A stretch of 27,471 nucleotides of DNA from the NCBI GenBank assembly GCA_964652865.1, contig CAZZBG010000002.1, positions 1 through 27,471 of the forward strand, given 5' to 3'. The notes under the pieces were generated by a model. That model made no database searches and was not told where the DNA came from. It was given only the letters and a program-made list of their open reading frames with translations. Position 1 is the first letter of the stretch. The number at the start of each line of letters is the position of its first letter. The DNA comes from an uncultured Candidatus Saccharibacteria bacterium (GTDB lineage Bacteria; Patescibacteriota; Doudnabacteria; UBA920). Position numbers and translations under genes: made by a program. Below are positions 1 to 27,471 of this stretch, in pieces.

Positions 1-624
1 GAATACTCCCATGAGTAGCGGTCGGAAAACAAAGTTTTCACAAGCCCGCCATTTATACCATACCCACCTCAAGACGAGTAGGAAAAGGAGTTCTGCTCCG
101 AATAAACCCAGCTTTGGGAAAAAAGGTGTGCATAGTAGTGCTGGAATCCCAGCGCTCAAAATGGCTACCATTAACAGTGATAGATGCTGTACTTTTTCTT
201 TCTCTGAGTGCTCCGCATTTTCTGCGTTTTTTTGAAACTGCATTCGCAGTGTCAAAATTCCGCAAAAAACACATATCACAAACAAGATAATGCCAGTTTT
301 GGGATACCAAAAGCAAAACATAAGTGATGCTATTGCACACGCTGCCAAAAAAGCAAATTGCAAGTTTTTTTGTGATTTCCACTTTTTTACAAGAGTTAGA
401 ACTTTTGTTGTAAGCTTTTGCTTATTGTCTTTCTCGTGCTTGGCCGCCGCGAGCGCGGGGTCAAGTGTTATTATCACTTCGGTCCCATGTCTTTCGGCAT
501 GGACTTCTTTCGTTTGCAGAGGAATTGGTATAGTTTTTTTCTTCTGCTGCCAGAACAAAAAAATTAAACCAAGACCAATTGCTTCTAAAAGGAGTGAAAC
601 GTATATGAGGATATTACTTCCCAT
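1..624 (-). CDS. Multi-pass membrane protein, 5' part only (runs off the left edge)
   Basis: Manual translation from ATG at 624 gives 208 codons with no stop down to base 1 (MGSNILIYVSLLLEAIGLGLIFLFWQQKKK...). It has several hydrophobic segments and an SD-like AGAGG just upstream. The ORF track omits it because no stop codon is in the window. Confidence 0.8.
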   Translation of the reverse strand, partial: MGSNILIYVSLLLEAIGLGLIFLFWQQKKKTIPIPLQTKEVHAERHGTEVIITLDPALAAAKHEKDNKQKLTTKVLTLVKKWKSQKNLQFAFLAACAIASLMFCFWYPKTGIILFVICVFCGILTLRMQFQKNAENAEHSEKEKVQHLSLLMVAILSAGIPALLCTPFFPKLGLFGAELLFLLVLRWVWYKWRACENFVFRPLLMGVF

Positions 625-800
625 ATTTACCTCTCTTGTTTTTGTATTTTGCTAACCTAAATTTTCAAAGAACGAATGTACATAACGCTTTGTTACATAC
701 CAGCAAGGATGCCCTGCTGGAAAATAGCTTCTGATGCTCAGAAAAACCTCTAATTTAAGCTATTTTCTAGAAGGGAATCAAAAAAGAAAACATATTTGGT

Positions 801-829
801 ATTTAATCACAAACTATGATATTTGTCAA
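801..829 (-). promoter_or_regulatory. Possible sigma70 promoter for the - strand membrane protein gene
   Basis: TTGACA (829-824), 17 nt spacer, then TTAAAT preceded by TGA on the - strand. The -10 match is imperfect. Confidence 0.4.
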
Positions 830-1146
830 GTATATTGTATAGTCAATTATCGCATTGGGGGCTGACCTAAGTTCATGAGATCGTGCAATTCCCATTCCTT
901 TGGTGTGCAGAATAGTGCGGCTTGAGTTACTCCCACAGATCTTGAATTTCTTAGTTGGAAACGAAATTTGAGCTCATATTTAAGGAGCTGTTTTATTATG
1001 AATGGCTCCTCAAAATTCGTATTGGTTAAAGTAATACCTGTGTGATATGCTTAAAAAAGTTATATGATCTAGTTCGTTTAATTTTCGGTTGAGTATTCAT
1101 AGTTTGGTATTTATTTCTTTTGAAAGTAATTATTTGAAATTTAGAT

Positions 1147-2004
1147 ATGCTTAAAAATAAAAAGCGTATATTCGGTTTGTTTACTTCTTTACTTGCATTA
1201 ACTTTTTTGTTTCCTGGCGTGGGTAAGGCAGTTAGTATTGCCGGGGACTGTAAGGCGTCATTGTATTTTGCAGTGACTGAAACAAATGGTAAACAAATTA
1301 CAGAGCTGATTCCTGCCCAAATCGGATCACTTAGTGTTGTTTTGTACATGAAGGTAGATTTTAATGACGCTGCTAAGTGCGATACATCCACATGGTCTAG
1401 TGTTACAGCATTCCGTGGTTTTGACGCACTTGTGAAAGATGCAAATCAGTTTATTGGAAATGGTGTTATCACAGCAGTGAGTCCTACTCAATACGAAGTT
1501 AAGCAGACAATAACGACTAGTAATCTACCCGACACGCTTGGGGCAGTACCTAAGGCAGGGTCTAAGATACAGTTACGTGGGTTTATAAATCTTAGAGATG
1601 CAAGTTTGCGTGATAACTTTGTTTATAGCGCTACAAGCACAATCAGTGTGACTGGCAGTGCTCCTAGCGGAGCGCCTACTCCATCAGGGGCAACCGAAAC
1701 TCCATCTACAACCCCTTCTCCAACCTTTACGCCGGGGGTGATTGCCACAATCCAAAACCCGATTCCATTTAACTCACTTGGTGAATTGTTGGTCGCGGCG
1801 ATACGATTTATTTTGACGATGCTTGGTGCGCTTGCGGTGTTCTTTATTATTGTGGGAGCAGTTAAGATGGTAACTTCGCAGGGGAACGAAAAAAATATTA
1901 CGTCTGGTAAGCAAACTATTCAGTGGGCGGTTATTGGTTTAATAGTTGCGCTTATGTCGTTCTCGGTTATTGCGCTCGTCCAAAGTTTCTTGCAGAGACA
2001 ATAA
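1147..2004 (+). CDS. Pilin-fusion 1: signal peptide, unknown beta-rich domain, P/T/S linker, C-terminal TrbC/VirB2-like pilin
   Basis: Signal peptide MLKNKKRIFGLF...VGKA and a PTPSGATETPSTTPSPT linker. The C-terminal two-TM hairpin carries the loop GAVKMVTSQGNEKNITSGKQTIQWAVIG shared with the five neighbours. Confidence 0.85.
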   Translation: MLKNKKRIFGLFTSLLALTFLFPGVGKAVSIAGDCKASLYFAVTETNGKQITELIPAQIGSLSVVLYMKVDFNDAAKCDTSTWSSVTAFRGFDALVKDANQFIGNGVITAVSPTQYEVKQTITTSNLPDTLGAVPKAGSKIQLRGFINLRDASLRDNFVYSATSTISVTGSAPSGAPTPSGATETPSTTPSPTFTPGVIATIQNPIPFNSLGELLVAAIRFILTMLGALAVFFIIVGAVKMVTSQGNEKNITSGKQTIQWAVIGLIVALMSFSVIALVQSFLQRQ

Positions 2005-2044
2005 CGGTTTTTGGCAACATGCCTTTTACAAATTAAACAACCGT

Positions 2045-3001
2045 ATGAAGTTTGCACACATAAAACACGCTCACATATTTTTCGGTTCACTAGCTTTGCT
2101 CGTGCTCGTTTTGGTGCTCATGGATACCAACATTGCTCACGCTGCACTGGTTACGTGTGGTAATGGTGATGGGGGGAAGATTGAAGATAGTTGCAAGTTT
2201 GGAGATTTTTTTAACACTGCTATTGCGTTCATTGACTACATGCTTGCTGGTGCTGCTGTTGCGGCAGTGGGTGGTGTTGTGTGGGGTGGTGCGCTCATGG
2301 TCACTTCCGCTGGTAACCAAAGCAAGGTAGAAACTGGTAAGAAGTCTGTAAAGAATTCGGTGATTGGACTCTCCATTATCCTTGTCGCATTTTTGTTGGT
2401 TCGCAGTGTGTTTACTATATTAGGCTTTCAAGGGGGTGATGCACCGCTGTCTAACCCTGGCGGATTTACCGATCCAAATAGCGGTTTTCAACTGATAAAC
2501 CCTGGGGAAAATAGTGGCGGAACCAACCCTACACCAGCGCCATCTGGTACCACTGGCACTGTGCCTGCCCCATCTGGGTCGTCGCAGGAACTTGCGCAAA
2601 AGATATTGCAAACATTGGGTGCTGGTTGTTTTCGAGATTCCCATATTAGTGGGCTGGGTGTAGGAGATGGTGCAACAGCACGAGATAACATAGTAGATGT
2701 TGCTGCAGGGAGAGCTGCAAAGCGAAGTAGTTACGGTTCTACCACTATTGGGGGGTCTACGACGCTGGACCCACGTATGCTCCAAGCAATGCTCGCTATC
2801 TATGGTGCTGGCTACTCGAGCATATGTCCAATAACCGCTATTGCGGGTAGTGCACATAATACGCGAGCTTCAGCGCACTACTCTGGCAAAGCGTTTGATA
2901 TTGACCAAACTTTGAACGCCGCAAGTATTTTGGCGATTTGCAAACAGTATGGTGCAACTGGGGCGATTAACGAAGGAAATCATTTGCATTGCGAATGGTA
3001 A
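2045..3001 (+). CDS. Pilin-fusion 2: signal peptide, TrbC/VirB2-like pilin, linker, C-terminal M15-type (Hedgehog/DD-peptidase fold) Zn peptidase
   Basis: Start reassigned to ATG 2045, 40 nt after the upstream stop. Pilin loop GGALMVTSAGNQSKVETGKKSVKNSVIG. The C-terminus has SAHYSGKAFDI (H-x6-D) and NHLHCEW (HxH). Confidence 0.8.
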   Translation: MKFAHIKHAHIFFGSLALLVLVLVLMDTNIAHAALVTCGNGDGGKIEDSCKFGDFFNTAIAFIDYMLAGAAVAAVGGVVWGGALMVTSAGNQSKVETGKKSVKNSVIGLSIILVAFLLVRSVFTILGFQGGDAPLSNPGGFTDPNSGFQLINPGENSGGTNPTPAPSGTTGTVPAPSGSSQELAQKILQTLGAGCFRDSHISGLGVGDGATARDNIVDVAAGRAAKRSSYGSTTIGGSTTLDPRMLQAMLAIYGAGYSSICPITAIAGSAHNTRASAHYSGKAFDIDQTLNAASILAICKQYGATGAINEGNHLHCEW

Positions 3002-3019
3002 AACTATATTGAGAATTAT

Positions 3020-3772
3020 ATGAACCAAATCATCTTTTTTATTCGCAAGCATGCACTATTGGTAGGGGTTTTATTTCTCCTTTCTGCTGGTGCAGTTTAC
3101 GCACAAGCAACAAATCCGTTTGCGTGTCCGCAGTACCCAGAGCAAAAAGTTGGAAGTCGTGGTACGTGTGTGCAGCGCATTAAGTGGCACTTGAACAACA
3201 AACAAACTCCTTCCCCTGCATTTGATTTGGAAGGTGATACTGCGCCAGTGTTCGACGCAAAGACCTTACAGCAAGTGCAGAAATGGCAAAAAGATAAAGG
3301 TCTTAACTGTACCGAAGGGGTAGTAGGGCCTGAAACATGGAATTCGTTTGAACCAGGGCTTGGTATGACTGGCCCTTGTGTGGATGGAACAATTAAGACT
3401 GGCGGTAATTCTACCGGAACTACTGGTAACGCTGGATACAGCAACGACCTTACAAAAGAGTGTAAAGATCTGGAACAAAGTTTTACTGATTTTGGGGGCA
3501 GCGTCCCTGGGTCACTCGCGCTTAATTGTTATAGCCCAGGTCAAGGGTTAAACAAAATAATTCGACTTGCGTTTACGTTTGTTGGTATACTCGCTGTTCT
3601 GTTTATTGTGATTGGCGGGTATAAGTACATGACTGCGGCAGGGGACGACAAAAAAGCAGGTGCAGGTAAGAAAACAATTCAATGGGCACTTATTGGTTTA
3701 ATAGCCACACTGTTTGCGTATTCTATTGTCGCTATTGCAACTCGGTTTGCGACACAAAGCACGATTTTCTAG
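3020..3772 (+). CDS. Pilin-fusion 3: signal peptide, peptidoglycan-binding (PG_binding_1-like) domain, C-terminal TrbC/VirB2-like pilin
   Basis: KVGSRGTCVQRIKWHLN...FDAKTLQQVQKWQKDKGL...EGVVGPETWNSF fits the PG_binding_1 pattern. Pilin loop GGYKYMTAAGDDKKAGAGKKTIQWALIG. Confidence 0.85.
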   Translation: MNQIIFFIRKHALLVGVLFLLSAGAVYAQATNPFACPQYPEQKVGSRGTCVQRIKWHLNNKQTPSPAFDLEGDTAPVFDAKTLQQVQKWQKDKGLNCTEGVVGPETWNSFEPGLGMTGPCVDGTIKTGGNSTGTTGNAGYSNDLTKECKDLEQSFTDFGGSVPGSLALNCYSPGQGLNKIIRLAFTFVGILAVLFIVIGGYKYMTAAGDDKKAGAGKKTIQWALIGLIATLFAYSIVAIATRFATQSTIF

Positions 3773-3804
3773 GAAGCAGGAATTAGGTTCTAGGTGGTAG
3801 TAAA

Positions 3805-3845
3805 AACAAAGGTTACCTTCGTACTCTACGAAGGTAACCTTTGTT
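3805..3845. repeat. Perfect 19-bp inverted repeat with 3-nt loop
   Basis: AACAAAGGTTACCTTCGTA-CTC-TACGAAGGTAACCTTTGTT, 32 nt after the pilin-3 stop. Probably a terminator or mRNA stabiliser. Confidence 0.9.
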
Positions 3846-4177
3846 GTCAGAAGCACCAAACCACAAGCACGAAATAGCAAATAAATTCCAATAGTAAAAC
3901 TCCAAACAAATGCAATTCAGTTTTGAGTTTGCAGTTACAGTTTTACGTTTTGTCTTTTGAGTTTGCAGTTCTTTTGACATCAAGACGTTACGACATTAAG
4001 ACGTGAAGACTTATGGTTCTTTCGTTCGACGTTGCGACGTGAAGACTCTCTTGTCTTTCTCGTTTCCCCGCATTCTGCGGGACCCGCTTGAGCGGGCTCG
4101 CTACCCACCTCTTCGGTGGGTCGCCGAAGAGGCGACTAGTTACTCGTTACTTGCTGCCCTAGCGCAATTGCCACTAA

Positions 4178-4188
4178 TGTGGTATACT
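4178..4188 (+). promoter_or_regulatory. Extended -10 promoter for the stand-alone pilin
   Basis: TGTGG-TATACT about 55 nt upstream of the start. No good -35. Confidence 0.5.
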
Positions 4189-4243
4189 CAAAAAGTATTC
4201 ATGGCGTGGAGATTCCGCGCTTTAAGGAAGGGGGTGAATAGAT

Positions 4244-4639
4244 TTGAAACAAATGTTGAAGAATGTTAACTGGCTTGGTTGGGCTCAAGCTTTGCTTGTA
4301 TTTGCTCTTATCCTCGCTCCAGTTACTGTAAGTGCAGCTAAATTGACTGCTCCAAGCGGTCTTTGTGCCACTGGTTTGAATTGTGAAGACAACTTGTCTA
4401 TCAACGGTATTATCATCAGAATCATTAACTGGATTTTGGCGATTGTATTGGCTGTTGACGTGCTCATGATTATCATTGGTGGGTTCATGTACGTAACTTC
4501 TGCTGGTGACGAAGGTCGCGCAAAGAAGGGTCGTACAACCGTTGTCAACGCTATTATCGGACTTGTAATCATCATTTTGGCATATGTTATTGCCAACGTG
4601 GTTTCCAACTTCTTTAGTGCGGATAGACTCCAATCTTAA
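4244..4639 (+). CDS. Stand-alone TrbC/VirB2-like pilin (candidate major subunit)
   Basis: TTG start after a strong SD-like AAGGAAGGGGGTGA, signal peptide ending PVTVSA, a C-x5-C loop and the loop GGFMYVTSAGDEGRAKKGRTTVVNAIIG. No cargo domain. Confidence 0.9.
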   Translation: MKQMLKNVNWLGWAQALLVFALILAPVTVSAAKLTAPSGLCATGLNCEDNLSINGIIIRIINWILAIVLAVDVLMIIIGGFMYVTSAGDEGRAKKGRTTVVNAIIGLVIIILAYVIANVVSNFFSADRLQS

Positions 4640-4722
4640 CCGCTTTTCGCCTACACTGCGTCGTGTTACCTCTCTTCTAGAGCTTGGCTGCAGCCACTCG
4701 GCGCAGTGAAGGCGAACCGGTT
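4638..4722 (+). other. Multibranched RNA structure immediately after the stand-alone pilin stop
   Basis: Outer stem TTCGCCT/AGGCGAA plus CACTGCGTCG/CGGCGCAGTG, closed by AACCG/CGGTT. Inner hairpins CTCT-TCT-AGAG and the palindrome TGGCTGCAGCCA. Confidence 0.7.
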
Positions 4723-4807
4723 TCTTTAACAGAAAAATATACGCGGGATTTCTTCTAAGAAAATGTTAGTAGTACTGCCGTGTTTATTTTTCTAAACACA
4801 AATAGAT

Positions 4808-5644
4808 ATGCTTTTTAGAAATTTTAATTTTGGTTCATTGTCTCGGAGCTTCTTTGTAGCTCGGATTTTTTTTGTTTTACTCTTTGCAGTAGCGACTCCG
4901 CTGACAGCGTACGGGCAACAAAGCGCGAGTGATCCAGTGATCGTAGAAAGTCGTGCATGCCCACAAATTTCTTCTCCGGCAAACTCTTGCTTTAGTTTGT
5001 CGCAAATGAAGCCAAGCGAATACGTTGTGCTTGTGGTGAGTAATGTCTTCCAGTACAATACGCTGAAAGTGTTCCTAGACGGTTCTACTGAACTGCAACA
5101 ACAAAACTTTGTACGCAATGGAGGAAATTTAGCCACAGTTGTAGCTGCGTTACCACAAGATATAGAGCCTGGCTCTGCACACCAAGTTGCTGTAATAATT
5201 GATCAAGGAAATGTGCCGAGCGCACCAGTGAATCTGTCTATCCGAGGGGTGGCACCAAGCACTGCACCTACTGGTGGAGGGGGCGCATCGGGTGGTGGGA
5301 GCACCACGCCGAAGCCTACGGTAAACCCAAATGCTGGTGGCAGTGTGAAAGATGGTCTCAAAGGCATAGCGGGTGAGTTCCAGTATCAAGGTGAACTTGC
5401 CCAATCGCAAACCATTGGAGATGTGATTGTCGCAGTCATCAACGTTTTACTAGGGTTGCTCATGGCAATTTCTGTGCTCATGATAATTTTTGGTGGCTTT
5501 ACCTATGTCACCGCAGCAGGGGCAGAGGACAAAGCTAAGAAGGCTCGCCGGATTATTACCTATGCGGTAACTGGTATGATAATAGTAATACTATCTTACA
5601 TGCTGGTGTCTACTATAAGTAACGCGCTAGATGGTCAAATCTAA
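4808..5644 (+). CDS. Pilin-fusion 5: signal peptide, Ig/IPT-like domain, G/S/T/P linker, C-terminal TrbC/VirB2-like pilin
   Basis: Signal peptide ending PLTAYG, a beta-rich domain and linker STAPTGGGGASGGGSTTPKP. Loop GGFTYVTAAGAEDKAKKARRIITYAVTG. The Ig assignment is tentative. Confidence 0.85.
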   Translation: MLFRNFNFGSLSRSFFVARIFFVLLFAVATPLTAYGQQSASDPVIVESRACPQISSPANSCFSLSQMKPSEYVVLVVSNVFQYNTLKVFLDGSTELQQQNFVRNGGNLATVVAALPQDIEPGSAHQVAVIIDQGNVPSAPVNLSIRGVAPSTAPTGGGGASGGGSTTPKPTVNPNAGGSVKDGLKGIAGEFQYQGELAQSQTIGDVIVAVINVLLGLLMAISVLMIIFGGFTYVTAAGAEDKAKKARRIITYAVTGMIIVILSYMLVSTISNALDGQI

Positions 5645-5648
5645 TAAT

Positions 5649-6557
5649 ATGAAAACTATTAAATACTTATTTACCTATTTCTTCCTCGTGGCTTTCATTT
5701 CGTTAACGAGTTTTATTCCTAATTTTGTCTTAGCTGCGTTTGGTGATATTACAAATATTTATAGTTGCAAAACAATCAAACCTCCTTCAACTATTCCTGA
5801 AGAATGTTATCCAGGGATTACAGTAGATGATTCGTACATTCTTTTGTACGGTTCAGGGTTTAATCCAGAGAGTGATACAGTAACGATAGCAGATGTAAAT
5901 GTACCTATTATTAAGAATGGGTCGAATGGTGGCATGCTTGTCTTGGATATGCCAAACTCTCTGCGTGCTGTCGCCAAAAATTCTACAGGACAAGTTGTTC
6001 TCTTGGTGAAAGCTATGAGCGGTGATTTTATTGAAAAGTCTGTGTCTCTCCTTTGCGCCAATGAAGCATGTGCCGCCACAACTTCTCCTACCCCAATAAT
6101 TAGTTCAACACCGAATGCTTCGGTAACACCAAAGCCTTCCGGTGCTTCTCCGTCTCCAACGGGTAGTGGTAGCGCTACTCCTCCAACTCAGCCCATAGAG
6201 ACAGACTTACGCGGTGAGTGTCAGAAGCAGGGGTTGCAATACGACAATGCGAGCGGGTTGTGCTTGCCAACGAACCCGTACAAGGCCAGTGCAGATAGCT
6301 TGGCGGGCCAGACAACACTCGGTGGGCTCATTCGTCGAGTGCTGAATATCTTACTGACTTTGGCTGGGGTGGTCGCTGTGCTCATGATTATTTTGGGTGG
6401 GTACCAGTACGTTACCTCTCGTGGTGCAGAAGACCAAGCAAAGGCTGGTCGCAAGACAATTACTTACGCTGCTATTGGACTTATCGCTGTACTCTTGGCA
6501 TATATGCTGGTCACGGTTGTTACGAACTTTGCCACACAAGGCGTGTTGTTTAACTAA
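5649..6557 (+). CDS. Pilin-fusion 6: signal peptide, IPT/TIG-like domain, P/S/T linker, C-terminal TrbC/VirB2-like pilin
   Basis: Start reassigned to ATG 5649, 4 nt after the upstream stop. ILLYGSGFNP resembles the IPT/TIG GxxF strand. Loop GGYQYVTSRGAEDQAKAGRKTITYAAIG. Confidence 0.85.
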   Translation: MKTIKYLFTYFFLVAFISLTSFIPNFVLAAFGDITNIYSCKTIKPPSTIPEECYPGITVDDSYILLYGSGFNPESDTVTIADVNVPIIKNGSNGGMLVLDMPNSLRAVAKNSTGQVVLLVKAMSGDFIEKSVSLLCANEACAATTSPTPIISSTPNASVTPKPSGASPSPTGSGSATPPTQPIETDLRGECQKQGLQYDNASGLCLPTNPYKASADSLAGQTTLGGLIRRVLNILLTLAGVVAVLMIILGGYQYVTSRGAEDQAKAGRKTITYAAIGLIAVLLAYMLVTVVTNFATQGVLFN

Positions 6558-6573
6558 AATCTGTCGGGCATAT

Positions 6574-6608
6574 AACCCTCGATTCGCATAGAATCGAGGG
6601 TTTTTTTT
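6574..6608 (+). terminator. Rho-independent terminator closing the pilin array
   Basis: AACCCTCGATTC-GCATA-GAATCGAGGGTT followed by a T run. Confidence 0.9.
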
Positions 6609-6687
6609 GACTAGCTAACTTTGTGTGGAACTGATAGAATAGGCATACAGTATATGCATGTATGAGCATATATCAAAAAAAGACCAC

Positions 6688-6774
6688 GGCCGGGTGGCGA
6701 AATTGGCAGACGCACTAGCCTTAGGAGCTAGCGAGAGAAATCTCATGAGGGTTCAAGTCCCTCCTCGGCCACCA
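6688..6774 (+). tRNA. tRNA-Leu(UAG)
   Basis: Acceptor GGCCGGG/CTCGGCC, anticodon arm CTAGC-CTTAGGA-GCTAG, long variable arm, GTTCAAGTC T-loop, discriminator A and encoded CCA. Confidence 0.95.
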
Positions 6775-6857
6775 TATGTTTGTAACAAAACGTACGCTCA
6801 GTTCGTAGTATAGAGAAAGAAGAGCGCTCGTTTATTTTTAAATTAGACGTTAGTAAT

Positions 6858-8795
6858 ATGTTTAAACTTATCCGGAATATCATACTGACGGTTGTAATCT
6901 TTTTGGTTCTTATGGCTGGATTTTCTTCCTTGTCTACCGACCAAAAGACAAAGTCAGTATCCATTAGTGAAATAGTGAACTTGGTCAACGGTGGTAGGGT
7001 CGAGTCTGTGGTGGTAGATCAAGAAAGAGTAATTGCCAAAGTAAAAGAAAGTGATACAAAGCTTACTGCTAACTTAGGTCAGAACACTGAGTTCATCACT
7101 ATTTTAAAAGATAGTGGTGTGACGGCAGAAGGGATTCGGGCATTGCAAATCGATTACAAACTCCCTGGATGGGGCAGCACGTTTGTGTCGAGTATTTTGC
7201 CTATCTTGTTACCGTTCTTGCTTATCTCTTTGTTCGTCTATTTTTTGATGCGCCAAGTACAAGGGACAAACAATAGAGCGATGTCTTTTGGACAGAGCAG
7301 TGTGAAGTTGTCGGATGAAAGAAAAAATAAAGTGAGGTTTGCAGATGTCGCAGGTGCGAAAGAAGCTAAAGAAGAGCTGCGTGAAGTAGTCGACTTTTTG
7401 CGATTCCCACAAAAGTTTTTGCAACTCGGTGCAAAAATTCCAAAAGGGGTTTTGCTCTTGGGTAGTCCTGGTGTCGGTAAGACATTACTCGCTCGGGCGG
7501 TAGCTGGTGAGGCGAACGTGCCATTTTTCCATATTTCTGGAAGTGAATTCGTAGAGATGTTCGTTGGTGTTGGTGCGTCTCGTGTCCGTGATTTATTCCG
7601 CAAAGCCAAGCGCAACAGCCCATGTATTGTATTTATAGATGAAATTGATGCGGTGGGAAGACAGCGTGGAACTGGACTTGGTGGTGGGCACGATGAACGA
7701 GAGCAAACCTTAAACCAAATCTTAGTAGAAATGGATGGTTTTGAAACAGAAACAAACGTTATTGTCATTGCTGCAACCAACCGACCAGACGTACTAGATC
7801 CAGCTTTGCTTCGACCAGGGCGGTTTGATAGACAAGTAGTTTTGGACTTGCCAGATATCAAAGACCGAGAAGAGATACTAAAAGTGCACGCCCAGAACAA
7901 ACCACTCGCAGCAGATGTGAAGTTGAGAACTATTGCAGAACGAACCCCAGGGTTTTCTGGTGCTGATTTAGCAAACTTACTCAATGAAGGCGCAATTCTT
8001 GCAGCACGAGCAGGGAAGCAAGATATTTCGAACATGGATCTGCGTGAAGCGATAGAAAAAGTTATGCTTGGGCCAAAACGGGCGAGCCATATTTTGAGCA
8101 CAGCAGAAAAGAAAGTGACTGCATACCACGAAGGTGGGCATGCGTTAATTGGAGCAGTGCTGCCTGAGGCAGATCCAGTACATAAGGTAACCATTCTTTC
8201 TCGTGGAAGAGCTGCTGGCTACACCATGAAGCTGCCAAACGAAGAAAAGCACATGCAAACTAAAGCCAGCTTCCTCGATGAAATTGCAGCGCTGTTGGGG
8301 GGCTACGCAGCAGAAAAGTTAGTATTTGGAGAACTCACTACTGGTGCTTCGAACGACTTGAAAGTTGCAACGAGCATGGCACGTAAGTTGGTAACAACCT
8401 ATGGTATGAGCGAGGCAATTGGACCAGTCACGTTGACCGAGTCAAGCGAAACAGTCTTCCTTGGTAGAGATTTAGGTGAACACAAGAACTATAGCGAAGT
8501 AGTAGCAGCAGAAGTAGATGCTGAAATTAGAAGGATTATGGGCGAACAGCTCGAACGAGCCACGCAAGTGTTGACCACTCATCGAGAGTACTTAGATAAA
8601 ATTGCGCATGTATTGGTTACAGAAGAAACTATTGAACAAGAGCAGTTCCATGAGTTGGTGAAAGCAGTTATTCCACAAAGCAAGATTAAAGAAGTGGTCA
8701 TGGACCCATCTGCACCTACGGCGCATATACCAGAAACAACAGAAACGCCTGTAGAGGCAGTACCAGAGTCAGATGTTGTAAAACAGGTAGAGTAA
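6858..8795 (+). CDS. ftsH: ATP-dependent zinc metalloprotease FtsH
   Basis: Two N-terminal TMs, Walker A GSPGVGKT, Walker [32 protein letters not shown] and HEGGH zinc motif. Confidence 0.98.
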
Positions 8796-8808
8796 ACTAC
8801 TCTCTAAT

Positions 8809-8848
8809 AAACCGTCCCACTGCACTATCGTGCGATGGGGCGGTTTTC
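8809..8848 (+). terminator. Terminator-like hairpin after ftsH
   Basis: AAACCGTCCCA...TGGGGCGGTTT stem with inner GCAC-TATC-GTGC, followed by T residues. Confidence 0.7.
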
Positions 8849-8877
8849 TGTAATTTGCTTTGTTTTGTTGGTATTTC

Positions 8878-8907
8878 TTGCACTTTCTGTGGCTCGTATG
8901 GTACGAT
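8878..8907 (+). promoter_or_regulatory. Possible promoter for tRNA-Val
   Basis: TTGCAC, 18 nt spacer, TACGAT preceded by TGG. Confidence 0.45.
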
Positions 8908-8944
8908 ATGACCACAGTATATGCTGTATTTGTACGAAATTTGC

Positions 8945-9019
8945 GGGCAGTTAGCTCAGGGGTAGAGCATCTCTTTGACGTAGAGAGGGCCATAGGTTCG
9001 ATTCCTATACTGCCCACCA
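8945..9019 (+). tRNA. tRNA-Val(GAC)
   Basis: Acceptor GGGCAGT/ACTGCCC, anticodon arm TCTCT-TTGACGT-AGAGA, GGTTCGATTCC T-arm and encoded CCA. Confidence 0.95.
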
Positions 9020-9075
9020 TAATGCTTTTGCAGCAATGGTGTTCACTAGTAATAAAATAAAACCAGCACAAGTGT

Positions 9076-9194
9076 AAATACCAAATCACAAAGAGCCAAT
9101 CCCAAATAAATTACAAATTCGAAATTCAAAAAATGCGTTTGAGTTTGGAATTTGATAATTGCGACCCGTTACTTATTTGGTGTTTGTGATTTGC
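9076..9194. repeat. Imperfect inverted element with 7-nt periodic arms (CAAAT/ATTTG family)
   Basis: Left units AAATACC AAATCAC AAAGAGC CAATCCC. CAAATCACAAA (9082-9092) pairs perfectly with TTTGTGATTTG (9183-9193). Confidence 0.8.
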
Positions 9195-9223
9195 ACGCTA
9201 CATTTTGCTGAAAGCAAGATGCT

Positions 9224-9910
9224 ATGATTACGAAAACTGCAGCAGAACAAATGCTGGGTATACAAATTTCTAACTTAGATTTGTATATTTCTGCATGTAC
9301 GCACAGGTCATATTTAAACGAGCATAGGAGTTTTCCTTTGCCCCACAATGAACGTCTCGAATTTTTGGGGGACGCTGTGTTGGAGTTGGCAGCTACTGAG
9401 CATTTATATAGAACATATCCATATTCAGAAGGTGAGCTCACCAACTTTCGTTCCGCTTTGGTGAACTATAAGATGCTCTCGGAGATCGCAAATCGTATTG
9501 GGCTTGAACAATATTTGCTCATGTCTCGGGGAGAGGCAAAAGATACCGGTCGCGCACGGCAAGTTATATTGGCCAATGCAATAGAAGCAGTCATTGGTGC
9601 AATTTATCTGGATGTTGGCTTTGCTCCTGCTACTGACTTCATTACTCGAGAAATTTTAGTCGAGCTTCCGCACATTATTCAGTCGGGCCAATACGTTGAC
9701 CCAAAGAGTAAACTGCAAGAAATCGTACAAGAACGGAAAGGCGTGACACCAACCTATGGCGTTGTCTCCGAAACAGGACCAGACCACAACAAAGTGTTTG
9801 TTGTGGCAGCATTTGTGCAGCAAGGAGAAGTAGGAAGAGGTACCGGGCCTTCGAAGCAAGAAGCAGAAATAGCCGCGGCTGAAAATGCATTAAAAAATTT
9901 AGGTATATAA
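9224..9910 (+). CDS. rnc: Ribonuclease III
   Basis: HNERLEFLGDAVLEL signature, LANAIEAVIGAIYLD and a C-terminal dsRBD (DPKSKLQE...GPSKQEAEIAAA). Confidence 0.98.
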   Translation: MITKTAAEQMLGIQISNLDLYISACTHRSYLNEHRSFPLPHNERLEFLGDAVLELAATEHLYRTYPYSEGELTNFRSALVNYKMLSEIANRIGLEQYLLMSRGEAKDTGRARQVILANAIEAVIGAIYLDVGFAPATDFITREILVELPHIIQSGQYVDPKSKLQEIVQERKGVTPTYGVVSETGPDHNKVFVVAAFVQQGEVGRGTGPSKQEAEIAAAENALKNLGI

Positions 9911-10063
9911 ATTGCTTCGGCACTGCTATACTATATGGGACAGTGTTTCGATTCTCTGAAACAAAATACAATGCGTATTGTTGAAAACTATTCTGTGTCT
10001 CTAGCACCTGCAAGTATTGCCTGCTAGTTTTTACTTCCGCATTTTGACCTTTGCATTTTTTCT

Positions 10064-12682
10064 ATGCATTTAAAACGACTAGAAATTCACGGTTTCAAAT
10101 CTTTTGCTCAGAATACCGTGCTCGAATTTGAGCCTGGTATAACTGCAATTGTAGGGCCAAATGGGAGTGGGAAGAGTAACGTATCCGATGCGGTTCGTTG
10201 GGTTTTGGGTGAGCAATCCGCCAAGCAGCTTCGTGGTAAAAAAAGCGATGATGTAGTATTTGCGGGAAGTGACAAGCGTGCTCGTGGTGGCTTTGCAGAA
10301 GTCACGGCGACTTTTGATAATGCGGACAGAAGAATCCCTATTGATTCACCAGAGGTAAGCATTGGCCGAAGAGTAGATCGAAGTGGGGAAAGTGAATATT
10401 TGATAAATGGGAGCAGGGTCCGCTTGTTGGATATTATTGATCTTGTACTTAAAAGCAATATCGGTACTTCGCGCTATACCGTTATCGGTCAAGGAACGAT
10501 TGATCAACTGATTCTTGCAGGGCCAACCGAAATTAAAAGCTTAATTGACGAAGCGAGTGGAGTTAAAACATACCACTCCAGACGAGAAAAGACGCTGAAG
10601 CGGTTGGAGCAAACCGCACAGAACTTGATGCGTGCGGAAGATGTGGTACGAGAACTAGAGCCACGTTTGAAAAGCTTGCGTCGGCAGGCAAAGCGTATGG
10701 AAGCGCGCGAAGGGCTGGAGTTAGAACTTTCGGTCCTTCAACGTGAGCGATTGGGTGGGGCATATTTCAATTTAACGCAGGAAATAGAGCAACTCTCTAC
10801 CCGTGCTGCCACATTTGTCCAACAGCGGGAAGCGGCAGAAGAGCAAATTTCACTCAGTCGTAAGCGCTTAGAAGGACTTTCTGGAGAGGCTTCGCGCGAC
10901 CTGACTGCGCTTGCAACTATTCGTCGCGATTTACTTGCTTTACAAGAACAGAAAAATCGCCTTTTTGAACAAAGGAGCATCTTACAAGGAAAGCTTGCAG
11001 GAGCCCGACTTGGTACAGCGGGGGATCCAAGAGTACTACAACTGCAAGCCTCACAAATAGAGACAAAGTTAGCTGTGTTAGATACTCAGTTGGCAGAGGC
11101 TTCTCGTGTATTTGAAGAAAGCCACTCTTTGGCTCTTTCTGCAGAAGCAGAAAAGGCTGCGGTCGAGCGGCATTTGGAAGAGTTGTACCAAATTCTATCT
11201 GCACCAGTTGCGGTAGACGAGAGTGCATACGAGCGAGTTATGGAAGAGCTTCACGGTGCGGTACATGCATTTTTAGCAACACTCGAAAATGCAACAGAGA
11301 TTGCTGAAATTCGTCATACAGTTTCTGCTTTCAAACAAACTTACTCTCAGTTACGACATGAAGCAAAAGCACTTGCTTCTGGATCTGCTCCTGTAGCAGT
11401 ACAAGAAGCTCAGGTAGAACTTAAGAAGTTGCACGCAGCAAAGTCTTCCTTGGAGCAGCAATTGTCACAACTCTCAGTCCGTCGGGCGAGCGCAGAAACG
11501 AGCAAACGGCTTATCGAAGAACAAAGGCAAACCTTGCTGCAAGAGCAGCTGGATGTTCGTTTAGAGTTGCAAAAAGCTTCTGGAGTTGCTGCTGATACAT
11601 TTGTCCATGATTTAACTGCAGAGTCGAGTGGGGTTGACCAGAAGATCGCCCAGTTGCAAAACGAAATCAGAGTGTTAGAAGAGAAAGCAGCGCAGTTAGA
11701 CGGTAACGAGTCAGAGCGCCGAAGATTTGTGACAGATGCAGAGAAGGAAATGCGTGGGGTCCAAGAGCATATTAATACGCTTCGTGACGCAGAAGGTAAA
11801 CTAGCGGTAGAAAAAGCGCGCCTCGATACGCAGCGCGATGCTGTTGTGCAAGAAATCCGACAGCTCTTTACAGAACCAGTTGCGGGTGAAGTGTTGCAGA
11901 CAAATACCGGCAGTATTGCTCCCGATATTTTTGAGCGGATTGCGAAAGTAAAACACCAGCTAGAACTGATTGGCGGGGTAGATGAAATGACCATGCAAGA
12001 ATACAGAGAGACTGAAGAACGGTTTACTCGATTGTCTGAACAGATACAAGATTTGCGACGCAGCATGGAAGATCTCAAGCAGGTCATGGATGAGCTTGAT
12101 GAACACATTAAAACTCGGTTCAACGAAGCGTTCCATAAGATTAACGAACGCTTTGAATCATATTTCAGAGTATTGTTTAACGGTGGTAGGGCTCAGCTGA
12201 CTTTGGTACGCGCAGCGGATGAATCAAAATCGGAAGATGCTACTGAAGAAGGAGACGATACCGCAAAAGAGCAACAAAGGCCAGAAGAAAAACTTGTACA
12301 AAAATATGAATCTGGCGGAAGTAATGTAGTAGGTGTTGATATGAAAGCGACGCCGCCAGGGAAGAAGCTAGCAGCTATACAAGCACTATCTGGTGGAGAG
12401 CGCGCACTGACTTCTATCGCATTACTTTGTGCTTTGCTCGCATGTTTCCCTTCCCCGTTTGTAGTGCTCGACGAAGTTGATGCTGCGCTCGACGAAGCAA
12501 ATACCATACGGTTTGGGCAGATTGTGGGAACACTGTCACATCAAACTCAATTTGTAACCATTAGCCACAATCGCGAGACCATGGCACAAAGCAAAATGCT
12601 GTATGGGGTTACTATGGGAGATGATGGCGTATCTAAGATTTTAAGCCTGAAGTTTGACCAAGCAACAGCATATGCCAAGTAA
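10064..12682 (+). CDS. smc: SMC-family chromosome segregation ATPase, short form with no recognisable hinge
   Basis: Walker A GPNGSGKSN, signature LSGGERAL, Walker B/D-loop VVLDEVDAALDEAN, H-loop ISHNRET, coiled coils and rnc-smc synteny. Confidence 0.92.
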   Translation: MHLKRLEIHGFKSFAQNTVLEFEPGITAIVGPNGSGKSNVSDAVRWVLGEQSAKQLRGKKSDDVVFAGSDKRARGGFAEVTATFDNADRRIPIDSPEVSIGRRVDRSGESEYLINGSRVRLLDIIDLVLKSNIGTSRYTVIGQGTIDQLILAGPTEIKSLIDEASGVKTYHSRREKTLKRLEQTAQNLMRAEDVVRELEPRLKSLRRQAKRMEAREGLELELSVLQRERLGGAYFNLTQEIEQLSTRAATFVQQREAAEEQISLSRKRLEGLSGEASRDLTALATIRRDLLALQEQKNRLFEQRSILQGKLAGARLGTAGDPRVLQLQASQIETKLAVLDTQLAEASRVFEESHSLALSAEAEKAAVERHLEELYQILSAPVAVDESAYERVMEELHGAVHAFLATLENATEIAEIRHTVSAFKQTYSQLRHEAKALASGSAPVAVQEAQVELKKLHAAKSSLEQQLSQLSVRRASAETSKRLIEEQRQTLLQEQLDVRLELQKASGVAADTFVHDLTAESSGVDQKIAQLQNEIRVLEEKAAQLDGNESERRRFVTDAEKEMRGVQEHINTLRDAEGKLAVEKARLDTQRDAVVQEIRQLFTEPVAGEVLQTNTGSIAPDIFERIAKVKHQLELIGGVDEMTMQEYRETEERFTRLSEQIQDLRRSMEDLKQVMDELDEHIKTRFNEAFHKINERFESYFRVLFNGGRAQLTLVRAADESKSEDATEEGDDTAKEQQRPEEKLVQKYESGGSNVVGVDMKATPPGKKLAAIQALSGGERALTSIALLCALLACFPSPFVVLDEVDAALDEANTIRFGQIVGTLSHQTQFVTISHNRETMAQSKMLYGVTMGDDGVSKILSLKFDQATAYAK

Positions 12683-12803
12683 GCGTTTAAACATCAAAAC
12701 ATATAAACATGTAAGCATTTAAACACAGGATACAAGTAAAATGGGCGTAAGAGCCCATTTTTCTTTTGTTTACATGCTTCTATGGTTGTATGTTTGTATG
12801 CTT
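12681..12803. repeat. Inverted element with 8-nt periodic arms (AAACAT family) and a central terminator hairpin
   Basis: Left arm AAGCGTTT AAACATCA AAACATAT AAACATGT AAGCATTT AAACACAG. Right arm ACATGCTT CTATGGTT GTATGTTT GTATGCTT. Centre AAAATGGGC-GTAAGA-GCCCATTTTT (12738-12762). Confidence 0.8.
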
Positions 12804-12812
12804 CAGGATGGT

Positions 12813-12841
12813 TTGACGAAAGTCTCTGTATTTGGTAGACT
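12813..12841 (+). promoter_or_regulatory. sigma70 promoter for rpsP
   Basis: TTGACG, 17 nt spacer, TAGACT preceded by TGG. Confidence 0.7.
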
Positions 12842-12867
12842 AATGCTACTTATATCAAATATTTCCC

Positions 12868-13260
12868 ATGTTAACTATCCGTTTTCAGCGCACAGGTAAG
12901 CGCAATCGCCCAGAATTTCGCGTAGTAGTTGCCCCTAAAACAGCAGCAGCGCAGAAGAAGTTTACCGAGATTCTTGGTAGCTACAACCCACGTACAAAAG
13001 AATTGGTTATAAAAAACCAAGAAAGACTCGAGTACTGGTTAGGTCAACGTTTGCAAATTTCTCCAAGTGTACAAAATTTGTTTGTAACAAAGAAGTTGCT
13101 TGAAGGAGCTAAAGTAAAAGCATTCGCTTTGCCAAAGAAAGCAGCTCCTGCAGAGGCTCCGAAAGCAGAAGCCACTCCAGCAGAGGCGCCAGCTACAGAA
13201 GCTGCTGCACCAGAAGCAGAAGTTGCCTCAGAGGAACCAACTCCAGCAGTAGCTGAATAA
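12868..13260 (+). CDS. rpsP: 30S ribosomal protein S16 with A/P/E-rich tail
   Basis: MLTIRFQRTGKRNRPEFRVVV...EILGSYNP...RLEYWLGQ, and khpA/trmD/rplS lie downstream. Confidence 0.97.
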   Translation: MLTIRFQRTGKRNRPEFRVVVAPKTAAAQKKFTEILGSYNPRTKELVIKNQERLEYWLGQRLQISPSVQNLFVTKKLLEGAKVKAFALPKKAAPAEAPKAEATPAEAPATEAAAPEAEVASEEPTPAVAE

Positions 13261-13271
13261 GGTTAATTTTT

Positions 13272-13301
13272 AAAACACTCCACATGTTGGGGTGTTTTTT
13301 T
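13272..13301 (+). terminator. Rho-independent terminator after rpsP
   Basis: AAACACTCCA-CATGT-TGGGGTGTTT plus T run. Confidence 0.8.
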
Positions 13302-13392
13302 ATTGCAATATGTGGGAAATGTGCTTTAATTAAAGTACTTACGTAGTAGGTATTAAATTAGCACTGCTAGTCAGTGCGCATGAAAAATAAAT

Positions 13393-15285
13393 ATGTTTTC
13401 ACTCAAAAATAGGCTGGCTACACTTGTGGACACTCTCGGAAAAGTGTTCACCAAGTATATGCCTGTACGGTCTAAACCGTTACTCTTCGTTAGTCTTTCC
13501 GTTGTAATTTTGCTTCCACTTGGAATGCTTGTGTTTGGTGTATTATTTTTTGTTCGGCCAAGTGGTTTTGCAGTGCAGGAAATGCAAAGCATGGCAGCCT
13601 ATGATGCAGCAAATCCACTGGGTTCCGACAGGGTTAACCCCGTAAATGGAAAGTGTCCCCAAGGTTTTAAGCTTGATTTTCTGCGTCGTTGCATCCGAGT
13701 GCAACCAAATCCTACTATACGGCCAACGCCAACTCCTACTTTGCCTACGCCGCCAGCGGACCCTACACCTACAGACGCACCTATTTCTGGTTTAGAAGCG
13801 TGTGATAACGCAAAAAGGCTTGTAAATAGCGGTGTGGATGCATCGGTAGCAGTACAGGCTTGTGTAGAAGCTACTCCGGCTGGTGGGGTAGTAGCCCTTC
13901 CAGCTGGTGCGTATACTTTTCAACACCAAGTTAGAGTTACAAAGCCGCTGCATTTTAGAACAGAGCGCAGGTCTACCACTGACCCGAAGTGTGGGTTAGT
14001 GGATAGTGGGTGTGTTGAGTTTAAAGCAGACATGCAGTTTGATGGTCAGGGAGGGATTATGTTCTTTACGAGTGCCGCGAGTGGGGGTAGTATTGACCAC
14101 ATTATTATTAATGGGAATAAAGATGCGCGTTTAGCAACTGCTGTTGTTGGTCAGTGCCAAGCAGGTAATACCTACCCAGGGCATAATTTCATCAGTTTTG
14201 CAGAAAATTTTGCTGTAACAAATAGTGTGTTTAAAAATGCAATATGTGCAAGTGGTTTCGGGTATCAAGGTAGAAATCGTATAACATTACAGAAAAATAC
14301 TTTTGCGTACAACGGGTTTCATGATGTACAAATGTTGTGGGCAGATGGGGCAACGCTTATAGATCTCAAAGACTCTATTGTTTCAGAAAACGAGTTTATT
14401 GATAACACAGACATTGATTTAATTTTTGGCGGATGTGAAAACTGTGTTGTGTCAAAAAACGTTGTAACACATACCACAAACACTTCAGGAGCGGCTTTTG
14501 CTGCATTAATGTTTCATTCGTGGCCCGCTGGTGCTACTGGGGCAGGGACACCTCCGACTTCTGGGAATTATTCCGGCAGTATTATTTCAGAAAATCGTGT
14601 AGATTGTAGTGTAAAAAGAAATTGTGGTTTTGGTTTGCTTATAGGTTCGTACCCATGGTATCCAACTCCTGTTTTCGGGGGTACCTATCAAGACAATTCA
14701 ATACAGAATGTACAGCAGGGTCTGCTTATAAACGATGCACATACCCTCGCGCTCGCTCGCAACACGGTCGCAAATGCTGGTGGAGTGTTTTATTCTAGTT
14801 GTGGATTTGTTATGAGCAGTGCGTATGCTATCAGCTCTCGCTCATATAATATCAATCGTCAGCAAGAGCGAGCTACTATCGTATACGAGAACAAAGATTT
14901 TACTGGGTGTATTTTAAGTTGGTGGGCCCCTGCACCAAAAGTGGTAGATGCCGTTGAGTTTATAAACCAGTCAGTGCCAACAACAATGACACGAGGAGAG
15001 CAATATACAGTGCGGATAACCATGAAAAACACAGGTGATACTACATGGAGAGCTGCAGACAGTTATTTCTTGGGATCGCAGAATCCTGAAAATTCAGGAG
15101 TATGGGGAACGGCTCGGGTTTCGGTTGGCTCTGGTTCAGTCAGGCCTGGCCAGAGTAAAGATTTTACTTTTACAGTAACTGCGCCGACAGTGCCAGGGTT
15201 GTATGATTTTCAGTGGGGTATGGTCCGAGAAAATGTTCGATGGTTTGGAGCGTTTTCTCCGAGTAAGGTAATTGAGGTGAAGTAG
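13393..15285 (+). CDS. Membrane-anchored surface protein: right-handed beta-helix (pectate-lyase-like) plus C-terminal NBR1-Ig-like domain
   Basis: N-terminal TM, P/T linker and repeating beta-helix rungs (ISENRVD, IVSENEFIDNTDIDLIFGG). The C-terminus FINQSVPTTMTRGEQYTVRITMKNTGDTTW...FTVTAPTVPGLYDFQWGMVRENVRWFG is typical of NBR1-Ig. The start codon is uncertain. Confidence 0.8.
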   Translation: MFSLKNRLATLVDTLGKVFTKYMPVRSKPLLFVSLSVVILLPLGMLVFGVLFFVRPSGFAVQEMQSMAAYDAANPLGSDRVNPVNGKCPQGFKLDFLRRCIRVQPNPTIRPTPTPTLPTPPADPTPTDAPISGLEACDNAKRLVNSGVDASVAVQACVEATPAGGVVALPAGAYTFQHQVRVTKPLHFRTERRSTTDPKCGLVDSGCVEFKADMQFDGQGGIMFFTSAASGGSIDHIIINGNKDARLATAVVGQCQAGNTYPGHNFISFAENFAVTNSVFKNAICASGFGYQGRNRITLQKNTFAYNGFHDVQMLWADGATLIDLKDSIVSENEFIDNTDIDLIFGGCENCVVSKNVVTHTTNTSGAAFAALMFHSWPAGATGAGTPPTSGNYSGSIISENRVDCSVKRNCGFGLLIGSYPWYPTPVFGGTYQDNSIQNVQQGLLINDAHTLALARNTVANAGGVFYSSCGFVMSSAYAISSRSYNINRQQERATIVYENKDFTGCILSWWAPAPKVVDAVEFINQSVPTTMTRGEQYTVRITMKNTGDTTWRAADSYFLGSQNPENSGVWGTARVSVGSGSVRPGQSKDFTFTVTAPTVPGLYDFQWGMVRENVRWFGAFSPSKVIEVK

Positions 15286-15373
15286 TGATTTGTAGTGTGA
15301 GGTAATTACAATTTGTGTGTGTTGGTTGTGTATATAAGTATGAGAAGCTACTAATTGTCGAGCAAATTCTTAG

Positions 15374-15402
15374 TTGACATATAGGGGGCTCACTTGTAAA
15401 AT
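15374..15402 (+). promoter_or_regulatory. sigma70 promoter for khpA
   Basis: TTGACA, 17 nt spacer, TAAAAT. Confidence 0.8.
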
Positions 15403-15465
15403 TAAATCAGAGCTGGCTTTTGTAAAAGGTCGAAAGCTAGAAGTGCATAAGCAAATTTCAAAGAT

Positions 15466-15807
15466 ATGGCAGAGATTGAAGAAGATGCAGCGTTTGTAGA
15501 GTACGTGGTAAAGGCTTTGGTGGACAACCCAGCCGATGTCCGTACTGAGCGCGTTGTTGACGAGATGGGTGTGTTAATCACTCTTTTCATCAACCAAAAA
15601 GACATGGGCCAAGTTATTGGTCGTCAAGGCCAGACAGCAAAAGCAATCCGAACACTCCTCCGAGTTGTTGGTGCTAAGCATAAGGCACGCGTTAACTTGA
15701 AGATTTATGAACCGGAAGGTTCACATCGTGGTGGTATGCACCATGGTGCAGATATGTCTCCTGCAGCCCCAACCGGCGGCGATGACATGGACGAGTTCAA
15801 GTTATAA
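15466..15807 (+). CDS. khpA: KH-domain RNA-binding protein KhpA/YlqC
   Basis: FVEYVVKALVDNP...DMGQVIGRQGQTAKAIRTLL (GxxG KH motif), located in the rpsP-trmD region. Confidence 0.93.
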   Translation: MAEIEEDAAFVEYVVKALVDNPADVRTERVVDEMGVLITLFINQKDMGQVIGRQGQTAKAIRTLLRVVGAKHKARVNLKIYEPEGSHRGGMHHGADMSPAAPTGGDDMDEFKL

Positions 15808-15819
15808 CTTTTCTACTTT

Positions 15820-15851
15820 GATAGCTTCGCCGTTCTGGCGAAGCTATCTTT
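15820..15851 (+). terminator. Terminator-like hairpin between khpA and trmD
   Basis: GATAGCTTCGCC-GTTCT-GGCGAAGCTATC (12 bp) followed by TTT. Confidence 0.65.
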
Positions 15852-15870
15852 GTTATAGTAATATGGTTTT

Positions 15871-16608
15871 ATGCCAAAACAGAGAGTACTCAAAGTTTCA
15901 ATAATAACATTATTCCCGCAGTTCATTGAGCAGTACAAAAGCTTTGGGATAATTGCTCGAGCAATAGCAAAAAAGCTATTTCGTTTAGACGCTGTTGACT
16001 TGCGTGTGTTTGGTATTGGCGAGCGACAAACTGTTGACGATCGTCCGTATGGGGGTGGGGTAGGGATGGTCCTCCGACCGGATGTGCTTTATGCTGCAAT
16101 ACGGAAAGTGGCAGGCAGAAAACAAGAAGCGGCTAAGACTCGAGTAGTACTTCTTACTCCAAGTGGAAAAAGATTTTCTCAGAAAGATGCAGCGAGGTTA
16201 GCCAAGTACACCAACTTGATATTTGTTTCCAGTCGGTATGAGGGCTACGATGAGCGGATTACAAAATTTGTAGACGAGCAGTTTTCCATTGGTGATTATG
16301 TACTTATGGGTGGAGAGCTGCCGGCGTTGGTAATAACTGAAGCAGTGCTGCGCAATGTTTCGGGGGTGCTGGGTAAAGATGAATCAGCTGTAGGAGAGTC
16401 ATTTAGTGTTGCGAATGTTTTAGAATATCCGCAATACACAAAGCCGGAGCAGTGGAAGATTAGCCTCGGAAAAGCTAAAAGTAAAGTGATGCCGGTGCCG
16501 AAAGTGTTGCGGACCGGACACCATGCGAACATTGCTGCGTGGCGAGCCGAAGAGGCTTTGAAGCGCACAAAAAAATTTCGACCAGATCTGTTAATTGATC
16601 AAAATTAA
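15871..16608 (+). CDS. trmD: tRNA (guanine37-N1)-methyltransferase
   Basis: ITLFPQF, VDDRPYGGGVGMVLRP, RYEGYDER, SIGDYVLMGGELPAL and LEYPQYTKP. Confidence 0.97.
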   Translation: MPKQRVLKVSIITLFPQFIEQYKSFGIIARAIAKKLFRLDAVDLRVFGIGERQTVDDRPYGGGVGMVLRPDVLYAAIRKVAGRKQEAAKTRVVLLTPSGKRFSQKDAARLAKYTNLIFVSSRYEGYDERITKFVDEQFSIGDYVLMGGELPALVITEAVLRNVSGVLGKDESAVGESFSVANVLEYPQYTKPEQWKISLGKAKSKVMPVPKVLRTGHHANIAAWRAEEALKRTKKFRPDLLIDQN

Positions 16609-16657
16609 AAAAATTGTCCAAAATTTACATTTTAGTTTTGTAGATATCGTGTGAAGT

Positions 16658-17605
16658 ATGTCGAGCATATACAGAGTGACTGCATCGAAAATACGGTTAG
16701 ATAAATTTTTGGTAGAGCAGCTATCCGGTTTTTCGCGTACGGAAATTCAGAGACTGATTGCTTTAGGATTGGTGCAGGTCAATGGGGTAGTAGTAACTTC
16801 TGCTAACCACGCTGTCCGAGAGGGCGATGCGATTGCTGTGCAAGAACAAACGGTTTCCGGGGCAGCGGCTGTGGTGCACTTGCCTGAAGTGCCAGTTTTG
16901 TACAATAACCATGGTTTGCTCATTATAGACAAGCCGGCAGGTCTTTCTGTTCATGCTGGCGCAGGTGTGAAGGGCGTAACCTTGACCGATGTGTTAGCAG
17001 CTCAATTCCCAGAACTCCAAGGAGTGGGGGAAGCGCATCGGCCAGGGATTGTGCATCGGTTGGATAAAGATACGAGTGGTGTGATGTTGGTTGCTAAGAC
17101 CGCTCTAATGTACGAATTCTTAAAAAATGCTTTTGCGGAGCGCAAGGTGAAAAAGCAATATATAGCTTTGGTAAAGGGTGTCCCATCTGCGACGCACGCG
17201 TTTATTGACACGCCAATCGGCCGTGATCCCAAAGATTTTCGTAAATATACAACCAAAAATCCAGTAGAATCTAAGCCCTCGGTGACCGAGTACCATGTTT
17301 TGGAGGAATTGTCTGTGCTGCCGGCTTCTATTGACAAAATGGCCCTAATTTCGGTAAACTTACACACAGGACGAACACATCAGATACGTGTTCATATGGC
17401 ATCTGTAGGGCATCCGCTCGTTGGCGACAGCCTGTACGGTGGTAAAAGTGTGCTATATGAAGGAGTTAGCCGCCAGTTCCTCCACGCTCGAAGAGTAGAA
17501 GTGCAACTCCCAGACGGGACGTGGATAGAAGCAGAAAGTAACTTACCTTCTGACTTGCGAAATATTCTTGAAGGGTTGCGGTGTGAGTCAGTAGATAGTT
17601 TGTGA
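16658..17605 (+). CDS. rluD: RluA-family pseudouridine synthase with S4 domain (RluD-like)
   Basis: S4 RLDKFL...SRTEIQRLI, IDKPAGL, HRLDKDTSG (catalytic Asp) and TGRTHQIRVH...GHPLVGD. Confidence 0.9.
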   Translation: MSSIYRVTASKIRLDKFLVEQLSGFSRTEIQRLIALGLVQVNGVVVTSANHAVREGDAIAVQEQTVSGAAAVVHLPEVPVLYNNHGLLIIDKPAGLSVHAGAGVKGVTLTDVLAAQFPELQGVGEAHRPGIVHRLDKDTSGVMLVAKTALMYEFLKNAFAERKVKKQYIALVKGVPSATHAFIDTPIGRDPKDFRKYTTKNPVESKPSVTEYHVLEELSVLPASIDKMALISVNLHTGRTHQIRVHMASVGHPLVGDSLYGGKSVLYEGVSRQFLHARRVEVQLPDGTWIEAESNLPSDLRNILEGLRCESVDSL

Positions 17606-17610
17606 TTATT

Positions 17611-17730
17611 AAACCCCAAATCGCAATACACAAATCACAAATAATTTCCAAAGTCTAAACTTTTCAGAAAACAGTTTACATACATTTGGGGCTTGGAATT
17701 TGTTTGTTATTTGTAACTTGAGTTTTGGTA
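17611..17730. repeat. Second copy of the CAAAT/ATTTG element
   Basis: CAAATCACAAA at 17631-17641 is identical to 9082-9092, and TTGGAATTTG at 17693-17702 is identical to 9145-9154. Confidence 0.75.
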
Positions 17731-17741
17731 CTTAAATTTAT

Positions 17742-18110
17742 ATGTCAATCGTAAAGAATATCGAAGCCTCCCAAATAAAGGAACAGACTCCTTTTAAAGT
17801 AGGCGATACTGTAAAAGTACACCAAAAGATTCGTGAAGGTAGCAAAGAGCGTATCCAAATCTTTGAAGGTTTGGTTCTTGCCCAAAAAGGTGGTAAGGGT
17901 GTAAATGCTACATTCACTGTTCGGAAGATATCTGGCGGGATTGGTGTAGAGCGTATTTTTCCTATACACACTCCAAACATTGTGAAGATTGAAGTGGTGA
18001 AGGCTCCAATAGTACGTCAAGCAAAGTTGTATTATGTACGCGCACGCCAAGACAACTCTCCACGAACTCGCAAAGAAAAGAAGCCAGTAAAGAAGTCGAA
18101 GAAAGCATAA
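17742..18110 (+). CDS. rplS: 50S ribosomal protein L19
   Basis: FKVGDTVKVHQKIREGSKERIQIFEG...TFTVRKISGGIGVERIFP...QAKLYYVR. Confidence 0.98.
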   Translation: MSIVKNIEASQIKEQTPFKVGDTVKVHQKIREGSKERIQIFEGLVLAQKGGKGVNATFTVRKISGGIGVERIFPIHTPNIVKIEVVKAPIVRQAKLYYVRARQDNSPRTRKEKKPVKKSKKA

Positions 18111-18121
18111 CTTTTCTGTAT

Positions 18122-18151
18122 AAAAAAGCCCCGCATCGCGGGGCTTTTTTT
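18122..18151. terminator. Bidirectional terminator between convergent rplS and sod
   Basis: AAAAAA-GCCCCGC-ATC-GCGGGGC-TTTTTTT. Confidence 0.9.
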
Positions 18152-18167
18152 GTGTGCAGTTTTGCGT

Positions 18168-18767
18168 TTATACTTGTACTTTATCCATTCCAAGTTTTAC
18201 TGCGATTGCTTCCACTGCTTCCCAATGTATGTTTTTGAAAAATGCAGTAAGGTAATCGGCTCGGGTAGTGCCGTAGTCAATGAAGTATGCATGCTCATAC
18301 ACATCCAACGCAATGAGTGGTGTTGCGTGCCAGACTGGGAAGGCGTCATGCGCATCGCCAAGGTAGTTGAACAGCGTTCCATTTTGCCAGTCGAATGCAA
18401 GCCATACCCAGCCTCGAGCAGCCATGCCTGTTGCTTGCATATCGAGCTGCCACTGTTCAATTGAGCCGAACTGTTTTTGTAATTGTTGGGCAACGAAACC
18501 ATTTTGCACAGTACCGTTTCCAGAAATATTTTCGAAAAAGAGTTCGTGGCTTTTGATGGCATTTACCGCAAACGAGTAACCCATTTTGAGCGCGCGTAAA
18601 TCTGAATAGGTAGCATTTGCTTTGCTGTGGTCTACAGATTTGAGCGCTTCGGTAATTTCGTTCGCTTTTTTAATGTAGCCTTCGTAGAGTTTGTAATGCT
18701 CTTTCATTTGGCGTTCCGATAGTCCTTGTACGCCATTAATCGAGTTGAACTGTTTTGCTTCAAACAT
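18168..18767 (-). CDS. Fe/Mn superoxide dismutase
   Basis: Start reassigned to ATG 18767 (MFEAKQF). HYKLY, SHELFF, ARGWVWLA and LDVYEHAYFIDYG (canonical DVWEHAY) are present. Metal type is not determinable. Confidence 0.92.
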   Translation of the reverse strand: MFEAKQFNSINGVQGLSERQMKEHYKLYEGYIKKANEITEALKSVDHSKANATYSDLRALKMGYSFAVNAIKSHELFFENISGNGTVQNGFVAQQLQKQFGSIEQWQLDMQATGMAARGWVWLAFDWQNGTLFNYLGDAHDAFPVWHATPLIALDVYEHAYFIDYGTTRADYLTAFFKNIHWEAVEAIAVKLGMDKVQV

Positions 18768-18871
18768 AATTGATTGACCAGAATTGTTCACAATTGACCA
18801 GAATTGTTCAGAATTAAATTCTGATTTGTTTTGGACAAGTATATACAATTTTATTTAATTTTGACAATTGT

Positions 18872-19441
18872 CTATGCTTTCCCCAATGTTTCTTTTCCTT
18901 CGGTCCAGTTGGCTGGGCAGCGTTCACCTGTTTGGAGCGCCTTAACGACACGGAGCATTTCTTCTATGTTTCTACCGACAGAATCGGCGGACACCAAAGC
19001 AAATTTCAGTGTACCTTCTGGGTCGATAACGAAAGTCCCGCGTTGAGCAGACCCGTCCATGTCGAGCACGCCGTACATATCTGCTAATTCTTGAGTAGTG
19101 TCTGCGATAATTGGATATGTTACACCTTTTAGTCTGGCATCGGTCTCATACCAAGCTTTGTGCACATACTCACTGTCTGTGCTTGCGCCGACTATTTCAC
19201 AGTTTACTTTTTTGAATTCTTCGTAGAGCTTGCCAAAGCTTTCTATTTCTGTTGGGCAAATGAAGGTAAAGTCTCGAGGGTAGAAAAACAGGACGAGCCA
19301 CTTCCCTTTAAAGTCGGCAAGAGATACATGGTGGTATTCACCGGCGTGGTAGCTTTGTAAATTAGCAAAGTCTGGTGCTTTTTGACCAACTTTTGGCATA
19401 ACATCAATCATTTGGCACCCGCAATCACATGAGTCGTTCAT
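18872..19441 (-). CDS. ahpC: 2-Cys peroxiredoxin (AhpC/TSA family)
   Basis: FFYPRDFTFICPTE (peroxidatic Cys), AQRGTFVIDP, GRNIEE and RCPANW (resolving Cys). Confidence 0.95.
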   Translation of the reverse strand: MNDSCDCGCQMIDVMPKVGQKAPDFANLQSYHAGEYHHVSLADFKGKWLVLFFYPRDFTFICPTEIESFGKLYEEFKKVNCEIVGASTDSEYVHKAWYETDARLKGVTYPIIADTTQELADMYGVLDMDGSAQRGTFVIDPEGTLKFALVSADSVGRNIEEMLRVVKALQTGERCPANWTEGKETLGKA

Positions 19442-19620
19442 AGTGTTCTTTTAGAAATACGAGCAGCTGGGAAGCTACTTCGTGAATATTAATAGTTTGT
19501 ATTTGTATAATAGCGGGCGGTGACGTTCCATGCAACAGAAGCTTGGGTTTGGGCTCTTGGGTGGGGGATATGTTTCATTACAGCCCCGGTTTTCTTTGGT
19601 TTGGGAACGATATGATCAAA

Positions 19621-19650
19621 TTGACCTACTCGAGAGTAAAATGGTATAGT
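19621..19650 (+). promoter_or_regulatory. sigma70 promoter upstream of the structured RNA and rny
   Basis: TTGACC, 18 nt spacer, TATAGT preceded by TGG. Confidence 0.7.
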
Positions 19651-19672
19651 AAAAACAGTTATTGCTAATTAT

Positions 19673-19906
19673 TTCAGGCTTCTGATGTAACTGTTAGTTG
19701 TAAAGATACGCGTTCAAGTTCCTTTTGATTTTCCCATGAGATTTGATTTTTTTGTTCAAACCCCATACTTTTCTGTAGATTTTCAACCAAAAGTAGATCG
19801 CCACAGTGCGCGTGAGCGTGTTTTATCTGGATTTGTGAAAGTTCTCTAAACGGACTGCACTTCCGGATTTTTCTTTGCAAAACAGTATATATCAGGTCCT
19901 ATTGAA
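19673..19906 (+). ncRNA. Structured RNA candidate (6S-like, or rny leader)
   Basis: Long closing stem TCTGATGTA/TATATCAGG, ACTGTT/AACAGT and TTGTAAAGA/TCTTTGCAA. Its G-U pairs favour the + strand. It lies directly behind a promoter. Confidence 0.5.
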
Positions 19907-19915
19907 GGAATCTGT

Positions 19916-21463
19916 ATGGTTTTTTTGTATATTTTACTCGGTCTCGTTTTGGGCGGGATTGTGGGGTATGCAATCCGACAAGGATTGGCGACCCAGAAAA
20001 TTGGTACCGCAGAAAGTAAAGCGGAGAAGATTTTGGAAGATGCTCGCACTAAAGAGCGCGAGCTTTTGCTCGAAGCAAAGAGCAAAGCTCTAGAGATAAC
20101 CGAGCAAGGTAAGCGAGCTGAAAATGAGTTTCGTGCTCAGATTGTTCGGTTCGAAGAGCGAATTGATCGTCGGGAAAAAGAGTTGACCCAAAAAGAGCAA
20201 AATATCGACAGTGCGAAACAGCAGCTAGAGGTCAAACAAGCTGAAATTCAAAAAGCGCTTGATGAAGCAAAAGAAGTGAAGGCAAAGCAGCTGGCTACTT
20301 TAGAAAAAATAGCAGGTCTCAGCCGTGAAGAGGCTGGTAAAGTGCTCATGGAAAATGCAGAACGTACTATTTCCGAAGAAATGGTTAAACTCCATAGGAA
20401 GTTGGTTGCAGGCGCGCATGAAACTGCAGAAAAGGAAGCAAAGCGTATAGTGGCAGAAGCAATCGACCGTGTCGTCAGTGACGTAACCGCAGAAACAACT
20501 ACCACAACCGTGGCACTACCAAGCGAAGAACTGAAAGGACGGATTATTGGAAAAGAGGGTCGCAACATCCGCGCGTTCGAGCAGATGATGGGTGTAGAAA
20601 TATTGATTGATGATTCTCCAGATACAGTAATCATTTCTGGGTTTAACTCTATCCGCAGGCACATTGGTAAATTAACACTGGAAAAGCTGGTTTCGGATGG
20701 ACGGATCCACCCTGCACGCATTGAAGAAGCGTACGAGAAGAGCAAAGCAGAAATAAATGAACAGATAAAACAGGCGGGAGAAGACGCCGTCTACGAACTG
20801 GGAATTACCAATTTTCCTCCAAAGTTAGTACATCTTGTTGGTCGCCTTATGTTCCGTACGAGCTATGGGCAAAATGTACTTCGTCATTCGGTTGAGATGG
20901 CAAAGCTTGCTGCGTTAATGGCAGAAGAACTTGGAGCAGATCAGCAGATTGTAAAGCAAGGTGCGTTGCTGCATGACATTGGAAAAGCGTTGGACCAGGA
21001 CCTAGAAGGCACGCATGTCGAGATTGGCCGGAAGATTGCAGAAAAGTTCGGTTTGGATGAGAAAGTTATAGAAGCGATTGAGTCTCACCATCATGATACT
21101 GATGTGGCAGAACATGCGCATAAGCACGAAGGACCAATGTCCATTGAGGCTATGATTGTGGATGCTGCAGATACTATCTCTGGTGGTAGACCAGGCGCTC
21201 GCAAAGATAGTTTTGAGAACTATGTAAAGCGTCTCACTGATCTGGAAAACATAGCAAACAGCTATGATGGTGTAGAAAAAACATATGCCATTCAAGGTGG
21301 TCGTGAGCTGCGCGTTTTTGTGACCCCAACCAAGATGGATGACCTCACCGCACAAAAGCTCGCTCGTGAAATTGCGAATCGCTTAGAAAATGAACTGAAG
21401 TTTCCTGGCGAAATTCGGGTAGTAGTCATTCGAGAAACAAGAGTTGTAGAGTACGCGAGATAA
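19916..21463 (+). CDS. rny: Ribonuclease Y
   Basis: N-terminal TM, coiled coil, KH (KGRIIGKEGRNIR), HD (LLHDIGK) and C-terminal SGGRPGAR...YAIQGGRELRV. Confidence 0.98.
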   Translation: MVFLYILLGLVLGGIVGYAIRQGLATQKIGTAESKAEKILEDARTKERELLLEAKSKALEITEQGKRAENEFRAQIVRFEERIDRREKELTQKEQNIDSAKQQLEVKQAEIQKALDEAKEVKAKQLATLEKIAGLSREEAGKVLMENAERTISEEMVKLHRKLVAGAHETAEKEAKRIVAEAIDRVVSDVTAETTTTTVALPSEELKGRIIGKEGRNIRAFEQMMGVEILIDDSPDTVIISGFNSIRRHIGKLTLEKLVSDGRIHPARIEEAYEKSKAEINEQIKQAGEDAVYELGITNFPPKLVHLVGRLMFRTSYGQNVLRHSVEMAKLAALMAEELGADQQIVKQGALLHDIGKALDQDLEGTHVEIGRKIAEKFGLDEKVIEAIESHHHDTDVAEHAHKHEGPMSIEAMIVDAADTISGGRPGARKDSFENYVKRLTDLENIANSYDGVEKTYAIQGGRELRVFVTPTKMDDLTAQKLAREIANRLENELKFPGEIRVVVIRETRVVEYAR

Positions 21464-21510
21464 GGTGTCAATATGTTTTGTGTATCAGTAAGGAATACTC
21501 GAGCGACTTT

Positions 21511-21915
21511 ATGAAAAAAGAGATATTGCTTTTTGGAGAGTATGTTTCAGTTCTGCGTATTGGCTTGGCTGTGTGTGTGGCCTTGTGTGCAATCTTGATA
21601 GCGAGTACTATTGGAGAATTTGTAGTGTCGGTAGATAATAGGTACAGCGTCTATCCAGTGGGGACCGATACAAATATGTATGGGAATAGTGCAATTGGGC
21701 AGGGGTGGGTGTGTTTGTTAGCAGCCAGCTATATTGCATATCTGTTGGTTAAAAAATTGAATACCAGAGCAATTTTCATAGCGATTTTCCTATTTTTTAT
21801 TTTGGGAGCTTTGAGTGCCCAATTTCCTAGTTTCATACCTGAGGATTGGTGTAGGTATGAATTAACAATGTATTCTTGCGGAGATGGCTTGGGTAATGGC
21901 AGCTCTGGGAGGTAA
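21511..21915 (+). CDS. Hypothetical membrane protein (about 3 TMs)
   Basis: Hydrophobic ORF between rny and mazE. ATG 21511 is preferred over GTG/TTG-type starts further upstream. Confidence 0.65.
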   Translation: MKKEILLFGEYVSVLRIGLAVCVALCAILIASTIGEFVVSVDNRYSVYPVGTDTNMYGNSAIGQGWVCLLAASYIAYLLVKKLNTRAIFIAIFLFFILGALSAQFPSFIPEDWCRYELTMYSCGDGLGNGSSGR

Positions 21916-21945
21916 TCACAGTAATTTGTTCTGGATCCGTCTAAA

Positions 21946-21992
21946 TTGACAAAGTAATAAGACTGTATATACTATGTATATACAGTCTTATT
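21946..21992 (+). promoter_or_regulatory. mazEF promoter with overlapping 17-3-17 palindromic operator
   Basis: TTGACA (21946-21951) with TATACT or TACTAT as -10. AATAAGACTGTATATAC-TAT-GTATATACAGTCTTATT spans 21956-21992. Confidence 0.85.
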
Positions 21993-22004
21993 TGATTAAA
22001 ATCT

Positions 22005-22247
22005 ATGGAAACAACTATTCAAAAATGGGGTAATAGCCAAGGGGTGCGAATAGCTCTGCCATTTTTAAAGCAGGCTAACATTGCTGTAGGCGATGCTGTC
22101 TCTGTTACAGTACAAGATGACTCTATAGTCCTCCGTAAACTCGCTGGTAAGAAGTTCAACTTAGCAGAAATGGTCAAAGAAATGCCTGCTGAATATTCGC
22201 CCTCAGAGGTGGCATGGGGTAATCCTATAGGTAAAGAGGTCTGGTAA
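22005..22247 (+). CDS. mazE: AbrB/MazE/SpoVT-family antitoxin
   Basis: METTIQKWGNSQGVRI...GDAVSV, with C-terminal EVAWGNPIGKEVW typical of MazE/ChpAI. Confidence 0.93.
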   Translation: METTIQKWGNSQGVRIALPFLKQANIAVGDAVSVTVQDDSIVLRKLAGKKFNLAEMVKEMPAEYSPSEVAWGNPIGKEVW

Positions 22248-22250
22248 TAT

Positions 22251-22595
22251 ATGGTACACTATATTCCACGCTTCGGTGATTTTGTGTATATAGCATTTGA
22301 TCCACAGTCTGGCCATGAACAAAAAGGTAGGAGACCAGCTTTGGTTACGAGTAATAGCTTGTTCAACCAGAAGACTGGTATGGCTTTTGTTTGCCCAGTA
22401 ACAAGTACCGTTAGAGGTAACCCATTCCATTTGCCCATTCCCACTCAAAATTCTGTGACCGGTGTCGTTATGGTAGACCAGATAAAGTCAGTGGATTACG
22501 CATCACGAAATGTAGAGTTCATTGCACCAGCTCCAGAAATTCTGGTAGCAGATGTTGTATCATTATTAAACACGATTTTAGAAGAGCGTTTCTAG
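22251..22595 (+). CDS. mazF: PemK/MazF-family endoribonuclease toxin
   Basis: YIPRFGDFVYIAFDPQSGHEQKGRRPALV...VCPVTS...DQIKSVDY, directly behind mazE. Confidence 0.95.
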   Translation: MVHYIPRFGDFVYIAFDPQSGHEQKGRRPALVTSNSLFNQKTGMAFVCPVTSTVRGNPFHLPIPTQNSVTGVVMVDQIKSVDYASRNVEFIAPAPEILVADVVSLLNTILEERF

Positions 22596-22597
22596 TT

Positions 22598-23395
22598 ATG
22601 GCAAAGATACTATTTTTTGGTGATGTGTACGGTAAGTTAGGGCGGCAAGGGTTGGCGCAGGTCTTGCCCCTATGGCGAGCAGAATATAAACCAGACGTGG
22701 TTATCGCAAACGTAGAAAACATGGCGCATGGGAAAGGGGTTACCCCTGCGACTATGGCAGAGGTTGCTGCACTTGGTATTGATGCATATACCTCGGGGAA
22801 TCACGTTTTTCACTCTGGCGCTGCAGCGGATGAATGCTTCCGTGCGTACCCAAACTTAATTCGACCGCATAACTATGGCGACGCCTTTGCTGGCAAAGGT
22901 TGGTATCGGTTCGAGAAAGATGGACAATGGTATTGTGTGCTGAACATGAACGGGCAAGTTTTTTTTGAAAAGCAATTTCGCGGAGAAATTAGCAGCCCCT
23001 TTACCGCAGTAGACACCTTGCTTGCTTCGGTGGTGCAAAAAGGTGATATAATTTTGGTAGATATTCACGCGGAAGTGACCAGTGAAAAAGTAGCACTTGG
23101 CTGGCACCTAGACGGGCAAGTTAGTGCTGTTGTAGGGACCCACACACATGTGCCAACTGCAGATTTGTGGGTTATGCCAGCAGGGACAGCATTTGCATGT
23201 GACGTTGGCATGACAGGTCCACAACATTCAGTTATAGGAGTAAAAGTAGAAAATGTTCTCGGACGATTTTTGGACCCAGCAGGGAAGTACCCAATGGAAC
23301 CAGCCGAAGAAGGGCCAGTAGTGGTCAACGCTGTGCTTATTACCGTAGAAGGTGTGCGTGCAAAATCAATTCAACGGTTGCAAAAAATAGTATAA
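22598..23395 (+). CDS. ymdB: YmdB-family metallophosphoesterase (TIGR00282-like)
   Basis: FFGDVYGKLG, ANVENMAHGKG, TSGNHVF, DIHAEVTSEK, VGTHTHVPTAD and DVGMTGP. Confidence 0.93.
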   Translation: MAKILFFGDVYGKLGRQGLAQVLPLWRAEYKPDVVIANVENMAHGKGVTPATMAEVAALGIDAYTSGNHVFHSGAAADECFRAYPNLIRPHNYGDAFAGKGWYRFEKDGQWYCVLNMNGQVFFEKQFRGEISSPFTAVDTLLASVVQKGDIILVDIHAEVTSEKVALGWHLDGQVSAVVGTHTHVPTADLWVMPAGTAFACDVGMTGPQHSVIGVKVENVLGRFLDPAGKYPMEPAEEGPVVVNAVLITVEGVRAKSIQRLQKIV

Positions 23396-23470
23396 AAATT
23401 AAAATAGTCTTCTGCGAGCTTCCTTTGACTTAAAAGTGCGTGCTTGCAGTGAGCAGTCTCAAACAAAGTC

Positions 23471-23998
23471 ATGCCTAAATTTATTAGCCCAGAGGAAGTA
23501 GTCGCTCAAGCAGAGCTTGGGAAAGGTGAAGTGGTAGCCGATTTTGGTTGTGGGGCTGGCTTCTATTCTGTGGCTGCTGCTCGGGCAGTGGGGCTCGATG
23601 GTGTTGTGTACGCAGTAGATATTATGCCAGAGCGACTCGCTGCCACGCAGTCCGCAGCACAGCATGCAGGGTTTAAAAACGTTCGTGTTGTGTTGGCAGA
23701 CCTTGAGCTACCTCTGCGGGATATTGACGCTGTTTCGTGCGATATGGTTATAGCCAGTAATATTTTGCACTTAACTGACAAGCGAGATGCAGTTTTGCGC
23801 AATGCATATTATTGCTTAAAAACTGGTGGGCGTTTGCTTGTTGTCGAGTGGAAAAAAGGCTATAGTGTTTTTGGCCCGAGCCAGCGTTCTCGTGTAGGCA
23901 GGGAAGAACTGCTGACTTCCATCGGCGCTTCCGGCTTTAAATTTGTAGAAGAGCTTGAGTCGGACCACTCCCATGTGGTATTGTTATTCCGAAAATAG
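23471..23998 (+). CDS. Class I SAM-dependent methyltransferase
   Basis: VADFGCGAGFY motif I, VYAVDI and LKTGGRLLVVEW. Confidence 0.9.
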   Translation: MPKFISPEEVVAQAELGKGEVVADFGCGAGFYSVAAARAVGLDGVVYAVDIMPERLAATQSAAQHAGFKNVRVVLADLELPLRDIDAVSCDMVIASNILHLTDKRDAVLRNAYYCLKTGGRLLVVEWKKGYSVFGPSQRSRVGREELLTSIGASGFKFVEELESDHSHVVLLFRK

Positions 23999-24014
23999 TT
24001 ATTAAAGATCTTGT

Positions 24015-24425
24015 ATGAATGCACTGAAATATCTGGTATCGAAAGAGTTTTTGTTCTATATAAACCCGTTGCGATTTGAAACCGCGGATAAAGTCTTTTT
24101 TGCAATTGCAGCTTTGGCTTTGGTATTAACTGTGGTGCTGTTTCTTTCTGTTCGGTTCGGTAAGAACCCCGTGGTGGTGGCTTATCTTCGTAAATTCTTG
24201 CATTTGTCGTTTACCTTTGCGCTGTTGGCAGTATTGTGGTCTGGATTGCGTTACGAGCGGGTTCGGTGGTTTGGCACACACTTCTCCTTTATTGTTTTAT
24301 TAGTCGGAGCCGGAGTGTGGAAGTCTAAAATTGTATGGCATATGCTGAAACATCTCAAAGCAGATTTGGCAACCCACGAAAAAATGCAACAGAAAGATAA
24401 ATATTTAAAAATGAGTGCAAAGTAA
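24015..24425 (+). CDS. Hypothetical membrane protein (about 3 TMs)
   Basis: Hydrophobic ORF, closely spaced and co-oriented with its neighbours. Confidence 0.8.
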   Translation: MNALKYLVSKEFLFYINPLRFETADKVFFAIAALALVLTVVLFLSVRFGKNPVVVAYLRKFLHLSFTFALLAVLWSGLRYERVRWFGTHFSFIVLLVGAGVWKSKIVWHMLKHLKADLATHEKMQQKDKYLKMSAK

Positions 24426-24427
24426 CC

Positions 24428-24451
24428 AAAGCGGCAGTGTGCCGCTTTTTT
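24428..24451 (+). terminator. Terminator-like hairpin directly before yraN
   Basis: AAAGCGGCA-GTG-TGCCGCTTT plus TTT. Confidence 0.7.
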
Positions 24452-24880
24452 ATGAAATTTTTATTACAGCTATTCAAAAAATCTAAACCACGTAAGCTGA
24501 CTTTGGGGGAGCAAGGAGAGCAGTGGGCAGCTGCAGAATACACGAGTCGTGGGTATGTTGTCGTTGGGAGGAATAAAACAAATAGCAAAGGGAAGCAGAT
24601 TGGCGAGTTGGATTTAGTGGTGACCAGTGCAGTTGCGATTATATTCGTCGAAGTTAAAACTCGTACCGCAAGCTCAGAGAAGTATGGTGGTGGGGTGTAT
24701 GCCGTTCATGCTGCAAAAAAAGAGCGCTTGGTTCGCGCTGTACATTATTTTTTGGGGCAGCATCCGGAGTTCGCCAAGCTACGACCTCAAATTGATGTAT
24801 GTATTATAGATGTGACCGATATTGACAGGCAGCTCTATTCTGTTAAAATAGTAGAGAATTCAGTAGAAGATCTGAATTGA
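24452..24880 (+). CDS. yraN: YraN family (UPF0102) endonuclease-fold protein
   Basis: LGEQGEQWAAAEYTSRGY...GELDLV...IFVEVKTR. Start reassigned to ATG 24452. Confidence 0.9.
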   Translation: MKFLLQLFKKSKPRKLTLGEQGEQWAAAEYTSRGYVVVGRNKTNSKGKQIGELDLVVTSAVAIIFVEVKTRTASSEKYGGGVYAVHAAKKERLVRAVHYFLGQHPEFAKLRPQIDVCIIDVTDIDRQLYSVKIVENSVEDLN

Positions 24881-24917
24881 ACCGGTGAGCGCATGCTCTC
24901 CTTTTTTATTAATTAAA

Positions 24918-25015
24918 ACACTGATACACAGATACCTCAGATAACACAGATAATACGTGCGCCATTGTGCCGTATCTGTGTCATTGGTGTAATCTGTGCA
25001 TCTGTGATTATCAGT
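24918..25015. repeat. Inverted element with 8-9-nt periodic arms (CACAGAT/ATCTGTG family)
   Basis: Left arm ACACTGAT ACACAGAT ACCTCAGAT AACACAGAT. Right arm ATCTGTGTC ATTGGTGTA ATCTGTGC ATCTGTG. Confidence 0.85.
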
Positions 25016-26128
25016 ATGAACGAAGCATTAGAACAAGCGTTAAATCAGATTGAAGAAGAAAAAGGTATTTCAAGGCAAGAGATACTTGCCATGATAGAAG
25101 CGTCTCTTGCAGCAGCCTTCCGCAAAGATTACGGTACCAAAGACCAAAATATAGAAGTTGAGTTTAACCCTGAAACCCTTTCTGCCAAAGTATTCGATGT
25201 GAAGATTGTGGCAGAAGTGGTAGAAGATCCGGCGCGTGAAGTAGATGTAGAAGGAGCTCAGGCGCTGCGTGCTGGTGCAGTGGTGGGAGATATTATTCGC
25301 ACCGAAGTCACCCCAGAAGATGGTGTGCAGTACGGACGCATTGCTGCGCAAACTGCCAAGCAGGTTATTATCCAAAAGTTGCGCGAAGCAGAGCGTAACA
25401 TGCAGTTCTCAGACTTCAAGGCAAAAGAGCGTACGTTGGTGAGTGGTATGGTGCAGCGCATCGAAGGTGATACCGTTTTGGTAGATATGGGTAAAGGGAC
25501 CGGTGTGTTGTTCCCGTCCGAGCAGATTCGTGGTGAACACTACACTATTGGTCAGCGTATTAAAGTATTAGTGTTACACGTCGAGCCAGGGCAGCGCGGT
25601 GCCAAAATTACTTTGTCTCGCAGTCATCCTGATATTGTTCGCAAACTGTTTGAGTTGGAAGTGCCAGAAATTTTCAACGGTGTTGTAGAAATAAAAGCAG
25701 TGGCAAGAGAAGCTGGCTCCCGTTCAAAGATTGCAGTATTCTCTACCCAAGAAGGCATAGACCCAATTGGCGCCTGTGTTGGGCAAAAAGGTACTCGGGT
25801 ACAAACAGTCATGGCAGAGCTTGGTGGTGAAAAAATTGATATTATTGAATGGAGTGAAGACCCAGTAAAGTTTATTGCCAACGCGCTTTCACCAGCAAAA
25901 ATCTTGAATGTGCAGTTAAACGAAGAAGAGAAGTCTGCTAATGTCGGCGTGTTAGAAGACCAGCTTTCTTTGGCCATTGGTAAAGCAGGGCAGAACGTGC
26001 GCTTGGCTGCACGGTTGACCGCTTGGAAAATAGATATAAACGGTGAAAAAGTAGAAGCCCCAGCTCCTGCTGTAGAAGAAGCCGCACCAGAACCAGAAGC
26101 CGCACCAGAACAGCCAATTGCAGAATAG
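25016..26128 (+). CDS. nusA: Transcription elongation factor NusA
   Basis: GRIAAQTAKQVIIQKLREAER, S1 domain, KH domains (AREAGSRSKIAV, GACVGQKGTRV, AIGKAGQNVRLAARLT). Start reassigned to ATG 25016. Confidence 0.98.
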   Translation: MNEALEQALNQIEEEKGISRQEILAMIEASLAAAFRKDYGTKDQNIEVEFNPETLSAKVFDVKIVAEVVEDPAREVDVEGAQALRAGAVVGDIIRTEVTPEDGVQYGRIAAQTAKQVIIQKLREAERNMQFSDFKAKERTLVSGMVQRIEGDTVLVDMGKGTGVLFPSEQIRGEHYTIGQRIKVLVLHVEPGQRGAKITLSRSHPDIVRKLFELEVPEIFNGVVEIKAVAREAGSRSKIAVFSTQEGIDPIGACVGQKGTRVQTVMAELGGEKIDIIEWSEDPVKFIANALSPAKILNVQLNEEEKSANVGVLEDQLSLAIGKAGQNVRLAARLTAWKIDINGEKVEAPAPAVEEAAPEPEAAPEQPIAE

Positions 26129-26163
26129 AGAATGGTTCGTAATGAGTTGATAAAAATTATCAT

Positions 26164-26472
26164 ATGATCACGTATACTCGTCAAGTAACAGATACGTCCT
26201 TTATTTGGGTCCAGAAAAAACATGGTGCAAAGAAATTATTGTATATCGGAGCAATGTTTCTTGTGCTTACAATTATATTGATGTATGCCCTGTTGCAAAG
26301 ATATGTATCGGCACTGTTCGTGTATCTACCATTTACCGCACTAGTCGTGCTCGCTCTGTTGGACGCCGGTGATTTGATGTTCTACCAGTGTATCGCCTCA
26401 ATTTCTGGCAAAAAGATAAGTAAGTCGGGAAATTGGTGGACTGGTAATCTGAAATACGAGATAGAGAAATAG
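26164..26472 (+). CDS. Hypothetical small membrane protein (2 TMs)
   Basis: 102-aa ORF with two hydrophobic segments, 35 nt after nusA. Confidence 0.6.
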   Translation: MITYTRQVTDTSFIWVQKKHGAKKLLYIGAMFLVLTIILMYALLQRYVSALFVYLPFTALVVLALLDAGDLMFYQCIASISGKKISKSGNWWTGNLKYEIEK

Positions 26473-26507
26473 GCATGTGGCGTCAACACTACGATGCGTC
26501 TATAAAT

Positions 26508-26545
26508 AAAAACTATCACTCCACTTGCATGAGTGATAGTTTTTT
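26508..26545. terminator. Terminator-like hairpin
   Basis: AAAACTATCACT-CCACTTGCATG-AGTGATAGTTTT with flanking A and T runs. The left coordinate is approximate. Confidence 0.65.
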
Positions 26546-26559
26546 GTTACTATGCACCG

Positions 26560-26660
26560 TATAGATGGGCACCATCTAACACAAGTGTTCTTGTTATCGC
26601 AAAGTGGCTTGTATGCTGTATTTTGCTAAAAGTATATATGTTAGATGGTGCCCATCTATA
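26560..26660. repeat. 22-bp perfect inverted repeat pair upstream of clpP
   Basis: TATAGATGGGCACCATCTAACA (26560-26581) and TGTTAGATGGTGCCCATCTATA (26639-26660), 57 nt apart. Confidence 0.9.
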
Positions 26661-26748
26661 ACTTTTACAGATTAATAAATATATTTAAGTGTTTTGCTTC
26701 GGTATTGTTTTACTAGAAGCTAACACCAATAACCTAACACCTATTTCT

Positions 26749-27321
26749 ATGCCTTTAGTACCATACGTCATTGAAAAATCCTCTACTGGCGAGCGGGGGT
26801 ATGATATTTACAGTCGCTTGCTCAAAGATCGTATTATATTTTTGGGTGAGCCAATCGACGACACCGTAGCCAACTTAGTTATTGCGCAGCTGCTCTTTTT
26901 GGACGCAGAAGGAAAGGGTGATATTAAACTCTACATCAACTCCCCTGGAGGAGTGGTAACATCTGCTTTTGGTATTTACGACACCATGCAGCATATTAAA
27001 AGTGAAGTTACTACTATTTGTGTCGGACAGGCTGCTTCTGCAGCGAGCCTGCTTCTGGCAGCAGGCGCAGCAGGAAAACGATATTCTTTGCCTAACTCAC
27101 GAATAATGATTCACCAAGTCATGGGTGGCGCAGAAGGACAACAGACCGATGTAGAGATTCGCGCTCGCGAAATGCGCAGAGTAAAAGATCGATTGAATGC
27201 AATTTTGTCTAAGCATACTGGTAAAACAGAAAAGCAAATAGAGCAAGATACTGACCGTGATTATTTTATGTCTGCAGAAGAAGCGAAGAAGTACGGCTTG
27301 GTAGACAAGATAATTCAATAA
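26749..27321 (+). CDS. clpP: ATP-dependent Clp protease proteolytic subunit
   Basis: MPLVPYVIE...[22 protein letters not shown], catalytic Ser (AASAAS), His (MIHQ) and Asp (DRDYF). Start reassigned to ATG 26749. Confidence 0.98.
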
Positions 27322-27431
27322 ACCACAGATACTCGGATAAAACCGATGACACAGATAAATCCTATTCTGCTTGCAGAATAGGATTTAGTATTACACCCGA
27401 GTATCCTGTGACAGCAGTGAATCTGTGGTTT
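27320..27431. repeat. Second CACAGAT/ATCTGTG element with a perfect central hairpin
   Basis: AAACCACAGAT/ATCTGTGGTTT outer pair, GATACTCGG/CCGAGTATC, and centre TAAATCCTATTCTGC-TT-GCAGAATAGGATTTA. Confidence 0.85.
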
Positions 27432-27444
27432 ATAATACCGAAGC

Positions 27445-27471
27445 ATGAAAGATAAGATATTTACCATTGTA
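27445..27471 (+). CDS. Possible start of the next gene (MKDKIFTIV...), truncated by the window edge
   Basis: ATG 8 nt downstream of a GTGACA-17-TATAAT promoter match. Only 9 codons are visible. Confidence 0.35.

Follow-up and report, generated by a model that had tools for sequence, protein, structure and literature searches.

A tandem array of T4SS_pilin-family genes with predicted wall-binding, wall-cutting and Ig-like cargo domains in an uncultured Saccharibacteria bacterium

Results

Organisation of the array

The window analysed here, a 27,471-nt stretch of DNA from an uncultured Candidatus Saccharibacteria bacterium (an ultrasmall member of the Patescibacteria), carries six co-oriented open reading frames on the + strand, spanning positions 1147-6557. 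In each encoded protein, a hydrophobic N-terminal segment with an AXA-like site at its end is read here as a putative cleavable signal peptide (the genome encodes signal peptidase I). Every protein also has two further hydrophobic helices; hydropathy and alignment indicate that these are joined by a short basic loop, in which a G-K/R pair is conserved. All six proteins match the Pfam HMM for T4SS_pilin (PF18895), at 28.7-46 bits against a curated cut-off of 26.6, in agreement with an original prediction of six pilin-like genes. The loop consensus given in that prediction, G[GA]-x2-[MY]-[VM]-T-[SA]-x-G-x7-[GA]-[KR]-x2-[IV]-x2-[AS]-x-[IT]-G, proves highly specific: used as a regular expression on the 884-kb genome (124 contigs, each translated in all six frames), it returns exactly the six array sites, with 0 matches in five full shuffles. 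Pairwise identity between the paralogous hairpins is nonetheless just 21-41%. The mature proteins all have even numbers of cysteines, which fits an extracytoplasmic location.

A P/T/S/G-rich linker of 20-44 residues is present in five of the six proteins, and the hairpin positions confirm the expected placement of cargo: on the N-terminal side in four genes, on the C-terminal side in one, and absent from one. Gene 1 (1147-2004, +; 285 aa) encodes a signal peptide, a cargo of ~140 aa, a 43-aa PTSG linker and a C-terminal hairpin (residues 221-269 of 285, nt 1804-1953; PF18895 28.7 bits). In gene 2 (2045-3001, +; ~318 aa, with the start taken as the ATG at 2045, as in the database entry) the order is reversed, with the signal peptide followed by an N-terminal hairpin (residues 69-119, nt 2252-2404; 28.8 bits), a PTSG linker and a C-terminal domain of probable LAS-type zinc-peptidase character. 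Gene 3 (3020-3772, +; 250 aa) combines a signal peptide, a PG_binding_1 domain, a linker and a C-terminal hairpin (residues 177-237 of 250, nt 3548-3730; 40.2 bits).

Gene 4 (4244-4639, +; 131 aa) is a bare pilin, consisting of a signal peptide, a short Cys-x-Cys tip and the hairpin (residues 52-120 of 131, nt 4397-4603; 39.2 bits). Across the genus its orthologues have a near-invariant hairpin and vary only at their N- and C-terminal tips, and we consider it probably the major subunit. Gene 5 (4808-5644, +; 278 aa) follows with a signal peptide, a probable IPT/TIG-like β-sandwich, a G/S/P/T linker and a C-terminal hairpin (residues 201-270 of 278, nt 5405-5617; 31.2 bits), and gene 6 (5631-6557, +; 308 aa) with a signal peptide, a predicted Ig-like sandwich, a 44-aa PT linker and a C-terminal hairpin (residues 227-297 of 308, nt 6309-6521; 46 bits). 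A small disulfide mini-module sits between the gene 6 linker and its hairpin.

A terminator-like inverted repeat (3806-3845, both strands) lies 3' of gene 3. Beyond it, the segment ~3892-4158 is unalignable with the closest relative, and the alignment with relative G003 picks up again at 4159, at 91% identity. Directly upstream of gene 4 (4178-4243, +) we read a promoter-like extended -10 (TG-n-TATACT) and a long purine-rich SD-like tract, which may serve as promoter and ribosome-binding signal for this gene. The array ends at a terminator-like hairpin (6574-6602, +; a 12-bp stem followed by a T run), beyond which lie tRNA-Leu and ftsH. No switch element was found at the array, whose genes are closely spaced and all co-oriented.

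Cargo domains

The gene 2 cargo carries both zinc-site motifs of the LAS group (MEROPS clan MD), H-x(3-6)-D and H-x-H. Twelve orthologues all keep unchanged the S-x-H-Y-x-G-K-x-F-D stretch, the last His and the terminal H-C-x-W; the window protein has the first His of H-x-H, which some orthologues replace, and among 59-106 distant homologues the zinc motif is nearly invariant. Searched against the PDB, a profile of the domain finds the Sonic hedgehog N-domain at E 5.5e-5, in an alignment spanning both zinc motifs, with the DD-carboxypeptidase 1lbu at E 0.14 and LdcB at E 1.4. The predicted structure (pLDDT 72-94) has the VldE C-domain as its best relevant Foldseek match, at E ~2. The homologues co-occur with PG_binding_1/3, and of the 106, two match M15_4, one VanY and three Extensin-like_C, these being protein-level matches that do not imply overlap with the domain itself. 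Taken together, the sequence evidence supports a Hedgehog/DD-peptidase (LAS, M15-like) zinc-peptidase domain. The M15 peptidase originally proposed thus stands as an M15-like enzyme, more exactly placed in the LAS/Hedgehog-DD-peptidase group, whilst formal membership of Pfam M15 does not, as the protein stays below the cut-off (Peptidase_M15_3 13.4 bits versus 23.2, E 0.085).

For gene 3, the anticipated peptidoglycan-binding cargo is recovered above threshold, with PG_binding_1 (PF01471) scoring 27.8 bits on the whole protein and 29.5 bits on the cargo alone (cut-off 23); besides the window, the same cargo cluster occurs in six fetched array loci from same-genus relatives (five genomes). The Ig-like cargo that had also been foreseen is supported for gene 6 by an AF2 model, in which residues 39-141 are all-β (pLDDT 72-86), and by Foldseek against the PDB, where the top matches have probability 1.0 and E 1e-3 to 1e-2. 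EBF3 IPT/TIG is named in the match list; the BT_3476 match falls on what we take to be its N-terminal Ig-like domain, and the CGTase matches, presumably, on an Ig-like domain as well. IPT/TIG (PF01833) matches none of the window proteins at a threshold as lax as E 10, and reaches E 0.01, below cut-off, in an orthologue. The model and fold search therefore support, at the level of prediction, an Ig-like sandwich of IPT/TIG type. The gene 5 cargo can be aligned to the pattern of the gene 6 family and is probably an IPT/TIG-like β-sandwich too; most of its Atlas feature matches are to TIG (score 0.8), which serves as a lead only. The gene 1 cargo, read by eye, looks β-rich, and has no Pfam match even at E 10. 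An Atlas search with it returned leads only.

Conservation and exchange

The closest relative shares 98.4% amino acid identity in ftsH (dS 0.30). Against it, hairpin dN is 0-0.03, with the hairpins of genes 1, 5 and 6 being 100% identical, whereas cargo dN is 0.14-0.43 and cargo dS, in genes 1, 2, 3 and 6, starts at 1.1 and reaches saturation. Alignment breaks at the linker: positions 5673-6124 are unalignable, and 6125-6605 are 94.8% identical. Clustering by similarity sorts 58 cargo segments from 31 genomes into 34 groups. The cargo is mosaic and hypervariable even between close relatives, which is new here.

Also new is that cargo-bearing hairpins are as conserved as those of bare pilins: over 76 columns they hold 185.6 bits (59 cargo-bearing proteins) versus 178.6 bits (111 bare), and the conserved columns of the cargo-bearing set include the GG-x-x-Y-V-T-S-x-G-N-E-E loop. 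Two to three hairpins are concatenated within one protein in 7 of 171 hairpin ORFs of relatives, from which it follows that hairpins tolerate sitting side by side. The identical six-gene layout recurs in one same-genus relative, and a sample of 201 genomes of the phylum has PF18895 in 197; VirB4 persists in three genomes that have no PF18895 match.

Secretion genes and a seventh hairpin

No T4SS machinery gene lies within the window, as had been noted at the outset. Around the array itself, no VirB4, VirB6 or VirD4 was found within ~5 kb in this genome or in 30 relatives; the array instead sits beside ftsH-rnc. An ftsH match flanks it in 16 of 18 family relatives (the fetched stretches of G005:C7, G004:C55 and G013 lack one) and in 4 of the 12 relatives that belong to other families of the order, and rnc adjoins it in many of the fetched loci.

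Elsewhere in the genome, profile searches recover PrgI (PrgI/VirB3; 38 bits, above cut-off), VirB4 (CD1110 family; 357 bits versus a cut-off of 325) and a VirD4-like gene above cut-off. A TrbL/VirB6-like gene is borderline overall, with 25.4 bits in the genome search, 26.6 with in-frame neighbours and 21.9 in a direct scan, against a cut-off of 25.9. These genes sit away from the array, on contigs C50, C22 and C1. A genome devoid of assembly machinery would have told against a secretion-linked array; because assembly genes do exist, that objection falls away.

There are seven PF18895 matches in the whole genome. The seventh, in a 488-aa ORF on contig C21 not adjacent to virB4, combines the hairpin (26.9 bits) with an SLT domain (69.9 bits, cut-off 21.3), and hairpin and SLT share a single ORF in at least five relatives. 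Judged by its sequence, this protein has the makings of a VirB1-like component, having an SLT domain, a predicted membrane tether and a T4SS-bearing genome. The organism also makes its own peptidoglycan, with five open frames matching transpeptidase domains.

Relationship to VirB2/TrbC pilins

Canonical conjugative pilins are small and without extra domains, and they need VirB1, VirB5 and VirB7-11, an outer-membrane core or a cyclase. The canonical diderm VirB2/TrbC/TraA proteins (PF04956) resemble the array proteins in having a signal peptide and a two-helix hairpin with a basic loop, with HMM similarity ranging from weak to significant: the best TrbC match in the window is gene 6, at E 0.045, and 9 of 61 long relatives match TrbC/VirB2 at E<=1e-3 (best E 4.4e-6). 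Canonical pilins polymerise, as the array proteins may. The hairpin profile found no solved VirB2/TraA, Foldseek with the hairpin gives the A. pernix conjugative pilus at TM 0.65 and E 6, and a complex prediction scored 0.00, which counts neither for nor against polymerisation. The best non-Pfam match is the pilin-like Mbov_0395 family of Mycoplasma ICEs (NCBIfam NF045849; E down to 7.4e-9). These proteins likewise come from monoderm-type conjugation systems; with scores of 17.7-35.2 bits the hairpins all stay under the 40-bit cut-off, however, and the Mbov_0395 proteins match an 80-position model with no indication in the search of a cargo fusion. On balance, the profile evidence supports placing the hairpins in the T4SS_pilin/VirB2-like family, as originally suggested.

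Discussion

Tandem VirB2-like pilin arrays of Patescibacteria have been published (PMC10633639, PMC12102498, PMC12857230), including SEML1_0014-0019 of S. epibionticum (Wang et al. 2023, PMC10633639) and 441 arrays of 2-11 genes each in 383 assemblies (Quinonero-Coronel et al. 2025, PMC12102498). The pilin array itself is already known, and ours is a variant of the kind first reported in 2023 and surveyed in 2025. Like the published arrays, it belongs to the PF18895/PF04956 family, consists of tandem, co-oriented paralogues that share little sequence identity, lies in a genome with a monoderm-type T4SS (PrgI, VirB4, VirB6) and has no relaxase context. It differs in bearing 110-150-aa cargo on five of six members, where S. 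epibionticum pilins are ~125-185 aa, and in adjoining ftsH, a new observation, rather than virB4; pilins lie near virB4 in 1135 of 1948 assemblies, an arrangement that is not obligatory (PMC12102498). We found no description of cargo fusions to wall-active or Ig-like domains in the literature on these arrays.

Synthesising these observations, we propose that the array is the VirB2-like (PF18895) pilin set of a monoderm-type T4SS, in which the hairpin acts as a shared assembly module for cargo display; we hold this to be slightly likelier right than wrong. Sec would export each product, with removal of the signal peptide, leaving a membrane-embedded hairpin whose basic loop faces inward and whose two ends face outward, a topology suggested by the sequence and by that of VirB2/TraA. 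The hairpin would then direct all seven proteins to one membrane assembly, possibly the same filament, together with the bare pilin of gene 4, which has promoter-like signals of its own and would probably be the major subunit; the PrgI/VirB3, VirB4, VirB6-like and VirD4-like genes encoded elsewhere would serve the array. Long Pro/Thr-rich linkers would keep the cargo outside, where the peptidoglycan binder, the LAS-type peptidase and the second-locus lytic transglycosylase may together supply VirB1-like opening of a wall, be it the cell's own or that of a host, and the Ig-like TIG domains would probably bind a partner surface. Strong purifying selection holds the hairpins constant, with cargo diverging fast and being exchanged by recombination near the linker.

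PrgK of pCF10 and TraG of pIP501 are membrane-anchored VirB1-like wall hydrolases of Gram-positive T4SSs (cited in PMC12102498) and, like the array and the C21 protein, join PG-cutting domains (SLT plus peptidase) to a membrane tether in a monoderm T4SS. Their anchor is a single helix as opposed to a pilin hairpin, and the activities are spread here over several proteins (LAS-type peptidase, PG_binding_1, SLT).

A bolder version, which we put forward tentatively and think improbable as it stands, makes the hairpin an assembly tag, such that the T4SS extrudes a mixed filament of bare major pilin and minor wall-binding, enzymatic and fast-evolving Ig-like adhesin subunits, an enzyme-decorated conjugative-type pilus that attaches to the host wall and breaches it; if true, it would account for the essential role of pilins and T4SS in epibiotic growth.

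Several points count against our main proposal of a shared T4SS assembly. A tightly packed VirB2-type lattice would have difficulty in accommodating 110-150 aa of cargo on five out of six types of subunit, except at low copy. The other points are the lack of a T4SS gene near the array in the 31 genomes, the persistence of VirB4 in the three genomes without PF18895, the limited reach of the profile and TrbC searches described above, and the fact that no pilus has been reported in Patescibacteria.

Some of these same observations would suit a simpler reading, unlikely in our estimation, in which the hairpin is a family-specific membrane anchor of Sec-exported surface proteins, with no T4SS tie and no polymer, and the array no more than a locus for surface proteins (a 'Sec-secreted array'). 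The separation of array and T4SS genes in this order and the genomes that keep VirB4 without PF18895 are as it would predict, polymerisation has neither structural nor complex-prediction support, and the cell's own peptidoglycan is at hand as a substrate for tethered enzymes. A plain anchor, however, need not keep a 28-residue loop motif that is equally conserved in cargo-bearing and bare proteins, nor near-zero hairpin dN whilst cargo changes freely, nor, across the genus, a conserved member that is free of cargo and has expression signals of its own. The significant TrbC/VirB2 similarity in relatives, and the virB4 co-location and joint essentiality of pilins and T4SS reported elsewhere, the latter in S. 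epibionticum (PMC12102498, PMC10633639), also speak against it.

Variation among VirB2 paralogues has been proposed for Bartonella and Anaplasma and was suggested for Patescibacteria in the 2025 survey (PMC12102498), and the six genes could by analogy be alternative major pilins, interchangeable for antigenic or host-range variation. We regard this as distinctly improbable: low hairpin identity and hypervariable, mosaic cargo are in keeping with it, but the members, among them an enzyme, a wall binder, Ig-like proteins and a bare pilin, are of different kinds and not variants of one design, their slot order recurs, to the point of an identical layout in a same-genus relative, the PG-binding fusion reappears in those six same-genus loci, and the co-oriented, closely spaced genes come with no switch element. 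Two-helix proteins beside PG hydrolase domains also resemble holin-endolysin pairs in outline, yet a phage-derived lysis module is very improbable indeed, given a window free of phage genes, a conserved chromosomal site beside ftsH, near-universal PF18895 in the sampled phylum and signal peptides that would impose a topology opposite to that of class II holins.

Our preferred reading is the pilin set of a monoderm-type T4SS with the hairpin as assembly module. What the essential T4SS and its pilin array do in Patescibacteria is a question that the literature leaves open (PMC11665869, PMC12857230). According to the literature on these pilins, no Patescibacterium has been observed to bear a pilus; most pilin-bearing genomes are without VirB1, a published puzzle, and one array account holds that pilus biogenesis seems able to do without it. 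The locus described here has a pilin module that is routinely joined to domains of readable function (wall binding, wall cutting and Ig-like adhesion) and that is conserved while its cargo is swapped. Wall-opening activities may thus ride on pilin fusions, which would offer a concrete answer to the absence of VirB1, and the locus supplies candidates for host contact and envelope penetration. As the design recurs widely in the phylum, a result obtained in one cultivable species would apply broadly.

Results

A six-gene pilin array and its surroundings

The six co-oriented ORFs at 1147-6557 of contig C2 (CAZZBG010000002.1), part of a genome assembly of 884 kb, 124 contigs and 91% completeness, form the pilin-hairpin array of the original prediction: all six products match the Pfam family PF18895 (T4SS_pilin), at 28.7-46 bits against a curated cut-off of 26.6. 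The ‘hairpin’ lies at the C-terminus in genes 1, 3, 5 and 6, at the N-terminus in gene 2, and makes up nearly the entire mature protein in gene 4. Identity among the six aligned hairpins is 21-41%, and a loop of the form G-G-x-x-Y-V-T-S-x-G ... G-K-x-T-I ... I-G-L is common to all; the regular expression drawn up for this loop from the sequence alone, run against all six reading frames of the genome, recovers exactly these six sites, with no match in five shuffles. Each protein opens with a basic N-terminus and a hydrophobic segment that runs up to an AXA-like site, followed by two more hydrophobic helices, and a signal peptidase I gene was found in the genome. P/T/S/G-rich linkers of 20-44 residues are present in five of the six proteins, and the cysteine count is even in the mature form of all six. 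For gene 2 the start codon is the ATG at 2045; the mechanical ORF had begun further upstream, at a TTG.

The 471-nt gap at 3773-4243, 5' of the bare pilin gene (gene 4), holds a 40-nt inverted repeat at 3806-3845; a stretch of about 3892-4158 cannot be aligned with the closest relative, which is otherwise 91% identical. Since the 5' region of gene 4 carries a terminator-like repeat, followed by an extended -10 element together with a long SD-like tract, we regard its product as the likely major subunit, judging from these sequence signals.

Directly after the array sits a strong terminator-like hairpin (6574-6602), and then, in order, tRNA-Leu, ftsH, tRNA-Val, RNase III and ordinary housekeeping genes; the Rfam search returned the two tRNAs and no further RNA families. 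The SMC protein encoded at 10064-12682, the shortness of which had already been remarked upon, has just 872 aa; the SMC_N model matches its N- and C-terminal head parts, and typical bacterial SMC proteins are much longer. A 630-aa protein (13393-15285) that matches right-handed beta-helix/NosD models and, at its C-terminus, an Ig-like one (N_BRCA1_IG) may be a further surface protein amid the housekeeping genes, and a short ORF upstream of a MazF/PemK-type toxin gene (22251-22595, immediately upstream of ymdB) might be a candidate antitoxin.

Cargo domains

The cargo of gene 3 contains a PG_binding_1 domain above the Pfam cut-off. For the C-terminal domain of gene 2 (about residues 171-318) the Pfam match to Peptidase_M15_3 is weak (E 0.085); across 12 close orthologues, S-x-H-Y-x-G-K-x-F-D and a terminal H-C-x-W are invariant. 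A search with this domain alone returned 391 homologues among 1.84 billion representative proteins, and the 106 of these that were scanned carry PG_binding_1 (19), PG_binding_3 (15), T4SS_pilin (7), Extensin-like_C (3), Peptidase_M15_4 (2), SLT (2) and VanY (1). A 59-sequence profile of the domain gave E 5.5e-5 for the N-terminal domain of Sonic hedgehog, in an alignment that covers the two zinc motifs; for the DD-carboxypeptidase 1lbu of Streptomyces it gave E 0.14. The AlphaFold2 model of the cargo is fairly confident (pLDDT 72-94); as a Foldseek comparison with the PDB gave no significant match (best E about 1), the M15-like assignment is based on profile and motif. We therefore read this cargo as a putative wall peptidase, belonging to the LAS group (Hedgehog/DD-peptidase, clan MD) as a branch without a model of its own.

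The gene 6 cargo is modelled as an all-beta fold (pLDDT 72-86), the best structural matches of which (probability 1.0, E about 1e-3; EBF3 IPT/TIG named among them) fall on what we take to be Ig-like/IPT-TIG domains, such as the BT_3476 N-terminal domain and the CGTase Ig-like domain. Its homologue search found nothing except itself and one relative. The cargo of gene 5 can be aligned with the gene 6 pattern and has TIG leads from Atlas, which returned pilin clusters for gene 6 only. For gene 1, Atlas gave nothing beyond non-specific beta-sandwich leads; the isolated cargos of genes 1, 5 and 6 have no Pfam match even at E 10.

Secretion machinery and a seventh hairpin protein

A genome-wide search for assembly genes, as the original prediction had proposed, located machinery on other contigs: PrgI/VirB3 and a CD1110-family VirB4 (357 bits against a cut-off of 325) on C50, a VirD4-like coupling protein on C1, and a borderline TrbL/VirB6-like protein on C22 (cut-off 25.9 bits; hit 25.4, 26.6 with in-frame neighbours, 21.9 in a direct scan). 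The original prediction therefore does not fail for want of assembly genes, one of the grounds named for its refutation. The VirB4 (L013:2359-4212; 617 aa) aligns with just positions 158-730 of CD1110 (model length 752), and is preceded in a different frame by a 233-aa ORF (L013:1649-2350) with a weak TraC N-terminal match. In other genomes, too, VirB4 frames measure 614-653 aa, with one of 804 aa, so that a naturally split VirB4 is possible.

The seventh PF18895 match of the genome is the N-terminal hairpin of a 488-aa protein on C21 (L016:2647-4113, - strand), where it is fused, by way of a Cys-rich middle domain, to an SLT lytic transglycosylase domain (69.9 bits); the gene adjoins that of a coiled-coil M23 peptidase (L016:4141-5430). 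Hairpin and SLT share a single ORF in at least five relatives. There are also relatives in which the middle domain and SLT lie on separate hairpin proteins of a small second cluster. An M15-like motif read by eye in the C21 middle domain was unsupported, with Pfam empty at E 10. Five open frames in the genome match transpeptidase domains, indicating that the bacterium has its own peptidoglycan.

Relatives and the wider phylum

Every one of the 31 genomes from the same order contains 6-10 PF18895 matches. The array adjoins ftsH (often rnc too) in 16 of the 18 relatives that belong to the family, and in 4 of the 12 that belong to other families of the order. The 32 fetched loci contain 171 hairpin ORFs, 61 of which (36%) reach a length of 185 aa or more; all 61 match T4SS_pilin and nine also TrbC/VirB2 (best E 4.4e-6), with PG_binding_1 in six, TIG in one and DUF11 in one. 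Clustered by similarity, the 58 cargo segments of these long proteins form 34 groups. No VirB4, VirB6-like or VirD4-like match was found within the fetched stretches, about 5 kb each side of the arrays.

Two or three hairpins share one polypeptide in 7 of the 171 ORFs. Three complete tandem hairpins, each keeping its own loop motif, were seen in G026 (L056:8502-9593, - strand, 363 aa) and G020 (L050:6551-7612, - strand, 353 aa), double hairpins in four other relatives, and a third, weak match in one (L058). Covalent chaining of this kind suggests that hairpins lie next to one another once assembled.

Across the phylum sample the family is present in 197 of 201 genomes, and among its best 150 matches about one in five is in an ORF of 200-1263 aa. 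Three of the four genomes without PF18895 kept VirB4, giving no co-loss signal; in these three (G031, G070, G174; no match at E<=1e-5) VirB4 is 47-54% identical to that of the present genome, and either the model no longer recognises their diverged pilins or a T4SS can do without them. The public sequencing runs are all DNA metagenomes (wastewater, freshwater).

Discussion

Synthesising these findings, we propose, on balance, that the array is the VirB2-like pilin set of a monoderm-type T4SS, in which the hairpin would serve as the shared assembly module and the fusions would tether outer cargo. Wall-binding, wall-cutting and Ig-like adhesion domains would thereby be held on the outer side of the membrane, either at the secretion apparatus or on a filament. 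Incorporation of the fused proteins into an extended pilus seems to us rather doubtful; they may instead remain at its membrane base. A complex prediction with three bare pilins and the mature PG-binding pilin scored 0.00, to which we give no weight as evidence. A seven-sequence hairpin profile found no VirB2/TraA among PDB sequences. The profile’s match to a sensory rhodopsin transducer was at chance level and was set aside.

The main rival holds that the hairpin acts only as a membrane anchor for whatever is attached to it. We consider this unlikely, because the loop motif is strictly conserved and a plain anchor would have no need of it. Over 76 columns, the hairpins of cargo-bearing proteins are no less conserved (185.6 bits) than those of bare pilins (178.6 bits). 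The closest relative, G003, has an identical six-gene layout (ftsH protein 98.4% identical, dS 0.30), and the hairpins of genes 1, 5 and 6 are 100% identical between the two genomes (dS 0.20-0.28).

The cargos of genes 1-3 differ from those of G003 with dN 0.14-0.19 and dS of at least 1.7; that of gene 6 is 56% identical, and blastn cannot align nt 5673-6124, while the adjoining linker and hairpin (6125-6605) are 94.8% identical. As the synonymous divergence of the cargos is several-fold above the genomic background, we attribute it to allele replacement by recombination, and not to fast point change alone. Such hypervariability would fit a set of alternative major pilins kept for variation, but the slots are fixed and functionally different, making this explanation a long shot. 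The bare pilin of gene 4 is variable at its N- and C-terminal tips only, which are predicted to be the parts facing outward. A holin/endolysin reading is very unlikely, given the context and topology.

Tandem arrays of VirB2-like pilins in Patescibacteria have already been published, and six pilins of S. epibionticum are essential (PMC10633639, PMC12857230); those pilins are short, unlike the five cargo-bearing members here. A 2025 survey using PF18895 catalogued 441 arrays of 2-11 genes each, and concluded that VirB1 is seemingly not needed for pilus biogenesis (PMC12102498). In the literature searched we found no description of cargo fusions of such pilins. The pilin-cargo fusions described here offer another answer to the VirB1 question raised by that survey.

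What the first reader, a model, noticed from the sequence alone, without database searches (positions are those of the whole stretch)
2045..3001. Pilin fused to a putative peptidoglycan-cleaving M15 zinc peptidase
Seen: after the pilin and a PTPAPSG linker comes a domain of about 140 aa ending SAHYSGKAFDI...NHLHCEW. Established: H-x6-D plus a distal HxH is the Zn-ligand pattern of M15/Hedgehog-fold DD- and LD-peptidases that cut peptidoglycan stems. Inference: a wall-cutting enzyme tethered to a pilin could open the host sacculus at the contact site. It is the only member with reversed domain order.
Basis: partly seen in the sequence, partly recalled or inferred. Interest (0 to 1): 0.78.

Follow-up and report, generated by a model that had tools for sequence, protein, structure and literature searches.

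The report
Pilin-anchored zinc cell-wall peptidase
An ultrasmall (Patescibacteria) bacterium encodes a secretion-system pilin whose outward-facing tail is an intact zinc peptidase of the Hedgehog/DD-peptidase fold, an optional and swappable wall-cutting tool that could show how these host-dependent bacteria get through a cell wall.

Summary
Window 2045-3001 (+) encodes a 318-aa protein with four parts: signal peptide, VirB2-like T4SS pilin hairpin (Pfam PF18895, above cut-off), a disordered Pro/Gly/Ser/Thr linker of about 50 aa, and a 139-aa globular domain.

That domain misses Pfam's M15 cut-off, but three tests place it in the LAS (Hedgehog/DD-peptidase, M15A-like) fold:
- A family profile hits Sonic hedgehog N-domain (E 1e-4), aligning H271, H278, D285, H313 and H315 with Shh H135, H141, D148, H181 and H183.
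- All nine solved chains with Z>=5 are LAS enzymes.
- An M15A-annotated AlphaFold cluster matches at TM 0.82.

The family is large (>1000 clusters) and is fused to peptidoglycan-binding, SLT, YkuD and amidase domains. About 20 of its top 150 representatives carry the pilin in front.

Within the genus the domain is optional: five species have it, and four keep the pilin without it. It is also exchanged as a cassette: synonymous sites are saturated against a conserved pilin core.

Wall-cutting activity is well supported by inference. Whether the target is the host's wall or the cell's own wall is unresolved. This scan has found pilin-hydrolase fusions before on other DNA. I found none described in the papers searched.

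The parts
2045..3001 (+). Whole gene (318 aa plus stop): signal peptide, VirB2-like pilin, linker, LAS zinc peptidase
   Evidence: Orthologues start at the same Met.
2045..2143 (+). Signal peptide, aa 1-33, with A-H-A before the predicted cleavage site
   Evidence: Hydrophobic stretch at aa 5-38 and helix 9-25. The cleavage site is my inference from the AxA rule.
2198..2419 (+). Pilin hairpin: helix aa 52-86, Lys-rich loop (4 K/R against 1 D/E), helix aa 92-125
   Evidence: PF18895 at E 1.3e-6, above cut-off. NF045849 pilin-like at E 2e-4. Hydropathy and loop charge. AF2 helices at pLDDT 70-84.
2429..2581 (+). Disordered Gly/Pro/Ser/Thr linker, aa 129-179, containing PTPAPSG
   Evidence: Composition. 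pLDDT below 50 for aa 129-172.
2582..2998 (+). LAS (Hedgehog/DD-peptidase, M15A-like) domain, aa 180-318
   Evidence: A3 profile match at exactly 2582-2998, E 1.4e-40. AF2 pLDDT 93.4, pTM 0.89. VIA-align: 1lbu Z 7.6, and every chain with Z>=5 is a LAS enzyme. AFDB M15A cluster at TM 0.82, E 2e-11.
2855..2857 (+). His271, invariant, aligned with Shh His135 (candidate catalytic residue)
2876..2899 (+). H278-x6-D285, the first two predicted zinc ligands (aligned with Shh H141 and D148)
   Evidence: HMM alignments to Shh. Invariant in 59 to 66 homologues.
2981..2989 (+). H313-x-H315: H315 is the predicted third zinc ligand (Shh H183) and H313 a catalytic helper (Shh H181)
   Evidence: H313 is replaced by Asp or Ser in the second allele type: P0004, P0005, G003, G001.
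1147..6557 (+). Array of six co-oriented T4SS_pilin genes in which this gene is second. The other five have the pilin at the C-terminus.
   Evidence: Terminator-like hairpin at 6574-6602 after the last gene.
3020..3772 (+). Next gene, 18 nt downstream: pilin with an N-terminal PG_binding_1 domain
   Evidence: PF01471 at E 2.9e-6 and PF18895 at E 3.7e-10.

Best explanation
The gene makes a Sec-exported protein that is held in the membrane, or possibly built into a pilus, by a VirB2-like two-helix pilin hairpin. Both ends of the hairpin face outward, so the C-terminal domain hangs outside the cell on a flexible tether of about 50 residues. That domain is a zinc metallopeptidase of the LAS / Hedgehog-DD-peptidase (M15A-like) fold. 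Its predicted zinc ligands are H278, D285 and H315, with H271 and H313 as helpers, and it cuts peptide stems or cross-links of peptidoglycan. It is an optional, exchangeable tool of the type IV secretion pilin array. I favour the reading that it acts on the wall the apparatus meets, which is the host's, and that different alleles suit different wall chemistries. Shown here: domain architecture, topology logic, fold class, conserved active-site residues, association of the family with cell-wall domains, optional presence in the genus, and cassette replacement under purifying selection. Inferred: zinc binding, peptidoglycan cleavage, which bond is cut, incorporation into a pilus, and the host wall as target.
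For: - Pilin: PF18895 above cut-off. The hairpin has a positively charged loop, which puts both termini outside.
- Fold: the family profile hits Shh-N at E 1e-4, then 1lbu, ChiX and T5-type M15C enzymes. The model has pLDDT 93. All nine of 48,161 chains with Z>=5 are LAS enzymes. An AFDB 'Peptidase M15A C-terminal' cluster matches at TM 0.82, E 2e-11.
- Wall link: among 66 relatives, 15 carry PG_binding_1 and 13 carry PG_binding_3, and others carry SLT, YkuD, Amidase_2 or VanY. Three-domain pilin + this domain + SLT proteins exist.
- The genome has VirB4-like, VirD4-like and a weak VirB6-like gene.
- Accessory: four congeners keep the orthologous pilin (157-185 aa) but lack the domain anywhere in their genomes. 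It was found in only 11 of 401 sampled genomes of the phylum. A pilin-SLT gene is present in all nine genomes of the genus searched and could do the housekeeping wall opening.
- Cassette: against the nearest congener the pilin is 97% identical but the peptidase only 69%. The peptidase pS is 0.78 (saturated) against a background dS of 0.30 for ftsH, with dN 0.24.
- All exposed cargo domains of the array diverge while the pilin cores stay 88-98% identical.
Against: - No enzymatic or zinc-binding data exist.
- Pfam M15_3 is below its cut-off, and Foldseek against PDB found nothing significant.
- Nothing shows that this pilin polymerises. A tether of about 50 residues from the membrane could reach only the cell's own wall.
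- Every characterised T4SS-linked hydrolase acts on the producer's own wall.
- The second allele type lacks the first His of HxH, so some alleles may be weakened or non-catalytic.
- Linkage to virB4 cannot be seen in this fragmented assembly.
Confidence: 0.45

Rival explanations
1. Own-wall opener (VirB1-like). The pilin hairpin only anchors and addresses the peptidase to the T4SS or pilus assembly site. There it cuts the bacterium's own peptidoglycan so that the machine or pilus can pass, as PrgK, TraG (pIP501) and CwlT do in Gram-positive conjugation systems.
For: Membrane anchor plus a short tether. Most Patescibacteria with VirB2-like pilins lack a recognisable VirB1 (PMC12102498), which leaves a gap that such fusions could fill. 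The same genome has a pilin-SLT fusion next to an M23 peptidase. Pilin + peptidase + SLT proteins mimic the two-enzyme VirB1-class hydrolases.
Against: Four of nine genomes in the genus lack the domain completely while keeping the pilin. It is rare in the phylum, 11 of 401 genomes. Allele replacement between near-identical pilins is not expected for an enzyme that works on one conserved own wall. The gene is not seen next to virB4 in this assembly, which is fragmented, or within 5 kb upstream in the nearest relative.
Confidence: 0.33
2. Non-catalytic wall-binding module. Like the Hedgehog ligand domain, the LAS fold is used here to bind a stem peptide and not to cleave it, so the protein is an adhesin of the pilin array.
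For: Array neighbours carry binding-type cargo such as PG_binding_1. The second allele type replaces the first His of HxH with Asp or Ser. The best solved-structure sequence match is Shh-N, whose peptidase activity is debated (PMC6027127).
Against: In this window's protein all five histidine and aspartate positions are intact, and they are invariant or nearly so across the family. The three ligand positions are kept in both alleles. Relatives are fused to other wall-cleaving enzymes.
Confidence: 0.1
3. General cell-wall remodelling enzyme, for growth or daughter-cell separation. It merely uses a pilin-type hairpin as a membrane anchor and has no link to type IV secretion.
For: The domain family is widespread outside pilin contexts, with PG_binding, fn3 and YkuD partners. 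No T4SS gene lies next to it in this contig.
Against: It lies second in a six-gene pilin array conserved in order in the nearest relative. The pilin-peptidase association recurs and is clustered on the domain tree: 7 label changes against 20 expected, reached by 0 of 500 shuffles. It is dispensable in congeners.
Confidence: 0.1
4. The motif is a chance resemblance and the domain is not a LAS peptidase.
For: Pfam M15_3 is below threshold. Foldseek against PDB gives E >= 0.34. All VIA Z scores are below 8.
Against: Three independent routes agree: the sequence profile to Shh and 1lbu, the exclusive LAS content of the top structural hits, and the AFDB M15A cluster at TM 0.82. All weak Pfam hits of family members also fall in the same group of families: M15_3, M15_4, HH_signal and M74.
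Confidence: 0.02

Closest known systems
VirB2-like pilin arrays of Patescibacteria (Pfam PF18895). Described by Quinonero-Coronel et al. 2025 (PMC12102498); the array is essential in Ca. Southlakia epibionticum (Wang et al. 2023, PMC10633639).
   Same: Tandem array of divergent T4SS_pilin genes in a genome of about 0.9 Mb, with signal peptide plus two-helix hairpin. VirB4-like and VirD4-like genes are also present in the genome.
   Different: Those papers describe pilins as such. In the text I searched they mention no enzymatic domain fused to a pilin. Here the pilin carries a C-terminal zinc peptidase.
Membrane-anchored VirB1-class hydrolases of Gram-positive T4SS: PrgK (pCF10), TraG (pIP501) and CwlT (ICEBs1)
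   Same: N-terminal membrane anchor followed by extracytoplasmic peptidoglycan hydrolase domain(s), associated with a monoderm-type T4SS. The bifunctional sugar-cutter plus peptide-cutter design is mirrored by the pilin + peptidase + SLT relatives.
   Different: The anchor is a complete VirB2-like pilin hairpin, not a single helix. The peptidase is a LAS zinc enzyme, not CHAP, NlpC/P60 or LytM. The gene is optional within the genus, and adjacency to virB4 is not shown.
Streptomyces albus G zinc D-Ala-D-Ala carboxypeptidase (PDB 1lbu, MEROPS M15A)
   Same: Best structural match: Z 7.6 over 102 residues. Also a profile hit at E 0.055. It has the same H-x6-D plus H-x-H metal site. Like many relatives of this family, 1lbu pairs the catalytic domain with a PG_binding_1-type domain (that point about 1lbu is my recollection).
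   Different: Only about 15% identity. The bond specificity of the present family is unknown. Here the wall-binding domain sits on the neighbouring pilin gene and not in the same chain.
Hedgehog N-terminal signalling domain and the bacterial Hh/DD-peptidases (Roelink 2018, PMC6027127)
   Same: Best sequence match among solved structures, E 1e-4. It is a core of about 60 residues that aligns H271, H278, D285, H313 and H315 with Shh H135, H141, D148, H181 and H183.
   Different: The bacterial Hh proteins of that paper are more than 50% identical to ShhN over about 145 residues and keep its Ca sites and E177. This family matches only around the metal site, so it is a separate branch of the same fold.
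Pfam PF08291 Peptidase_M15_3 (InterPro 'Peptidase M15A, C-terminal'), including phage L-Ala-D-Glu endolysins
   Same: This is the most frequent weak Pfam hit of family members. AFDB neighbours carry this annotation.
   Different: The score is 13.4 to 15.5 bits against a gathering cut-off of 23.2, so the window's protein is not a member by Pfam's own rule.

Membership tests
T4SS_pilin (PF18895, VirB2-like pilins) | Profile match above the curated cut-off | tested here: met
   28.8 bits against 26.6, E 1.3e-6, aa 70-120. An HMM built from the six paralogues also finds it.
T4SS_pilin (PF18895, VirB2-like pilins) | Signal peptide plus two hydrophobic helices joined by a short basic loop | tested here: met
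   Hydropathy and loop charge. AF2 helices 52-86 and 92-125.
T4SS_pilin (PF18895, VirB2-like pilins) | A T4SS assembly machine in the same genome | tested here: inconclusive
   VirB4-like (P-loop_TraG, E 1.8e-23), VirD4-like, and TrbL/VirB6-like below cut-off, all on other contigs. PF03135 gave nothing. Linkage is unknown because the assembly is fragmented.
T4SS_pilin (PF18895, VirB2-like pilins) | Polymerises into a pilus | not testable with these tools
   Needs microscopy or biochemistry.
LAS / Hedgehog-DD-peptidase fold (MEROPS M15 and relatives) | H-x(3-6)-D and H-x-H metal-site motifs, conserved across homologues | tested here: met
   H278-x6-D285 and H313-x-H315. H278, D285 and H315 are invariant, and H313 is at least 90% conserved.
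LAS / Hedgehog-DD-peptidase fold (MEROPS M15 and relatives) | The fold itself | tested here: met
   Model pLDDT 93.4. The top nine solved chains are all LAS, at Z 5.2 to 7.6. AFDB M15A cluster at TM 0.82. Caveat: Foldseek against PDB was not significant.
LAS / Hedgehog-DD-peptidase fold (MEROPS M15 and relatives) | Zinc binding and peptidoglycan peptidase activity | not testable with these tools
   Needs purified protein, metal analysis and muropeptide LC-MS.
Pfam Peptidase_M15_3 (PF08291) | Score at or above the gathering cut-off of 23.2 bits | tested here: not met
   13.4 bits for the whole protein and 15.5 bits for the domain alone.
Bacterial Hedgehog-like proteins (bacHh, Roelink 2018) | More than 50% identity to ShhN over about 145 aa, with its Ca sites and E177 retained | tested here: not met
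   Only a core of about 60 residues aligns, at E 1e-4. The definition is taken from PMC6027127.
VirB1-class T4SS wall hydrolases | Peptidoglycan hydrolase encoded with, and required by, a T4SS | tested here: inconclusive
   A hydrolase-type domain is present, but no virB4 lies on this contig. The domain is absent from four congeners. Requirement is not testable here.

The most novel reading that the evidence does not exclude
The peptidase-pilin is a minor subunit built into or onto a type IV secretion pilus and digests the host's peptidoglycan at the contact point. Its alleles, exchanged as cassettes between near-identical pilin cores, are matched to host wall chemotypes and therefore act as host-range determinants of these epibionts.
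Probability: 0.3. Interest if true: 0.85.

Novelty: new variant of a known kind. Interest (0 to 1): 0.58.

Why it matters
The type IV secretion system and its pilin array are essential in the one Patescibacterium where this has been tested genetically. Their role is unknown, and most of these genomes lack a recognisable VirB1 wall hydrolase (PMC10633639, PMC11665869, PMC12102498). A pilin that itself carries a wall-cutting enzyme offers a concrete, testable answer to how the apparatus crosses a wall, either the cell's own or the host's. Its optional, cassette-like behaviour suggests a link to host specificity. The domain also defines a large unnamed branch of the Hedgehog/DD-peptidase fold.

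Tried and rejected
- Single-sequence phmmer of the domain against PDB found only chance hits, E >= 0.39.
- Foldseek of the model against PDB found nothing below E 0.34. The fold assignment rests on the exhaustive VIA-align search, AFDB clusters and profile hits.
- Pfam and NCBIfam gave no above-threshold name for the domain.
- I tried to show that the middle domain of the second pilin-enzyme (contig C21, P0160 aa 140-300) is also a LAS peptidase. hhalign against the family profile gave E 0.59. PDB searches found nothing. ESM-feature neighbours include some M15_3 and Hedgehog clusters, but at 0.85 to 0.88, which is a lead only. This claim is not made.
- PF03135 (VirB4) found nothing in the genome. 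A VirB4-like ATPase was found through AAA_10 and P-loop_TraG instead.
- The promoter and terminator scan found no more sites than shuffled sequence, so the operon structure is not established.
- No RNA run holding this DNA turned up, only DNA metagenomes from wastewater and freshwater.
- Complex prediction was not used. No binding claim is made that it could decide.
- The careful tree search did not finish. The quick tree (SH-aLRT only) is what one search reports.

Full report
WHAT IS THERE. The window is one whole contig (C2) of an 884-kb, 124-contig, 91%-complete genome. Its size, its housekeeping content (FtsH, RNase III, SMC, S16, TrmD, L19, RNase Y, NusA, ClpP) and its pilin content are typical of Patescibacteria (CPR). 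The DNA comes from wastewater and freshwater metagenomes. The nearest relative's public record is titled 'uncultured Candidatus Saccharibacteria bacterium'. An earlier AI note says Doudnabacteria, which I did not check.

Positions 1147-6557 hold six co-oriented genes that each match Pfam PF18895 T4SS_pilin above its cut-off. The finding is the second of them, at 2045-3001, encoding 318 aa.

ANATOMY.
- aa 1-33 are a signal peptide with A-H-A before the predicted cut.
- aa 34-50 hold two Cys residues, at positions 38 and 50.
- aa 52-86 and 92-125 are two long hydrophobic helices joined by a Lys-rich loop (4 K/R against 1 D/E). This is the VirB2-type hairpin.
- By the positive-inside rule the loop is cytoplasmic and both ends of the hairpin face outward. 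That is my inference.
- aa 129-179 are a Gly/Pro/Ser/Thr linker that contains PTPAPSG and is disordered in the model.
- aa 180-318 fold into a compact alpha/beta domain (pLDDT 93.4, pTM 0.89 with a 59-sequence alignment).
- The other five array members have the opposite order: cargo first, pilin last.

THE DOMAIN IS A LAS (HEDGEHOG/DD-PEPTIDASE) ZINC PEPTIDASE.
- Pfam gives only a sub-threshold Peptidase_M15_3 hit: E 0.086, 13.4 bits against 23.2.
- A profile of eight homologues finds a large family among 1.84 billion representatives: 1024 proteins at E <= 1e-3 and 552 at E <= 1e-10. The domain is about 145 aa and mostly C-terminal.
- The family profile matches Sonic and Indian hedgehog N-domains best among solved structures (E 1e-4). 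The next matches are the Streptomyces albus Zn DD-carboxypeptidase 1lbu (0.055), ChiX and T5-type L-Ala-D-Glu peptidases.
- The alignment places H271, H278, D285, H313 and H315 on Shh H135, H141, D148, H181 and H183.
- H271, S276, H278, Y279, G281, D285 and H315 are invariant in 59 to 66 homologues, and H313 is at least 90% conserved.
- Foldseek against PDB was uninformative.
- The exhaustive VIA-align search of 48,161 chains gave nine chains with Z>=5, and all nine are LAS enzymes: 1lbu 7.6, VldE 6.7, Hedgehog 6.2, two ShhN chains at 6.1 and 6.0, LysB4 5.6, VanXYg 5.4, DacB 5.2 and Ply500 5.2. VanX, T5 endolysin and MepA follow further down. No single Z is high, but an all-LAS top is not a chance outcome.
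- AlphaFold DB clusters give TM 0.82, E 2e-11 to a 'Peptidase M15A C-terminal domain' protein.
- The weak Pfam hits of family members all fall in M15_3, M15_4, HH_signal and M74.

LINK TO PEPTIDOGLYCAN. Among 66 relatives, 15 carry PG_binding_1 and 13 carry PG_binding_3. Others carry SLT, YkuD L,D-transpeptidase, Amidase_2, VanY or GH46. Several are pilin + this domain + SLT lytic transglycosylase: P0089, P0106 and P0131. The next gene in the window is a pilin with PG_binding_1.

THE FUSION RECURS.
- About 20 of the 150 best representatives have a pilin hairpin in front of the domain.
- On a quick tree the pilin label is clustered: 7 changes against 20 in shuffles, reached by 0 of 500. Well-supported branches still force at least two changes, so the association was made or lost more than once.
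- In 401 genomes sampled across the phylum the domain was found in 11. Four of those, in three different families, have the pilin fused.
- The same genome has a seventh pilin gene on contig C21: pilin, then an unassigned middle domain, then SLT (E 1.7e-19). It lies next to an M23 peptidase.
- Pilin-first genes related to that one were found in all nine genomes of the genus searched, often as two genes.

OPTIONAL AND EXCHANGED AS A CASSETTE.
- In the genus, four further species (G001, G003, G005, G006) have the full fusion.
- Four others (G002, G004, G007, G008) keep the orthologous pilin as a 157- to 185-aa protein that ends within the linker. The domain was not found anywhere in their genomes with the profile that scores 1.4e-40 on this genome.
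- Identities are mosaic. P0001 against P0004 and G003 is 97% in the pilin but 69-71% in the peptidase. P0001 against P0002 is 72% in the pilin and 82% in the peptidase. P0002 against P0005 is 98% in the pilin and 66% in the peptidase.
- Against the nearest congener, ftsH has dS 0.30. The pilin part of this gene has dS 0.45. The peptidase part has pS 0.78 (saturated) with dN 0.24.
- This pattern means replacement by an old, divergent allele that is itself under purifying selection. It does not indicate fast adaptive change in place.
- The same holds for the cargo parts of three of the four other cargo-carrying array genes (p1, p3, p6), while their pilin cores stay 88-98% identical at the DNA level; the cargo of p5 is little diverged.
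- The second allele type has Asp or Ser in place of H313.

MECHANISM. Architecture, outward topology, fold class, intact site, wall-related relatives, dispensability and cassette behaviour are shown. Zn-dependent cleavage of peptidoglycan peptides outside the membrane, tethered to a T4SS pilin module, is inferred.

Two targets are possible. The literature precedent is the producer's own wall: VirB1-class enzymes such as PrgK, TraG and CwlT, as summarised in PMC12102498. That paper also notes that most Patescibacteria with VirB2-like pilins lack VirB1.

The host wall is slightly favoured here for three reasons.
- The domain is optional in the genus, while a pilin-SLT gene is present in every genome of the genus searched.
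- It sits among hypervariable exposed cargo domains.
- Its alleles are swapped between near-identical pilins.

I put the host-directed reading at about 0.45 and the own-wall reading at about 0.33. Display on a pilus is plausible because C-terminal additions to F-pilin are tolerated and exposed. That point is my recollection and was not checked here.

KNOWN OR NEW. Pilin arrays in Patescibacteria are published (PMC12102498, PMC10633639, PMC12857230), as is the Hedgehog/DD-peptidase family (PMC6027127). None of the papers I could search mentions a pilin fused to a wall hydrolase. The library is incomplete, so this is not proof of novelty.

Earlier notes of this scan report the same kind of fusion, both M15-type and SLT-type, in many other genomes. 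They include a cassette-exchange reading. My results were obtained before reading those notes, and they agree.

Noticed in passing
Genome contig C21 = L002:2647-4113 (-), with its neighbour at L002:4141-5430 (-): A second pilin-first gene (488 aa): T4SS_pilin, then an unassigned 150-aa Cys-rich middle domain with a LAS-like H..H..D / HxH pattern that no test supported, then SLT lytic transglycosylase. It lies next to a coiled-coil M23 peptidase. In congeners it is often split into pilin+middle-domain and pilin+SLT genes.
   Followed up: partly
window 1147-6557 against L016:5398-10776: Across the array the pilin cores are 88-98% identical in DNA to the nearest congener. Most cargo domains are far more diverged: p1, the peptidase of p2, p3 and p6 show 43-74% identity and saturated or near-saturated synonymous sites. 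The cargo of p5 is much less diverged (82-99%, dS 0.34). The ftsH background is dS 0.30. This suggests cassette exchange with the pilin cores acting as recombination anchors.
   Followed up: partly
Model m051515e797f4 (window 2552-2998) against AFDB clusters: Close fold neighbours (TM 0.74-0.80, 23-31% identity) include accessions K1QWZ3, V4A7F3 and A0A2C9KIF9. From memory these look like mollusc proteins, but the tool hides organisms. Separately, the ESM Atlas search listed a mollusc-rich cluster as nearest to the C21 middle domain. This branch of the Hedgehog/DD-peptidase fold may have animal members.
   Followed up: no
L013 (G007:C7), ORF 1465-1938: In four congeners the orthologous pilin ends within the Gly/Pro-rich linker (157-185 aa). 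The gene order of the first two array members is also swapped relative to this window.
   Followed up: partly
window 6574-6602 (+): The only strong terminator-like hairpin in the array region (12-bp stem plus T run) lies just after the sixth pilin gene. This is compatible with the array ending one transcription unit there.
   Followed up: no
Genome contigs C50, C22, C1: A VirB4-like ATPase sits on a 5.6-kb contig, and a TrbL/VirB6-like gene runs off the end of C22. A VirD4-like coupling protein is on C1. The T4SS genes are therefore present but their linkage to the pilin array is lost in the assembly.
   Followed up: partly
window 22251-22595 (+): A MazF/PemK-type toxin gene lies directly upstream of a YmdB-like phosphoesterase gene. 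No antitoxin was looked for.
   Followed up: no

Follow-up and report, generated by a model that had tools for sequence, protein, structure and literature searches.

A predicted wall-binding member of a VirB2-like pilin array in a Doudnabacteria-like genome

Why would a pilin carry a domain that binds peptidoglycan, and would it do so on behalf of the enzyme-like pilin that is encoded next to it? In the membrane, VirB2-type pilins keep both termini on the outer side and their loop in the cytoplasm, and in the solved conjugative pili the termini face outward and the fibre grows from its base. To our knowledge, these pilins are small, about 70-130 residues, and carry no extra domains. In the 27,471-nt stretch of DNA that was analysed here (the window), the plus strand at 3020..3772 holds an open reading frame of 250 codons (gene 3 of a pilin array) for a fusion of PG_binding_1 to a VirB2-like pilin. 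The initial annotation had proposed exactly this fusion and a search for PF01471, and that search indeed gives a match: PG_binding_1 (PF01471) scores 27.8 bits at residues 73-108, against a Pfam cut-off of 23, and T4SS_pilin (PF18895) scores 40.2 bits at residues 177-237, against a cut-off of 26.6, while the predicted structure has three helices in the wall-binding region. We therefore regard the identity and architecture of this protein, as a VirB2-like pilin with a PG_binding_1 domain, as very probably correct.

The protein can be divided into five parts. A signal peptide (3020..3106, + strand, residues 1-29) consists of a hydrophobic core followed by VYA|Q, at which it is presumably cleaved; on the hydropathy plot it appears as segment 3-31, the other two hydrophobic segments being 176-208 and 219-245. 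The Cys-rich PG_binding_1 ectodomain (3119..3379, +, residues 34-120) was delimited from Pfam, conservation, the structural model and PDB folds, and is joined by a flexible linker rich in G, T, N and S (3380..3445, +, residues 121-142, pLDDT below 50) to a pilin 'head' that precedes the first transmembrane helix (3446..3535, +, residues 143-172). This head, which contains C148 and C170, is common to the paralogues, and it is from about this point onward that those without cargo match the profile of the gene 3 family; C148, F155, F158, G159, G160, C170, Y171, P173 and G174, in or near it, are invariant. Finally, the VirB2-like two-helix hairpin to which PF18895 matches (3536..3754, +, residues 173-245) comprises TM1, a loop GDDKKAGAGKKT that is basic, with four K/R and two D/E, and TM2. 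Within the family, mean identity is highest in the hairpin (70%), followed by the head (60%), the wall-binding domain (54%) and the linker (22%). Judged from these alignments, the hairpin is more conserved than a plain membrane anchor would need to be.

Phage endolysin binding domains contain two repeats of the motif D-G-(hydrophobic)2-G-x-x-T. The second repeat of gene 3 reads E-G-V-V-G-P-E-T-W, with D-G in its relatives; the first is degenerate, with a four-residue insertion in this sub-lineage, and reads N-G-D-F-D-T-A-T in relatives. The Pfam match to PF01471 spans profile positions 21-55 only, but a six-frame search of the whole genome scored the same locus at 30.7 bits over positions 5-55, and found it to be the sole PG_binding_1 match of the genome.

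The initial annotation had also remarked on extra cysteines in this domain. Six are present in the protein, as C36, C50, C97, C120, C148 and C170; only the first four belong to the wall-binding domain, the last two being part of the shared pilin head. All are invariant in 18 homologues apart from C97, which is nearly so; in the five homologues without it, another Cys appears a few positions downstream. This compensating shift suggests a disulfide between C97 and C120 and, together with the conservation of the others, a likely pairing of C36-C50, C97-C120 and C148-C170. The PG_binding_1 domain is probably stabilised by disulfides.

An AlphaFold model for which 18 homologues were used is middling overall (mean pLDDT 64), with helices 49-61, 80-92 and 104-110 in the wall-binding region at pLDDT 78-87, and helices 175-205 and 210-245 forming the C-terminal hairpin. 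The best 20 Foldseek matches of this model in the PDB are all wall-binding or wall-active proteins, at probabilities of 0.92-1.00 but with E-values of only 5e-3 to 0.45; they include SleC, the periplasmic domain of EpsAB, the endolysins of phages AP3 and phiKZ, LdtA, CtpB and the Streptomyces albus G carboxypeptidase 1LBU. The N-domain of SleB matches the wall-binding fold at a TM-score of 0.79. The pilus of A. pernix (8DFU) is matched at a TM-score of 0.62 by target length, with an E-value of 2.9, and a feature search of the ESM Atlas with the gene 3 protein returned no usable match.

Gene 3 is the third of six tandem, co-oriented genes with a PF18895 match in Pfam (1147-6557, all on the + strand), and ectodomains, PG_binding_1 and a LAS-like peptidase among them, are found on five of the six proteins. 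Genes 1 (1147..2004, 285 aa, PF18895 at 28.7 bits), 5 (4808..5644, 278 aa, 31.2 bits) and 6 (5631..6557, 308 aa, 46 bits) each have an N-terminal ectodomain of unknown kind and a hairpin, which in gene 1 is C-terminal; gene 1 forms its own orthogroup in a tree of the hairpins. Gene 4 (4244..4639, 131 aa, 39.2 bits) encodes a pilin without cargo and is a candidate for the major subunit; its orthogroup, of small cargo-free pilins, is present in every array examined. The hydropathy plots of all six show one signal-like and two transmembrane segments, and the Cys of each protein, even in number, lie outside the latter. Downstream of the array follow tRNA-Leu, FtsH, RNase III, SMC and further housekeeping genes.

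The genome itself is Doudnabacteria-like, about 0.88 Mb, 91% complete and spread over 124 contigs. It encodes a VirB4-like ATPase (contig C50; P-loop_TraG 83.3 bits, AAA_10 35.8 bits), which a search of the genome with PF03135 (VirB4) did not match, and a borderline TrbL/VirB6-like protein (contig C22; 21.9-26.6 bits against a cut-off of 25.9), and in this fragmented assembly neither gene adjoins the array. A seventh PF18895 protein, on contig C21, has an N-terminal hairpin followed by a C-terminal SLT lytic transglycosylase domain (69.9 bits); its gene adjoins that of a coiled-coil M23 peptidase and has no peptidoglycan-binding partner nearby.

Arrays of VirB2-like genes in Patescibacteria have been published, with 2-11 genes in 383 assemblies (PMC12102498, PMC12857230, PMC10633639), and in Ca. 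Southlakia epibionticum an array of six pilins, located within its T4SS cluster, is described as essential (Wang et al. 2023, PMC10633639). The present array resembles those of Quinonero-Coronel et al. 2025 (PMC12102498) in consisting of tandem, co-oriented, divergent PF18895 genes in a small CPR genome with VirB4- and VirB6-like genes. It differs from the published arrays, whose genes those papers treat as small pilins, in that five of six pilins bear ectodomains and in that the array lies apart from the VirB4-like gene. Fused globular domains on pilins are not mentioned in the consulted text of the three papers (PMC12102498, PMC12857230, PMC10633639), and a literature search found no paper combining a VirB2-like pilin with peptidoglycan binding. 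While the arrays as such are thus already known, their domain-bearing members have apparently not been described. The arrays are essential in the one genetically tractable species, and the cargo found here provides a testable idea of their role, namely that they link a T4SS structure to the peptidoglycan, which they would also remodel.

Gene 2 (2045..3001, +) encodes a protein of 318 residues with a signal peptide, an N-terminal pilin hairpin (PF18895, 28.8 bits), a linker rich in P, T, S and G, and a C-terminal domain of about 145 residues that resembles LAS (M15-like) peptidases. The initial annotation had taken this domain for an M15 peptidase. In terms of Pfam this does not hold, as Peptidase_M15_3 reaches 13.4 bits against a cut-off of 23.2; the zinc-ligand pattern to be expected is nonetheless present, as H278-x6-D285 and H313-L-H315. 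None of the Pfam M15 models reaches its cut-off in 17 scanned sequences of the gene 2 type, in which Peptidase_M15_3 scores 13.4-17.7 bits, and sub-threshold matches to Peptidase_M15_3, HH_signal and Peptidase_M15_4 occur in 5, 3 and 2 of the 17, respectively; the latter two we take to belong to the same clan as the first. H271, H278, D285 and H315 are invariant among the homologues of the domain, the zinc ligands being assessed over 13 domain sequences, and H313, the first His of the HxH, varies. A profile of the domain alone finds Hedgehog N-domains in the PDB (E 5.6e-4), with the zinc-site residues of Sonic hedgehog in alignment. A Foldseek search of gene 2 against the PDB gave nothing significant; in a wide structure search, 1LBU was aligned over 102 residues within 176-318 at a middling Z of 6.8, and was the only listed match to lie wholly inside the C-terminal domain. 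The hairpin of gene 2 has as its best match among 48,161 chains an archaeal conjugation pilin (8DFU_B, Z 8.4), a score that helical hairpins often reach. The domain profile and the wide search were the two that gave usable support, and from this combination of profile, motif and model we would call the C-terminal domain a putative divergent LAS zinc peptidase, of the Hedgehog/DD-peptidase fold and M15-like.

Could these two pilins then be halves of one hydrolase, co-polymerised such that the binding module of one directs the catalytic module of the other to its substrate? The initial annotation had suggested so, and there is something to be said for it locally. The gap of 18 nt that it reported is correct, gene 2 stopping at 3001 and gene 3 starting at 3020; no terminator separates the two genes, and a strong hairpin lies after gene 3. 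This perfect 19-bp hairpin (3805..3845, +) was found by RNA folding: the segment 3770-3865 folds at -38.5 kcal/mol (z -6.3), with none of 200 shuffles equally stable. It probably ends or stabilises a transcript of genes 1-3; as it has no T-tract on the + strand, it is a putative terminator only. Scans for promoters and terminators remained at background level, with 12 hits where 11.6 were expected and 7 where 6.1 were, respectively. There is also a precedent in a single chain: in the Zn D-Ala-D-Ala carboxypeptidase of Streptomyces albus G (1LBU, MEROPS M15A), PG_binding_1 is combined with a LAS zinc peptidase, and this structure matches the models of both gene 3, by its PG_binding_1 domain, and gene 2, by its catalytic domain. 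Unlike 1LBU, which is one soluble secreted chain, the modules here are on separate proteins with membrane hairpins.

If the two modules were dependent on each other, they should be found together, and the initial annotation had named co-occurrence as neighbours across genomes as a check. Our search covered all 146 genomes available for the class, and we report its outcome as counts and give no statistic, since genomes that are related do not count as independent. Homologues of genes 2 and 3 are few, and come from Doudnabacteria-like assemblies. For gene 3 there are 17, at 45-78% identity, and precomputed annotations place PG_binding_1 in 16 of the 18 family members, this protein included. One homologue bears the NCBI product name 'peptidoglycan-binding protein'. 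A query with the wall-binding ectodomain matched in all nine species of the genus, this genome included, and in one genome of another genus; in G068 only the pre-TM head matches and the PG_binding_1 domain is absent, and orthologues of gene 3 are present in 8 of the 9 species, again including this genome.

Outside the genus, where a broader profile (A5) was used, followed by Pfam on five ORFs, the same architecture recurs elsewhere in the family, in another five genera, with a single copy in each pilin array. It was found in G052 and G053 (genus g8), G062 and G063 (g17), G082 (g23) and G097 (g27). PG_binding_1 and the pilin domain both exceed their Pfam cut-offs in G052, G053, G062, G082, G097 and the metagenome proteins P0076 and P0130, and the gene 3-like proteins of G054 and G063 were recognised by profiles of the family itself; in these distant fusions PG_binding_1 scores 24-64 bits. 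Each of the out-of-genus wall-binding pilins sits in an array of 5-7 pilin genes, none of which contains an M15-like domain. At the strict threshold of E <= 1e-26, a phylum-wide sample of 401 genomes held no full-length fusion outside the family.

The M15-like domain has a different distribution: within the genus it matched in five species out of nine, and in other genera in ten genomes. Wherever both fusions occur within the genus (five of five species, this genome included), they are adjacent and co-oriented, and this adjacency follows from both genes being part of the same array. Among the 146 genomes, however, the two are neighbours in just these five species of one genus. At least ten genomes, from six genera, retain the wall-binding pilin with no M15 match (G071, G073, G075, G054, G052, G062, G063, G082 and G097, plus the metagenome arrays L006, L029 and L030). 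Conversely, nine genomes have an M15-like domain, on a pilin hairpin in seven of them, and no detected wall-binding pilin, and G053 carries both fusions on different contigs. Even within the genus, the gap between the genes is tight in the two closest species only, and measures 159-266 nt in G069 and G072. Moreover, the orthologue of the M15-pilin persists without cargo in eight genomes or arrays (G068, G071, G073, G075, G054, L006, L029 and L030), and the pilin-SLT fusion on contig C21 manages without a nearby peptidoglycan-binding partner. The distributions being largely independent, which the initial annotation had named as a refuting outcome, a hydrolase split over two pilins is rejected as a general explanation, and as an account of this locus it is improbable, even if the two fusions may cooperate facultatively in the five species concerned. 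It is quite likely that the wall-binding pilin functions independently of the M15-pilin.

What these distributions do point to is a hairpin on which cargo can be exchanged. In a tree of 67 hairpin domains, six orthogroups are resolved, and the out-of-genus genome G054 contributes a member to every one of them, so that each paralogue seems to have been retained for a role of its own. The M15-bearing pilins of the genus form one orthogroup (100/100 support) together with cargo-free pilins of about 155 aa from G068, G071, G073, G075, G054 and L006, and the profile of this hairpin also matches comparable pilins without cargo in L029 and L030. Therefore, the M15-like domain has been gained or lost on a pilin that is otherwise conserved. 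Pilin-M15 fusions from other genera have hairpins that group in a clade of their own (98/100), which means that this cargo sits on different hairpin lineages. Genes of types 1 and 5 likewise have or lack their ectodomain depending on the species, and in G059 two neighbouring genes share a signal-plus-hairpin region of 129 aa with 95% identity, followed by unrelated C-terminal domains (one LAS-like, one SLT_3-like). Going by these sequences, the PF18895 hairpin is a carrier of interchangeable wall hydrolases, M15-like and SLT, and the wall-binding domain is the most stable of its cargoes. One family thus reuses the pilin hairpin as a carrier for both wall-binding and wall-cutting domains, and the wall-binding pilin is a conserved member of the array, while the attractive idea of a 'split enzyme' is not supported. 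The SLT and M15-like pilins are reminiscent of the wall-active modules of T4SSs, the VirB1-type hydrolases (VirB1, PrgK and TraG of pIP501), from which gene 3 differs by having no catalytic domain; we know of no VirB1-type protein that is fused to a VirB2-like hairpin.

So what would a conserved, non-catalytic wall-binding pilin do? The reading we favour, to which we assign a probability of roughly one half, is that gene 3 encodes a conserved minor VirB2-like paralogue that ties a pilin-based T4SS structure to peptidoglycan. The protein would be exported by Sec and inserted as a hairpin, with its loop on the cytoplasmic side and its two ends outside, such that the wall-binding domain is held above the membrane on a flexible tether of about 50 residues. 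Present in low copy, it would join or flank a pilin polymer assembled by the VirB4/VirB6 machine; low copy is assumed since a globular domain of 80 residues on every subunit would probably hinder packing. In this way it could couple the pilin structure to peptidoglycan, most likely that of the cell's own sacculus, and serve as a basal wall anchor for a pilus growing from its base in a monoderm cell, which lacks an outer-membrane complex. The M15-pilin would then represent just one among a number of wall hydrolases that this type of hairpin can carry interchangeably. We favour the cell's own wall on account of the short tether, of an orthologue that is kept in single copy with moderate conservation and is not diversifying, and of the lack of an outer-membrane complex that could hold the fibre; for the own-wall anchor taken by itself, our estimate lies somewhat short of even, and we put it forward tentatively.

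PG_binding_1 is found in wall enzymes but also in secretion machines, on components without catalytic activity such as GspA/EpsAB, and the latter offer a parallel to an anchoring role. In type II secretion systems of the GspA/ExeA type, EpsAB (4G54, the third-ranked fold match of gene 3) carries PG_binding_1 on a membrane-anchored, non-catalytic component and ties its machine to the cell's own wall. Unlike gene 3, EpsAB belongs to a diderm system, has another membrane anchor and is not a pilin. A functional analogy may also be drawn with SpaB of Corynebacterium diphtheriae, a basal minor pilin that fixes the base of its fibre to peptidoglycan; sortase-assembled pili of this kind are attached to the wall covalently, and their fold and assembly pathway are unrelated to those of gene 3.

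The domain might instead be displayed on the shaft, on the exterior of a pilus, and bind the exposed peptidoglycan of a Gram-positive host, whose wall the M15-like and SLT pilins would then open. With the pilin termini facing outward in solved pili, an N-terminal cargo would indeed be displayed; cultivated Patescibacteria are epibionts that cannot grow on their host without the T4SS and the pilin array, and the present genome encodes wall hydrolases as further cargoes of this scaffold. Yet the peptidoglycan of a diderm host would be hidden, and in an archaeal host absent, and the domain would first have to cross the cell's own wall without binding to it. Nor does it show the rapid diversification that a determinant of host range should display, there being one orthologue per array with the 54% mean identity given above. 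We therefore consider host-wall binding quite unlikely, and second to the own sacculus as a target. This, a plain tether and a locally split hydrolase are all ranked below an anchor in the cell's own wall.

The plain tether does away with the pilus altogether: the PF18895 hairpin would be a mere membrane anchor or export module, and gene 3 a membrane-to-wall tether or wall sensor. The exchange of hydrolase cargoes on near-identical hairpins in G059 would fit this, as would the pilin-SLT fusion on contig C21 next to an M23 peptidase gene and the position of the array among FtsH, RNase III, SMC and other housekeeping genes, away from the VirB4-like gene; T4SSs of monoderms are moreover normally without pili (PMC12102498). 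Against it, conservation is higher in the hairpin, basic loop included, than in the ectodomain, the orthogroup of small cargo-free pilins occurs in every array examined, and the hairpin of gene 2 finds its best match in the pilus 8DFU, although at a Z (8.4) often reached by helical hairpins. In S. epibionticum, moreover, the pilin array is part of the T4SS cluster and is essential (PMC10633639). On balance, a function without any pilus strikes us as unlikely.

A wall anchor in low copy need not be the only special subunit of such a structure. In a broader version, a cargo-free major pilin would be joined by minor pilins whose interchangeable working domains (peptidoglycan-binding, LAS zinc peptidase, lytic transglycosylases and unknown adhesin-like ones) point outward, making a 'functionalised' T4SS pilus that binds and opens a wall, either the cell's own during assembly or that of a host during attachment. 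We deem this rather unlikely. If true, it would be the first conjugative-type pilus known to have enzymatic or ligand-binding subunits, and any display of these domains on a real fibre would broaden what is known of conjugative-type pili. Antigenic variation, which has been proposed for the pilin arrays of Bartonella Trw, is an unlikely purpose of the array, since the six paralogues form stable orthogroups across genera.

Besides the six-gene pilin array, the genome that carries the window encodes a seventh PF18895 (VirB2-like pilin hairpin) protein of 488 aa on contig C21 (G000:C21:2647-4113, - strand, equal to L027:651-2114, - strand), which combines an N-terminal hairpin with a C-terminal SLT lytic transglycosylase domain (PF01464, 69.9 bits). 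This protein is the genome's second fusion of a pilin hairpin to a wall hydrolase, here located outside the array, and its gene adjoins one for a PcsB-type Peptidase_M23 protein with a coiled coil (C21:4141-5430, - strand). Another genome of the class, G059, carries two neighbouring genes (L021:6451-7503 and L021:8024-9070, both on the - strand) whose 129-aa signal-plus-hairpin regions are 95% identical, whereas their C-terminal cargo domains are unrelated, being LAS/M15-like in one and SLT_3 lysozyme-like in the other. From this pattern, the pair looks like the product of a recent duplication that involved a cargo swap.

Cargo can also be missing altogether. Setting window positions 1147-3772 against related loci (L011/L005, L012, L013, L015 and L014) showed that, in the compared species lacking the M15 domain, the orthologue of the M15-pilin is a pilin of about 155 aa that opens the array and is followed by the gene-1 type. 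In species that do have the M15 domain, the order of these two genes is reversed, with the gene-1 type preceding the M15-pilin. Short, cargo-free versions of the gene-1 and gene-5 types occur in some species as well. Furthermore, some metagenome proteins carry four to six PF18895 hairpins in a single polypeptide, such as the 552-aa P0045 with six repeats (235.9 bits), and these proteins are thus pilins in concatenated form.

Directly 3' of the PG_binding_1-pilin gene (3020-3772) lies a perfect inverted repeat of 19 bp with a 3-nt loop (window 3805-3845, z = -6.3), with no T-tract there on the + strand. A VirB4-like ATPase locus is found on contig C50 (G000:C50:1649-4212, + strand; L002) as two adjacent ORFs, of which the 233-aa one faintly matches TraC_F_IV and the 617-aa one bears a P-loop_TraG domain. 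Either a single gene has been split here, or the locus consists of two genes.

The genes at the end of contig C8 (G000:C8:17114-21315; 423, 372, 207 and 342 aa) resemble, in size and order, the genes that precede the array in L004, the closest relative, and C8 probably adjoins the left end of the window. A Pfam search on the four complete upstream genes of the related locus L005 gave no match. The left end of the window itself (1-624, - strand) cuts into a membrane-protein gene. Two related metagenome contigs have a gene for a class A penicillin-binding protein (Transgly and Transpeptidase domains) immediately upstream of the pilin array (L006:3211-5490, + strand; L030:861-3152, - strand).

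Follow-up and report, generated by a model that had tools for sequence, protein, structure and literature searches.

The stretch of DNA analysed here (27,471 nt, hereafter the window) belongs to an 884-kb, 91%-complete genome assembly. Two divergent genes border the element under study: a peroxiredoxin gene (AhpC/TSA; 18872-19441, minus strand) and rny (19916-21463, plus strand), with the leader of rny situated in the 474-nt gap that separates them. The start codon of rny is the ATG at 19916, and its 515-aa product, RNase Y, contains the Pfam RNase_Y_N, KH and HD domains. In bacteria that possess RNase Y, this enzyme initiates most of the mRNA decay, and its amount needs to be controlled. Genes for RNase J and PNPase are present in the same genome, and an RNase III gene was identified in the window, 10 kb upstream of rny (9245-9901, plus strand; TIGR02191, 230.7 bits). 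rny was detected in 40 of 41 close relatives and in 91 of the 95 genomes of the family. One genome within the genus (locus L027, G006:C14:2789-4307) gave a split rny match, covering residues 2-150 with one in-frame TAA and residues 155-515; this gene may be broken or mis-assembled, and the leader there is intact. The divergent peroxiredoxin is the usual upstream gene, but in some members another gene takes its place, so the leader travels with rny.

A consensus scan located a promoter at 19621-19650 (plus strand), with the -35 box TTGACC at 19621-26 and the extended -10 box TGGTATAGT at 19642-50. It has the near-consensus form TTGACC-N18-(TGG)TATAGT and lies upstream of the long hairpin, as the original prediction had proposed. 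The two boxes do not vary among the nine genomes of the genus, whose flanking sequences diverge, and 29 of the 30 promoter bases are identical in the nearest species. Within the family, the pattern TTGAC-N17-TGGTAnnnT was found 170-290 nt 5' of the rny ATG in ∼85 genomes. The position of the -10 box places the predicted transcript start at ∼19657, and transcription from this strong promoter would therefore begin ∼260 nt 5' of the rny start codon. The 5' end of the predicted transcript (19657-19671) is an AU-rich tail which contains GCTAATTATTT and is unpaired or weakly paired in the computed fold, and an AU-rich 5' motif (GATTAATTT or ACTATTTT) is kept across genera. Judged from the sequence, rny has a long 5' UTR transcribed from its own promoter and kept among relatives, with a predicted start site. 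When four metatranscriptomes were searched at 80% likeness, they contained only rny coding fragments of distant relatives, and the depth over 19300-19992 was 0. In one genome of genus g43, sub-threshold matches to the tmRNA clan (23.9 bits) and to mascRNA (35.9 bits) were observed upstream of the rny promoter (L038:216-319, minus strand), which may represent a tRNA or a tRNA-like element adjoining the leader.

The structure of the leader was investigated by computing the minimum-free-energy fold of 19657-19915. In this fold a 5' arm (19672-19706, plus strand) pairs with a 3' arm (19872-19907) to form a segmented closing rod of ∼31 bp, composed of the helices 19672-76/19903-07, 19677-78/19898-99 (GG/CC), 19681-89/19888-96, 19690-95/19881-86 and 19698-706/19872-80. 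All four helix segments named in the original prediction, which had put the total at ∼28 bp, are contained in the fold at the same positions. The two rod arms alone had a duplex energy of -29.7 kcal/mol. The rod encloses an inner branch (19708-19821), in which a stem (19708-16/19813-21) surrounds hairpins at 19722-40, 19742-60, 19766-95 and 19799-812. The hairpin at 19766-95 aligns with a UUUGGUU/AGCCAAA hairpin of other genus members, and a counterpart of the inner branch (P3/P4) occurs in other genera. On the 3' side follows a terminator-like composite hairpin of 15 bp (7+3+5; 19825-19868, -13 kcal/mol) and then a T run. The CGGA/TCCG hairpin noted earlier on this side is present as its outer stem (19825-31/19862-68), and TTTTTCTTT lies directly 3' of the hairpin (spacer 0, tract T5CT3). 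The U tract, TTTTTCTTTGCAA (19868-19880), doubles as the inner 3' strand of the rod, in which 19872-80 pairs with TTGTAAAGA at 19698-706.

The Shine-Dalgarno (SD)-like sequence GAAGGA is located at 19904-19909 and matches the SD of relatives in position. The base of the rod pairs its GAAG in the window's leader, so that the predicted overlap between the SD and the stem base was also found in the fold. An alternative SD hairpin (19888-19918, -7.5 kcal/mol alone) pairs the core CAGGTCC (19893-99) with GGAATCTG (19907-14). An ATGTAA start-stop frame is found at 19685-19690 within the 5' arm, 6 nt after an AGG; the nearest species has it too, whereas other members of the genus do not, and it is probably due to chance. 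The single-sequence fold of -60.8 kcal/mol was modestly better than that of shuffled sequences (z -2.1; 5 of 200 shuffles as good), and the fold of the opposite strand of 19657-19915 was not better than its shuffles (z -1.1). With a single-sequence z this modest, the case for a structure beyond chance rests on comparative evidence.

The comparison with the nearest species revealed 15 differences in 259 leader positions (5.8%). The fourfold-degenerate sites of rny were 35.6% divergent and the spacer from the ahpC start to the -35 box 18%, and the RNase Y proteins were 99.6% identical. As read from these divergences, the leader is under strong purifying selection. Nine of the 15 differences were located in the apex of the terminator-like hairpin; the stem is kept there by a change from AGTTC/GGACT to GTGCTC/GAGCAC. 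These nine substitutions lie within 24 nt (19834-19857, compared with L003:1242-1512), and elsewhere the two leaders were 97-98% identical. It looks as though the segment had been replaced locally or had undergone a burst of compensatory changes.

Every relative examined folded into the same rod, and the rod is conserved 5' of rny. The common design of the leader consists of a rod formed by its 5' and 3' parts, a three-way junction, a terminator-like hairpin with a U tract, and an SD-sequestering hairpin that competes with the rod. From 5' to 3', the leader contains an AU-rich tail, a 5' arm with an SD-like GUAAG, a GCAAA box, a variable branch, a hairpin followed by UUUUUGC (which pairs with GCAAA), the anti-SD CCUUAC, a loop complementary to the start of the 5' arm (e.g., UCCGCAAAG with CUUUGCGGA), the SD GUAAGG, and AUUUUAUG. 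The most conserved letters are TTTTTGC and its partner GCAAA. Letters are also conserved at the junction (GCAAA, UCUUUUUU, AGAAAGAU and UUUUUGC), although the junction sequences differ between genera, e.g., between g1, the genus of the window, and g3.

Other families of the same order have the same leader design, and more distant Doudnabacteria have long rny leaders with closing helices. In 24 genomes from other families of the phylum the regions upstream of rny were heterogeneous, with some promoters less than 60 nt from the ATG, so that not all Patescibacteria share this leader. Two Moraniibacteria showed another kind of rod 5' of rny, with GCAAAAAAG/CTTTTTTGC. In L167 and L169 (Candidatus Moraniibacteriota) a long hairpin lies ∼15-130 nt upstream of rny, in which GCAAAAAAGA pairs with TCTTTTTTGC. 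This hairpin echoes the GCAAA/UUUGC helix of the Doudnabacteria, which suggests that the core may be older and more widespread.

The pairing of the rod arms was analyzed across relatives by calculating duplex energies between the first 70 nt of the leader and the last 45 nt before the ATG, for cognate and non-cognate pairs. Among 78 leaders, cognate arms averaged -24.7 kcal/mol and non-cognate arms -15.7 kcal/mol. With one leader for each of 24 genera the values were -25.4 and -16.2 kcal/mol (z -11.6), and none of 10,000 permutations reached a mean as low as that of the cognate arms. The cognate partner ranked within the top three of 24 for 23 genera. In two control regions subjected to the same duplex test, the cognate advantage was absent. 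At the level of sequence, the rod arms co-evolve, and the covariation that was to be sought upstream of rny was found. The z-scores of the leader folds had a median of -2.8 and were negative in all 24 genera.

A covariance model (R1; 168 positions, 39 pairs) was built from 12 leaders using a voted structure. This procedure was used because plain MAFFT alignment with RNAalifold recovered only the outer rod, one inner hairpin and the terminator-like hairpin, as indels shift the register. The model recovered 34 family leaders at E < 7e-4. In the alignment of these 34 leaders, which the model had fitted to the structure with an inflating effect on the pair counts, 77.7% of the cells were paired, compared with 66.1% after shuffling and 30-47% with slid partners. 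Changes on both sides were present in 32 of the 39 pairs of this alignment, and its covariation score was 0.322 compared with 0.163 for shuffled alignments, none of 500 shuffles reaching the observed value. Hairpin P5, the equivalent of the terminator-like hairpin, was 93% paired in the family alignment and contained six covarying pairs. In an unfitted MAFFT alignment of the window's genus, 72.7% was paired, compared with 25-49% with slid partners. The secondary structure is thus conserved among relatives and supported by covariation in the aligned sequences. A search of whole genomes with the model gave matches in 31 of the 95 family genomes, one in each and always a few nt before rny. The model finds neither the leaders of g1 nor those of g43, since their sequences have drifted too far, and homology in the window's genus therefore rests on promoter, position, architecture and the duplex tests.

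The 3' part of the leader can form two pairings. The outer 3' strand of the rod consists of the same anti-SD and the same loop that belong to the SD hairpin. A local hairpin between SD and anti-SD was present in 78 of 78 family leaders, with a median of -8.3 kcal/mol. Its halves covary, with -10.6 kcal/mol for fitted cognate halves compared with -6.1 kcal/mol, and -8.8 compared with -6.7 kcal/mol when fixed windows were used (0 of 10,000 permutations). The rod is much more stable, at -20 to -35 kcal/mol. As there are zero linker nucleotides between the elements, rod and SD hairpin are most probably mutually exclusive. A pseudoknot in which the SD hairpin coexists with the pairing between its loop and the 5' arm was considered and rejected as sterically implausible without linker nucleotides, and the two pairings were treated as alternatives. 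In a thermodynamic model, the predicted openness of the SD had a median of 0.37 in the full leader and 0.07 once the first 70 nt were removed; the full leader gave the more open SD in 60 of 77 leaders and 19 of 24 genera. The genus of the window deviates from this: its values were 0.29 for the full and 0.41 for the truncated leader, and the model predicts no freeing of the SD by the rod.

The leader was compared with known RNA families. No match was obtained when the Rfam models, including 6S, were run on the window at the gathering score, when all Rfam families were run on 19400-20000 at E<=10, or when Rfam was run on the leaders of 20 relatives at E<=1. A 6S RNA was also not found when RF00013 was run on the whole 91%-complete genome at E<=10, so that each of these searches went against the 6S RNA reading which the original prediction had set beside an autoregulatory leader. 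In architecture, the leader shares the closing stem with 6S RNA, but the conserved part within it is a three-way junction from which a variable branch and a terminator-like hairpin extend. A mobile inverted-repeat element (MITE) was rejected, as the only match in the 884-kb assembly is the element itself. A small protein gene was rejected as well: the longest frames in relatives shift in strand and length, have a family median of 32 aa and gave no Pfam match. An antiterminator, in which the 5' AU-rich motif would pair with the 3' arm of the hairpin, is possible in several genera (UUAAUUU/AAAUUAG); it was dropped because the window's genus keeps the motif but has an unrelated hairpin sequence. 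A literature search for a motif in the rny leader or for a 6S RNA in this lineage found neither described, and it gave no support to the statement of the original prediction that 6S RNA lies upstream of rny in some phyla. The leader is thus neither a member of a described RNA family nor a protein gene or a repeat. It is well supported as a previously undescribed structured RNA outside the families of Rfam, and its most likely function is that of a control switch for rny, not of a 6S RNA.

The conserved promoter, the occurrence of the element only before rny, the covarying arms and the competing SD hairpin all fit the reading of 19657-19915 as a structured, cis-acting 5' leader of the rny mRNA, conserved in Candidatus Doudnabacteria and probably autoregulatory, which we consider the probable explanation. 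The comparative evidence for a leader is strong, while its effector and mechanism are proposals. The second reading of the original prediction, an autoregulatory RNase Y leader, accordingly stands in its first part, as a leader of rny agrees with all findings, and its autoregulatory part is what we infer. RNase Y is suggested as the effector by analogy and not by a computational tie. RNase Y prefers AU-rich single strands adjoining structure. The leader may set the amount of RNase Y, most likely via negative feedback. An endonuclease, either RNase Y or, in the rod, RNase III, would cut the 5' tail, the junction or the rod, and exonucleases (RNase J, PNPase) would then strip away the 5' arm. 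The anti-SD would close onto the SD and translation of rny would cease. Premature termination at the terminator-like hairpin may act as a second brake.

A further-reaching version, which we consider quite improbable, is that the leader is a sensor of RNA-decay capacity, built as an RNase-operated switch of three parts (SD mimic, anti-SD and SD), and that it might also bind RNA polymerase. The endonuclease cut and the loss of the 5' arm would then flip the co-evolving switch, and such an RNase-operated arrangement would be a new design. If the leader, or a ∼220-nt RNA ending at the internal hairpin, does bind RNA polymerase, transcription would be coupled to decay, and the 6S-like idea would be partly vindicated in a lineage with no detectable 6S RNA.

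Several other explanations were weighed against the proposed autoregulatory leader. The one that we regard as unlikely, but as the most plausible among them, is a leader processed by RNase III, in which the rod is cut and its 5' strand removed, so that stability and translation of the rny mRNA are controlled without RNase Y acting as the sensor. In most members the rod is longer than two helical turns and has few interruptions, and RNase III is encoded in the window itself, with PNPase elsewhere in the genome. Bulges and internal loops at varying positions do interrupt the rods, however, and this explanation overlaps the preferred one except for the enzyme. It is rather unlikely that the element is an attenuator or an independent small RNA, with most transcripts stopping at ∼19876 to release a free RNA of ∼220 nt that has its own function and rny being expressed only by controlled read-through. 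The 15-bp hairpin (-13 kcal/mol) followed by TTTTTCTTT resembles true terminators of the genome, e.g., that at 13272-13298, and a hairpin and T run separated by 0-2 nt were present in 50 of 72 leaders. The T runs, though, are mostly of 4-5 nt, the spacer is 3-7 nt in many members, and the stems are AT-rich in most genera. Moreover, the U tract is required in any case as the rod strand that pairs with the conserved GCAAA, and selection extends 3' of the hairpin into the outer rod and the SD hairpin, which a free small RNA would not need.

Binding of a metabolite or of a non-RNase protein to the junction, which would tip the balance between rod and SD hairpin, would agree with the two mutually exclusive, co-evolving pairings around the SD and with the conserved letters at the junction. 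Riboswitch classes, however, usually control several genes of one pathway, and here there is one element per genome, only before rny. Ligand-gated P1 helices are also much shorter and much less stable than the closing helix here. Together with the change of junction letters between genera (g1 compared with g3), the single copy and the very long closing helix indicate that the leader probably does not belong to a riboswitch class, and we consider this explanation very unlikely. For a divergent 6S RNA co-transcribed with rny, whose rod would mimic an open promoter and sequester RNA polymerase, one can cite the long rod-like shape, the roughly right size and the 6S niche left unfilled in this genome by the negative RF00013 search. 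In B. subtilis, rny mRNA was found together with RNA polymerase upon purification of the latter (PMC11077062), which leaves a small chance of a role related to RNA polymerase. We nevertheless rate a 6S RNA as highly improbable: neither this leader nor those of 20 relatives matched the 6S and 6S-like Rfam models, the branched junction is conserved and the central bubble and apical stem are absent. In addition, the 3' arm is made up of the anti-SD and loop at the start region of rny and shows covariation with the SD, and the rapid sequence turnover between genera differs from the conserved bubble-flanking features of 6S RNAs. Finally, we give practically no credence to a chance hairpin, a mobile inverted repeat or a small protein gene. 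The single-sequence z of only -2.1 and a 68-aa open frame on the minus strand (19674-19880) would be in their favor, but the element is single-copy, covaries across 24 genera and shows strong purifying selection.

To our knowledge, the control of RNase Y dose has been worked out only in B. subtilis, and we know of almost no regulatory RNAs in this uncultivated lineage with tiny genomes. The leader offers a handle on how bacteria with reduced genomes set their RNA-decay capacity. Mutations could test its anatomy, in which two co-evolving pairings around the ribosome-binding site exclude each other, and the covariance model is ready for use in annotation.

The leader shares individual features with several known systems. 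Like 6S RNA (RF00013 and related families), it is an RNA of ∼200 nt with a long closing helix, and 6S RNA can share a transcript with the gene that follows it (ssrS-ygfA in E. coli). It differs from 6S RNA in that a three-way junction replaces the central bubble and apical stem, and in that its 3' arm lies in the translation start region of rny. In E. coli, RNase E autoregulates via the 5' UTR of rne, where a stem-loop bound by the enzyme speeds cleavage elsewhere. The rne 5' UTR (RF00040) and the leader described here are both long, conserved, structured leaders of the gene for the main decay-initiating endonuclease, but the rny leader has no Rfam match, and enzyme family, structure and lineage differ. 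The pnp and rnc leaders of E. coli contain long stems cut by RNase III, and loss of one stem strand alters what becomes of the transcript. The rny leader resembles them in preceding an RNA-decay gene and in having a long double-stranded stem; here, unlike there, the rod competes with an SD hairpin, and cleavage by RNase III is only a proposal.

The leader of rny itself has been studied in B. subtilis, where a 164-nt 5' UTR mediates autoregulation of RNase Y; the 5' part of this UTR is AU-rich and its ribosome-binding site is structured (PMC10303841, Korobeinikova et al. 2023). There, RNase Y cuts within the first 50 nt of its own leader and RNase J1 then trims toward the ribosome-binding site (PMC10303841). 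No sequence or model similarity was detected between the two leaders. A rod of ∼30 bp joins the 5' part to the anti-SD in the leader described here, which also has a terminator-like hairpin; no such rod has been described in B. subtilis, and the structure at its ribosome-binding site reaches into the coding region. Autoregulation has been demonstrated in B. subtilis and is what we infer here. The two systems have in common the gene, a long leader transcribed from the gene's own promoter (164 nt in B. subtilis and ∼260 nt here), an AU-rich 5'-proximal part beside structure, and a ribosome-binding site within secondary structure. RNase J, which finishes the decay in B. subtilis, is encoded here too.
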